DNA of 64,000 nucleotides, taken from the NCBI GenBank assembly GCA_001179505.1, contig CDMY01000219.1, positions 62,001 to 126,000 of the forward strand, in the 5' to 3' direction. This DNA comes from Vitrella brassicaformis CCMP3155 (taxonomy: Eukaryota > Protista > Chromerida). A program made the position numbers and the translations under genes. Positions 1 through 64,000 of the stretch are shown here, piece after piece; within the stretch, counting starts at the first letter, position 1; each line of letters opens with the position of its first letter. Below the pieces are notes generated by a model. The model had not been told where the DNA came from. It saw only the letters and a program-made list of their open reading frames with translations, and did no database searches.

Positions 1-133
1 GGCATCGACGCCGCATGCAGTGAGAAGGAGGTGCCCATAGGGAAGAGATAATTGACAGATGGCATCCATGCACTCGCTTGTCCAAATCGCCTCCATGAAT
101 CTATCCATATATGCCTATGCACAAAGGGCACGC

Positions 134-2076
134 TCACTCATCCGATGAGCACACCCCAGCCCCGTCCGTCGCCCCAACACCACGCCATGACTGCCTCCCG
201 CCCCTCAAACACAGGCTAGCAGCCCGCACCAATGCAACAGACAAACGAGCACGCAGCCACCCATGCACCCGCCCTCGCCCCCTATCTGACCACCCCTGCC
301 TCGTCAACAGCTGCTCAGTCAAGCGGGTGAAGAAGTGCTCCGCCTCCCTCCCCCACACCCCATCGACGGTGACGACCAGAGGGGTGAAGGTCATGGACAG
401 GTCCTCGCAGACGCGCACTTGCTTGTTCTTCTTTCTGCGCTCGTGCGTCGCCAGGATGAATCGCGTGGGGCGGTTGCCGTAAGAGGGAGCATCAGCGTTA
501 GTAACGCACATGTCGAACGATGCATCCCTCTGGCGGTCCCACACACCTCGGATCACCAGGTCCGTCCTGACCCCCTCCCTCCCCTGCCCATCCCCCTCCT
601 TCAACACCACCTCCTTGTGGACGCTCCCTGCCCCAAAGGCCATCCTGCCGACGTCGCCGATCACGTCCCGCAGCTCGTTGTGCCGCTGTATCACCAGCCC
701 GCCCTTCGCGCAGTCCAGGGCATGGGTGAGGGTGAAGGCGGAACCACACCCTGGGCAGCTGGAGGGGAGGTTGGATGGGCGATAGCCGTAGCGAACCGCC
801 AGGCCGTCCCGAAAAGCATCGCCGCTGAGGTCGGTCTGGTCGCTGCATGACGGCATGGCCGTGAGCCACGCGTGCGTCTTGGCCTCCTGCGCGCGCCGAG
901 CAGCTCGTTGGCGTCCTGGGGGAAGGCGGGCGACACCGTCGTCGAAGCGCTCCTTGGCCTGTGCGTCCGCCCGCCTCTTCCCCTCGTGAATGGCCGTGTG
1001 CATCTGAAGGCGGTGGATGAACGGGTCGAAGGGCTGGTCTGGGTGGGTGCCATGCTGAATGGCGGTGGTGAGCACGTTGGTGCCCTGGACGGACGTCTCG
1101 TACGCCTCAGCGACCCGCTCGGTCGGGTCGCGCACCCCCGTGCCGCCATGCCGCGCCGGCAGCAGCATGACCGCGGCCTCGGCATCGTCGACGGACTTGC
1201 CGCAGAGGCCGGGCAGGTACGTCGTGGCGAGTAGGTGGCGAAGAGGCTCGAAGGTCTCCTTCTCCTCGGGGATGACGCGCATGACGAAGTCCCACTCGGC
1301 CTGCAGCGACTTGGTCATGACGGCGTGGGCCTGCTGCGGGCGCTTGGTCGCGGCTCGTGCGACGTCCCTGATGCACTCCTCCCACCGCTCCACCTTCTGC
1401 TGCACGTACGCATGGCGGCCCTCCCTTGTGCCGACGTAGCCGCCCAGGTACCGGCTCCCTGTCGTAATGGTCAGCCCCTCCACCCCCTCAAACACCTCCC
1501 GCGCCCTTTCCTCCAACCCCTCTCGCACCACCAAGATGGACTTGTGTGAGTTGGGAAAGTAGCCGTACGGCGGCCCCCTCTCACCAAGCCCGTCCCACCA
1601 CTCCCTCGCCCGCTCGAGGGAGCTGCACTTAGACGAGTCGTCCGCGAACCACACCTGTGGCCCCTGCTCTGCTGGCTCCTTGAGGCTGCGGATGAGTGGC
1701 AGGGTGCCGGCGGCATACATCTGCATGGCCATCGGATCGCCCTGAGTGGTCCCCTCCTGACTCCACAGCGGCTCCTTCTCGCCCCTCAGGTAGAGCGCAG
1801 CGTGGCCCTGGTAGGTGTTGAACAGGAACCGGGACGCACGTGGCCACAGTTGCCGGGCATTCCAGAGCGCTGCAGGGCGACTGAGGGTGTTGAAGGCGTT
1901 CGTCGCGTCCCCCAGCAGCACACACTCCGCCTCCCCCTCACCACAATCAAACAGGCCGCTCACAGCGTGAATCGCCGCCTCTACGCCCCCCTTCTGGCCG
2001 GCACACAGCTGGTCCTCGCCGCACTCTCTCTCCAAATCAAATGCGGTCTCCATGCTCATCGCCTTGCCCATTGCCT
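134..2076 (-). mobile_element. 5'-truncated non-LTR retrotransposon with RT, CCHC zinc knuckle and restriction-like endonuclease (CRE-like clade)
   Basis: Uninterrupted 645-aa intronless ORF. RT motifs: LGDATNAFNTLSR, QGTTQGDPMAM, FADD, RYLGGYVG. Knuckle: CPGCG-x5-HALDC. Endonuclease: RHNELRD, RTDLVI, FDMCVT, RRKKNK. The ORF starts mid-RT (GKAM...QLCAGQKGGVEAAIHA) right after an in-frame TAG belonging to unrelated flanking sequence. No poly(A) tail or target-site duplication is visible in 1-133. Confidence 0.9.
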
Positions 2077-2352
2077 AAAAGATTGATTTGGTAAGCAAGT
2101 TCGAATTCCGTCAATTTAGTGCCAAAGTCCAAGGGCCGGAGCACCGAATTGCCGCAGGGCGTTGTCGTCCTCACATCTGGGCACCAAGGCACGAAGACGA
2201 CAATCAATCTCAGCGCTCTCGCTTGCCGACGTCGTACCGGTGAAGCGGACTGCCTGCAGAGCCCGGCCTTGGTCTTGTGCTGCTTTGGACTTCTCACCGT
2301 GCACGGCTGTAGTCAAGGCGAAGGCCACGATGAGGCCCATCATCATCTTCAT
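2077..2352 (-). pseudogene. 5' part of a secreted-protein gene interrupted by the retrotransposon
   Basis: ATG at 2352 gives the signal peptide MKMMMGLIVAFALTTAVHG. A phase-1 intron (gtacga...gcccag) joins to exon 2 (DVRTTTPCGNSVLRPLDFGTKLTEFELAYQINLL), which runs straight into the retroelement. Confidence 0.55.
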
Positions 2353-2571
2353 TGCAGGAGCCTCAGGGCCCGGCTGTGTCCTTCTGCATGCATGCAACGC
2401 GGCCCCCACGCGATCTTCCCCCAGTCTCGGAGGCCGACCCTGCAGTGTCCTTTGGGTATGTAGGAGTGTACACGGCAGTGCAGTGCAGTGGTCCCAGTGC
2501 ACACCGCATACACACCTGTATCTATAGATAGTAGACTGACTCGTGGATGTATGATGTGATGTGTGTGGGTA

Positions 2572-3081
2572 CAGTCCGGACCGGATAACTGGGTCACGTC
2601 CCAAAGAGACTCAAATCAGCCATCCAAACCAACCATTCATGGCTCAAAATGACCGCAAGACGATGAAGCACACCTCTGTGAAAGAGCGGACCGATGAAAG
2701 AGTGATTCCATGGAGAAATACAGACATTTTGATGGTGATTTGCGACGAAAAGGCGACTTTGCTTGGCGAGGTTGAGTCTTTGCGTGGCGTGTGTGGAGAT
2801 CAACGATGAATCAAACATTCGGAGACATCCAAGGGCTCTCGCAGCCATCCAAGGACTGATTGAATGAATGAGAGAACAGACAGGTTTTTCGTCGTTTTGA
2901 GTGACTTTGAGCGAGAAAAAAAGAGTCAAGGGGCTTCTGAGAGGCTCTGTGATTCATTCACAGCAAGAAATCACTCCAAAAGTCGCTGGAAAACAAGTGG
3001 GTCAGCTCTGTAGTACGTATAAGCGGGTCAGACGCGTAAGTGGGCCAGCTATGTACTGACCCACTTACGCGGTCCGGACTG
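2572..3081. mobile_element. Non-autonomous Tc1/mariner-type DNA transposon (MITE, about 510 bp)
   Basis: TA|CAGTCCGGACCG at 2570-2583 and CGGTCCGGACTG|TA at 3070-3083 form a perfect 12-bp terminal inverted repeat flanked by TA, extending imperfectly (taa.tgggtca). The subterminal motif AAG(T/C)GGG(T/C)CAG occurs three times at about 2994-3047. The interior is AT-richer than the flanks and has no transposase ORF. Confidence 0.75.
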
Positions 3082-3272
3082 TATGTCTCTGAGAAACAAC
3101 CAATCCACGCAGCAGCCAGGCTCCAGCGCACACGCACGAGGGCACACACGCAATGCAGCCATCCGCCCCACCCCACCCACCCTCCCGGCCGCCCATGTGG
3201 TGTGATGGCATGTCACGCTTACCCTACCCTACCCTCATACAAATACACCTCACGGCAGAGAGCCATGAATCG

Positions 3273-5593
3273 CTACGGAGAGACTGACGAGAGCAGAGGA
3301 GACGAGTATGCTCGGTCTTGAGTCCTGGTAAGGTCGGTCTGCTTAAAGGCGCAGCTGCATGCTGGCGGCCTGGCCCACCTCGTGCGCAGCAGCAGCGACA
3401 GACAAAGGCGGCCTCTGATTAACGCAGACGTACGAGCACCCAAAACAATCAATCTTGCACTGATCTGCAGGGTCAGACCACTCGACGTCGTTGCCTGTTC
3501 GATCTGCTCTTGAGTTGCGCACTTACGTAATTGGCATCTTCTCTGTCTCTGTCTCTGTCCTGCAGATTTCTCCGCAGGCCACATGCGCGGACACTCGTCA
3601 CGTAGCTTTGAATCTCTATGATTACTCCTTTACCTCGGAGGTGCCCGTCAGCAGCATCCGAGAGGTGGACATTACCGGCGAGACACGACAGAAGCGTCGC
3701 CAGCCGCAGCTCTCCCCAAGCGCAAGCTCGGTGAGACACCAGACATCGGCTGTTCCCTTTATCCTTTTCCCTGCTTGCATTTCATAAGTGCAGCAAAGAG
3801 CTCATCGCGGTGGAAGGAGTACCGCAGGCAGGAAGCGTGGACGCCTTGGCAAGTCTCAAGAGGAGATAGCCAAGGCACCGTCTCAAGAGAGAGATCAGAT
3901 ATAGAGGAAGGAGGCGCAGGCCTGGTGATGAGACTGTCTCTCTGACTGATTGACTGACTTGAGGCGGCTGACTGGTCGGAGGGGTCGCAGGCAAACTGCA
4001 TTATCGAGATGGGCTGTAATGGATAGGCTGATGAATAGACGTTCCAGCTTATGCGGCAAGGAATGCGCGCAGACACGTGGACCACAGTGCCCCCATGTCT
4101 CAATCGGCTTGCCATGACCAGCTCAGCTTGGCACGGCTCAAGTAGCAGAGCTTCATAGCTCCAATGCATCGTCACCTTGCACGAAACGGGAAAAATCATT
4201 ATATCAGAAGACGTCATGCATTCATCCACAAGTCAGTGTCTCCTCTCATTTTGGTGTCTCCTGTGTCGACCACTCAGTGACTCGGCAGAGGGCCAAACCC
4301 ATTCCCTATGGATGCTCTCGGTCATGACAACATGAGAGACAGCAGCACCAGCCTCACTCCGGTCTCCTCCATCACAGGACGAGGTCTCTCGATTGCCCTC
4401 GGGGATGGTGCTGAGCACACGGCAGGACCTGGCGACATCTGAGGGATGGACCAGCAGCTGTGTCTCGCCACTCCGCTCAGCTCTAGTGGTAGTGGTGTTA
4501 TTTGCAGGTGTGCCGCCGACTAGAGGGCGAAAGATTCGTGGATCTCTCCATGGATAGTACCCTTGCAAGACGATTATCAGGCAGCTGCGTGAGACGGACG
4601 AACAGAGAAACCGTATGGAATGGACACGCCTCAGTGCACCCTTTTTTCACCTGAAGATCCCCTCGGCCACTTGAACCCCTAGACATGTCCACAGCATGAT
4701 GATGGCGAAAAGCCACGTCTCGCAGACACTCCGATGCCACCAGTCGGCAGACTCGGCTTCCAGCGCGTTCGGCCGCGATATCCCCGCAATGATCCGCAGA
4801 AAGGCATGAAATGAGTCTCCCAGATAATGGGAGACAATGGCACAGAAGAGCACAACCTGCATGTAGACACACAGAAGCGGAACAGCCTGGGGTCTCTATC
4901 ATCGTTGGCCTGTTGTTTGAGAGTTCTTACACATGAGACAGGCATGCCAACGAACGAATCGGCCATGGTGACGCATTTGTGTCGGTAGTAGGAGCCGTAC
5001 AGCCCCAGTGTCGCGTTAAAACACCCAAGGGCCTGATCATATTCATGCAGCAAAACCACCGTCTTCTCTGTCTTCTCTGCCCTCTTATCGATAGTTTAGT
5101 GACTGTCTCTCACCGCAGGGAGCCACAGAAACGCTGACAGTCGGAGAAACGAGAAGCGGTGCTCCCAGCGCTCATCGGCTCGCAGATCATCATACCCAGT
5201 GATGCCCCCTGCCACACACAAGCCACGTACAAACGTCATGAGGGCCCCCAGCCCCAAATGACTGGAGGTCGTGTCTGTGTGTGACTCACTGTCAAGCATG
5301 TGTTACCGTATTTTGAAAAGACAACGGCCCCGGCGACTCCCAGGACGCCAAACAACCCCAGCCTCAAACAATTGAGCACGAACAACGAGCGCAGTGACAG
5401 CAGGGCCCTGCGGGTGGGACGGAGGAACGGAGGAAACGACGAGGACAGAATCATCGTGCATGCATGAGTGTTCTGAGGAGCTGCTTGTGACCCTTCCCGA
5501 TGAGCACTGCCTTCCGAAAATGCGAGCTGTGTGGCGTTCCCTTGAAACCCCTCCTGCTGCGGCGTTGCCCTGTGGTGGCAAGAAAAGAATCAT
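3273..5593 (-). CDS. Multi-exon hypothetical protein with several predicted N-terminal TM helices
   Basis: The exons join in phase through GT-AG introns (...CLFKIR|HLGLGALMTF...LWLPA|TVVLLHEY...VSC|VVLFCAIV...GIFS|CLIIVLQGYYPW...; last exon ISARLIVLG...SVSP* ending at 3273). The start is uncertain (ATG 5593 or 5463). No family recognised. Confidence 0.6.
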
Positions 5594-6517
5594 ATGCAGC
5601 TGAATTCATTCAGAGTTCTCCGCCTTCCCTTCACGACATCCTCATCCTCCCTCTACCGAGAGGTCTATGTGAAGCAGCACGACGACCGATCCGGCACTTC
5701 AGCCTCTCTCCCGGCAGACAGGACCCTTTTCGTCGCTTTATTGGATCCATTCGTAACCGAGGCGGCACTGGAAAGGTGCTTCAGCGCTTTCGGCGACGTG
5801 GAGTCTGTGCGCGTCAAGCTGACGGACAAGGGCAGCAAGGGCACTCTCGGCAAGGAAGAGGACGGCAGATCGGTGGCCCTCCTGGCACACATCGTCTTCG
5901 AGGAGCCTCAGGGCGTCCAGGCAGTGCTGGCCAACGCGACCCATTGCTCATCTGACGACCGCGAAGGAGGTGGACAAGTGCCTCATGATCATGAGATGGT
6001 CGTCCTGGGTCTCCCAGAGAGCTCAGTGGCCGGCTGGATCGTGTCTGCTTTCGCCGCGTATCGTGACCCGAGATCCCTGCAAAAGGAGGTGGACACCTAC
6101 ATGGATGAGTACGACATACAGAAGGAGGCCGAGCGGCTGATGCAGAATGGGGACGAGACTATCACAGACGAGGAGGGCTTCACGCTCGTCAGGGGCAGGA
6201 GCGTCAAGGCGCCAGACGGCACTGTCATCCACAAGGCCAAATCGAGCGCACCACAGCCGGCCGTCGGCAGGGGCGGCAGCTTATTTCAGCGGGCGCTGGG
6301 TCCCACAGCGTCGGCGACGAGCGGTGAGGGCTCGCGCAAGAGTGCAGTCAAGAAGCGGAAGAAGCGGGAACGGCGGGAAGAGGCGATGGACTTCTATCGC
6401 TTCCAGATGAGGGAAAAGCGAAGGACCGAGCTGGCCGATGCGCGGCGGCAGAAGGAGGCAGATGTGAGCAAGATAGAGGGCATGAGAAAGGCCAAGAGAT
6501 TCAAGATCACAGAATGA
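5594..6517 (+). CDS. RRP7: Ribosomal RNA-processing protein 7 (RRM plus RRP7 C-terminal domain)
   Basis: N-terminal RRM-like region (RTLFVALLDPFVTEAALERCFSAFGDVESV), DEEGFTLV motif, and the C-terminal DFYRFQMREKRR...KIEGMRKAKRFK typical of RRP7. Confidence 0.9.
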   Translation: MQLNSFRVLRLPFTTSSSSLYREVYVKQHDDRSGTSASLPADRTLFVALLDPFVTEAALERCFSAFGDVESVRVKLTDKGSKGTLGKEEDGRSVALLAHIVFEEPQGVQAVLANATHCSSDDREGGGQVPHDHEMVVLGLPESSVAGWIVSAFAAYRDPRSLQKEVDTYMDEYDIQKEAERLMQNGDETITDEEGFTLVRGRSVKAPDGTVIHKAKSSAPQPAVGRGGSLFQRALGPTASATSGEGSRKSAVKKRKKRERREEAMDFYRFQMREKRRTELADARRQKEADVSKIEGMRKAKRFKITE

Positions 6518-6724
6518 GTGGATGGATGGGCGCATTCATGCGAGACTCACTCATTCAGTAGGTCAGTCAGTCGCCAGCGTCTAGGTCCATTCCATGTGAC
6601 TCTTTTGCTCGAACAATTGCATAGCTTGTGTCGATGAAATCAGTCAGATGTCCGTCGCTTATCTCGCTGGATCCGCGATCGTATGTGGGGGCGCCCAGGG
6701 CCCCAGCCCGTTTCACGCTCCCCG

Positions 6725-7060
6725 ATGAAAGCCCTGCCGCTTCTTGTCTTCGCGATGCTGTTGCTCCATCAGCCCTTTGCAGTCAGCCGGCTGAGTGATG
6801 TGGGCCAGCAGCTCCTGCACCAGCTTGCAATGAACCAGACGTCGAAAGCTGGATCCGACCTCCCCGGCGAAAGTAGGCAGGCACGGATGGAAAGGCGAAG
6901 GTGAGGAGCCCCATGGTGCCTGTGTGTGTGTACGTCAGGTTGCGATGGGAAGCTCGTGTGCCACGGTAGCTGCCGGAAGCTTCCGACGCGGAAGTGTCTG
7001 CCATCAACGAAATCTCCCTTCAAGTGCAGGCAAGTCTCCCCAGGTGGCTCTCATCATTGA
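6725..7060 (+). CDS. Small secreted prepro-peptide with a cationic Cys-rich C-terminus (89 aa, 2 exons)
   Basis: Exon 1 (6725-6872) encodes the signal peptide MKALPLLVFAMLLLHQPFAVS plus a pro-like region. Intron 6873-6938 (gtaggc...gtcag). Exon 2 (6939-7060) gives S-CDGKLVCHGSCRKLPTRKCLPSTKSPFKCRQVSPGGSHH* with GC3-rich codons. An alternative donor at 6901 would give a different short C-terminus. Confidence 0.6.
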
Positions 7061-7621
7061 ATCGATTGCTGCCCCAATGTAATCCAAATCTGTGCAGCTG
7101 CAAGTTTGTGGGGCTGGCCCTGGCGCAGGCCAAGAAGTGAAACAATCGATGAACCAGATGACGACCTCACTGCGCACTCAACGGCCGTGACGCGTGCATG
7201 TTTGCTGACGCTCGCCTTTCTGTCTGAATCGTCATGCGTCGATGTCCACAGTATCATTGGTCGCCATGATTCTCCCGCCCGCCCATGTGGGCGTCCCGAA
7301 GACGCAGCCAACACGGACAGAAATGCGGGAGGCACATTTCTGCCCGGATCAGCCACGCCTTCCAGACGCACACATAGGCAGGGCAGCCAGTCGAATGAAG
7401 AGCTCTCTCAAAGTTGAACGAGCAGCACAGCACGCACAGTACGGAACAATGTGTTCAGACAGACAGTCCACCTCAAGCAAGCCTTGTCTTCTGCCCGTGC
7501 ATCCAATCACAGCCATCTCCCGCGTGCACACCCGCCGAACGATGGCACATGCAGTGAGCAATGTCGCTCACTCCCGCGCATCGGTCGACCTGAGCCCACG
7601 CTGTGGACATGGCTACACATG

Positions 7622-7921
7622 NNNNNNNNNNNNNNNNNNNNNNNNNNNNNNNNNNNNNNNNNNNNNNNNNNNNNNNNNNNNNNNNNNNNNNNNNNNNNNN
7701 NNNNNNNNNNNNNNNNNNNNNNNNNNNNNNNNNNNNNNNNNNNNNNNNNNNNNNNNNNNNNNNNNNNNNNNNNNNNNNNNNNNNNNNNNNNNNNNNNNNN
7801 NNNNNNNNNNNNNNNNNNNNNNNNNNNNNNNNNNNNNNNNNNNNNNNNNNNNNNNNNNNNNNNNNNNNNNNNNNNNNNNNNNNNNNNNNNNNNNNNNNNN
7901 NNNNNNNNNNNNNNNNNNNNN
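7622..7921. other. Assembly gap (300 N)
   Basis: Run of N. Confidence 1.
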
Positions 7922-9168
7922 CGATACCGACGCATTCATTCGTGTGCCCATGTATGTATGTGTGTGTCAGATTACGTGTTGAGCTTGGTTGAGTTTGAGG
8001 CGCTGATGCACCCCAGCAAGGATGAAGACCTCATGAAACTCGAACTGGACGAAATACTCAACGTGAGCGACCGACCGACCGAAAGCACAGATGCAGCGAC
8101 ACAAAGGCGCACTTGGTTGTTTCCTCTATGCAGGCACAAGATAAGGACTATGACAGGAAAATCAGCTGGGAGGAATTCAGGAGCGACCAGGGTCGGCCAA
8201 GCAAGGCAGTTTTTCGCCCGTGTGCAGGATGTTGCATGTTCCCTCTCTGTCTGTCTCCCCGGCGAAAGTAGGCAGGCACGGATGGAAAGGCGAAGGTGAG
8301 GAGCCCCATGGTGCCTGTGTGTGTGTACGTCAGGTTGCGATGGGAAGCTCGTGTGCCACGGTAGCTGCCGGAAGCTTCCGACGCGGAAGTGTCTGCCATC
8401 AACGAAATTTCCCTTCAAGTGCAGGCAAGTCTCCCCAGGTGGCTCTCATCATTGAATCGATTGCTGCCCCAATGTAATCCAAATCTGTGCAGCTGCAAGT
8501 TTGTGGGGCTGGCCCTGGCGCAGGCCAAGAAGTGAAACAATCGATGAACCAGATGACGACCTCACTGCGCACTCAACGGCCGTGACGCGTGCATGTTTGC
8601 TGACGCTCGCCTTTCTGTCTGAATCGTCATGCGTCGATGTCCACAGTATCATTGGTCGCCATGATTCTCCCGCCCGCCCATGTGGGCGTCCCGAAGACGC
8701 AGCCAACACGGACAGAAATGCGGGAGGCACATTTCTGCCCGGATCAGCCACGCCTTCCAGACGCACACATAGGCAGGGCAGCCAGTCGAATGAAGAGCTC
8801 TCTCAAAGTTGAACGAGCAGCACAGCACGCACAGTACGGAACAATGTGTTCAGACAGACAGTCCACCTCAAGCAAGCCTTGTCTTCTGCCCGTGCATCCA
8901 ATCACAGCCATCTCCCGCGTGCACACCCGCCGAACGATGGCACATGCAGTGAGCAATGTCGCTCACTCCCGCGCATCGGTCGACCTGAGCCCACGCTGTG
9001 GACATGGCTGCACATGAATCACACGGACAAGATAGGAAACCCAGTCGATTCCCCCTCTCTCACCCACCCAGGTAGTAACTTACGTGACGCCTAATTGCGT
9101 CATGACACTCCCAAGACAAGACCAACACAAACCGGGCCTGCCCTCCCTCCCTCCCTCACCGGCCGCTT

Positions 9169-9525
9169 TCATTTGGCCTCAATCTTTTTGTCTCCCTCCC
9201 CAATCGCCTTCCCCCCCTCGGGCAGCGCCTTGCCTGCGAGGCTGCCATACGGCCCCGACGCAGGCTGAGTGAGCGACAGCGTCTTGGTGTGGAGGAACTC
9301 GAGATCTGCGTCGAGGACCTCGGGGTTCTGCGCGACGGTGGGGATGAGGGCCTCCCTCAGCAGCAGGTGTGTCTGGCAGTCGTACTTCTCCCAGGCGTGC
9401 TGCAGGGTGAAGTTGGTGTAGCGTGAGAGGGGCTCGGCGGTGGGAGGGGCGGCTCTGTGCTTCTGGAAGGCGCGCTGCCACCGAAAAATGTGAGCGAACT
9501 CCTTGGCCAGCTCCTTGCCTGCCAT
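9169..9525 (-). CDS. Hypothetical 118-aa protein (probable 5'-UTR intron upstream)
   Basis: ORF MAGKELAKEFAHIFRWQRAFQKHR...KKIEAK* with strong GC3 bias. An acceptor (ccatgcag) lies just before the ATG and a gtgag donor lies near 9604. Confidence 0.65.
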   Translation of the reverse strand: MAGKELAKEFAHIFRWQRAFQKHRAAPPTAEPLSRYTNFTLQHAWEKYDCQTHLLLREALIPTVAQNPEVLDADLEFLHTKTLSLTQPASGPYGSLAGKALPEGGKAIGEGDKKIEAK

Positions 9526-9710
9526 CTCTGCATGGAACGAACGACACACACTAGAGCTCAGGCGGGTGTGCTCTGCAGGGGAGATCTCACCCCTCCCTTC
9601 TCACCTGAAGATCTGAGCTCCCTTCAGCCGGTCAAAACCATTTGATTGACTTCCAGTGGTTCCCGCAGCGAAGCTCGCGCCGCTGAGAGAGGAGAAAAGA
9701 CCCTATTCCG

Positions 9711-10998
9711 ATGCCTTTTTCAAGAGCAGCGCTGCATCCAAGAGTCCGTCTGTTCGCCATCACAATCTTTCTCGTTCTGTTGCGGCCGCTGCCGGCGCAG
9801 CCGACTGGAGAAGAGGAGGATGAGTCGATGCCCTTCAACAGCGCCAGTGCGGTGCTTGGGCTCTCGTCTGACGAGCTGAAGGACAGGATAACCAAGATCT
9901 TCCCTCTGATTGACACGGACGGCGACGGCGTGCTGTCGCGGGATGAGATAGTCGAGTGGCTGAGGAGAATCAACGAGAAGGTGACGCAGCGGCAGACGCG
10001 GCTCGAATATGACGCGATTGACAAGGACAGTGACGGCAGGGTGACGCTGGCGGAGGTGCGGGAGTCCTACTACGGCGAGAATCAACACGAAGACGATGAA
10101 GCCATGGTCAGTCATAGTCGCGCAGTGCACTCATTCGTCCCCCTGCGTGTACATGGTTATCCTCGTTTGCTTTCTATCAGGCGGACGTCAAGAAGAGATT
10201 TGAAGTAGCTGACAAAGACCAGGGTGAGATTCGCCCCGCGCGCACCAACAGCGGGCCGATACCGACGCATTCATTCGTGTGCCCATGTATGTATGTGTGT
10301 GTCAGATTACGTGTTGAGCTTGGTTGAGTTTGAGGCGCTGATGCACCCCAGCAAGGATGAAGACCTCATGAAACTCGAACTGGACGAAATACTCAACGTG
10401 AGCGACCGACCGACCGAAAGCACAGATGCAGCGACACAAAGGCGCACTTGGTTGTTTCCTCTATGCAGGCACAAGATAAGGACTATGACAGGAAAATCAG
10501 CTGGGAGGAATTCAGGAGCGACCAGGGTCGGCCAAGCAAGGCAGTTTTTCGCCCGTGTGCAGGATGTTGCATGTTCCCTCTCTGTCTGTGCCTGTGTGCG
10601 TGTGTTATGTAGATGAAGATGTGAAGGTGCTTGAGGACGAGTTTCGGCAGTACGATCGCGACGGCGACCAGTACATAGACGAGGACGACATACGGGCGCT
10701 GCTCGATGACCAGGGGCCCGAAACAGTCGAAAAGGACGCAGATGAACTCATCGCAGACACGTTCGGACCAGGTCAGTGCCTGTCTGTCTGTCTGGATGGA
10801 TGGATGGATGGCACTGTCTTGTGTTGTGTTATGCTGTGTGCAGAAGCGTCATCGATCTCGCTGACGTCGCTGCTTGAGAAGCTTGACGCGGTAGTGCAAT
10901 CGAGGCTGACGGACTACGGGGAGCTCCTGCGCTTCCCTGCCGAATACGACCTCACCGTCTCGTTCGACGAACCTATCATCCAACATGACGAGCTCTGA
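9711..10998 (+). CDS. ERC: ER-resident calcium-binding protein, CREC/calumenin family (apicomplexan ERC-like)
   Basis: Six exons (9711-10106, 10181-10223, 10306-10397, 10469-10526, 10613-10771, 10844-10998). Signal peptide, several EF-hands (DTDGDGVLSRDE, DKDSDGRVTLAE, DKDYDRKISWEE, DRDGDQYIDEDD) and a C-terminal HDEL. Confidence 0.9.
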
Positions 10999-11420
10999 CC
11001 AATGGCGGCTCTCGGGCCTCCTTCCGTTCTGTGTATTTATTTGTCATCGTGGCCTGGCCATCGGTCGTGTCGTGTGTATCGGTGTGCTGTCTGTCCGAAC
11101 GTGTCGTTTTTGCCAATGGCGGGCTGGGGGTGGCAGAGAGGGAGGGAGGAAGGGAGGCAGGAGTGCATGAGGTTTGTGCAGCTGGTTCTTCGTCCTGTCC
11201 GTGTACCTACCGACTGATGTAGGTGCGGTCCTGTGAATATGTGTGGCTCTGCGTGTGACATCCAATCTGCCTGTCTGCCTGTCCATGGGTGATTTTAACG
11301 CATTCTCCTGTCTCTCAGCCAGGAAGCATCTTGGCGCACACCTGGCCAAATGAATCGCATTGGTGAATCGCATGCTGAAGTGGCCCACGAAGCCCCCACC
11401 ACGAGAGACGGGAACAGAGA

Positions 11421-12191
11421 ATGGCGTGCCAGTGGACCGACAAGCGGCCGGCCAGAGAGCCTGTAGATGTGAGTGATGCCCTGTCTGACAGCCTGATGCG
11501 AAGGAGGACCACGAGCTCAGCGGAAGGGGATACTTTTGATGACATCCCGGCATCGCCAGGACCCAGCTCGGATGTCAGCTGCAGTTCAATGACGCTTCCC
11601 ATTGCTGCCGTCGGGCTGCAGCCCTTCCCCGAGAGCGGTGTGCCGGGCCCCATCAGCTGCATCCCGCTGCAGCATCTCGCTGGCGGCCTTCCTGGAGGGG
11701 CGCAGTACATCCTGCTGCAGCCTGTGGCCTTCAACCCCGAGACGGCCCACCAGATGTCACAGTCCGTCTCACTCTCCAATCTGAGCGTCTCTGCCTCCGT
11801 CGATTCCGGGTATGATGCTTGCTTTGACGGCGGCGAGTCAAACGAGCTCGAAGACCTCATTGACCTATCATCGCCTGGAGATGATTCCACTCTGACGCCA
11901 GCCCCTCGCGAGCCGCCTCCCCCTGCGGCCGATGATCAGTTTGTTGAGTTTGCAGCTAGTGCATTGGGGGTCAGCCTTGAGCAGCTGCAAAACAGTCCCT
12001 GCTGGAGGCAGATGGAGCTGCAAGACATGTACGCCCAGGCGCTGAAGGAGGGACGGCTGGGGAAGCAACAGACCAACAAAAACAGCAAAGCCCGCCCTGT
12101 GGTGAATCGGCTGCCTCTCGAGACACTGGCGCGCCCCCCCAGGCTGACGAGCAGGGCCGCTTATCAGGGCGTGAGACCGTTCGCCGCCTGA
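11421..12191 (+). CDS. Hypothetical low-complexity protein (256-aa ORF; may be the 5' part of the next gene)
   Basis: Long ORF with protein-like composition. I could not find an unambiguous in-phase splice to the next ORF. Confidence 0.5.
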   Translation: MACQWTDKRPAREPVDVSDALSDSLMRRRTTSSAEGDTFDDIPASPGPSSDVSCSSMTLPIAAVGLQPFPESGVPGPISCIPLQHLAGGLPGGAQYILLQPVAFNPETAHQMSQSVSLSNLSVSASVDSGYDACFDGGESNELEDLIDLSSPGDDSTLTPAPREPPPPAADDQFVEFAASALGVSLEQLQNSPCWRQMELQDMYAQALKEGRLGKQQTNKNSKARPVVNRLPLETLARPPRLTSRAAYQGVRPFAA

Positions 12192-12203
12192 GCGCAATCG
12201 AGA

Positions 12204-15200
12204 GTGAAGGCAGCCTGGTGTTCTCTCTCACTTCGGGCAGCAGTGACCCGGACACTCGCTCGGACTCCCCAGCTACAAGGTCGCCACGAGGCCACAGCCG
12301 ACAGGCAGCAGGAGCACCAGCAATCAGCCGCCCGTCCTGCTCATCGTCTGCTGCCCCTCCAAAGCCCCCCCATCATCTCGCCACCTCTCATTGGCGATGC
12401 GTCAGAGTCCGCCGCCTCATGGCGCACGCACCCGTCCTCCATCGACTCCATCCCACTGCTGCCACCGCCCAAGAGGAGGACACAGCCAAGGCCGCCTCCC
12501 TTGAATACCAACAAGACCATTAGGCGGGTGCCTGATAGTGGACCGGGAGGCCTCGAGCACAGAGAGAAGAGAGAGGCTTCACCTTGGATGGGCCTCACCC
12601 ACACATCCAAGAGAGGACACCTTGCTGTTGTCTCGAGTGGCGAGGCTTGCCATCCGCCGCCTGCTGATGAAGTGCTGCCGAGGCGCTACAAGAGGCTTAC
12701 GCACAACAGAGCGCCAGAGGCGACGGTGGCGGTCATCAGCAGCTGCGGTCCTCCTAACTCCCCCATCTTCAAGGACTACCGAGACACGCCAAACGAGTCG
12801 CAAAACCACGGCCGTGTGCTGCCCCTCCGATGGAGCAGAAACCAACTGCAGGGCGGATCGAAGATATTTCAGAAGATATTCCAACACGGACTGCAGTCCC
12901 TGCAGGCATCTCCACTGGCAGCATCAGCTTGTTCGCCATCCACCAGCCCCACCCTTAGCCACACGTCATTCAACTCGCCCCAGGCTGCCCAGCCTGAGGT
13001 CTACGCGCCTTACGCCACCCTCCGGAAGCAGAGACACAGAAACATCGCCCCACACGCACCCAGCACGAGGCCACTCAAGCAACAACAACAATACCATGAC
13101 CAGCCGCAGCAGCCGCAGCCGCAGCCGGAAAATGAAGCGATGTTTGCACCCCTGCCCCCTCCCCGAACGGCGCCCGTCCCTGTGAGCCAAACCCCTGTCA
13201 TCAGCAAGAAGTCTGGCCATAAACCAGTGCAACGCAACGCCACGCAATCCTCAGCCCCCCCTCGCGCAGCGAAACACTCCCCGATGAATCGCAGCCAGTC
13301 GGCTTCCCGACAAAAAAGACGAGACAACAGCACCAGCAAGCGAGCTCCACAGCCACAGCCACAGCCAATGCCGGTGCCAATGCCGGCGGTGCGCCACTGC
13401 ATCCCATCGCTGCCGCCTGCCGTGGAGGCGCAGCCTTCATCTCCATTGTGGTCGTCGCCACGGGAGGACCTGCCGAGGCCAAGAGAGAGGGGGGCAGGTG
13501 CAGCTGCAGCTGCAGCTGCAGTGGCAGTGGTGGGTGGCTGCTGTGAGCCGTGTCCGATGGGCAATGAGCAGGGGCGGTTTGAGGCCACCTGCTGGGAGAC
13601 CAAAGCAGCTGAGACAAAGGTTGCGGAGGCACCGAAGAGAGACGATTCGCCTGACAGTGAGCAAGAGGACGAGAAGAGGATGGCAGAGAGGGGGAGGGAT
13701 GTTCATTCATCCATGAATTCAGCATGGTTGGTGTGGAGTCGCATTCCCCCTCTCCCCCCCTCCCCCCCAAGACAGCAGCAGCAGCAGCACCACCAGCAGC
13801 GGGCCGCTCCTGCTCCGCCTCCTGCGCGTCCCGTGCGTCCATTTCCGTTTGTGTCTCTGCCGCCGCGCCGTGTGCTGCAGATTCTTTCCTGCCTGCGCAC
13901 AGGAGAGCTCTTCGCACTCAAATGCGTCAAGAGAAGCTTCGCCACTGGGTGCACAGGTGGGGCGGACCAGACAGGTGCGTGTCTGCAGGTGACATGGAGA
14001 GTGTGTGATTGTGTGTGATTGTGTGTGTCAGTGCGTGATGGGCCTTGCCTGCGACACGTCTTCCCGAATTTGGCCTTCAGGTACCTACATATGGCTGATG
14101 AGATATGTGTGGATGGGAGCACCTGCCTCAGTCATGACCTGCCTGTCTTCAGGGAGGGGAGTCTGCCCGCCGAGCCACACCGACTCCTCGATCGTGCGTA
14201 CCTGCCTGCTGTCGTCTGCATTGAGGTGTGGATGCCTGTATGTGTCCGTGTGTGTGCTCGCGGAGAGATGGTCATGGGTTTCTGTTTCTGTGTGCTTGTC
14301 TGCAGCTGTCGAGTGAGTCACTGCCTCAGCCCTTCGTCGAGGAGCTCCTGCGTCGCCTAAGCCTCACCAGCAAACTGCAGATGCACAGCATCACTGTCAC
14401 AGGTCAGCCTGGCTGGCTGGCTGGCTGGCTGCATCGTGCCTCTCCCATATCATGGTGATGTCTCTCCGCTCGTGCTTCGCTTCAGTCCCGCTGTCTCAAG
14501 GGGCGCTTTCACACCTGTCGGCTGTCATCACGCGAAGCCCACAGCTGCACACCTTTGTCTTCTCCGGTACACACAGCCAGGAAGAGTGACAATGAAGTCA
14601 CGTTACTAATCTCTTGGTGACGATGCACACGTCTCTCTGCGGCAGGTGCTGGGCACACCCACCACGACAACGAGCCGCGCTTCCCCACTATGCTGTCGGA
14701 TGCCCTCCACCACTGCCGGCGGCTGCGTCGGCTCGAGCTTCCGGACAACGACATGGGAGCGGCAGACATGAGGCGAGTGAGGGATATCGTTCGCCGCTGT
14801 GGGAAGACTCTTGAGACACTCGTGCTGAGAGGCAACCCCATCGGTGAGCGAGACACAGACGCAGGGGGAGAACGAAACAAGGAAGTTTCGGTATTTGACA
14901 GGTTGTGGAGGGATTGAGGAGCTGTCAGCGGGCATTGACAAGCAGACATGTCGGAACCTCACTCTCCTTGATATTCGCAGGTCAACATGACAGCTCGCCT
15001 CGACATTCACACGCAAAAACACTTGTCTCTCTCTTCGCAACACGTGCGGCATCGAGCTACGGGGCCTGCAGCGACTGCTTGACCTGTTTCTTGATGATGA
15101 TGATGACGGTCGTCACGCCGAGTCGTCGCATCGTCAGAGCACCCCCACAGTGCTGATGGAGGGCAACTTTCGGGCCATGTCTCGCTCGTCGCTGGCGCCG

Positions 15201-15260
15201 CTCCTGCCCTCGCTTGAGGTGTTGGACGGGCGTAACCATGACCATGAGCAGGCCCAGTGA
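12204..15260 (+). CDS. Pro/Ser-rich protein with an F-box-like motif and C-terminal leucine-rich repeats (RNI-like)
   Basis: The 604-aa ORF ends with the F-box-like VSLPPRRVLQILSCLRTGELFALKCV. In-phase exons follow with LRRs (LHTFVFS, LRRLELPDNDMG, LETLVLRGNPIG, LTLLDIR). Stop at 15258-15260. The last acceptor is non-canonical and the 5' end is uncertain. Confidence 0.7.
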
Positions 15261-15792
15261 TCATCATGACTGTACGTGTGTACGTGTGTGCGTGTTTTGC
15301 GTTGGGTAGGGGGAGGGGCGATGTTGTTGAGCTATCTGTCACGTCTGTAGAGGGATTTGCTGATGAGTGGTAGCCAGTAGACAACAGAGGGTTGTTGAGT
15401 GACTGCAGGTAGGCAGGTGATACATGTGATGCTTCACGAACGAATGGCATGCACGATCGAGTCAGTCGAGTGTGCGTGTATGTGTATACCTTTGCAGTCA
15501 GTGACGTGCAGCACGGACACATACACGAAGGTAGACACGAACACACGTACACATAAAAGGAGTTGGTGACGACTTGTCGCGTCAAAACTGTGAGCCGTCA
15601 CGGAACGGATGACCGCATGGAGGGCACAAAACGCAAAACCGACAGCGAACTATCTGTCGCTGCATGGTACGTGTCACGTCAAGACCGGTACACCACAGGT
15701 CGCCATCACACACACACATCCCCACAAACATTGCGATCGGCACATATCACGGCAAGGGAGGGAGGCGGGGAAAAAGCCCCTCCATCTGTCAG

Positions 15793-17987
15793 TCACAGCT
15801 GCCCCCCACTGTCCAAGAGCACGTCACCACTCCCACCCCCATCGCCCACCTCTGGTGCTGGCGTTGTCAAGTCCTCTGATCGATCTTCCCATGGACGATG
15901 CCCCCATGGGTACGCCAGCCCAAAGTACCTCTCCAGCACCCGATCAGCCATCTGCAGGCTCCCCTCGGCCCACCCCTGAACGTCACTGTAGGCCTCATTC
16001 ACCAGATAGATCGGCACACCGGCCGAAGCGAACGGGTCGGCTGCCAGGTCGGCCAGGGGAGCCTCGCACGAGCAGCATGATCGTGAGTGGCACTCCGCCG
16101 CGCCCCACCGGTGCCACCCTGCGCCGTGGCCGCGCGTGTCGGGATACCACGAGGACAGGACGGCAAAGGACGGCTTCAGAGACAATGTTTGCTTGTAGAG
16201 GGAAAGCTGAAAGACATCACATCGAGGGGCAATTGTGTTGGGTGATGCAGGGGATGTGTTGGGTTCTGAATCGATGTGGGTACCGATTTGTTTTGCAGCC
16301 CCTCTCGGTGGAAATCAACCACCCTTCTGTGTGCATGGTCTAACAACAGGGCGCATCCCCGTGGCATTTGTCTGTGCGTCATCATTGTGTCTTGGTTTAC
16401 CCAAGAAGAGTTGCCCCTCCGGGGTGTCGTGGTCGATGATGGTGTACGGCGCCCCCCTCTCGCGCTGGAAGCGCCGGAAGAACTGCACACACCACATGCA
16501 TTCATGCATAGACACACAGGTGGATGGGATAGGTGATCGTCTGTTCGCACCCTTGCAGTCTCTCCCGCCTCGTCATGCTCATAGACCGCCAGAAGAAACC
16601 CATAGCACTCCTCTGTGGCGTTGGAGCCACCGCGGCATCTAATATGCCCATCATGGTATCGACCTACACACACACACACACACACAGAGGCATTCACCCA
16701 CCCATCCGTGTCTGTCTGTCTGTCTGTCTGTCTGTCAATGCCGGCGCACCTTTAAGCAGCATGTGTTGGGAGTCCCCCTCCTGGCTGAAGTCGCCTCCCA
16801 CCAGATGCAGTTTGGTCTGCCACCATGCGTCAGAGTAGTAGAGGTACAGCTTCGTCACCGTCTCCCCCTCAAGTGTATGCAGCGCCTTCCACCTCTCGAC
16901 CGTCATCATCGTGGCCGGCAGATCGCTCTCGCGTAGCACCTCCAGCAACGGACGCACCGGCACGTTCAGGACCACGCGGTCCGCCCGCACATGAACGTCA
17001 TTCGCAAAGGAAAGTGTGATGGGGCCCTCCTCTTCGCTAGACACATTCAGCCGAGTGAGCTTGTGTCGCGGGAAGGTCCTGATCCCCAGAGGGACGGTCT
17101 TGTTGACTAGTGTTTCCACCATGACGATCAGGCCGGCGTTGGCCCCATCGCTGTCGACGAGTTTGTAGCGCTGGCAGTCGAGAGGGTTGTAGCACGACAC
17201 ATTGAGACGTAGGGTTTCCTTCAATGCCCACATCGTCGGTGTGTGCGCCGGCCAGATGCGGTAAGCTCCCGGCTCAACCACAAGATCGCGATACTGTCCC
17301 AGGCCTCGCAACGACATGATGCGACCGCTGAACCACACCGCACGCGCGCACACACACGGTTCGTCCGATTGTAATGGCCGACTCTCCGTCTAGCTCACCC
17401 GAGTCTGCTGGTCATCTCGAACATGCAGATGTCTCTGCCAGTGTAGTTGCCTTCCTTGAGCAGCCGCCAGGCCACATACGCCCCGCCAATCCCCGCACCG
17501 ACAATCGCCACCCGACACCCATCTGTGTCGGCCAGGTCCGACGAGGGCAGGTCTGCCGTCTTGCGGGGGCAGTAGGTGGGTCTGTGGGGATAGCTGCAAT
17601 CCTCCTCGTAGCCCAGGGCGGCCAGCAGTGATGCCCTCGAGTACGGGAGGGCCTCATCTGGCCTCACGAAGAGAGAAGGGTGGGACGAGGGGGCATCGCA
17701 AGGGGCAGAGGGCGAGTACAAGTAACGGTTGACGAGAAGGAGCAGGCCGACGACTGCAGCATAGCAGCACGCACAGAGCAGCAGTGCAGAGTGCGGTGAG
17801 TCAGTCGATGCGCGTGGTTTGCTGGCTTACATAATATAGGCAAAGCAGCCAGATGGACCCTCCAATCTAGCCAGGATGGACATTGCCTCTCAAGTGGAGT
17901 GTCTGGCGTGGGCGGGCGTGGTTCATCGTCATCCCTGTCAACAGCGTCCACCGATGCATATGCAGCAGATGAGTCCTGGATCTTCAT
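15793..17987 (-). CDS. Flavin-dependent amine/L-amino-acid oxidase (achacin/aplysianin-like) with an N-terminal membrane anchor
   Basis: FAD-binding RVAIVGAGIGG and E...RLGGRI motifs; C-terminal NEAYSDVQGWAEGSLQMA. Splicing exon 1 (17987-17831) to exon 2 (from 17753) creates the TM segment LAALPILFVGLLLLV. Confidence 0.85.
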
Positions 17988-18182
17988 CTGGAAGTCGCCC
18001 CTGGCAGCCGACGGTGAAGACCTCATCCTTGTAAAAGCTTGTCCCTTCTCTCTGGCGGTAAGTGCGAGCTTGAAAGCGATCATACCCCACCTCCTTCCTC
18101 TCGTTTTGCCTGCTTGAGAGGCATCGTTCTCGAGTGCAGATCTTGAACAGATCTTCCTCGGAAAGCGAAGCAAAAAGCAGAG

Positions 18183-19709
18183 ATGTCCCGCGCCAAACTC
18201 GCTGGCGCCGACCCAGCAGCCATCTTTCTTCGCATCGACGCATTCAAGGGCCAATACGAGTTTCTCAGCAACGACTATCCATCAGAGGTCGTCTTTGACC
18301 GTGTGCCCTTCAAGTCAGCGACCCACGCGATTCTTGCTGTGCGATTCTCGGGCAAGGCGGCGGAGATCTGCGAGTGCGAGACCGCCGCGGAGGCGATGGA
18401 CAGAGTCAAGGATGCTCAGGTGAGTGGTGTGTGCGCTTGATTGACTGATTGATGCCGTGAATGAGTTTGGTGGCTATTTGGTACTGCTGCTGTTGGCTGC
18501 AGGAGAGGGACGACTGGGAGTCCGGTCGGCTCAAGTGGATGGAGCAGATCTTACGCGACAAGTTCAGGCGCTCGGCGGGTATGTAACAGATGAATCAAGG
18601 CAGGCACGCACAAACCAAACCAATCCCATGAGGTTCCTACTGCTCTGTGCACATACGTGTGTTGTGTTGTGTTTCCGTTGATCAGAGTTGCGGACCAAGC
18701 TGAAGGAGACGGGCGGCCGGCTGCTGGTGTGGGCCAACGCCAGCGATGCCTTCTTCGGTGAGGTGGACGGCCGAGGGCAGAACCAGCTGGGGAGGATACT
18801 CATGAGGATCCGCACTGACATCAGAAACGACACCGAGCTCGAGAGTGAGCAGACAACATGCCTGGGAGGGTGGATGAATGTCTGAGGGCCATGTGTTCTC
18901 TGTCAGCATGGCTGGCGCTGTGTCACGACCTGGAGGAGGACAACAATGCGCGGCCGCTGCTGCAGCTGATCGAGACGAAGCCTGACCACGAGAACCCACT
19001 GGGTGCGAACAGACCAGAGATCAGCATGTGTGTTGAATGGATGGATGGATGGATGGGTGGGTGTCCTGCACTGCTGCAGGTGAGCATGCGCTCGACGGAG
19101 AGCCGTACTTCTTTCTGGGCAAGAACCCCGAGACCTGTCAAGTCGTCGCTCTGCACCCCTCCATCTCCCGCACACACGCCCTCATCGCCCTCACAAAGGT
19201 CCGTGAGTGGGTTGTTCGTCACAACGGTTGTCTGTTCTCATCTCTCTGTGCGTGTGCATGGCATGGGTGTCTGTCTATGTGTCGCAGGCGGGTCCCGTCT
19301 TGATGGATCTTAACTCAAAGGCGGGCACCAAGCTGAACGGCGAGCGGCTGCCGCACCACCACGTGGGCTTCCCTCTCAAGACCTCCGACACCATCACTCT
19401 CGGCGCATCCACACGCTCATACCAAGTCAAGGTCAGTCTGCCAGAGAGAGAATGAGAATCAACGAGGTTCTGTCTGTCTGTCAATGTGTGTGTGGTCTGG
19501 CGGGTGTGTCAGGTGGACAGCGGCCGTGTGGTGGCCTATTTGGAATCGCGGCAGAAGGAGCTGCGGCGTGAGGTGCAGATGCTCGACAGGAAGATGCAGG
19601 ACCCACTAGCAGCCGTCAAGGACGAGACCAAACAAGAGGCCACCGTACGCAGACAGACACGAAGCGACAGACAGACAGCCAGACAGACAGACAGACAGGT
19701 GCGCGCTGC

Positions 19710-19745
<36 letters not shown>

Positions 19746-20847
19746 CTTTGTGGGCAATCTGCCCTTCACGACCACCAAGGACGAGATCACGGCCTTCTTC
19801 GAGGAATGCGGACACATCACGGTGGGTGGGTGGGTCACCGACACACAGCCTAAACGGCCTCTGCACTCGTGTGTGCGGTCTCTCTCATCTCAGGAGGTGC
19901 GCTTCCCTCCCCCCCGTGACAAGCCATCCGACGGCACCACCGCTGCACGCGGCATCGCCTTCATCACTTTCGACGTATGCCAGCGGCTGACAAAGCCCTC
20001 CAATAGCAACATGTCAGACAGGTCAAACGCTTCTTTCTGCGTCGGTTTGTGCAGACGCCGCTGGCCGCCAAGCGCGCGACAGGCATGGACGGCAAGCACA
20101 TCGGGGGAGAGGCCGGGCCCGATGGCAAGATGAAAGGCGGCCGGAGAATGAAGGTGCGCTTGTGTGTGTGTGTGTGTGTGTGTGTGTGGACCAATCCACA
20201 GGTGACACATTGCCGTGCTGCTGGCTCGGTCTGCTTTGTCTTGTCTGTCGCTCGTCCAGGTGGACATGTCTGAGGGTCCGCGCCCCTCCAGACAAAGACC
20301 CCCCGACGCCAGGGACACCGACCGCCGCAGAGACAGAGACAGAGACAGAGACGACGGTCGACCTGCTCTGCACAATGGCAGGTGAGTGAGTGAGTGACAC
20401 CGATGGATGGATGGATGACTTGCCCTCCATCCCACACACACTCATCAATCGCACCAGTGTTGCGTATGCCTTATGTTCAGGTCCGTGCGTGACGCTCCAC
20501 GGGGGGACGACCGTGGTCAGCGGCGGGAGCCTCGTGAGGAACCACCACGCAGAGACCATCAGGACAGGCGAGAAGGCGACAGGCGAGACGACCGGCCACC
20601 GCCTCAGCCACGTAAGGAGTCGCGCAGCCGCAGCCGCAGCCCGTTGTTCAAACGACGGGCTGTCCGTGACCGCTCTGAGAGTGCGGGTCGGCAGAGAAGG
20701 CGGGGCGGGGATGAAGTTGACAGTGAGAAGGAGATGCGGCGAGATCGGCCGGGGCGCAAGGGGTCTGTGTCCCGGTCTCGGTCTTCGTCGAGGTCGAGGG
20801 ACAGTCGAAGCCCCAAGAGGGGAGGGGTGGCAAGAGGGGCTGGCTGA
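18183..20847 (+). CDS. Multidomain NADAR (YbiA/DUF1768)-FHA-coiled-coil-RRM-RS protein, 12 exons
   Basis: All junctions are GT-AG and in phase. NADAR: FLSNDYP, DKFRRSAELRTKLKETG, DAFFG, GQNQLGRILMRIR. FHA: LGKN, HPSISRTHA, DLNSKAGTKLNG, LGASTRSY. RRM: IFVGNLPF, RGIAFITF. RD/RS tail: RSRSRSP, SRSRSSSRSR. Confidence 0.88.
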
Positions 20848-21376
20848 CTGACTGACTGTCTGTGGATGGATGCATCGCTGGCCTGCCGTATGTGTGTGTC
20901 TGACGTGTGCGATGGCTGGACGGGACACACAATGGATGACAAGGAGACACAGACAGACACACACGTGAGTTGGACTGGATGAGATGGAGTGGATGGATGG
21001 ATGGATGGATCCATCCATGTCATGTTTCTTGCCTATTTCTTGCCGACACTTGGCAGACGGAAACACGCGACCAGATATATATCCATCATTCTCTCTGTGC
21101 AGTGGTCGTTGAGGGGCTCACAGACAGACCGACACACAGCATGACTGAATCAGACAGTGCGACTCATTGGAATGCATGTGTGTGTGTATGTGTCTGAGAG
21201 TGTGCGGCCGCAACTTGACAACCTGATCAATCAACTGACTGAATCACACAGAGGCTTAATCCATGGGATGAGTCCACTCCACCACGCAGTCACCACGAGA
21301 GAGAGAGAGAGAGAGAGATATGGCAGCCAGGTGAGTCAGCTAGGCAGCCAACCACATTCTCACACCGGCCGGAGCG

Positions 21377-22052
21377 TCACATCGAAATCGGCCGGCAGCC
21401 AACCGGACCGCACCACATGCACTCACACCCACACCCACACCCACAGGCAGCCATTCGGTCACACAGCAGCAGCAGCTGGTCGACACAGTGAGCGGTGGGC
21501 GATGTGTCTTGAGGAACAAACCGATCGGCGACAGAGATGAATGACGACAGCCAGCACCCAACTTGATATGCCCTCCTGACAACACACACACACCGAGGGC
21601 AGGGCGGCACTCAGCCACATGGTGACGAAGGGGATGTATCGCTGCGCACCCACCAGTGCGTATTGGCTGATGGATCGGTCAGCCGCCACCCTCCGCCTCA
21701 GCTGCGCCACCCTCACCTGCCCAAGGCACAGATACACACACACACACAGACACATGATTGTGATGGAGGTCGACGTGGGGGCCTCTGTGGTGTGTGTGGC
21801 TGTGTGACTCCCATCATCGTCACTCCCATCATTACCGCCCTCATCGCTGGCGTCATTCATATCGTCACTCACATCATCGCCGCTGCCGTCGTCGGCATCT
21901 GCACACACCCAGACCATCGTCCGACTCTATTTCACACACACACACAGAGAGGGCACGTCATCCGTCAATCCACCGATGAATGTTTGAATGTGTCCCTCTC
22001 TGTATCTGTACCATTGTCATCGTCATCTTCATCTTGCTGTTGCTGCTGTTGC

Positions 22053-22099
<47 letters not shown>

Positions 22100-23275
22100 C
22101 TGCTGCTGTGGCACTTGTCCGTCGAATACGAATGGCGCCGCCGCCCCCAACACCGCGCGAGCCAGCTGAGTGGTCAACGGGAAGCGGTGCTTGAACAAAC
22201 CGCCCTCACACACAGCCGCCTCAGTGGTCTGGACATACACAATCCCCGCACACAAGGGGAAGAAAAACACCGATGACAATAATAACATTTGACCAGCGGC
22301 GACTCGGTGAGCAGATCGTCCAGACGGCCGCCACCGACATCCCTGAACAGACAGACACCACCACCGTGGCCCACCCCAGTTATGCCCTTGTTGTGTCACC
22401 TGTTGAGTATAGTCAATATATACATATATGTGTCAGTGGTCTGGTGAGTTCTGATGAAGTGGTCGAGGGTCTTGTAATTGACAAACGACGACACTGACGC
22501 ATTGGTGAACGGGCCACCGCTCGACACCCATCGGCCACGGACGGTCGAGTAGAAGATGCGGCTGCGCACTGGTAGGTCGTGTGGCTGTCTGTGTTGCTCA
22601 TACAGATGGCCGGCAGGGAGGGGCGGGTCGACCTCCAACTCAAAGCCGGGCTCGTCGATGATGGCCCGCACGTCCTCATTGCCGTGCTGGAACAGCTGCA
22701 TGCAGGTGCCATCACTGAAGTGGACGTGGCGGCCGACCATCTTGAGCTGCGCCAACACACGGGGAGCCGACACATACGCCTACACACACATGACCACATA
22801 CAGACACACACCACAGACAGAGAGAATGAGGCCCTCCCCGCCCGTCTGTTTGCCGGCTCACCGTTATGTTTGCGTGTGTGTTGATGTCAGCCCCACCGAG
22901 GGTCACAGGCAGCTCACAGTTGCCGCACTGCCCTGCCAGCTCAATCACCTCGGCCATCTCGCCCCAGCCCCCCTCCTCGCCCCAGCCCCCCTCCTCCACC
23001 ACACACACAGCCGCCAGCAGATCATGTGTGCCGAACTGGTCGTCGTCGAACCGCAGCAGCTGCACTTGCTGCCCATTCACCGCCCGCCGCAGCCCCGCCT
23101 GTGAGCCCAGCGAGTGGCTGAGCCGATCCCTCAGCTGGGCCGCTCCGAAGAGCTCTCTGAGCCACGTGCAGGCGGCCCTCAGCCGCACGACGTCCTTGAT
23201 GCTGAGGAGGTAGCGGCTCCTCCGGCCCACACACAGGTATGACACGAGGTGCTGCTGCTGCTCGTGGTGCTGCAT
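21377..23275 (-). pseudogene. Degenerate member(s) of a lineage-expanded F-box-like family, with a polyQ tract
   Basis: Exons YLLSIKDVVRLRAAC..., SAPRVLAQLKMVGRHV...PPLPAGHLY..., RDVGGGRLDDLLTESP and TTEAAVCEGGLFKHRFP resemble a large Vitrella-specific family (from recollection, not a search). The frame changes between LLTESP and TTEAAV without a splice site. A second, fragmentary F-box-like unit lies at about 21380-21700. Confidence 0.5.
22034..22108 (-). repeat. (CAG/CAA)n polyglutamine tract, about 24 codons
   Basis: Mixed CTG/TTG repeats on the plus strand, followed on the minus strand by DEDDDD. Confidence 0.9.
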
Positions 23276-23879
23276 GGGATGGATGGGCCAAGACGGTCAG
23301 ATGAGTGAGGCGCTCGACAAGAGAGAGGCTGCACAGTGCGACAGAGCCGACAAAGGATTGTGTCCATTAAGCACGCTGCTCACAGATCTGTGTGCTGCTC
23401 ACCTCGTTCGATGCTCGGACGGACAGATCAGAGAAAGGTCAATGAGCTAAGACCACCAGCACCAGCAGCGGCAGCGGCAGATGAGGAGGCCGCCATCGCT
23501 CCTCAGCCACGCTGCACCGATGGGCGACAGACACAGAGAGAGAGAGGCACACAGACAGACAGACAGAAAGGCCAACGCATTCATTGAGGTGAGTGCATGA
23601 GCGTCACTCAGTCAGTGAGTCAGTGAATCAGTGAGTGTTGGGCCTCCCTCCCCTCTGTTTGTGTGTCAGCTCAATGGCCTGCCACCCCACAGCAGCAGTC
23701 GAGAGGACGACTGACTCAAGGGACTCTTTTCGCCCTCTTGTCAGCCGATTGCCTAACTCTCGCAACGCACAGCTGTCCGACAAGGCCACAAACGCCGCAC
23801 TTTGGCAAATCGCGGGGCTATAGGGTAACAAACCCTTTGACCCCTCGTCAAACCCTCCGGCTCTCCAGCTGCTGCCGGG

Positions 23880-24649
23880 ATGTTGTTCCGGAGTTATCTT
23901 CGGTTGGGTTCGCATCTGCGGCCTCGACCGCGAGACCACAATATGTTCATGCTGGGTACGGTACTCTCACAGAAACGCGCACGCACACCCCACCACACGT
24001 GGATAGAGGCAGACCACCACCGCCAGCAGGCAGCAGAGAGCAAGATCAGCATCAGGGCGCCGCTCTGAAATCGTTGTTCGCCTCTCTGTGTCTGTGTGTG
24101 TGTGTCAGAGGCGCCGCACACGTACAATGGTGCGCTGCCTCCGGTGCGTTCGCGTTGCATCGACACGACTGGGAAGCGGCTGCGTGGTACGGGTCTGCAC
24201 GGCCCCGAGAACACGGACGTCTTCAAGCTGGTGCTGTTCAACCTCCTCAAGCAGCGCCGGCCGCAGCTGCACATCGCCACGCTCGAGGAAATGCGTGACT
24301 TCTACAAGCTCGACGTCTCCTTCGTCTGGTGGTTCATGTCCTGTATGGTCAGTCATAGTCACTCACAGAGGGACGGCTGGTGTGGGGTGGTGGTCATCTT
24401 TGCGCTGTCTGTCTGTGGTGTCTGTGTCTGTGTTTTCAGTGGATTATGATCCCGATGTCGAGTTTTTCGCTCCTCTACATCACGCAGCACGACCACTACC
24501 CCTGGACAACCAAACGTCTAGGTACGCGTAGCTACGCTGCCTGGCGCGAGCCCTTGCTTCACCTCAGCCAAATGTGTCGTTATGTGTGTGTGTGTGTGTG
24601 TGCAGACGGTAGCAAGGGCCCAGGCCCCTTCTGGTGGTGCCTCATCTAG
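23880..24649 (+). CDS. About 146-aa single-TM protein with a mitochondrial-type presequence
   Basis: Four in-phase exons (23880-23955, 24109-24347, 24440-24521, 24606-24649). N-terminus MLFRSYLRLGSHLRPRPR, TM segment VSFVWWFMSCMWIMIPMSSFSLLYI, C-terminus HDHYPWTTKRLDGSKGPGPFWWCLI*. Confidence 0.7.
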
Positions 24650-25707
24650 CCTCTCGCTCTGTCGCGGACGACACCATGTGTGCCGCGGTGCACAGTGCTG
24701 GGAGAGGCGACCCTACCCACCACAGTGCGGTCCAACACACTGCTTGTCATGGCCATGGTGTGATGCTTGCTTTTGACGGACGGGCCAGGTGTCTTGTGTG
24801 AGGGGTGTGACATGGCGTGGTGTAGCGTGAAGTACGTTTGCCTACCGTTTTGTTTGTGTTGCGCGTGTGAAGTGATTTATGGCTTCCTCTGTGGCCTCGT
24901 CTGCCGAACCGATAGACTCACATCTGTCTGTCTATCAGTTCAGCGGACAAGGCTCTGCCGGCACAGCCATGAACACCTCGCCACGCGCACTCACACCAGC
25001 CTGCCATCAGGGAAGGCCTCGTTCGTGTCCGTTGTGTGACTTGATGCGATTGCTTTTGCCTCTTGTACTTCTCCTCTTTCGCGCGGCGGTCGATCACCAG
25101 AGATCCGATGTTGACTGCCCACGGCAAGACGGAGGGGTGGGAGACGGCAAAGGGCAATCGCAGACATGCACGGCAGCAGCGGAAACAGGCTCGTTTCAAC
25201 GTAGTGAGTGGGCGGGTGGATGGTCGGTGAATGCATCATTGTGTGCGAGGGTGCGTTCTGGAGTGGGTGTGTGTGTACACTAAGCAGGACTGTGTGCTCG
25301 GCTGGCTGAAGGACAAGTTTTTCTCTCAATGCGCTCACAGATGGACTCAACCATTGATTGACTGATGGGGCGATCTCAAAGCTCTCAGCTGCACTATCGC
25401 CACGACAGAAAAACGTTTGCACAACCAACCAGTGGCAGTATCGCTACGACAGAAAAAGTGTGGCAAGAGAGACAGACAGCCACCACATGCGTCGAGCTAT
25501 CTATCTCACCCTCTCCCTCCACCCCCCCCCCCTTCGAGCACGTCTGGCCCGATGTGCGGATGCGTCAGCACCTCGGATGTACCCGAAACAAACCACACAG
25601 TCTCTCACAACATGCCACCACGATCAAATTGAAAGAGCTGCATGAACCACACACACAACTCCCCCTTGAAGTTGCCTGGTCCGCCTCCACTGCCCTCCCT
25701 CTCCCTG

Positions 25708-27453
25708 TCAGTCGATGCCCAACGACACAAACACTTCAGTCCCCTTGTCGATTCGCCCCAGCTGCTGCCACGTAAATTGACAGTCCTGGTCGCCCAGGTG
25801 CTCGTTGAAGCCCTTGACCACCCCCTCCGGTGGTATCCCATGGCTGACCGCCTCGTCCAGCCGGGCCCGGTGCACCACCTCACGCACTCCCGTCAGCACC
25901 ACCTGCCCGCCACTGCCACGGACGGCGAAGCACTGCAGCGGCGGCACGGTCACTTTCACGCGCTTGTCGCCCTGCTGCTGGTGTCGCGTCCCGCCCACCA
26001 CCTCCCTGTTGCTGCTCGTCTGTGTGGCCGCCGACTTGACGAAGTGGGCGACGGCCGCACGCACCCGCCGCCTCAGCACCGACTCGCCGATGAGGTACTG
26101 GTCGATGGCGGCCACAGCAGCGGGGGGCTCGTGTAGGAACGCGCCGATCTTCCAGCCGATGGCCTCTGCCTCGTGTGGGCCGAATGCCATGTTGGATGGG
26201 GAGGGGTGGGGGTGGGCGCCGTCGTGGTGGGGGGCGAGGGGCAGCAGACGGGCGAGAAGCATCGAGTGGTCGCGCTGGGGGGCGAGGGCGCCGTTGATGG
26301 CCGACATGACGGCCTCGGACAGCTCACTCAGAACTGTGGCATACTCGGCCAGCACCAGCTGGCGACGACGGCGGTCCTCCTCAGTGGCTGTGGGCACGCG
26401 GGCGATGGATGGGGCCGCCCCGCCCCGTAGAAGCACACGGATGGTGGTCTTGTAGTTGCGGATCCGTCTTGAGCGCCCCTCTTCCAGCTGCTGCAGCTGC
26501 TGCTGCTCCTGATCGAGCTCCTCGGCAGCGACGGCGATGGGTGTCCGGTTGGGCTGGTTCAGCAGTCCCCTGCTGACATCGTCAGCCGTGAGCTGGCGGC
26601 ACAGCCAATCAGCCACACAGGGAGAGCCCCTGTATGCGGCCGCCACGTGCAGTGGCGTACTGCCGAAGTTATCTGTTGCCGTCATGTCGGCTCCGTGGCT
26701 GGTGATGAGGTTGAGGTACTGGTCGATGAATTGCTGGGAGAACGCAGCATAGCTCCTCGCTGCCTCATGCACCAGACTGTCTCCAAAGGACCGTTCGGCT
26801 GCGAGTGTGCTATCGCGTTGGATGAGGCGACGGTACACCGACATGAGGGCGTCCTCGTACTCACGAGTGGCGGGAGGGGCATAATCAGGGATGTAGGGAA
26901 GCCGCATCACCCTTAATCCCCGCACGTCGGCCTGCCGCGCCAGGAGGGTATCCACTGCCGTCAGATTGCCTGCCTCAATGGCCACCCTGATGGGCCTCTC
27001 CCGTCCGCCTCCGGCCGCATTGACGTCCGCCCCGCCGTCGACGAGTGCATTGATGATGTCACGCTGCAGCTCACGGGAGGACCACTGCGGCAGCAGCACG
27101 GGCACCCCTTGGTCAACACCGCTGTTTGCGTAGAGGAATGGGCGGTTTGTTGGGCGGTCGATAACGAAACACAGGCAGCTGTATCGCCAGTTAGGGTTTA
27201 TCCCTGAGATGCCGCGGACGCGCAGGCTGCCGATGGCTCCCGGGTCGGCCCCTTGACGGATGAGCCGTGTGACCTCGGCCTCCGTGAATGTGCGCCGAAC
27301 GCAGCCCTCCAACAGCTGCCGATCCACACGACTGACGCTCCTACCAGGGACGAAGTCACGGATGATCTCGACATCGTCCAGCCGCCTGCAGCCGAGCGGC
27401 AGCGGTGCAGCATGAGGTGCTTGGGATGCGGCGGACGACGAGTGGGCCATCAC
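25708..27453 (-). CDS. Intronless ankyrin-repeat protein of a lineage-expanded family
   Basis: 581-aa ORF with ankyrin motifs (IINALVDGGADVNA, RPIRVAIEAGNLTAVDTLLARQAD, GSTPLHVAAA, NRTPIAVAA). Confidence 0.85.
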   Translation of the reverse strand: MMAHSSSAASQAPHAAPLPLGCRRLDDVEIIRDFVPGRSVSRVDRQLLEGCVRRTFTEAEVTRLIRQGADPGAIGSLRVRGISGINPNWRYSCLCFVIDRPTNRPFLYANSGVDQGVPVLLPQWSSRELQRDIINALVDGGADVNAAGGGRERPIRVAIEAGNLTAVDTLLARQADVRGLRVMRLPYIPDYAPPATREYEDALMSVYRRLIQRDSTLAAERSFGDSLVHEAARSYAAFSQQFIDQYLNLITSHGADMTATDNFGSTPLHVAAAYRGSPCVADWLCRQLTADDVSRGLLNQPNRTPIAVAAEELDQEQQQLQQLEEGRSRRIRNYKTTIRVLLRGGAAPSIARVPTATEEDRRRRQLVLAEYATVLSELSEAVMSAINGALAPQRDHSMLLARLLPLAPHHDGAHPHPSPSNMAFGPHEAEAIGWKIGAFLHEPPAAVAAIDQYLIGESVLRRRVRAAVAHFVKSAATQTSSNREVVGGTRHQQQGDKRVKVTVPPLQCFAVRGSGGQVVLTGVREVVHRARLDEAVSHGIPPEGVVKGFNEHLGDQDCQFTWQQLGRIDKGTEVFVSLGID

Positions 27454-27945
27454 GCTGAGTCACACACACCTGCATACACACGGGAACGCACAGTCAATCA
27501 GCAGCATTCCCTCTCCCAACGCTGCTGGGCACCTGTGCCCTGGTCGGTCAGTCGACGGCCGCCACTCACTCAGTCGCACTCAGGGCCCTGCATGCATCAC
27601 AGAAAAGCACAGTCACCCTTGCCGCCCGCGAGTGGTCAGACTCTGTGCACGTCCATACCTCAGCCATGAAAAGGTGACTTGAGTCCAGAAGAGAGCCGAT
27701 GCCTCGTAGCAACGAAGCCTTCCCAAAGCTCTTCTCCTCTTCACCTCGGGCGCTGCGCTCCTGCTCCCGCCACCAATTGCGAGCTTGAAAGTGGGCAAGG
27801 CTGAGCAGAGGGGCTGTGTGTTCGTCATGGCGAGTGGTCAAGATCTGCCGCTCATGAGCCTCAGGAGGGGCTGCAGGAGGACATCGTGACGGTATCATGA
27901 ACATGCAGCAGATGCAGCAGCAGCAGGGGAGTCAACACAGGTCAG

Positions 27946-29137
27946 ATGAGTCAGATGAGGAAAGGAATTGTGTGTCATGACACCCAGTGCAGTGAGAATG
28001 TGTGCAGGTCGGTGACTCGAGCGTTGAAGAGGGGTGCGGATCTGACGGGTCGATGCCTGCGGACGACTGGCGGGGCGCTTTCTGTTGTCGGTCTTATTGT
28101 TATCTTTGCGGAGCTTGCAAGGCCCCTGGGCGCCTTCCACCACACCAACGTTGTCCAGAGTCAATGGCCCATCATCCGAAAGGCCCGCCAGACGTGGGCC
28201 ATTCGGGATGAGTCACTGACAGCCTTGCACTCTTCGCTCGTTTTATCTCGTGGCGACTTCTTCATTGACCGCCTTGGCCATTCTCTGTGGGTGCTGGGGG
28301 CCGGCAGGGCAACCCAGCCATCAGAGATTGTGCAGCTCGACCCGAAGGCCTACGACATCTGGACACTGAAGCCAGAGCTGCCGTATCGTGGTGTGGTGGG
28401 CAGCTCTCTGCTGATCCCTGCGCTGGAGGTGCGGGAGACGCTGAAGCAGGTTGACCGGTGGCTGACGGGCGAGGACCCCTGCGACGCGCTTGACGAGATA
28501 GAGGGTTTGATAGAGGCCTCGCCGATGAGCAACATGGCGGAGCTGAAGGAAAGCTTCAACGAGTACAGTGACAACATCTACTTCAAAGACCCGGTAGGCC
28601 CTGGCGCACAGACGCAGACACTCGTATCTCACATGGCGTATCTCACCTTTTCCGTTCCGGCTGTGTGTGTTCATTCAGGAGAGGTGGAATGTGTACCTCC
28701 AGGGTGCGGTGCCCACGACCTACCACACACAGCAGTACCTGCTCAAGAATGCTGTCCTCAGCGACCTAGCAACGCTAATAGACGAGATCGACCTCCTGCT
28801 GCGGCTCAAGCGCGTCCAGGAGGGAGAGGACCTCGCGTCAGTCACGCCGTCATCAGACATGCGGCAGGTGACAGTCGAGGGCCTCACTGTGGCGCTTGGC
28901 ACTAGCGGCGAGCAGAGGGCGGCCAGCAAGATCAAGGAGGCGGTCAAGAGCGACCTCACCTTCGATGAGGCATTCGATCGGGAGTTTCTGCGTGCGTGTG
29001 TTGAGAGGACCCTGGACAACCTGGGGGAGTACTTGCAGATGGCGAGATCTGACGACCTGGAAAGTGCTGAGAGATCGTTCAAGCGAAAAACACGGCCACA
29101 GGCAAGGCTGGCGGACAACAGCGAGAGGACACCCTGA
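27946..29137 (+). CDS. Hypothetical, probably plastid-targeted protein (2 exons)
   Basis: Exon 1 runs to 28593 and exon 2 spans 28679-29137 in phase (YFKDP|ERWNVYLQGAVPTT). A hydrophobic leader ends in LGA-FHHT, resembling a bipartite signal. The true start is uncertain. Confidence 0.7.
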
Positions 29138-32100
29138 TGTGTGCAGTGCTCGTGTCGGTCGGTGTGTTGTGGACGGTGTGACGGCCGTAAGGCCTTGGCT
29201 CGTATTTGTCGGTCGCTGTGACGTTTGTCGGTAGAGGTTGGCACCTCACACAGTGAATTCACTCAGTCAGTCAGTCGATCAGTCACGATGGCAGAGTCCA
29301 TGGCATGGATGGATGGATGTGTCTTGACACGATGGACGCGACGAATGAGATGGATGGATGGATGGATGCAGCAGCAGCCGGTTGGTCAGTGGCCGGCCAT
29401 GCCAGCGCATTCACACACGAACCCTGCACCACGCGTGCGTGCCACCAAGACAGTCACTCACTCACTCACTCAGCAACCAGTAAGGAGCTCTCTCACGCTA
29501 CACAACACACAACACACGACACACGACATCACGTGGCGTGGCGTGACACCACAGCACATCCCAGCACAGCACAGCGTACGTCATAGGCACGCAGCGCACC
29601 TCGGCAGCAATCAATGGTGCCCACGTTTTAAAAGATGCGGCGAGTGGCCAGGTTGGTCTCTCTGCCTGCCTGCCTGCCTGCCTTGCTGTCTGAGTGGATG
29701 GATGACTGGATGGCTGGATGGCTGTCGGTCGAAAACTGATCATCGCTTTGCTGCATTCGTCATGAGTGCAGCCAGCGAATGGAAAAACCTCAATACGCTG
29801 TCAGTAATGTGGTGTGCCAGTCGACACCTGTTGCGCAGCAGAGTCATCCTGGTGTCTCCAGGGCGAATCCGCAACGTGACAGCCCACGACTGACTGACAC
29901 GCACACGAGACAGCGCGATCCACTCTCTCTCGCTGCTGGAGAATGCTGGTAGCATCACAGCCTGCCTGTCTGCCAGCCAGCCAGCCAGTCAGTGTCAGTG
30001 GTCATGTTGGTACGTTAGATATCGACTAGGTAGAGAGAGTGGATCGGATCAGTCAGTGTCTTAGTCATTCATTCGGTCACCGTGGTCAGTCAGGTCTCCT
30101 CATCCAGTCGATCGAAACACAACGAAAAAAGAACCTACGATAGATGCCAGCAGAGCAGCCACCAGGCGGGGCGGGCAGAAACGATGGATGCTGCAGTGTC
30201 CCTCCGTCTGTCTGTCCGTCCTGGCTGCTTGGCTTGGTGCGACGGTCATCAAGTGCATGGTGGGAGTCGAGTCGGTCTCTAAAAAATGCTCTTTGGGTGC
30301 GGTGCGAATGTCTGTCTGTCTGTCTGTCTGTGTGTGCGAATGTATCAAGCGATGGAATAAAAGCCAACCAACCGCCCGTTGATTGCTGCTGCTGCGGTGT
30401 ATCCGATACTGTGCCGTGGTGCGTAGCCTTAAATCGAAACAAACAAACACGCAAAAGGCAGGCAGGCAGGCAGTCATGATTCAGACAGAGAGAGTGGATA
30501 GATATATATAGTTCTTGACATATACGTTTGGGGTCACAGAGAGATCACTAGCCAGCCATTTTGTGTGCACGTAGGTAGGCGCGGGTTCCCACCCGCCCTT
30601 TTGCTGCGCACACACTAAGCACACACACCACACCACACCACACGACACCACACGCACACGGCATTTCAACTATAGATAACATACCGCTTAGCATCCATCC
30701 GTCCATCCAGCCATGCATCATGCACCCTGTACCAGTCGCCACGGAACGATCACACGACCGACCGACCTTGAAAATCCACTCACTCACTCACAAGCAGCAG
30801 ACACACATGCACGGCCATCGTTCCATCTGGAGCAGCCACATGCACACCGACATGGAGCAAGGAGCAATACACACACACACACACACACGACACACAGCAA
30901 GGCAGCCAGTCGACCTTTCTCTCTCCCTCTCTCCGTCAGTCGGTGTCAGAAAAGGACGGCGAGCAGGCGAGGCCCCGGTTGGCCTGCCCGCCGTCCTTGT
31001 CCACGCCACACCATTTCGCGCCCACACAGATCGGCGCACCAATGGAGTGGCGTGTGGACACAGACACAGGCACCACACACATCGATCGACCGGCACGTCC
31101 AAAAATCCCTCTGCACGGGCACATACAGACGCACACGCGCGACTCGCACACCCAGCCACCGATCCGTGGTTGATCCGCATCGGCAAACAGCCTCACAGAT
31201 CCACTTGTCCGTTCCATGCGAGCAGCGAGTGGCGAGCGTGCGCGCGTGTGTGTGTGTGGTGTGATGTGACATACATGGCGGAACACGGTGTGAGGGATGT
31301 GTGTGTGTGTGTGTCTGTGTGTGTGTGTGGATGGATGGATGGATGATGATCAAAAGCGGTCCGTCCACTCGAAGACAGACGGACATATAGGCAGGCAGAC
31401 AGGCATTGACGCAAACGGGCCTCACCGGCCTCACCATGCCATGCCGAATTAGCAGATACGTACGGGGGGAGGATGTGCGTGAAAAGATGGAAATATGTTG
31501 GTTGACCAAACGGTGCATGGACAATGGACAAAGGACAATGGACAATGGACAAGAACCGCAGGCACACAGGCAGGCACACAGGCAGGCAGGCAGGCAGGCA
31601 AGACATGTATGCTATCGAGCGAGGGATCGTGCGGGCTCTCGCCTCCTCCCTCCCTCCCTCCCTGGCTCTCTCTGCCTCCCTCCCTCCCTCCTTCCCTCCC
31701 TCTCTTCAAGTGAGTTGAGTGAGTGAATGTTGAAAAAGACGGCCCCCCCTGCAAGTCACTTTGACTGTACAGCAGCAGCCTAGCCCTTCTCAACCAGGTC
31801 ACCCAGCCAGCCACCAGTAAGCCGCCAAGCACACAAGCACACAGGCAGAAAGAAAGGTAGTCAGACAAGACAGCCCAGCCAGGCACCCACCCACCCACGC
31901 CCCCCTCCTCGAAGGAGGCATCAAAACTCACCCCCCTTTCGACGCCAATTTTTCCCCGAGTAGATCTGTCTCCCCGACGTGATGCCATTGCACGGCACCC
32001 GCTTCTCACGCACACCCTCCCTCACACGCCCGCCCTCGCGAGCATGGCGCTCGGTCGTGTCAATGCAGACACAACACCACACACCACACCCACCCCCTCC

Positions 32101-32173
32101 ACCACCGTCGAACACCCCGCCGCCCCCACCTCCAGGCCCCCCATCAGCAGCCGCGTGTGTGTGTGTGTGATGG

Positions 32174-33032
32174 TCACTTGGAGGGGTCGAGGTCGGGGAT
32201 GTCGGCCCGGTATGACGCGTCGGCGGCGTACCAGTCGGTGTACTTATACATGCAGACTGTAGCGTTTCTGCCGGCGACCTTCTCCTCGAACTCGCAGAGC
32301 TGCTCCATGAATCCGATGTTGGGGCAGATGATCTTGCGTTTGGCCATGACATGGAGGAAGGCCTCCTGCAGGCAGAACTGCCGCTTGTAGATGAGGAAGG
32401 AGATGAGGATGGTGACGGACCGGCTGATGCCCGACTTGCAGTGGATCAGCACCGGCTCCTGACGCTCCAGGTAGCTGTCGACGAACTCCGACGCCTCCAG
32501 GAAGAACAAATGGATCGGCTCACGCGACACGTCCTCCACGTCAACACGGTAGTAGTCCACGTCAGGCACCAGCAACGAATCCTGACAGACAGACGGAGGG
32601 ACAGGGCAAGAATAGGTGGCATCGTCTCTTTGTTTGTTTGTGTGGGTCAGTATCCGGTTCAGACGCACCGGGAACTCTCCGTTGGTGCAGCAGTTGACGA
32701 TAGCCTTGATTCCCACGCTGGTCACGCCCTTGTGGTCTTCAGCGTCTTTGATGCCTCCCAAGTATAGCCCAGGAATGATCTGCACACACACACACACACA
32801 CACCCCAGTCCAGAAGGGCACACACACAGACCCATCCCATGAGCAGTGCCATCCTTTTCCCTGTGCAGCAAGTCGATTTGCTGACTGACTGACTGACCTC
32901 GTGCATCCAACTCGGGGCGCTCCTGTGTCTGACTCCAACAGCAGCAGCAGGTGGCTCCAGGGGAAGGCAGACCGAGTCGATGTGGGGGTCGAGGCATGCA
33001 AGCGGGTCACTCTCGAACGCCGACTGGACCAT
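32174..33032 (-). CDS. Dual-specificity protein phosphatase
   Basis: WMHE|IIPGLYLGG, V-D-V-E-D acid loop, active-site VLIHCKSGISRS and the CPNIGFMEQL motif; three exons. Confidence 0.93.
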
Positions 33033-33597
33033 CCGACACCCAGTCGACACGCAAAACGGACGGAAACGAGGCCACAGGCTGCGACCTGCCCTCCGGCGCC
33101 TCCTGCCTGACCGGTGAGAACCCCTCGGGTGGTGTCCCTCTGCGTCGGTGGAAGGTGTCCTGCTGGGTGGTGTCCGATACTTGGATATGGTGTCCGCCAC
33201 GGGGTTGGGCACTACCGACCCACCCGACCGCACACGTCGGAGAGCACCCGCCACGACGATCAACACCGAACCGACACACACGAGAACCTCTCAAAAGTAG
33301 TGTGAACCACCCTCTTTCTCCTCCTCGGGGCGAGCTTGACGGCCAGCTCGCAAGTCAACACCGACCGGGGTTTTTCCCGCTATTGGATGCACTGTTGGTG
33401 TCCTCACACTTGCCGTATGTCAGAAATCGCCGTCCGCAAGAGAATCTGAAGCAATTGATCTGAAGCACCGGTTGGAGCGAACACACACGCACACACAGGG
33501 AGACGATGAAGCAAATGCTGTGTGTGTTTCTCCCCCATTGCTTGTCTTCAGGTGTGTGTGGGGTGGTCGGTTCGTTGACCTGTTTGTTTGTTGAGGG

Positions 33598-36174
33598 ATG
33601 AGTGACGCCGCATTCCTGCAGAAGAAGAAGGAGGCCCAGCCTGCCGGGCATGAGAGGCTAGGCCTGCCTGCCTCACGGCAAGCTTTTCCCCCCTCTGGTA
33701 CTGGTACAGCTGCTGACATGACCCCTTCCCCTTCATCGCGGCTCAACACGCTGAGGGACACTATCACCACTTACGCCAACACCGTCGAGCGGTCGGAGAG
33801 GCGGCGGGCGTCCGTGTGGCGGCATCTGCATCTGGCCTATCGAGTGGTGGGGTTCTTCTGCTTCTTCTACTTGTTTCTCGTCGCCTTGAAGTTCCTGACG
33901 GTTTCGCTCCTGCTGCTGAGTGTGACCTTCATCGGGCCGATGATAGAAAGGTCGCTGGACCAGCCCTTCTTGCTCAGCATGTTTGTGGGAGTCATCGTGT
34001 CGACCTGCATGCTCAGCCACACCACGGCCAGCTCAATCCTGGTCAGCATGGTCGCCACGCAGCACAAGGCACTCAGCGTCAGGCACGCCATCCCCCTGCT
34101 GCTCGGGTGAGCTCTCGCTTAACCAGCAGCACGATCGATGACACTTATGTGGGTGTTCGGTTCTCTCGATGTGTCTGTGTGTCTGTGTGTTTGCAGAGCC
34201 AACATCGGCACAACGATCGGCCCGCTGCTGGTGTCGTTCACTCAGGTGTCGCAGGCAGCCGATTTCAAGAACGCCTTCCGGTCAGCGGCGCTCCACCACA
34301 TGGTCAACGCCCTCTCAGTGCTGCTCATCTTCCCCCTGGAATGGTCCTCCCACTTCCTCGAGCTGTCCGCCAAGGCCACGGCAATGGTCATATGGCGGCA
34401 CGGGCACTTCGTGTCGCCCATTGACGCGATAGTGTCGCCTTTGCAGCACATGCTCATCGAGCTGGACCATGAGAAGCTCCTCCAGGCGGAGGTGGGTGGG
34501 GCGGTGGAGGGGTCTCTGGTGAAGGGCGGCGTGCTGAAGGGGGAGGCGTCTGACAACGTGGCTGGGGCGCTGGTGCTGCTCATCGCTCTGCTGGGGCTGA
34601 TTGTGAGTGCGCTGGGGATGGTGGGCGTGCTGAGGGGCGTCCTGCCGCTGTGTGCCGACCGACTCGACAGGCAGTATCGGCTGTCTGGGACGACTGGTCG
34701 TGTGGGTGCGGTGGTGGTGGGGCTGGTGTGCACGGTGCTCTTCCACTCGTCGACGGTGGTGGTGTCGCTGATCGCTCTGCTGGTGGGGGTGGGGACGCTG
34801 TCATTCGTTGACTCTTTCCCGCTCATACTCGGGGCCAACCTCGGTAAGGAGAGCGAGCAGACAGACAGAGGAGCAACGAATGCGTAGCTGACGGTCTCGG
34901 TGTGTACGTCAGGGTCGACGTTCATTCCTCTGCTGGCCGCGTCGTTTTTGGGTCGGCAGACGTCGGTTGTGCTGGCCCTTCTTAACTTGTTCTTCAAGAC
35001 CATGATGATCTGTATATGGTCAGGGAGGGAGGGATGACGGCTGTTGTGTGTGTATCATCTGTTGTGTGTGTGTGTGGGCGTGTGTGTGTGTTGGTGTCGT
35101 CAGGTATGTGATAGTTCCACTGCGTAGCGTGCCGCTGCTTCTGGCCTACAAACTGGGCGGGGTTGTCATTATATGGAGGTGGTAAGCACAGGCATCAACA
35201 CATTCATCCATCCATCCATCCACTTCATGTCGTATGCAGGTTTGCCGTCCTGTACGTTCTCGTGGCGTTCATCGTCATCCCCCTCTCCCTCATCGCCATC
35301 ACCACTTGCCTCACTGCAGCCAACCCACTGCTCATCCTCCTGGGCGTCATCCTGCTGCTCCTCTTCATCGCCGCGAGCGTCGGCTCCGTCTGGTGGTGGA
35401 AGCGCTGCGGCGGGCGGGAGGCGAGCATGCGGTGGTTCCACTTCACTGACATGACGACGTTCGACGTGGATAGAGACGAGATCTGGGGAGCTCATGGCGG
35501 CCGGCCAAATATGTTTGCCTTCGGGTGAGCGGAGCGGGGCGGGGAGGTGGTCGGTTAGCCGGTTCTCATCTGTCTCAATGATTTGTGTGGGTTCTGTGCG
35601 TTCTGTGTGCTGGTGCAGCCAGTCTCCCCGCCCTTCAGCTGCCGCATCAGAGGTATCCAGCGAAGCGGACGTGACCGACCGCTCGAGAGACCAGCTGCAG
35701 GACCACCACCACCACCACCACCAGGACACACGCACACAACACGTCCTCTCCCCCTCCCTGTCGCTCTCCCTCTCATCGCCCCGCATCGTCACGCCAATGC
35801 TGGCACCCAGATACCTCAACTGTCACCACCAGTACTACAACGAACGACCCACCGCCAAAAGCACCACCACTCAGCCCAGCCACGCCCTCAGCATCACCGA
35901 CTCAGAGGGCAGGTTCGACACAAGGTGGTCAGCCGGCTTCGACAGCGGCAGCCTCTCGAGCTCCACAGCTGGCGACCTAGCGGTGGATGGCCAGCATGTG
36001 CAGGGCGGTGGCCAACATCGAGGCGTCCTGGGGGCCTGGGTGCAGGGGGGCACACACATGCATCAGCCGCCTCAGGCGCAAGAGAGCCAGAGGCCGGCGG
36101 GTGAGGGCAGGCGGACTGACGAGGGAGATGTAGACAGGGGGGGGAGAGGGGGGAGGGAGATGGGATGGGTGTGA
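33598..36174 (+). CDS. SLC34/NptA-like Na+/phosphate cotransporter homologue with divergent signature motifs
   Basis: Two repeats of the GANIGT/GANLGS motif, AF..A.LH..N, many TM helices. A phase-2 intron at about 35525-35618 adds a His/Ser-rich tail ending at 36174. Confidence 0.85.
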
Positions 36175-36908
36175 GATGAGAGACAGCAAGGCAGGCAGGA
36201 AGACAGCCAAGCTTGACATGACAGGGGTGCTTCCTTCCATATGGCTGCTGGCTGATGAGCATTTCTTGTGCGCTGCATGGCGGGCGACCAGCATCCTGCT
36301 GGATGGATGGATGGCTGCTCGTGGGCTGGTTCTTCTTTTTCAACCATGACTGGCCATGCGATGTCATGCCATGCGCGCCTGTCCATCCCTCCCTCTCTCT
36401 GTCTGTCTGTCTCTCTTGGGTAGGTAGCAACAGCTCTGGGCTTGGTGGGGGTGGGGTGGGGGCGGAGGTTTTGTACAGTACACGGAGACACATGACATGC
36501 ATCTTGTGGGGGGGGGGGGGTGGGTGGGCGGCGCCTGTTTGACGCGCTTTGGGTGCTTGCCTTGCCTTGCCTTGCCTGTGTGTCTCTCGCTCTCTACAAT
36601 ACGGCTAGATGAGAATCGCAATATATGCTGATTTGTTGCCAGGCCAGGCCAGTGAGTGAGTCAGTCAGTTTGTGTCGTGCTGATGTATGTAAAGGCAGCC
36701 TTCCAGACTTCCTCCCTCCCTAGGTGTTGTGTTGGCGCGTGGGTACGAGTGCCATTGTGTGCAGCTGACAGTGACAGACAGATGGCCATTCTCAAGTCCA
36801 TGCTCTTGCGAAGCATCATCAATCAGCAGCAGCAGTGAGTGCTTGTCCAACCAACTCACTCAGCAGAGGCACATCCACACAAAGCACTCTCTCTCTCTCT
36901 CTCTGTCA

Positions 36909-38129
36909 TCATATCTTGGTCTCATCGTCATAGAGTTCGATGCAGTCCGCTGAGAAGGAGCCGACTCGGTAGCTGTCCTGCACGGCCGCCCACGCGCCCT
37001 CACGCTTACGCAGTATCTGCACACACCACGACAGGTAACACACACACGCACACAAGACCCCTCTAATCAGTCAATTCTCCATCCCTCCCTCCCTCCCTCC
37101 CTCCCTCCATGGATCGCTGTGTGCGTACGTCGCCCTGCATGACGGCAGGGGCGGAGATGACGCCCATCTGCTTGAGCTTGGCCTTGTCGAAGACCACGCT
37201 GCCCTTGTAGAGGTACTTGCGTTTGTCGGGGGGGAAAGTGAGGGAGAACTCCGCCGTCAGCTGCCGGTTGCGCATGAAGAACCTGACCGACAGACAGAAC
37301 ACCAAAAACGCAATCAATGTCACGCACACCACACGTCAATTAGCAGCAATCGAGTCGAATCGGACCAGCTGCCCTTGGCCTTGACGTCTTCTCTTTCATA
37401 CTCGACGATGCCCTTGTCCTGGTCGACAAACCTACACACACGCACACGCCATCGATATCCCCTCACACCAGTCTGTGGCAGCCAGCACTTCCATCCAGAC
37501 CCTCTGAACAGCAGCCTGCCCTTGGTTGTCTGCCCTTCAATGGTCTCTTTGATCCTCCAAAGGCCCCTGATCTTGCTATACTTCAGCTCCCATATATTCT
37601 GCGGTAGGCCCCTATCATTCAGCTCGCGCTGGAACTCCACGGGGTCGATCTTCGCAGACGCCTCGCCCACCCAACTAAGCCACCCCGCGGCGATTAGAAC
37701 CGGAGCCGCAAGCCCACCGCTGAGAAACGAGCGCCGTTGCAGCACCTGACTACCCTCCTCTCGCGGACAATCGTTGCGTTGCATGAGCAGAGAAGGCACG
37801 GCTGTGTCGGCATGCCTGCCTTGCAACGGCCGACCTATCCGTGTGGCTGAGAGTGGTCGCGTGGATGGCGAGAGAAAGGCAGGAAAGGCTGTTGATGTCC
37901 GCCTTGAATGAGTCTGTTTGCGATGGGACGGCGCCAGCGAGCCGTTCGAGGCGGGATGAAAGAACGAGAAGGCTGCTGCAGCTGCGGTGATAAGGAGAGA
38001 AGGCTGCCATCGCCGTTGTGGTGGTGATCTGGAGGGCTGTGCAGGGTGCCGATGGCATTCGGCTGAGCTCGATGAGGGTGCGGGTTGTGCATCTTGATGC
38101 ATCTCCATCGACAGTTCTTCCATCGACAT
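36909..38129 (-). CDS. Hypothetical protein, predicted thylakoid-lumen targeted (signal, transit and twin-arginine peptides)
   Basis: Hydrophobic signal ending AAAAA-F, Ser/Arg-rich transit region, then RRSFLSGGLAAPVLIAAGWLSWVGEASA|KIDP. Four in-phase exons ending ...ELYDDETKI*. Confidence 0.7.
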
Positions 38130-38443
38130 CTCGATGAGCTCTGGCCAAGGGAAGAACTCCAATCTGCAGTCTTAGCTCGCAAAAGATTGCGAGCTTGCGC
38201 AGATCTCCCTCCCCTTTTTTCCTCCTTGAGAAGAGCTGGTGGATGCCTTTTGAAGCCTCGGTGGTTCCCGTGTCCGAGCGCGCAGCATCAACCCCTGGGA
38301 GGAGCCCATCTGTCTGGCGAACGGAGTAAGTAAGTTCCTTGATGCGGCAGCAGCAACAGCAGTCTGCCGTCTGAGTGCAGAGCAAGCTTAGCCCAGGCCG
38401 GCCTTCCTTCCCTTTATGTGCGGGCGGCTGGCGTGACGTGACG

Positions 38444-41400
38444 ATGCTGACCGGAATGCTGCAGCTCATCGCGTTGTGTGGTGTGCTCATCGCGCACCAT
38501 GCGGTGGCCTTCACGCCCTCCCGCCCCTCCCCCTCCCTCCGCAGACACCCATCGGCACGATCACTCAGACCCACTCATGCTGCAGCCAGACCGTCCGACC
38601 GGTCGCTCACCATGGCTGCACCGCCAGATGCCCACACCTTCGGCAGCAGCGCGACGGCAGAGGAGATGAAGCACCCTTTTCTGCGTAACCTCAACTCGAT
38701 ACCCGAGATGTGGCCGCTGCTCACCGAACGGTTCGGTGACAGAACGGCGCTCAAGGACCCTTATCATGGGGGCGAGGGAGATGGGGAGGGCGGGAGGGCG
38801 TTGACGTATCGGCAGCTGGACGAGGAGATCCGCAGCCTGGGGTCGGGTTTGGCGACGGCTGGGCTGCTCAAGGGGGACAAGGTGACCTTCATTGCGGAGA
38901 ACTCTCATCGGTGGATCATCACCGACCAGGCCATCATGCTCGCAGGTCAGTGAGAACACACACGTGCAGGCAGCCTCCCTCTCTCTGTTTCTGTCGTCTC
39001 ATTCTGCGCGTAATGGGCCTCCCTCCCATATGGCCACTCATCTCATTTACCCACCCATACATCAGGTGGTATTTCTATCCCTCGTGGCGCGGCGGCCGAT
39101 CTGAAGGAGTTGTTGTTCATCTTGGGCCACTCCGAGAGCTCCGTCATCGTGGCCGAGACCCCTGCCGTCCTCGACAAGCTCCTGCACTACGTCTACGTCG
39201 AGGCCCCCGCCCTCCCTGACGTCGACCTGACCGCTCTCAAGAAGCGGCTCAAGTTTGCAGTCGTCCTCTACGACGACCCGTCAGCCAAGGGCGGCCATCT
39301 GTCGCTGCAGGGCGTGGCCACCAAGTACCAGAAGAACCTCACGGTCTACGGCTATGACGCGCTCGTCACACACGGATCGACCTACTCGTCGGCCTTCCGG
39401 CCGGTGGCTCTGGGCCCGGACGACGTGGCGACGATCATGTATACGAGCGGGACGACAGGGCGGCCGAAGGGGGCGGTGTTGCGGCAGCGGAACCTGCTGC
39501 ACCAGATCAACACCAACACGTTCTCGGGGCAGGAGATAGTGGACAAGGACAAGGATGGGCTGTTGGGGTACAATATGAACCCCTTCCCTGGAGACCGATT
39601 CCTCTCCATTTTGCCCACTTGGCACATCTTCGAGCGGGCCGCCGAATACTGGGGGTCAGTGATGAGCTACCTGGATCGATGGATGGATGGATGGGCGTGT
39701 GTGGCTGTGTGTCTTGCGCAGGTTGAGCCGCGGGACGGAGATGATTTACACGACCAAGCTGCACTTCAAGACGGACCTCAGCAAGTTCTCGCCCCATTAC
39801 CTCATCGCCGTACCAAGGCTCTATGAAACCGTCGTCAAGGTCGCCATACAGACAGAGAGACAGGGATACACACACACGCGGACACACATAGGCATGGCAT
39901 GGCATGGCTGGGTGGCATCGCGTCGTTCGTGCTCGCCTCACTCACACATCAGGGTGTTGAGAAGAAGTTCCAGGAAGGATCACCCGTCAAGCGGGGGTGC
40001 GCCACACACACACACACACACACACGTCTGCCCACCAATGCTTTGTGTGCTCGTGAACCCATCAGATTGGTCCGTTTGCTTCGTTCCGTCTCTCGCAAAT
40101 ACGTCAAAGCGAGAAGGATCGTCAGAAGTGAGACATTCATTCGCCCTACCTCCCAGCCAGCCACCCAGCCAACACACTCCCCACTCCCCACTTCCCACGC
40201 CACACGCATCTCTCCCTCCCTCCCTGTTTGTTTGTGTGACCCACCATACAGACCGGAACCTGTTTGACTTCAACCCCGGTTTCATCACGCGTCTGAAGTC
40301 CCGCCTTGCGATGGTGTTCCTGTGGCCGCTGTACAAGGTGGCGTCGGTGCTGCTGTGGAAGAAGATCAGGGACGGGCTCGGGGGCAGCATGAAGGTCCTC
40401 ATCTCGGGAGGGGCCGCACTGCCCATGAAGGTCGAGGTAAGTGAGGAGTTGAACAGACAGACAGACAGACAGAGGGAGGGAGGGAGAGAGGGGTTGCTGG
40501 ATGGATGGATGGATGTGCAGGATTTCTTTGAGATGGCTGACGTGCCTCTGGTGGTGGGCTACGGGCTGACCGAGACCTCGCCCGTCATCACCAACCGCAA
40601 CGTCGACGACAACACACGGGGCACCGCAGGCACAGTCGTCACCGGCACACAAATCAGGGTCCGCACCACGCAACACAGAGGCCTTTTATGCAGCCATTGT
40701 CTTGTGTGTCTTGTGTGTGTGCAGATAGCCGACCAGGAGACGGGCGAGGTGCTGCCTGCTGGCAGAGTTGGTGTGATCGAGGCCAAGGGTCCGCAGGTCA
40801 TGAGCGGCTACTACAACAACGAGGAGGCCACCGACGCAGTGCTCACGCCCGACGGATGGTTCAACACCGGAGACCTCGGCATGATCACACCCACTGGTAC
40901 ACACACACACACACACACACACCCTCCCAGCCACACACACACACATCTCCCTGTCTCCCTCCCTCTCTCGGCGTGCATCATCGCACCACCAGGTCAGCTG
41001 ACCCTGACAGGTCGAGCAAAGGACACTATCGTCTTGTCGAACGGCGAGAACATCGAGCCGGAGCCCATCGAGGTGGACATCATGAACTCGCCGCTCGTCG
41101 ACCAGGCCATGCTCGTCGGACAAGACGAGAGACAACTCGGTGAGTCTGGTCTGCACACAGTCAGTCCACCATGCTGCGAGTAAAGACACGCGCCTGTGCC
41201 TCCCTCTCTGTCTCTCAGGTGGCCTGCTGGTGCCCAACCTTGACGCCATGTGGGAGGAGGGCATTGTCACCACAGTAAGGCCAGACACACACACACACAG
41301 CAAAGGGCTATCGATCCGACGCATGGGCATTCGTTGATTCCATTGTGTGCGTGTGTCGCAGGAGGCGAGGGACAAGTACAAGAAACTCGTCGAAGAGAGC

Positions 41401-42192
41401 AGCGACGAGAGGGTAACCACCCCCAAGCACACCCGCATGGACGCCGATTTGTCTTGTCTTGTGTGATGTGTGTGTTGGTCTGGCCGTTCAGGCGTTGCGC
41501 AAGGCGGCCGATGAGCTGCAGAGCATCCCCGAGGTGGATGCGGCTTTACGTCGGCTGCTCCGTGAGAAGAGCCAATCACGGCGGCCTGACGAGGCCGTCC
41601 GGATGTACCGGCTAATCCTGCAGCCCTTCTCACAGGAGAACGGATGCCTCACACAAACGTTCAAGGCAAGAGAGAACCATTGGCACTTCCCCGCCCCTCT
41701 CCCTCTCCCTCTCCCTCGCAGACCCTCCCGTCTGTGTGCATCTTATTTATGCCTTGGCAGGTGAAGCGGCATGTGGTCTTGTCCAAGTTCGGCGACGTCA
41801 TCGACTCCATCTACAATCCCCAGAAGGCCGGTCTAATTGACAGAGTCCGCAGCACCATCGACAAGCAGACCGACAAGATACGCGACCAGGCCGACAAAGT
41901 GCGGGACACCATCTCCAGCAAGCTGCCTGACCTCCCTGAGTTCAAGAAACCCGAGTTCCAGAAGCCCCAGATGCCCGACTGGGGGCCGTTCAAACGCGGC
42001 AAGGAGGGCAAGGGCGGCGAGGTGGAGCAGCAGGAGCAGGAGCAGCAGCAGCAGGGGCAGCAGCAGGTGTTGAAGGGGGGCGAGGAGGGCATCACAGTGG
42101 CGCCAGCGGACAGGAACCACCATGAGGCCCATGTGGAGCACCACTTGGGTGTGGGGGAGGAGAAGAGAATAAAGGTCACTGAAGTGAGATGA
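38444..42192 (+). CDS. Plastid-targeted long-chain acyl-CoA/acyl-ACP synthetase (AMP-binding family)
   Basis: Bipartite leader MLTGMLQLIALCGVLIAHHAVA-FTPS. Motifs IMYTSGTTGRPKGA, VGYGLTETSPV, GWFNTGDLG, LTGRAKDTIVLSNGENIEPEPIE. Many in-phase exons. Confidence 0.93.
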
Positions 42193-43707
42193 CAGAGAGC
42201 TACGTATACAGGACCGATTTGATGGCTGGTTGGGGTGGGGTGGGGTTGGGAAGAGCGGAGCGGGTGTCTGTACTTTACCCCTCTCTCCCACCCTGTCTCT
42301 CTCTCTCTCTCTGGTGTCTGCGTGACAAATCGACAGACAGACGGACAGCTATGAGCATAGCTGCGCATTCACTGATTGCAATGCATCGCAGCCGTATTTT
42401 TGCTTTGTTTGTGCGTACCTGTGTTTGTTTGTACGGAATGGACACACGGATGGATGGAAGAGTGACACGGGCGGGGCACGCAGGCAGGCAGGAATCACTC
42501 AGTTACTCAATCACTGATGAGGGCATTTTTCACACGCCACGCACACCTACGCGCGCGCGCGAGAGAGAGAGCTGGAGAGATGGTAGCAAGGCAGAGAGAT
42601 GCGTTTTGCCGTCCGTCCGTCCGGCCAGCCAGCCAGCCGGCCTGCATGCACATCTGCAGGCCATTCATTCGTGTAAGGGGGGATGGGATGTGTACAGTGG
42701 GGTGGGCCGGGGTGAGTCGTAATGTAGCTAGGAGACGTGCGAGCGAAGGAGGCAAGGAAGGAAGCGGGGGGCTGCGAGAGAGAGATAGAGAGACCAGAGA
42801 TGCTGCCACACACACACACACATCCATTCAACGGAGAAGGAGTGGTCGTGACACCGACCCCTCGCTCTCCGTCGCAGAGCTGCGGCGAGAGGGGGTGTTT
42901 GTTCAGTAAGACAGCCGGCCAGCTATCCATCAGAGAGCAGGGAACTTTTGGCGATGAGTGGGACACTCGATGGCCACATGGTATGATTTTTGACCATCCC
43001 CCATGCCACACACGTGTTCGCCTGCCTGCCCCGCCTGCCTGAGTGGTTTAATCGACTATGCCTTGCCTTGTATGGGTGCAGTGCACCCTGTGGCCGCTGG
43101 ACCTTTCCGCGGCCAGCCAGCATCTTTGCATTTTCATGGTGTTTCTGGCTCTAGCTGGCTCTAGCTGGCTGTCGACTGTCGGTTGATGGTCGAGTGCTTC
43201 TGCACGCACGAGTGGCTGTCTGTCTGTGGCTGTCTGCCCAGTTTGTGTCAACACACCCCCCCACCCACCCACACCCACCCACACACGCATCAGTGGTTCT
43301 TTTGTAGGCTGGTAGGTGTGCTGGCTTGGCTGCATTGGCTGCATCTAGGTAGGTCTGTGAATGAAGTTGGTCGGCTGCCGGCCGGGTTAATGTCGGTGGA
43401 TGGATGGATGGATGCCCTTCGATGGTGGGTGTGTACTCGTAAGTAAGTGTCACGGTCGCTCGATCTTTGTATCTTTGGACGGACGAAGGGAAAATGCAAT
43501 GCTGCAGGGTGGGTGGGTGGCTAGACAGACTCAGAATGCCTCTCTCTGCCGGTCTTCCTTCAATGCTCGTCCGTCCTCCAAAACAGGTCTCATGTCCCCC
43601 TCCCTCCCTCCCTCCCGAGCAATAAGAAGACAAAAATACCCATGAAGGCAGGCATAAAATCAAATGGTGCTCGCACGCAGCACCGTCACGTCAGTCACGT
43701 CAGTCGG

Positions 43708-44286
43708 TTATCCACCCCGCATGGCGCCCTGCACGTCCCTCCAGGTACCGCCATTGACCACCTTGGTGTAGCCGAGCTTCTTGAGCGCGGCAATGCCGAC
43801 GTTGGACCGCATCCCCGACGCGCAGAAGCAGACGATCGGCGTGCTCTTGTCGGCAGGCAGCTCGCTGGCCCGGCCCTCAATCTGACTGCTCACACACACA
43901 CACACGCACACACACAGACACTCGGAACGACCAGGCCAGTGAAGGTGTACGCCTCGCTTGTGGCTGCTCCGTTTCTTTCTTACGTGTGTGGGATATTGGT
44001 GGAGCCCTCTATGTGGCCGCCTGCATATTCGCCGGCTGACCTTACGTCGAGGAGGAACCGGTTGGGGTTGGTGAGGGTGGCCTTCAGATCTGAGCGGCTG
44101 GATGAGCCCATCGCCATGGAGGGGCTGCAGCACGAGAAACACAGCTGCATCAATCAATGCGCCATAAGACGCTGCAGCATGTTTTCCGCTCGGTCACCTG
44201 GGAAGAGTGCGAGCTGAGCTGTCAGGACGGAGGGATTGAATGAATGCCTTGTCTGCTCCTTGCACTGAGATGAGTATTGCGTGCAT
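43708..44286 (-). CDS. Single-domain rhodanese/sulfurtransferase (PspE-like)
   Basis: LLDVRSAGEYAGGHIEGSTNIPH|TQIE...IVCFCASGMRS...LKKLGYTKVVNGG, with the catalytic Cys present. The start is approximate. Confidence 0.88.
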
Positions 44287-45023
44287 CGGAGGTAAGGATG
44301 AGCGATAATTCTTTCACAAACAATCAGAAATATCGACAAGTGATCACTTCTCGTGCCGTGCCCAGGCTAGTCACTTTTCTCGCAGGTCAAGTGGGTATGG
44401 CTCTCCTGGCTGCATGTCATCAGGGACACCCACACACTCACAGATGGATACATACGATACATCCACCCACCCCCCTCCACACACACTCCCGCTGTCTAGC
44501 TATCTACACACCCCCGACGGACGACCGACCGAACACAGACACCCATACCACCGCTGCACACACACACACACTACACTACAGTGAATACGAACGATACGAC
44601 ACAGCCATCAAAAACACCGACCAGAGAATAAGAGATACCTCAACCAACCTCAACTTCTCAACACAACAGGCCAGGACGGACACCTTAACCGAAAACCGCA
44701 TGGATCCGACCCGCGGATGTAGGGTGGGTGGCTGAAAACTGTGTAAGTGTGTGTGTGTCTGTACGTGTGTATGTGTGTGTGGCGGTGCGGCCGAGAAAAC
44801 TAACTGGCCAGGCCATCATCAAACAAATGCATGTCGGCCGCCCCACCGCGACAGACCACACAGTCTCGGACCGAGAGATTCTCTGGCCTGACTGACTGCC
44901 ATTGCCTTAGCCTTAGCCTTCGCCTCAGCCTTAGCCTTAACCGATTCGAATTAGTGCCCCCGTCACCTACCTCCCTGGTTGCTTGATGGCTGCTACCGAT
45001 GGATGCATCGTTCATCGTTGACA

Positions 45024-48378
<3,355 letters not shown>

Positions 48379-48858
48379 GAGCAGCTGGGCGGGCGGGAGG
48401 AACGATATGGAGAACGCTCAGCCACACAGCCACGTGGGACAGTGCGCGCGACTCCCTGCTTCAGGCACTTGTCGTTTCAACTCCGAGATCAGCATTGCGA
48501 GCTTGTGGAGCCAAGGCAGTGGATTGCCTTCTGTGCAAATTGCTTCTGTGTCCTCTCCTTCTCTGTGTGTGAACTCCCGCCGCCAGTCGCAGAGACCGCC
48601 AGCCTTCCGTAGCCCGCCACCCACCCACCGACAGCACATCAAGGCAGACAATCCAGTCTCGGCACGTAAATGGAGTCAGAGTCTTTCTCTCTCTCTCGTG
48701 CACTCGCCGCATTTAAACATCCACACGCACCCCATGCTCTCGCGGAAAAGCTGACAGCTACAACGGACGTGTGTGTATGCACACACAGTGCAGAATTGAA
48801 AGTACGTCGAGCCACTCAGTGATCCGCTCGGCTACTGCACTGCACTGCACTGCCGCCC

Positions 48859-49158
48859 NNNNNNNNNNNNNNNNNNNNNNNNNNNNNNNNNNNNNNNNNN
48901 NNNNNNNNNNNNNNNNNNNNNNNNNNNNNNNNNNNNNNNNNNNNNNNNNNNNNNNNNNNNNNNNNNNNNNNNNNNNNNNNNNNNNNNNNNNNNNNNNNNN
49001 NNNNNNNNNNNNNNNNNNNNNNNNNNNNNNNNNNNNNNNNNNNNNNNNNNNNNNNNNNNNNNNNNNNNNNNNNNNNNNNNNNNNNNNNNNNNNNNNNNNN
49101 NNNNNNNNNNNNNNNNNNNNNNNNNNNNNNNNNNNNNNNNNNNNNNNNNNNNNNNNNN
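48859..49158. other. Assembly gap (300 N)
   Basis: Run of N. Confidence 1.
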
Positions 49159-50316
49159 CTCTCTCTCTCTACCGTCCTGGCCGCCCACTCGCTAACACAC
49201 ACACACACACACACACTCGGATTGGCACCGACAGGCAGACAAAGCAATAAGCGCCGATCGGCTGCATGCAGCCTGGCCTGCACCACTAGTGGCTCCCGCC
49301 TTGAGTGACGCCCAGAAGTCTAAGGTACAAACAGACGCCTCTCTTCCCCACGTACCGCCACATCATACAGCACCACACCACACAAAGCCCCCTGGCAGCG
49401 GTGACTCACGCGGAGGTGAGAACACAGACGCATACACATGCGAACATACTGCGACACACACACAAACATGCACCGATATCAACGCTGACAATTGCAATCA
49501 ACTCTCGGACGATTGCTCGGTCGGGACACGCAGACACATCCACATGAATAAAGGCCCGGTACAAACGCGCACGATGGCAGCAGTTGTTTCTCTCCGCACG
49601 AATTGGTACGATCGATCGTATGCAGCCACACGTACACGTGTATGCTGGCACACCTCACCACTCGATCTGCCAACACACACCGGACTGACCCACAATACAG
49701 ACACACCTATAGACACGCACACTACAAGTGAGGAAGTGAGAAGACCGCATCAAGAAGACACAATGGATGCAGAGTGACGGCGGGATGCGCCGACACGCAC
49801 GCAAACAGACAGACAGACAGACAGATCCGTTTAGCGACGCCCCGCCGGCAGGGCCATAGCCCTCCCTCTGATCATCAGATTCACTTCTTGCGGAGGAATC
49901 CGTATACAGGGACCGGCGTAGGCGCAGGAGGCACACAGCATAAAAGAAGTGGCAAACTCTCTGAGAGAAACTCAGATTGGCGCCCATCGCAGCCGTCACG
50001 GGCACTCAGACACACCGATGCACACACACATGGCCGAGTTAGCCATAGCAAGAGACGTACAAACAGAGACAGATAGAAAAGACGGCGAGAGGGCAGACGT
50101 ACACACAGGCAGGCAACTGAATAAACGAGACATCCAAACACTAGAAGGCCAAGCGACTTAAAACAGAGACAGACAGACATCAGACAGACAGACAGACAGA
50201 CAGAGAGCGAGAGCAGGAAGAAACTGGCCATGCACTCACCCTCGCTTAAACCACCCCCGCGCACACACTGCCCCCCTTCCTGAGCAGACACTATCTGGCT
50301 CCGTTCCGTTGGTCAA

Positions 50317-53300
50317 TCAGGCCTTGCTGCATCGGCCCGCCATGTAGCGCACGATCACGCCACACGTGTTGATCAACGTCAGCAGCAGGGCCGTCAGGGT
50401 GGCGGGAGGAACGATGTCGGCCAGCACGCCATCGCTGTCGCTCAGAAACACCGCCAGAAGCTGATTGGTCAATGCGTGGACATGTGGGATGCGACCAACA
50501 CACGAAAGAACACCGTGACACAGACAGAGACGGACGTGACTGCTCGGTCGGTCGGTGATGTCCTGCCTGCTGCCATGGCCATCAAATGACTAACCTGCAG
50601 TGTCAGCATCGGCACGTATCCCACGAGAGCCATAAGCTCGAGGGAGCGGAAGGCCTCGCTCTTGACCGGGATGGAGAAGTACGGCAAGGATCGAAAGTTG
50701 CTCCAGCCCAGGTGCAGGACGCCGATCGAGAAAAAGGACCCGAACAGCACAAACACGAGCCCGGCGCCGTCCCCGCCGAATGCATCGTCGTCCTTCTCGT
50801 CAGCAAGGGCCACGGCCAGGACGGCGTGATCGGTGCTGGCGTCCTCCTCCTTGACGGTCTTGCACGTGGACTCGCGGGACTTGGTGGTGGCGCTCTCGAG
50901 GGGAGCGGCGAAGGCCGGCGGGCACGACTTGAACACCTTTGGCACGTCGCTGCTGCAGATGGGCGTGGTGTCCTTTGTCGACTTGATGCCCTCGGGAGTG
51001 GGAGCCGTGTCGATCTCCTCCAGCGCTGCTTCCTGCTGGCCGACCTCCTCCTCACCATCATCCTGCTCCTCATGCTGCCGCTGCTGCTGCTGGAGCTCCG
51101 CTTGGTGAGTGTATTCGCCGCTCTGGATGAACACGGGCGGCTCCTCCGGCAGGTCCGCCATCATGTGGCCGCGGGTGCAGAAGACAGCTTCAGTGGACAG
51201 GTGGCTCAAGGCGAAGGTGGGACAAAAGGACATGACGTCCTCCTCCGTGCTGGCAGCGGGGCCCTTGATGTCACTCTCTGTGGCGTCTGGGGCCGGAGGC
51301 GGCTCCATCATGTGGCCCAGAAACGTCGCGGCCTTCTGCTTGAGTGGCTGTTGCTCGGCCTGTATGTCGACGAGAATTGTTTTCTTCCTTTTGGTCCTTT
51401 TGTGGCTGCCGTCGGTGTCACGCTTGGCCCGTGAGAAGGTGAGGGCATATGACGGGTGGCTCGTCACCTGCATGCGTATACACACACACCGGGATGTGCG
51501 TCTGCTTCGGCCAATGAATGTGTTCCCTTGCGCTGCGCTTGCCCATGTGAGATTGTAGAGAACCACGGTGATTTCGTTGAAGAGAATCATGCACAAGAAG
51601 TGAATGCAGCCGGCCCAGAAGAGCCAACCGGTGTAGTCGACACGGAACAGGTATATAACAAACACGACTGCAACACACACACACAGTCGAGAAGGACGAA
51701 TGCGTGCATTCTCTGCAACCATCTGTGACGCGCGCACGCAGCTGCATCGCCTTGCTCACCATGCGCCACTGTGCCGAGGCCCGCTACGGTAGCCGCAACG
51801 ACGCGCCACACAACGGTGCTGGGGTGGTGCTTCTTGCTCTGTCGAGCGGTCACGTACGCCGCAAATGTCAACAGACCCGCGGCGAGGAGGAACACGATGA
51901 CGTATAGGTCGACCTGGAACCAAACGGGCACACACTTCACTTGCCGGACTGCCGGCGCGTGTGTGCGTAGGGGGTGCGTACGTCTGTGGGGCAGCTCTGG
52001 CCATAGGGCACGGATATGCCGGGCATTCTCAGCACCAGGAGGGAGAGAGACGAGAACCGGGCCCGATAGTGATCCAAGGAGCACGCATAGCCCTGGTCTG
52101 CTCACACACACATACACACGCACACACGCATGAACCTGCCAGATGGCATCCGATTGATGAGTGTCTGTGTGCATCCGTGCTTATTTGTGTGTGTGTGCTC
52201 AGCCCACCGATGATTGTGCCAGGACACAGACGAGGGCCGGACACGACGATTGGCTCCACCTGTACGAAGTTCCATACACAGGACTGCTCGATCAGTGCGC
52301 AGCTGAGCGAGACCAATCAATGCTTGCCTGATCGAGCCGCCACGATCTGCACACACACACAGACGCACACACACAGACACACACACACATGCATCTGATC
52401 TTTCGTCCACAGTTGGGTGAGTCGGGTTGCGGTGCTTACGTCACGTTCTTCCAGAGCATGCACTTGAACTGGGAGGACGAGAACGCCTCACAGTCGGGCT
52501 CCTCCCTGCACTGCACGCAGACACCAAGCAGCGAAAGCACCGCCATACATTTCCACAAGCACACGCACACTTTCACTCTCACACACATCTGTTATTTGCT
52601 CTGTTTACCAGCTCCTGACATCTGCGCAGAAACAACAACAACAACAACAACGCACAGACCGTCAGTCGAGCTAAGGTGCGCTCCCTCTACAGACTCACCC
52701 CTCGGCCGGGTAGACGAGTCTGAAGACAAAACGCACAGACCGTCACTCGCTGCGCTTCTTTCTGCAGACTTGTGCGTCTCCTGCTCACAGGTCGATATTG
52801 GAGATCATCGTGGAGGTGTCGGGGTCCGGCTGCACGCCCTGGTGACGATATCCAGCAACACGACACGGACACGGACAAACAACACACTGCACGGAACTGG
52901 TTATGATCCTCCCTGTGCACCTGGTGGTAGCATCCGCAGTTCGCCAGGCCCACTCGCGACAGGTCGTATGCACGTACAGCGTAGTTAAGCGACTTGGTGA
53001 GGAACGACGGCGCCCCCAGATCTCCCCGGTGAAATGATCTCTCCTCTTTGGTGCCTTTCTTGCCCGCCGCGAGTGCGTTCGGTTCCGTTGGTAGCCCATA
53101 GTAGAGTGCTGGGTCTGCGGGCAGCTGGTGCATGCCGTCGTGCGTCAGCGGGGGGACGGGAGGGGGCGGCCAAGTTGAGCCTGGGGCCGGGCCGCAGTCG
53201 TGGCCCTGCGGGCCACACACACACACACACCAACACACCAACACACATGGGCAGACGTGTGTAGCGACGCTTTATCTGAGTATCCCTCCCTGGTCGCACG

Positions 53301-54455
53301 TTCGTACCTCCACCCATCCCTGGCCGAAAGTAGACACCCAGATAGACAGAGAGCATCATTACACACGTGTGGATGTCTGGGTATTGCTTACCATGATAGC
53401 CCCCGCCTGGCAGACCTTCCGGTCCTTTTGGCCGCAGAGCTGGCACACGTTTCGGATGACGCGCTCGTCACGGGGGAATCGGTCGAAAAAGGTGAAGGCC
53501 AGACAGCCCGGCACCCCCTTGCACAGGTCGTGGCATTCGTCCAGAGTGATATTCTCGACGCCCTCCCGGTAGTGATGGCGAGTGTTGGAGAAGAGGCAGG
53601 CCACTGAGAAGAAGCGATTCGGCAGTAGTTGACACGAAAAGGCCTCATGCATGTTTTACCGTTATACTCGAAGCAAGGAGACCGAAACGCACCTGCAATC
53701 CAGTCCAACGGACACCGGAAACAAGCGCGAGTTCGTTTCGCACGACAGAGGGCCGATTCTCTTTGCTCGTTTCCTGGTGCCGGCCGACCTCTGTCGCAGT
53801 CCATGCTGTATTTCCCGCCGGACACATACCAGTTGGCAATCCCGTTCTCACTGGTCTCCTCGGGCATGTGCCGGCGCCCGGCATCGGAGCTCTTGAGGAA
53901 GCAGCCCTTGATTCTCGAGAATGTCCACCCCTTGCAGGCGTCATATGCCTGACACCCTCTTTGGCAGTCGCTGACACACATAGAGACAGCACAGCACAGC
54001 AGGTGCAGCAGTGCACACGTGTATGTGTGTGTGTGTGCGTGACAGTTACTAGGGACGCGCCACCATGTGCCCCAAGGCGTTGACATCCAACCCGACGGAC
54101 GGCGCCTCATCGACGTCGTTGATGCCAGTCGTGCTGACGATCACAGGCTCGCTGAGGTTGTAGCCCTCGTAGTCGAAGTCCCACTCGTAGCATGACGCGT
54201 TTGGGGGCGGAGCCACTGTCGCTTCCGGCGTCCCGAAGCATATGCCACTCCTTCGGCCATCGGGTGCGCATTCGACATCTGAACAACGCAACCACCACTG
54301 CATATGATGCGGCTGCGTGTGGCTGCCGTGCACCACCCAACATGCCTACCTTCAGGCGTCTGCACATTCTGCCCCTGGACCAAGCCAAGGAAGCAGGCGC
54401 TGCCCATGAGCGCCAGCAGCACATGGGGGCGATGAATGCGATGCGGCGCTGTCAT
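50317..54455 (-). CDS. Signal peptide, three PAN/Apple domains and about six TM helices
   Basis: The in-phase exon chain gives PAN1 (CYEWDFDYEGYNL...DCQRGCQAYDACKGWTF...GCFLK...VSGGKYSMDC), PAN2 (CFEYNVAC...DECHDLCKGVPGCLAFTF...CQL) and PAN3 (CYHQGV...GCQELCREEPDCEAFS...CML...VSGPRLC), then hydrophobic helices flanking an acidic loop. Stop at 50317. Confidence 0.8.
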
Positions 54456-54892
54456 CCCGACCGAGGGCTCAATGAGTAAGACAGGCAGATCTCCCTCCAC
54501 CCAGCCAGACAGGTGTATCCTGACGACAGAGATGAGAGAGAAAAGTGCAGCTCTCTCTGATTGAACACCTCTGCTATAATCACCTTACACTATGTAGTCC
54601 TGTCTGCTGATCTGGTGCTCCGCCTTTTGGTTGGTTGGTTGGTTATTGTGTTTCACGAGACTCGTGTCTGTAACCCCCGGAGGGACCCTGTCATATCGCG
54701 CACTAAACTAGCAGCATGTACATGCATATGCATGCACACGGCCTGTCTACCCGCAGCACCTCAAAAAGCGGCCGGCTGTCCGTCGACCAGCGGTACGGCA
54801 TGCCACTGACGGCATAAAAACCACGTACCCAACAGCGGTTTGAGTGCCTCTCCGTCGTCGCTCGACTTGCACCGATTCCCATTCACTCGCAC

Positions 54893-56487
54893 TCATGCCC
54901 CTCTGGTGCCGTAGCTGTTGTTGATGCGCTGCAGCTGGAACTCGCCTGCGGTGATGGCGGGGTAGGCCTTGCCGGGACCCTGTTCACAAACATCACACAC
55001 CGGGTCCGACCCACTCGCCTGGCCCTTTATGCTGACCTGGATCACTGCAGAGTAGTTGGCTTGCTGCACACAACACACAGAATTTTACGGAGGGGGCATG
55101 GATGGATGGATGGATGGATGGGCGAGTGTCCATACGTGTGTGGCGGGTGTCTGTCTGTCTGTCTGTCTGTACCGTGAAGAAAGCGATCGAGTACCGTGGC
55201 CCCATGTACTCGCCCTCCCTCGGCAGCCGCACGCGATGCCAAGTGGACTTGAGGCGATCGTCTGACCAGCGCTTCAGCATGTCACCGATGTTGACCTGTT
55301 GAAGACATGCACACACACACACATAGACGTACACACCGGCAGATATTGACTGATCATGTGGCAGCATCCTCCTCTGGCCTGCTGACCGTGATATCTCCCA
55401 GCCTGGGCTCGACAGGCGACCACTCCACCTTGCCCTCGAGGGCTGCCTTTCCTCCACACACCTCCAGGCCACCCTGACCCTCACGCTGATACAGCAAAGT
55501 CAGACTGTCCCCTGCATCCACACATCCATCCATCCATCCATCATCTAACACACACTGACGCACTGCATCTGCCTCCTGTCTGCTGCCCTGCTCACAGTCG
55601 GTGTGTGCGCCGGCCCGCCAGTAGCCTGGAGCGAACGTCCTTCCAGTGCAGTCGTGGTAGTGCAGCAACCGCAGGGCGATCTGCGAGTCCTCGGCGTCAA
55701 GGTCGTGCAGCAGGTTGAAGAAGTCCGGCTCGAACCCCAGTGACTCAGCAAAGCACTCGAACAGCTGCTTGGCCACTTTGTAGGACGTCTGCAGGCAAGC
55801 AGGGCATATCAACACCAGGATGGGACGTGTGTGTGTTTTGCGGCAGTATACCCACCCGCATGAACTTGATGACGAACTCTTTGAAGCCAGGCAGGTCGTC
55901 CTCCGATGGCCAGAAGTCACGCGTCATGGCACGACCAGACATCTGGCAGTGCAGGTAGAGAGGAGAGAGCACCACACATCAGACGTAGCGTAGCATGTTC
56001 ACACGAATGTCCGGCTTCTTCCCCTCCCTCCCTCCCTGCCCACCGTGAAGCTCTCCTTTTGGTCAGGAGTGCCTGTGGACGGCCGGATCTGGGCGAGATA
56101 CTCGAATCCCGCATTGAACTCCTTCTTGTAGGCGAGCGCCTGCTTCTTCTCCATCGGCAAGGAAAAAAACTGCTCGCTGCAGCACCACACGACACAAACA
56201 ACATAATCATGCACGCACACACGCCACCGTCCGCGTCTTCATCTGTGTGGTGGGTCGGCTGACCTGTAGTCGAACATCTTGGCAATCATGTCCTTCGGCA
56301 CGAGGTGGTTGACCAGCTGGAAGAACCCGATGTCTGATGCCGCCTCCCACACTCGCTGCCGTATCTCCTTCCTGCAGCTGTCAAAGGAGGACATGTCAAT
56401 CTTCTCTATCTTCTTGACGGCGATGACGCCATCGCCGCCAATGCCGCCCTCATATGCGTTCTCGTCCTGATCATGCGCAACCACCAT
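54893..56487 (-). CDS. 2-oxoglutarate/Fe(II)-dependent dioxygenase (IPNS/DIOX family)
   Basis: GFFQLVNH, LRLLHY, AHTD (HxD), VNIGDML, WHRV (distal His) and RYSIAFF (RxS). Confidence 0.93.
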
Positions 56488-56922
56488 CCTCGTTGCGCGG
56501 ATCTATGTAGGCAAACAAGCTGCTGAGGGAGCTTGGCAGCGAAGCGTTGCAGGCGTTCCTTCGTTCGCTATCAACAGGGGAGGAAGCATTCGGCTCTCAT
56601 GCGAGCTCAGAAGAATCCTCGCCAGATGGCCAAGAAGGGATGTAGCAGAAACGACACGCCGTCGCACTGCTCGCCATCCAGTGATCGATTTGATCGTGAG
56701 GCCGCTTTCGCGGCCTCACGGCGAAAGCGGTGGATGCATCCGGCCCTTCATCGGCACGCGCCATTGCAATGCTCGCGATTCATTGTCAGTTGCACCCAGC
56801 ACATAAGGTCCATACGTGCACTGCAGCTGAGTCTTTTCTGTACATGTCTCTTGTCGCAATGCCAGCGTCACACGCCATTGCCAATTCGTTGCATTTGATG
56901 TCAGCCGGATTATCTCCGTGAA

Positions 56923-58455
56923 TTATTGGCCCTGGAAGTAAGGAGGCAGCCCTTCAGGCGGCGGCGGGTTCTCCCGCGTGAAGTAGGCTGGCTGACTCCC
57001 CTTCGGCTTGTGTGGCTCCGCCTGCGGCTTCTTCGCCGGTGGTCCGCCTGGCCCCTCGTGAACCACATGCTGTGGAACACCTGGTTGCTGCTGCACCACA
57101 CGCTGGAACGGCAGTGGTTCGTTTTTCTTGACCTGCGTGTAGACGACATCTGGCGGCAGAAGGTCCAACTCCGACTTGATTTTGTCGCTGGCCTCGCAGC
57201 GGAACTCCCAGGGCTTGAAAGCGTCGTCGGGGCGGCTCTCAGGCACCAGGTCCTTGCGCATCATGTAGCTGTACAGTGTGAAGTCCTTCTTGAGGCACCT
57301 ACACGCGAAAGAGAAACAAACAACGTTGATTGACGATGCAATCGCTTTTCCACAACATCTATTACCGCCTGCCATCACAGATACTGGGCCACCCGCACCC
57401 CAGGCTCCTCAGGTGAGACACTACCTTGCCCCTCACGTCGTCCATCCAGTAAGTGTCCCCCCGCTTGCCACAGGGGTCATCACACACCAGAGGGTCATTG
57501 CAGGGCGGGTCTCCTTCAGCCCCGCACAGGCTGAGATACTTGCCACCACGCTTCTCCTTCTTGTCCTTTGCGGGTTCTTCTTTCTTCTTCGCCGGCACCC
57601 CCATGTCGATTGTGTATGCGACGCCGCCTTTTGTCTTCTTGAGTAGAGGAGGCGGCTTCTGTCGTGTCTCGTCATCATAGAGGGCATCTTCAATGTTGAC
57701 CAGCTTCGTGGCGGGGTACCTCGGGATAGCGAGGAGGCATCGCGGCGACAGGTCGCCGCTGTAGAAGCTTACTCGGGGATCCGCCTCATCGCTTGGGTCC
57801 TGCAGGCCAACAATATCTCCGAATCGACCGACATGGGTGATCTCGTGACTCACCTCCACGTTGTCCTGGAAGCGGTACGCGAGGGGTTTCAGGAAGCTGA
57901 GCAGAGTCAAGCCCCTCTTCAGACATCGAGGGCGACAGAAAGGCTCGCTGGCCGTCCGGCCGTCCAGTGTCATCCGAAGCCCCTCCTCCTTTAAGTCACA
58001 GCCCACGATGTTGAGCTTGGGCAGCAGGCCGTCAGGGTCATTGCTGGGTGCGCATGGACTCCCACATGTACATTGAGGAGGACTGCATGTGTGCACATTG
58101 CAGTCCGTCCAGACGTGACAGGGCCAGAACGGGCCAGCCTTTCCACGAGAATCTGCGAAAACCACCGAAGAAGGGGTCCGCGTGCGTCATATCGACGTTT
58201 TGGTGCTCTTTACCGGCGAAGGCATGGGAGGAGAGAGAAGTAGTGGCATTTTGGAGCGAGCATGACCCATCTTCTGTACCTGCACCATTGCAAATGCATC
58301 TTTTTCTGTTGTGGCGGGTCCGAGTCGTCCTTCGTTTGCTGACCTTCTTTCGAGGAGCACTGACCACCTTTAAAATGTAGAGAGGAGCTGACATTCAGTG
58401 CAAAAAATGAGGGCAGTGCGCACAGGCACAGAGCGATGAACAGCGGACGTCCCAT
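56923..58455 (-). CDS. Hypothetical secreted Cys-rich protein with a Pro-rich tail
   Basis: Signal peptide MGRPLFIALCLCALPSFFA; Cys-rich exons (CHVWTDCNVHTCSPPQCTCGSPC, CGAEGDPPCNDPLVCDDPC); DDVRGK|CLKKDF junction in phase. Confidence 0.7.
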
Positions 58456-58613
58456 CGTTGCCGGCTCCTCTCCCTTCTTTGCGAGCTTGGCATTGATCGA
58501 CGTGCTATCCTGTAGGTGCTGTTGAAGCGTCGAATCTGAGTTTGGCCGGACGTTAGGTGACGCCCTTGTCACAGTTGCACTTAGGATCTGCGGTTCCATC
58601 CATCCATCCATCC

Positions 58614-59409
58614 ATGGATGTGTTATGGCTCTGGCGGCTCATGTCCTGGCTATGGCGACTGGTTCCAGAAGTTCTTATGGAGCGCCTGCTGGCGTTTGAC
58701 CTCACCCAGCTGTCGTTCACCCAGCACGATCTCGACGATGCCTTCTTTGGGTTCATCGACTGGCTGGCCCGGTCCTCGGAGCTGCCGTGGTTGTGCTATC
58801 TGGCCTCCTTATCCGTCATGGTTTATTTCTGGTTGACTCCTTCTGCGGTGGCCGGCCTCGGCGGCGTCATGTTTGGTCATCGATACCACAAAAGAACGCG
58901 TGAATGGGTGCTCGGGTTGGGTTTCCTGCTGATTGCGGGAATGCTCATCGGTCTGCGTTTCGGTCTCGGCGTCGCTTATGGGTTGATCTTCCTCATCTCT
59001 CTCATCATGCTCGCCGCCCTGTCATCCCAGCGCCCTCGCCCACCCCGTTGTGGCTATCGCACTGGGACACGGCGGGTGTTCCTCTTGCTGCTGGTGTACC
59101 TCTTCATCGGATGCTCCGACGGTCTGCCCATCAATGGGAGGATGCGATGCACACACAATGACACCCCTTTCCTGTCTGTGGTGTGTGGTGTGTGCAGGCA
59201 TGTTGTCTATCGGAGGGCCGGCCATGTGCGGCAACGCCACACTCGGCGCCCGTGTCGTACCACCTGTGGTGCACCGTGAGCACACAACGGCCGACGGGCG
59301 CCAACACCACCAGCTTCAGCCGCTGTCTCATCCCCTCCCACGTCCTATTCCCGTAGATAGACAACGGAGCGCCTTCGCCCAATTGCCTTCCCCTTGTGTA
59401 GGGTTTTGA
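58614..59409 (+). CDS. Hypothetical multi-pass membrane protein
   Basis: Several hydrophobic segments (YLASLSVMVYFWL, WVLGLGFLLIAGMLIG, VAYGLIFLISLIMLAAL, VFLLLLVYLFIG); one intron near 59125-59197. Confidence 0.6.
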
Positions 59410-59575
59410 ATCGCAGGGTTTAAGAAGAGACACGCCTCCCACCCACCCATTGTGAAGGCACACAGGCCACCCACCCACTGATGCGCCCAGTCTGAGACTT
59501 GTCTGAGACTGGGCGCAATTGACTGGGGGTGTGGGGGCCGAGACGGGAGAAGCCCGTGGAGACTCGAGAGGCAAG

Positions 59576-60382
59576 ATGAGACTGCTGGTGCTGTGCTGTG
59601 CACTAATCATCGCAGTTGTCGAGGCAGACAATGTGACAGGTACCATTCTTCCCCTGGCTGCTGGGCAGCCGAAGGGAGATTCTGAACCATGCTGTCCGTT
59701 CAGGTCGGACCCCCTTGTGCAACAATCTCTACTGGACAACTGAAGAGGACCTCTTTGTGAAGGCAACCACAGATGTGAACAACACCACAGCCCCAATCAC
59801 AGCATGCGTCAGGTAGGCCAGCAAGGCGCCCATCTGAACACGTGTGCGGCAATGCCCTGCCCTCGCCAGGCGCACGGGGTCCGACCCACAGAAGGGCACG
59901 GAGAGCATGTGCAGCGACGTCACGCTTGCGAGCGAGTACGACGGGGCCAAGCCATGCTGCAACATCCACCTTTGCGTCAACACAGACACACCAACCTTCA
60001 AAGCAGATGTGGGTGATCATGAGAATACATGTGCGTGTATCCGTCTACTGCGAGGCTCGACGGTGCGTTTCTCGTGCAGCCGATCACTTCAGGCCGGCTT
60101 GTGGAGGATGAGCATGCTGACTGGTGGTGCGAAGACCCTGAGGCCGGCACTCAGAAGTGGCGGGTGGTCTTAAGGTGGGTCAGCGAGCGAGACACAATCG
60201 ATCAGCCACTGCCTGCGGTGTCTTCTCTTGTCAGCGCCGGATGCACTGAGGAAGACATCATCGCTCCGGCTGTGCACTCCCCCAAGGAGCGCCTCTACAA
60301 GAAGCACACGGCAGCCCCGAGACACAAGCGACAGCCCACGCCACCCGTGGAAAAGCTCATCGCGTCACGGCATGACTGGTGA
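59576..60382 (+). CDS. Hypothetical small secreted Cys-containing glycoprotein (5 exons)
   Basis: Signal peptide MRLLVLCCALIIAVVEA. In-phase exons GRTPLCNNLYW...NNTTAPITACV|RRTGSDP...KPCCNIHLC...|PITSGR...WWCEDP...|SAGCTEED...RHDW*. Confidence 0.65.
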
Positions 60383-61353
60383 TAGCCATGACCAGAGGAA
60401 GACGAGAAGAAACATGAGTGCAGCACATGAGCGACGTGGGATGACATTGTCGTGATGTGCAAAAATGAGAAGAAGCCAGAACAATAGCTCTCATGAAGCC
60501 ACGTCTCGCCTCAGCTACATCATCACACGGTCTCATCCACGCTGCGCCACTGCGAGAGGCCACACTGGCCGGCGTTTCTGTGCGTGAGCACACAAGCGCG
60601 TGCATCCGTGGGGATGAAGGAGGAGACATCCCATCGCACCCTCTGCAGAACCCACAATGCTGACACATTGGACAGCCACACACATGGAGAGCACCAGGCC
60701 ATTTGTCGTTCTCATGGCAGCGGCAGCCGGGCCATCAGTAGCGGGCAGCAGGGGGAAGGCCGCTTCTCGTCTGCTTTGCTTCCATTACGTCTTTGCTGGG
60801 CTGAGAGGGCGCAAGGAACATTGAGACGACTCTGGGGCGAGTGTGTGTAGATGTAAGTGCAATTCCTGCTTGGCCGTAGAGATCGCTTCACTCCCATCGC
60901 ATCGCAGGTCTTTGGTATCTCGTGTCATCCAGTCTCATCCATCCCACGCACACACAGAAACCAATCCATGACAACAAAACCGTCACGCACGCACGGCACG
61001 TCAGAGCATGCAGATAAGTGGCTACCTGTCTGTCTGTCAGTAGGGAAACGGTGATGTGTGTCTACACGCCGCCGGAGAGACGTTGCACACAGGGATGCAT
61101 GAGATGTAGATGGCAGGGGGAAAATGCTAAAGCCGTGACTTGAGCGGGAGGACAGGCAGACAGGCAGCCACTCACTTTGCTGGGCAACACACGATCCATC
61201 CATCCATCCATCCGTCCATCCATCCAGCCACGTGTCGACAGCACACAGACACAGCCAGGCAGACAGACCCCAAAGGGCTCTCCTCTTCCATAGGGCAGTT
61301 TGGACAGTCTTCTTTGTTTTAGATGGAAATTGGTGGGTTGCTGAAGGCTTTGT

Positions 61354-61927
61354 TCACCAGGGCAGGGGGCCGCAAAGTGAGATGGGGTCCACGGGGCCTT
61401 TGGCGTTCTGGCGCTTCTTCAGCAGGAGATAGCTGTCCCACACCTCATCGTCCTCAGGTCCCTTGGGCAAGGGGGGCGGGAGCGGCAGAGGGCCGGACAC
61501 TTTGCGCATCATCCTCTTTTTCTTCAGCAGATACGAGTCCCAGGCCTCGTCGTCAGACTGACGTGTGGGGAACGAACAACACCACACAAGAAGCCGCTGT
61601 GTGTGTGTCGTGGCTGTGTCTTGGGGGTGTGTCTGTGTGTGGCACGAATGAGAGTATTACCCAGTCGATTTCGATATCCGGGCTGTTGGGTGCGTGCGTG
61701 CTGACGGCCGAAGCGCCTGCTCGCACCGACACACCACACACCATGCACCGTTCCCACTTTCCCCCCCATCGCAGTGCATACATACTCTGGATGTTTCCGA
61801 TTTTCTGCAGAGGCCCCGTGAAGGCCACCATCGTCACCAGCAGGACCTGGCGCACAGCAGCGACCAGCGACACGATGACGTCCCAAGCCCCCATCATGTT
61901 CTTCGCAGAAGTCGAGGCTGAGAACAT
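61354..61927 (-). CDS. Small hypothetical protein with a hydrophobic N-terminus and a duplicated DDE(A/V)WDSYLL-KK motif
   Basis: Three in-phase exons: ...LLVTMVAFTGPLQKIGNIQ|TGASAV...EIDW|SDDEAWDSYLLKKKR...EDDEVWDSYLLLKKR...PLPW*. Confidence 0.6.
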
Positions 61928-62417
61928 GATGCCGGTCGACACCCGAATTCATGTGAACCCAGGCCAAGAACTTGCCCGTTCTGCACAGAACTTGTCGTCC
62001 CTTGTTCCTACCTGGTAGATGGAGCAGCTGCAGAGGACGACTGTGCAAAAAGTGGCCTTGCGGTGCGCTGCAGCCAGGGGAACTTGTGCTCGGTCCTCCG
62101 AGTTACGGCAAGTGGCACACTGCAAGACAACAAAGGAACCAATTTTTGACTCTGCAGATGATCACGGAGAGACCAGAGGTGGGCACAGGTCATGCATGCT
62201 GGCTCTAATGATCATTCTTGACCACTCTGTGAGCCTCCAGTGAACCGCGGTGGCAGGGCGCAGTCCTGAAGGCATGCAATGTGACTCACCTACCGATCAC
62301 ACCGATGCCGGTGAGTGAAGAAAGGCTGATTCGAGAAAGGCTGGGGATGAGAAGCGACCCGTGTGTTTACCGCCCCTCGAGCTGTGTTTCGCGTACCCTA
62401 AGGCTCGGGAGGCAAGA

Positions 62418-63922
62418 ATGGACGACGATGATTTTCCTGCTTTTCCGGTTCGACGACCAGCAGCCAGATCTGCTTCGACCGGCAACGCCTTGCGCAGCTT
62501 GCTCAGCGGCAACTCGAGGGTGAACAGTAGTGATGACAACCTGGAAGGTGTGGTGGACAATTCGGTGGGCGTAGGCGAGCGGCAGGGAGGGGAGGGGGGA
62601 CAGCGCCGACACCAGATAATGGTGGAGCATGGAGGGCGCTGGGAACGTGTGGAAGTTGACAGAGAAGATTTCCCACCGCTGGATTTGCCTGGGTTTCGTC
62701 CTAGTGCTCGGCCTATCCGGATGGTTCATCCCGCAGACCCACCTCCCAGCCACTGGGGACGACATCCTCCCAGCGGAGCGCTTCTGACCTTCGCGTAAGA
62801 CCAGAAGCACAGCTTGTCCTCCGGTCAATGAGGTGTGTGTGTTTTTGCAGTGAGATCCGTCAGTCGACTTCTATCGTTGTCCAGGGCGAGCACGTCATCG
62901 ACTCTATACTGTCGCGGTGTGACCCAGCAGAGCTGCAGGGCCTCCCTCCCCCGTCCCCCCCTCCCTCCATAGACAGCCAGACCACGGCCAAAGGTCACCA
63001 AGAAGGCGGCAGTGCTGCCGCTGGGTCTCTGCAGGCCACGTCGGCCGAGTACAGCAAGGGGGAGGGGGCGGGACCACAGCCTAGCAGCTCCAGTAGCGAT
63101 GATTGTAGTGGTGGCGATGATGCGCGGCCGTCGCCTTCGACGTCAGCTAGCAGCGGGGCTGGTGAGGGCGGCATGGGCAGCGATTCGCGGCCATCGTCGT
63201 CTGGGGATGAGGGGAAGGGACAAGGGGGCGATGAGGCCAATAAAGCTGACGACCAGGTGAGCAAACAGGGAGGGCTTTTAGTGCACATGCACTCCATCAA
63301 TGTGAGTGTGTGTGTGTGTGTGTCGTTCGGTCAGATGTGTCCGATTTGCTACGATTTGAAGCGCGTTGGGGCCCCGCTACGGCGTATCGACGAGTGTGGT
63401 CATTCATTTCACAGTACAGATCAGAAACACAGTCGCACACTGCAGAGAAGAGCGGCCGTATGTCTATCTGTTGGTGTCTGTCTGTCTGTGTCTGTCGGTC
63501 GGTCAGTGCACTGTCTGGATGAATGGCTAGTCAAGAAATCCACGTGCCCGATATGTCGGCTCAACCTGCGTGACGCGGCGGTACGAAATGCAAGACACGG
63601 ACAAACACAGACAGACCCTGCCCCCGCCTTTCAAATGGATGTCATGTCCATTGGTATGCAGGCCCGTCACCGTTCGCTCGTCTGCGCCACTCCGAGCTCT
63701 CCCGTGTCCGTCTCCCCACACGCGGCGGGCCCCCAGTACTCACGACAGACATTCTTGCGGCACCGTGATGTGGGCCTCGCACACAGGCGTGCGGAGCGTC
63801 AGCGAGGGGTTCTCTGGGAGGCACCAGATGAGACCCCATCCTGGATAGACGACGATGAGCAGCAACTTCGGGAGCCGGGGCCTGTAAGTCAGAATCCATG
63901 CCCATGGACGTGTGTACGCATC

Positions 63923-63953
<31 letters not shown>

Positions 63954-64000
63954 GTGTGCATTTGTGCAGGATATTGATGATCGTCCGTTTGTGCGCAGCC
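62418..64000 (+). CDS. RING-H2 zinc-finger protein (putative E3 ligase), continues past the window end
   Basis: Spliced RING-H2: CPICY...ECGHSFH|MHCLDEWLVKKSTCPICR. The downstream exon is still open at 64000. Confidence 0.88.

What the first reader, a model, noticed from the sequence alone, without database searches (positions are those of the whole stretch)
18183..20847. NADAR-FHA-RRM-RS fusion: a possible nucleic-acid ADP-ribose sensor built into a splicing-factor-like protein
Seen in sequence: 12 exons join in phase into one ORF carrying NADAR (about 18183-18844), FHA (19080-19431), a coiled coil, an RRM (19744-about 20270) and an RD/RS tail. Established: NADAR/YbiA proteins are N-glycosidases that act on riboflavin-pathway intermediates and reverse guanine ADP-ribosylation of DNA in DarT-NADAR systems. 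The FHA ends in LGASTRSY, the pattern of the SNIP1/Pml1, NIPP1 and kanadaptin splicing-related FHA group, and RRM+RS is the SR-protein layout. Inference: the protein links phospho-Thr signalling and RNA binding to recognition or repair of ADP-ribosylated or damaged nucleic acid, perhaps at the spliceosome. I know of no characterised protein with this architecture, but orthologues may already be annotated in other alveolates.
Basis: partly seen in the sequence, partly recalled or inferred. Interest (0 to 1): 0.75.

Follow-up and report, generated by a model that had tools for sequence, protein, structure and literature searches.

The report
NADAR-FHA-RRM gene with altered active site
This is a real, expressed 12-exon gene of the alga-like alveolate Vitrella brassicaformis that joins an ADP-ribose-enzyme-like domain to a phospho-threonine reader and an RNA-binding domain. 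The same fusion is conserved from Toxoplasma to ciliates and brown algae, but its enzyme-like domain lacks the usual catalytic residue, so it may read a nucleotide mark rather than remove it.

Summary
Twelve GT-AG exons (18183-20847, +) give an open 569-aa product. It is identical to the database protein CEL94448.1 / A0A0G4EG70 of Vitrella brassicaformis and to an ORF from an MMETSP transcriptome, so all domains sit on one mRNA.

Full-length Pfam gives NADAR (residues 24-151), FHA (202-268) and RRM_1 (322-393). A disordered R/D/S/P-rich tail follows.

The architecture is not unique. About 90 protein clusters carry it: dinoflagellates, Amoebophrya, coccidia (including Toxoplasma, probably TGGT1_267600), Babesia, ciliates and brown algae. 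Their tree follows organism phylogeny. I found no functional study.

The last-strand catalytic Glu of NADAR (E125 in P. nicotianae and YbiA) is W120 here, and is never Glu or Asp in 79 family members. The second Glu (E43) is T47. Several ADP-ribose phosphate-binding residues are kept.

The FHA is of the NIPP1/SNIP1/kanadaptin type. The tail is RS-like but fails SR-protein criteria.

Best reading: a nuclear RNA-processing adaptor whose NADAR module binds, or non-canonically cleaves, an ADP-ribose-like ligand. This is inferred, not shown.

The scan holds a first-reader note on this same stretch, plus notes on two other NADAR genes in this genome. It has none on this architecture in other DNA.

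The parts
17722..18182 (+). Intergenic/promoter and 5' leader region between this gene and a divergently transcribed flavin amine oxidase gene
   Evidence: The minus-strand ORFs 17395-17721 and 16694-17353 hit NAD_binding_8 and Amino_oxidase. An in-frame stop lies 12 codons upstream of the ATG at 18183.
18183..18419 (+). Exon 1 (aa 1-79): N-terminal half of the NADAR domain. T47 (18321-18323) sits where canonical NADARs have the Glu of the S-x-E-H motif; R54 (18342-18344) sits where they have Lys
   Evidence: Exon 1 alone gave no Pfam hit but retrieved P0001 and NADAR-FHA-RRM relatives by phmmer.
18503..18578 (+). Exon 2 (aa 80-105): NADAR core helix with W84, R88, E93 and the family-invariant R97-D98-K99-F100-x-R102
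18686..18844 (+). Exon 3 (aa 105-158): C-terminal half of NADAR. W120 (18730-18732) replaces the catalytic last-strand Glu; D125, F128, G135, N137 and R147 are conserved
   Evidence: Pfam NADAR E 1.1e-7 on this exon alone; alignment to YbiA and 8bau; family counts
18907..19002 (+). Exon 4 (aa 158-190): folded connector and N-terminal extension of the FHA sandwich, with the family-invariant W159
   Evidence: pLDDT 96-98, helix 155-163 and strand 175-181; W159 is invariant in 79/79
19080..19431 (+). Exons 5 and 6 (19080-19198, 19288-19431; aa 190-277) with intron 5: FHA domain. G203-K204, S217, S219-R220-x-H222, the S239-K-A-G-T243 loop, and S270-T-R272-x-Y274
   Evidence: Pfam FHA on both exons and on the full length; NIPP1 2jpe E 3.8e-9; profile hits to NIPP1, kanadaptin and TbPar42; Foldseek hits to DDL, kanadaptin and SNIP1; column counts
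19513..19644 (+). Exon 7 (aa 278-321): long alpha-helix linking FHA and RRM
   Evidence: AF2 helices 281-306 and 308-319, pLDDT above 90. PDB alignments to U1-70K/Snp1 extend into this helix.
19744..20271 (+). Exons 8-10 and the first codons of exon 11 (19744-19821, 19894-19974, 20055-20153, 20260-20271; aa 322-411) with their introns: RRM. RNP2 is IFVGNL and RNP1 is RGIAFITF, with a Vitrella-specific insert at 395-405
   Evidence: Pfam RRM_1; conservation of F323, G367, F370 and F373
20272..20847 (+). Rest of exon 11 and exon 12 (to 20381; 20481-20847; aa 412-569) with intron 11: disordered R/D/S/P-rich, RS-like tail and stop codon
   Evidence: pLDDT below 50; R 30%, D+E 20%, S 11%; 16% of residues in RS/SR dipeptides; no Pfam family

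Best explanation
Shown: one expressed 12-exon gene of Vitrella brassicaformis encodes a 569-aa protein. Its parts, in order, are a NADAR (YbiA-fold) domain, a folded connector, an FHA domain of the NIPP1/SNIP1/kanadaptin type, a long helix, an RRM with intact RNP motifs, and a disordered Arg/Asp/Ser-rich tail. It belongs to a vertically inherited family present in myzozoans, ciliates and stramenopiles. Inferred: the protein is a nuclear RNA-processing, probably splicing-associated, adaptor. The RRM and charged tail hold it on RNA or RNP. The FHA docks on phospho-threonine motifs of partner proteins, as NIPP1 and SNIP1 do. The NADAR module keeps its fold and several ADP-ribose phosphate-contacting residues (W84, R88, D125, an aromatic at 128, a basic residue at 54). 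It lacks the catalytic last-strand Glu (W120) and, in alveolates, the second Glu (T47). It therefore most likely acts as a binding (reader) module for an ADP-ribose-like ligand, such as base-ADP-ribosylated RNA or a free NAD-derived nucleotide, and not as a canonical hydrolase.
For: The gene model is open and identical to a database protein and to a transcriptome ORF. Pfam places NADAR, FHA and RRM above their cut-offs. The AF2 model has pLDDT above 90 over residues 20-410 and pTM 0.65, although about 28% of the chain is a disordered tail. Fold matches include YbiA 2b3w (TM 0.72), P. nicotianae NADAR 8bau, DDL, kanadaptin, SNIP1 and Pml1. About 90 clusters share the domain order, and their tree mirrors organism phylogeny. 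Schuller et al. 2023 (PMC11543638) give the residue roles: E43 and E125 hold the distal ribose, the E125-equivalent is required for hydrolysis, and K50, W89, R93, D130 and W133 bind the phosphates. Mapping through the YbiA-8bau alignment and the YbiA-Vitrella alignment gives T47, R54, W84, R88, W120, D125 and F128. In the family, the E125 position is W28 M19 Y14 F6 N5 A3 plus one each of Q, H, K and C, so it is never E or D. The E43 position is Glu in only 20 of 79. W84 is kept in 77 of 79, position 88 is R or K in 58 of 79, and position 125 is D, N or E in 78 of 79. The FHA keeps S219, R220 and H222 in nearly all 79 members, and keeps S-T-R-x-Y. The RNP aromatics are conserved. The probable T. 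gondii orthologue TGGT1_267600 is listed among regulated RNA-processing phosphoproteins.
Against: No localisation, binding or activity data exist for any family member. The strongly conserved pocket fits catalysis as well as binding. Family-specific invariant or near-invariant residues (D98, E93, H48) could supply a relocated catalytic group, but I could not measure their distance to the pocket because the model's coordinates are not returned. In E. coli C7 NADAR, E88A (the E43 equivalent) had only a minor effect in vitro and K95R stayed active, so T47 and R54 alone do not prove inactivity. The FHA has Lys or other residues where canonical FHAs have the phosphate-binding Arg (K204: K45, R6), and Ala where they have Asn, so phospho-Thr binding is not assured. 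The tail fails SR-protein criteria.
Confidence: 0.45

Rival explanations
1. The NADAR module is an active hydrolase. It is guided to RNA by the RRM and tail and removes ADP-ribose from guanosine or cytidine bases. This is the 'eraser/repair' reading, and it would need a non-canonical catalytic residue in place of the last-strand Glu.
For: All NADARs tested so far hydrolyse G-ADPr on DNA and RNA (PMC11125620; PMC11833690) and C-ADPr (PMC12945103). The catalytic residue is known to move or change within the superfamily: Glu in YbiA, Asp two residues upstream in BC4488, His in phage. The family has its own invariant D98 and near-invariant E93 and H48. The pocket residues are under strong constraint.
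Against: None of the 79 members has Glu or Asp at the E125 position, and only one has His. The position two residues upstream, where BC4488 NADARs carry their Asp, is Leu or Ile in all 79. No acidic residue is conserved family-wide in that strand: Vitrella has WANAS, coccidia WLNTG, Babesia YIS. The E43 equivalent is also lost in alveolates.
Confidence: 0.3
2. The NADAR fold has been re-used purely as a structural or protein-interaction domain with no nucleotide ligand. On this reading the protein is simply an FHA-RRM splicing or RNP factor.
For: Catalytic residues are lost. Adenine-side contacts of the P. nicotianae enzyme (G78, Y84, D86) are not kept. NADAR, connector and FHA are modelled with uniformly high confidence, and W159 in the connector is invariant.
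Against: Phosphate-binding positions (W84, R88, D125, aromatic 128, basic 54) and the G-x-N-x-L-G motif stay conserved across very deep divergences. That is not expected if the pocket were unused.
Confidence: 0.17
3. The domain is a metabolic N-glycosidase of the YbiA/COG3236 type, acting on riboflavin-pathway intermediates.
For: This is the activity first described for E. coli YbiA and the plant fusions (cited in PMC11543638). JGI auto-annotation calls some family members 'ribA/ribD-fused uncharacterized protein'.
Against: There is no fusion to riboflavin enzymes. The domain is fused instead to FHA, RRM and an RS-like tail. The YbiA-family Glu is absent.
Confidence: 0.03
4. Gene-model artefact: a NADAR gene and an FHA-RRM gene have been wrongly merged.
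For: If intron 3 were retained, a stop would follow at 18883-18885, giving a NADAR-only product. Isoforms were not examined.
Against: An identical 569-aa ORF comes from a transcriptome assembly. Dozens of transcriptome-derived orthologues marked 'complete' have the same order. Only 235 nt separate exon 3 from exon 5, and exon 4 encodes a confidently folded connector with an invariant Trp.
Confidence: 0.02

Closest known systems
NADAR superfamily: E. coli YbiA (PDB 2b3w) and Phytophthora nicotianae NADAR (PDB 8bau)
   Same: Passes the Pfam NADAR model (66 bits). The fold matches (TM 0.72 to 2b3w, 0.63 to 8bau). It shares the S-x-x-H-A motif, W84, the basic residue at 88, K-F, D-x-aromatic-aromatic-G and G-x-N-x-L-G...R.
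   Different: The last-strand catalytic Glu is Trp and the second Glu is Thr. The G78 and Y84/D86-type contacts are absent. It has family-specific invariants R97-D98 and R102. It is fused to FHA, RRM and a charged tail, where most characterised NADARs are free-standing or fused to metabolic enzymes.
FHA domains of NIPP1 (2jpe), kanadaptin (4h87), SNIP1/DDL/Pml1 (3vpy, 7dvq_X, 2jkd)
   Same: These are the best sequence and fold matches. They share the N-terminal extension, H-P-S-x-S-R-x-H-A and the closing G-x-S-T-R-x-Y. All of them work in nuclear RNA processing or splicing.
   Different: Those proteins carry no NADAR and no RRM in the same chain. Here the canonical Gly-Arg is Gly-Lys and the loop Asn is Ala. 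Orthology to any of them is not shown.
U1-70K (3pgw_S) and RS-like RNA-binding proteins
   Same: The layout is a long helix, then an RRM, then an Arg/Asp/Glu/Ser-rich disordered tail. PDB profile alignments to U1-70K run from the helix into the tail.
   Different: The RRM is not specifically closest to U1-70K: Hrp1 scores higher with the single sequence. The tail match is largely compositional, and the N-terminal two thirds have no counterpart.
DarT1-NADAR (DarTG1) toxin-antitoxin systems
   Same: Same domain superfamily, and a documented link of NADAR to ADP-ribosylated nucleic-acid bases.
   Different: This is a eukaryotic nuclear gene with introns. It has no transferase partner next to it (its neighbour is an amine oxidase). 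It lacks the BC4488-type catalytic Asp and Lys pattern.

Membership tests
NADAR superfamily (Pfam PF08719) | Sequence passes the curated family model | tested here: met
   66.1 bits against a cut-off of 35.1, residues 24-151. Exon 3 alone scores 32.7 bits.
NADAR superfamily (Pfam PF08719) | YbiA fold (helical core flanked by two small sheets) | tested here: met
   AF2 pLDDT above 95 over the domain. Foldseek gives 2b3w TM 0.72 at rmsd 2.2 and 8bau TM 0.63.
YbiA subfamily of NADAR | Conserved Glu in the last strand (E125 of P. nicotianae NADAR and of YbiA), needed for hydrolysis | tested here: not met
   Trp120 in Vitrella; 0 of 79 family members have Glu or Asp there. It should not be filed as a YbiA-type enzyme.
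BC4488 / DarT1-associated NADAR | Catalytic Asp two residues before that position, and an adjacent DarT gene | tested here: not met
   The position is Leu or Ile in 79 of 79. The upstream neighbour is a flavin amine oxidase. This is a eukaryotic spliced gene.
NADAR superfamily | Glu and Lys of the S-x-E-H...K motif (E43 and K50 in P. nicotianae) | tested here: not met
   T47 and R54 in Vitrella. In the family, Glu occurs in 20 of 79 (the stramenopile-type clade only), and position 54 is R37, K24, Q17.
NADAR superfamily | ADP-ribosyl-guanosine hydrolase activity | not testable with these tools
   Needs a biochemical assay.
FHA domain (Pfam PF00498) | Passes the family model and keeps the conserved Ser and His of the phospho-Thr site | tested here: met
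   47.2 bits against a cut-off of 20.7. S219 is kept in 79/79, R220 in 78/79 and H222 in 79/79.
FHA domain (Pfam PF00498) | Canonical Gly-Arg and loop Asn that contact the phosphopeptide (from my knowledge of Rad53 FHA1) | tested here: inconclusive
   G203 is conserved, but position 204 is K45, R6 and others. The loop position 241 is A40, N16, S10. NIPP1, a proven pThr binder, also lacks the Asn (alignment).
NIPP1/SNIP1/kanadaptin FHA subgroup | Closest to these FHAs by sequence and fold, with the closing G-x-S-T-R-x-Y motif | tested here: met
   NIPP1 is the best PDB hit (E 3.8e-9 with the single sequence, 1.2e-25 with the profile), kanadaptin scores 3.8e-22. Foldseek's top hits are DDL, kanadaptin and SNIP1 chains. 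S270 is kept in 75, R272 in 74 and Y274 in 73 of 79.
RRM (Pfam PF00076) | Passes the model, with RNP2 and RNP1 aromatic residues | tested here: met
   48.3 bits. Position 323 is F or Y in 72 of 79, F370 is kept in 78 of 79 and F373 in 68 of 79.
SR proteins (criteria of Manley and Krainer 2010, from my knowledge) | N-terminal RRM(s) followed by an RS domain of at least 50 aa with more than 40% RS content | tested here: not met
   The RRM is internal, after NADAR and FHA. 16% of tail residues lie in RS/SR dipeptides, with 28% in the best 50-aa window. The tail is RS-like only.

The most novel reading that the evidence does not exclude
The family is a dedicated reader, or non-canonical eraser, of an endogenous NAD-derived mark on RNA, such as base ADP-ribosylation or an NAD-type cap. 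It would couple that mark to phospho-threonine signalling in the splicing machinery. Such a pathway would have been present in the common ancestor of alveolates and stramenopiles and would persist in parasites such as Toxoplasma and Babesia.
Probability: 0.15. Interest if true: 0.85.

Novelty: new variant of a known kind. Interest (0 to 1): 0.55.

Why it matters
The physiological roles of eukaryotic NADARs are explicitly described as unknown in the recent literature (PMC11125620). It is also an open question whether eukaryotes have endogenous base ADP-ribosylation of RNA or DNA (PMC12945103). This family ties a NADAR fold permanently to an RNA-binding domain and to a splicing-type phospho-Thr reader. 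It does so across a very old and large part of eukaryotic diversity, including tractable models (Toxoplasma, Tetrahymena). Its altered active site gives a clear, testable choice between reader and eraser. The gene and its domains are already in public databases, so what this work adds is the family definition, its distribution and the active-site change. The architecture itself is not new.

Tried and rejected
- **Exon-wise Pfam.** Exons 1, 2, 4, 9, 10, 11 and 12 gave nothing on their own. Exon 7 gave only a sub-threshold Enkurin hit that I disregard.
- **Joined sequence.** No search was made with a hand-joined sequence. The exons were joined only inside a script, to test that the frame is open and to compare it with P0001. 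All full-length searches used the database protein P0001.
- **PDB profile search.** The search with the whole-family alignment was swamped by RRM hits and did not print a NADAR alignment. I obtained the residue mapping by searching with E. coli YbiA instead.
- **ESM Atlas.** It gave only bacterial and phage NADAR clusters for P0001 and nothing for P0046, so it added no taxonomy.
- **Prior description.** De Souza and Aravind 2012, which defined NADAR, and Aravind et al. 2015 are not held. I could not check whether they already mention this fusion.
- **Literature searches.** Searches for NADAR/DUF1768/YbiA with FHA/RRM found no description of the architecture. A search for TGME49/TGGT1_267600 found one phosphoproteome table only.
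- **Copy number.** My first statement that this is the only NADAR gene of the genome is withdrawn. The exon-wise search is insensitive, a weak second locus appears on contig 526, and earlier scan notes list two other NADAR genes. A macrodomain search did not place one on contig 526.
- **RES-complex idea.** I considered that the FHA-RRM pair is a fused equivalent of the RES complex (Pml1/SNIP1 plus Snu17/RBMX2). No RRM hit pointed to Snu17/RBMX2, so I did not adopt it.
- **Origin.** The window is not human.
Full report
**Gene model.** The region 18183-20847 on the + strand holds 12 exons. All are bounded by GT..AG, with introns of 62-107 nt and matching phases. Together they give 1710 nt, or 569 codons plus a stop, with no internal stop. 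An in-frame stop lies 12 codons upstream of the ATG.

Pfam finds the C-terminal half of NADAR in exon 3 (E 1.1e-7), FHA in exons 5 and 6, and the RNP2 half of RRM_1 in exon 8. No hand-joined sequence was sent to any search. The exons were joined only inside a script, to test openness and identity.

A phmmer search of 1.8 billion representatives with exon 1 alone returned a 569-aa protein, P0001, that is identical to the 12-exon model over its whole length. All later full-length work used P0001.

**Source and expression.** P0001 is CEL94448.1 / UniRef A0A0G4EG70, 'FHA domain-containing protein' of Vitrella brassicaformis CCMP3155. The same exact sequence is also recorded as an ORF of an MMETSP transcriptome assembly. 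The genome size (72.7 Mb, 1064 contigs) fits what I recall for that assembly. The transcriptome ORF is direct support that NADAR, FHA and RRM are on one mRNA and that the junctions are right.

The upstream neighbour is a divergently oriented flavin amine oxidase gene that ends at 17721. The 347-aa antisense ORF at 20023-21066 has no support and lies opposite the repetitive Arg/Asp/Ser-coding exons.

**Domains.**
- Full-length Pfam gives NADAR 24-151 (66.1 bits, cut-off 35.1), FHA 202-268 (47.2 bits) and RRM_1 322-393 (48.3 bits).
- An AlphaFold2 model built on a 79-sequence family alignment has pLDDT above 90 from about residue 20 to 410 and pTM 0.65. That pTM is reached although about 28% of the chain (residues 412-569) is a disordered tail.
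- The stretch between NADAR and FHA (exon 4) is confidently folded and carries a Trp (W159) that is invariant in the family.
- A helix of about 40 residues (281-319) joins FHA to RRM.
- Foldseek matches the NADAR part to E. coli YbiA (2b3w, TM 0.72) and P. nicotianae NADAR (8bau).
- Foldseek matches the FHA part best to Arabidopsis DDL, kanadaptin, SNIP1 in human Bact and pre-Bact spliceosomes, TbPar42, NIPP1 and Pml1.
- By sequence, NIPP1 is the best PDB hit of the single protein (E 3.8e-9). NIPP1, kanadaptin and TbPar42 are the best FHA hits of the family profile.

**A conserved family.** Two word-index searches, with P0001 and with the Besnoitia member, found about 90 clusters carrying PF08719+PF00498+PF00076 in the same order. 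Named members:
- Dinoflagellates: Effrenium, Pyrodinium, Yihiella, Gymnodinium, Durusdinium.
- Syndiniales: Amoebophrya.
- Coccidia: Toxoplasma, Hammondia, Neospora, Besnoitia, Cystoisospora, Cyclospora, Eimeria.
- Other apicomplexans: Babesia, Cardiosporidium, Digyalum.
- Ciliates: Tetrahymena, plus a probable Oxytricha entry.
- Brown algae and relatives: Ectocarpus, Laminaria, Undaria, Nemacystus, Chrysoparadoxa.

A FastTree of 378 core columns splits into a stramenopile-type clade, a ciliate clade and a myzozoan clade, with Vitrella in the last. This is the pattern of vertical descent. I saw no Plasmodium, Theileria or Cryptosporidium member, but the searches scored only the 8000 best word-sharing candidates, so absence is not shown.

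**Probable Toxoplasma orthologue.** The T. gondii GT1 orthologue (P0106, 732 aa) has Ser at positions 406 and 413. [quoted passage not shown] With 6.7% Ser, a chance match is about 0.5%, so this is probably the gene. No functional study of it or of any other member turned up.

**NADAR active site.** Schuller et al. 2023 (PMC11543638) describe the ADP-ribose complex of P. nicotianae NADAR:
- E43 and E125 hold the distal ribose.
- K50, R79, W89, R93, D130 and W133 bind the phosphates.
- Y84 and D86 contact the adenosine.

The residue at the E125 position is required for hydrolysis. It is Glu in YbiA types, Asp two residues upstream in DarT1-linked types, and His in phage types. K50 is essential, although Arg works in vitro. 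E43-to-Ala has only a small effect in vitro.

I mapped these residues through the phmmer alignment of E. coli YbiA to chain 8bau. Chain index minus 2 reproduces every residue number in the paper. I then mapped YbiA to the Vitrella protein. The Vitrella equivalents:

| P. nicotianae | Vitrella |
|---|---|
| E43 | T47 |
| K50 | R54 |
| W89 | W84 |
| R93 | R88 |
| E125 | W120 |
| D130 | D125 |
| W133 | F128 |

Counts over the 79 aligned family members:
- E125 position: W28, M19, Y14, F6, N5, A3, and one each of Q, H, K and C. It is never Glu or Asp.
- Two residues upstream of it: always Leu or Ile.
- No acidic residue is conserved in that strand.
- E43 position: Glu in only 20 of 79, all in the stramenopile-type clade.
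- K50 position: R37, K24, Q17.
- Kept residues: W84 (77/79), R or K at 88 (58/79), D/N/E at 125 (78/79), W or F at 128 (74/79), H48 (72/79), G135, N137 and R147 (79/79).
- Residues that the canonical NADARs I aligned (YbiA, P0004, P0012) do not share: the family-invariant D98, near-invariant R97 and R102, and E93 (73/79).

The pattern is that phosphate-binding residues are kept and ribose-activating acids are lost. That is what one expects of a binding module derived from an enzyme. It does not exclude a relocated catalytic residue. I could not test that, because the structure tool returns no coordinates.

**FHA, RRM and tail.**
- The FHA keeps S219 and H222 in all 79 members, R220 in 78, and the closing S-T-R-x-Y. 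The canonical Gly-Arg is mostly Gly-Lys, and the loop Asn is mostly Ala. Phospho-Thr binding is therefore likely by analogy with NIPP1, but not assured.
- The RRM has good RNP2 (IFVGNL) and RNP1 (RGIAFITF) motifs with conserved aromatics.
- The tail (412-569) is 30% Arg, 20% Asp+Glu and 11% Ser. Only 16% of its residues lie in RS/SR dipeptides, against 25% in RD/RE-type dipeptides. It is RS-like and resembles the U1-70K tail in composition, but the protein is not a canonical SR protein. Similar charged tails occur throughout the family.

**Interpretation.** Shown: a real, expressed, single gene, its domain identities, the FHA subgroup, the wide conservation, and the non-canonical NADAR site. 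Inferred: a nuclear RNA-processing role, phospho-dependent docking through the FHA, and a reader function for the NADAR module (confidence about 0.45).
- The main rival is an RNA-targeted ADP-ribosyl-base hydrolase with an unusual catalytic residue (about 0.3). It is supported by the finding that every NADAR tested so far removes ADP-ribose from G, and from C, in DNA and RNA.
- A purely structural role (about 0.17) is less likely.
- A riboflavin-pathway role and a merged-gene artefact are unlikely.

**Other NADAR genes in this genome.** Earlier notes of this scan list two other NADAR genes here: a NADAR-two-macrodomain gene and a C2-C2-NADAR gene. My exon-wise searches found only this locus and one weak extra hit on contig 526. 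I therefore withdraw the idea that this is the only NADAR of Vitrella. If the macrodomain fusion keeps its catalytic residues, a division of labour between an eraser and this putative reader would be worth testing.

**Novelty.** The gene, its product and its Pfam domains are already in NCBI and UniProt, and JGI auto-annotation of relatives even names all three domains. What appears undescribed in the literature I could search is the family as such, its distribution, and the family-wide loss of the catalytic Glu. I rate it a new variant of a known kind, with interest 0.55.

Noticed in passing
window 15796-17721 (- strand): A divergently transcribed, spliced flavin-containing amine oxidase gene lies upstream. 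ORF 17395-17721 hits the NAD(P)-binding Rossmann model and ORF 16694-17353 hits Amino_oxidase.
   Followed up: partly
window 19037-19062, 19650-19700, 19716-19741, 20156-20187, 20404-20420, 20985-21010: The introns and the 3' flank are rich in short tandem repeats: (GGAT)n, (GACA)n and (GT)n. Introns 7 and 10 each contain a (GT)n run, which in intron 7 ends just before the acceptor.
   Followed up: no
window 20023-21066 (- strand): A 347-aa antisense ORF overlaps exons 10-12 and the 3' flank. It has no family hit or other support and is most likely a by-product of the repetitive Arg/Asp/Ser coding sequence opposite.
   Followed up: no
L004 / L007 = G000:C526:37907-38029 (-): A weak second NADAR-like exon lies elsewhere in the genome (Pfam E 0.009; 41% identity to a canonical NADAR over 42 aa). 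Earlier scan notes list two further NADAR genes in this genome. A Macro-domain search gave no hit on this contig.
   Followed up: partly
P0106 (T. gondii GT1, EPR57284.1): Residues 406 and 413 are both Ser, matching the phosphosites published for TGGT1_267600. This is probably the Toxoplasma orthologue. It changes phosphorylation on SPARK depletion.
   Followed up: partly
P0019 (Effrenium voratum, 833 aa), P0081, P0083, P0010: There are variants of the architecture. The Effrenium model adds an isochorismatase-family domain (PF00857). P0081 adds a CCCH zinc finger (PF18345). P0010 has two RRMs. P0083 (357 aa) is a different fusion, NADAR plus a cytidylyltransferase-like domain.
   Followed up: no
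window 18845-18906 (intron 3): If intron 3 were retained, the frame would stop at 18883-18885 and give a NADAR-only protein of about 170 aa. Whether such an isoform exists is unknown.
   Followed up: no
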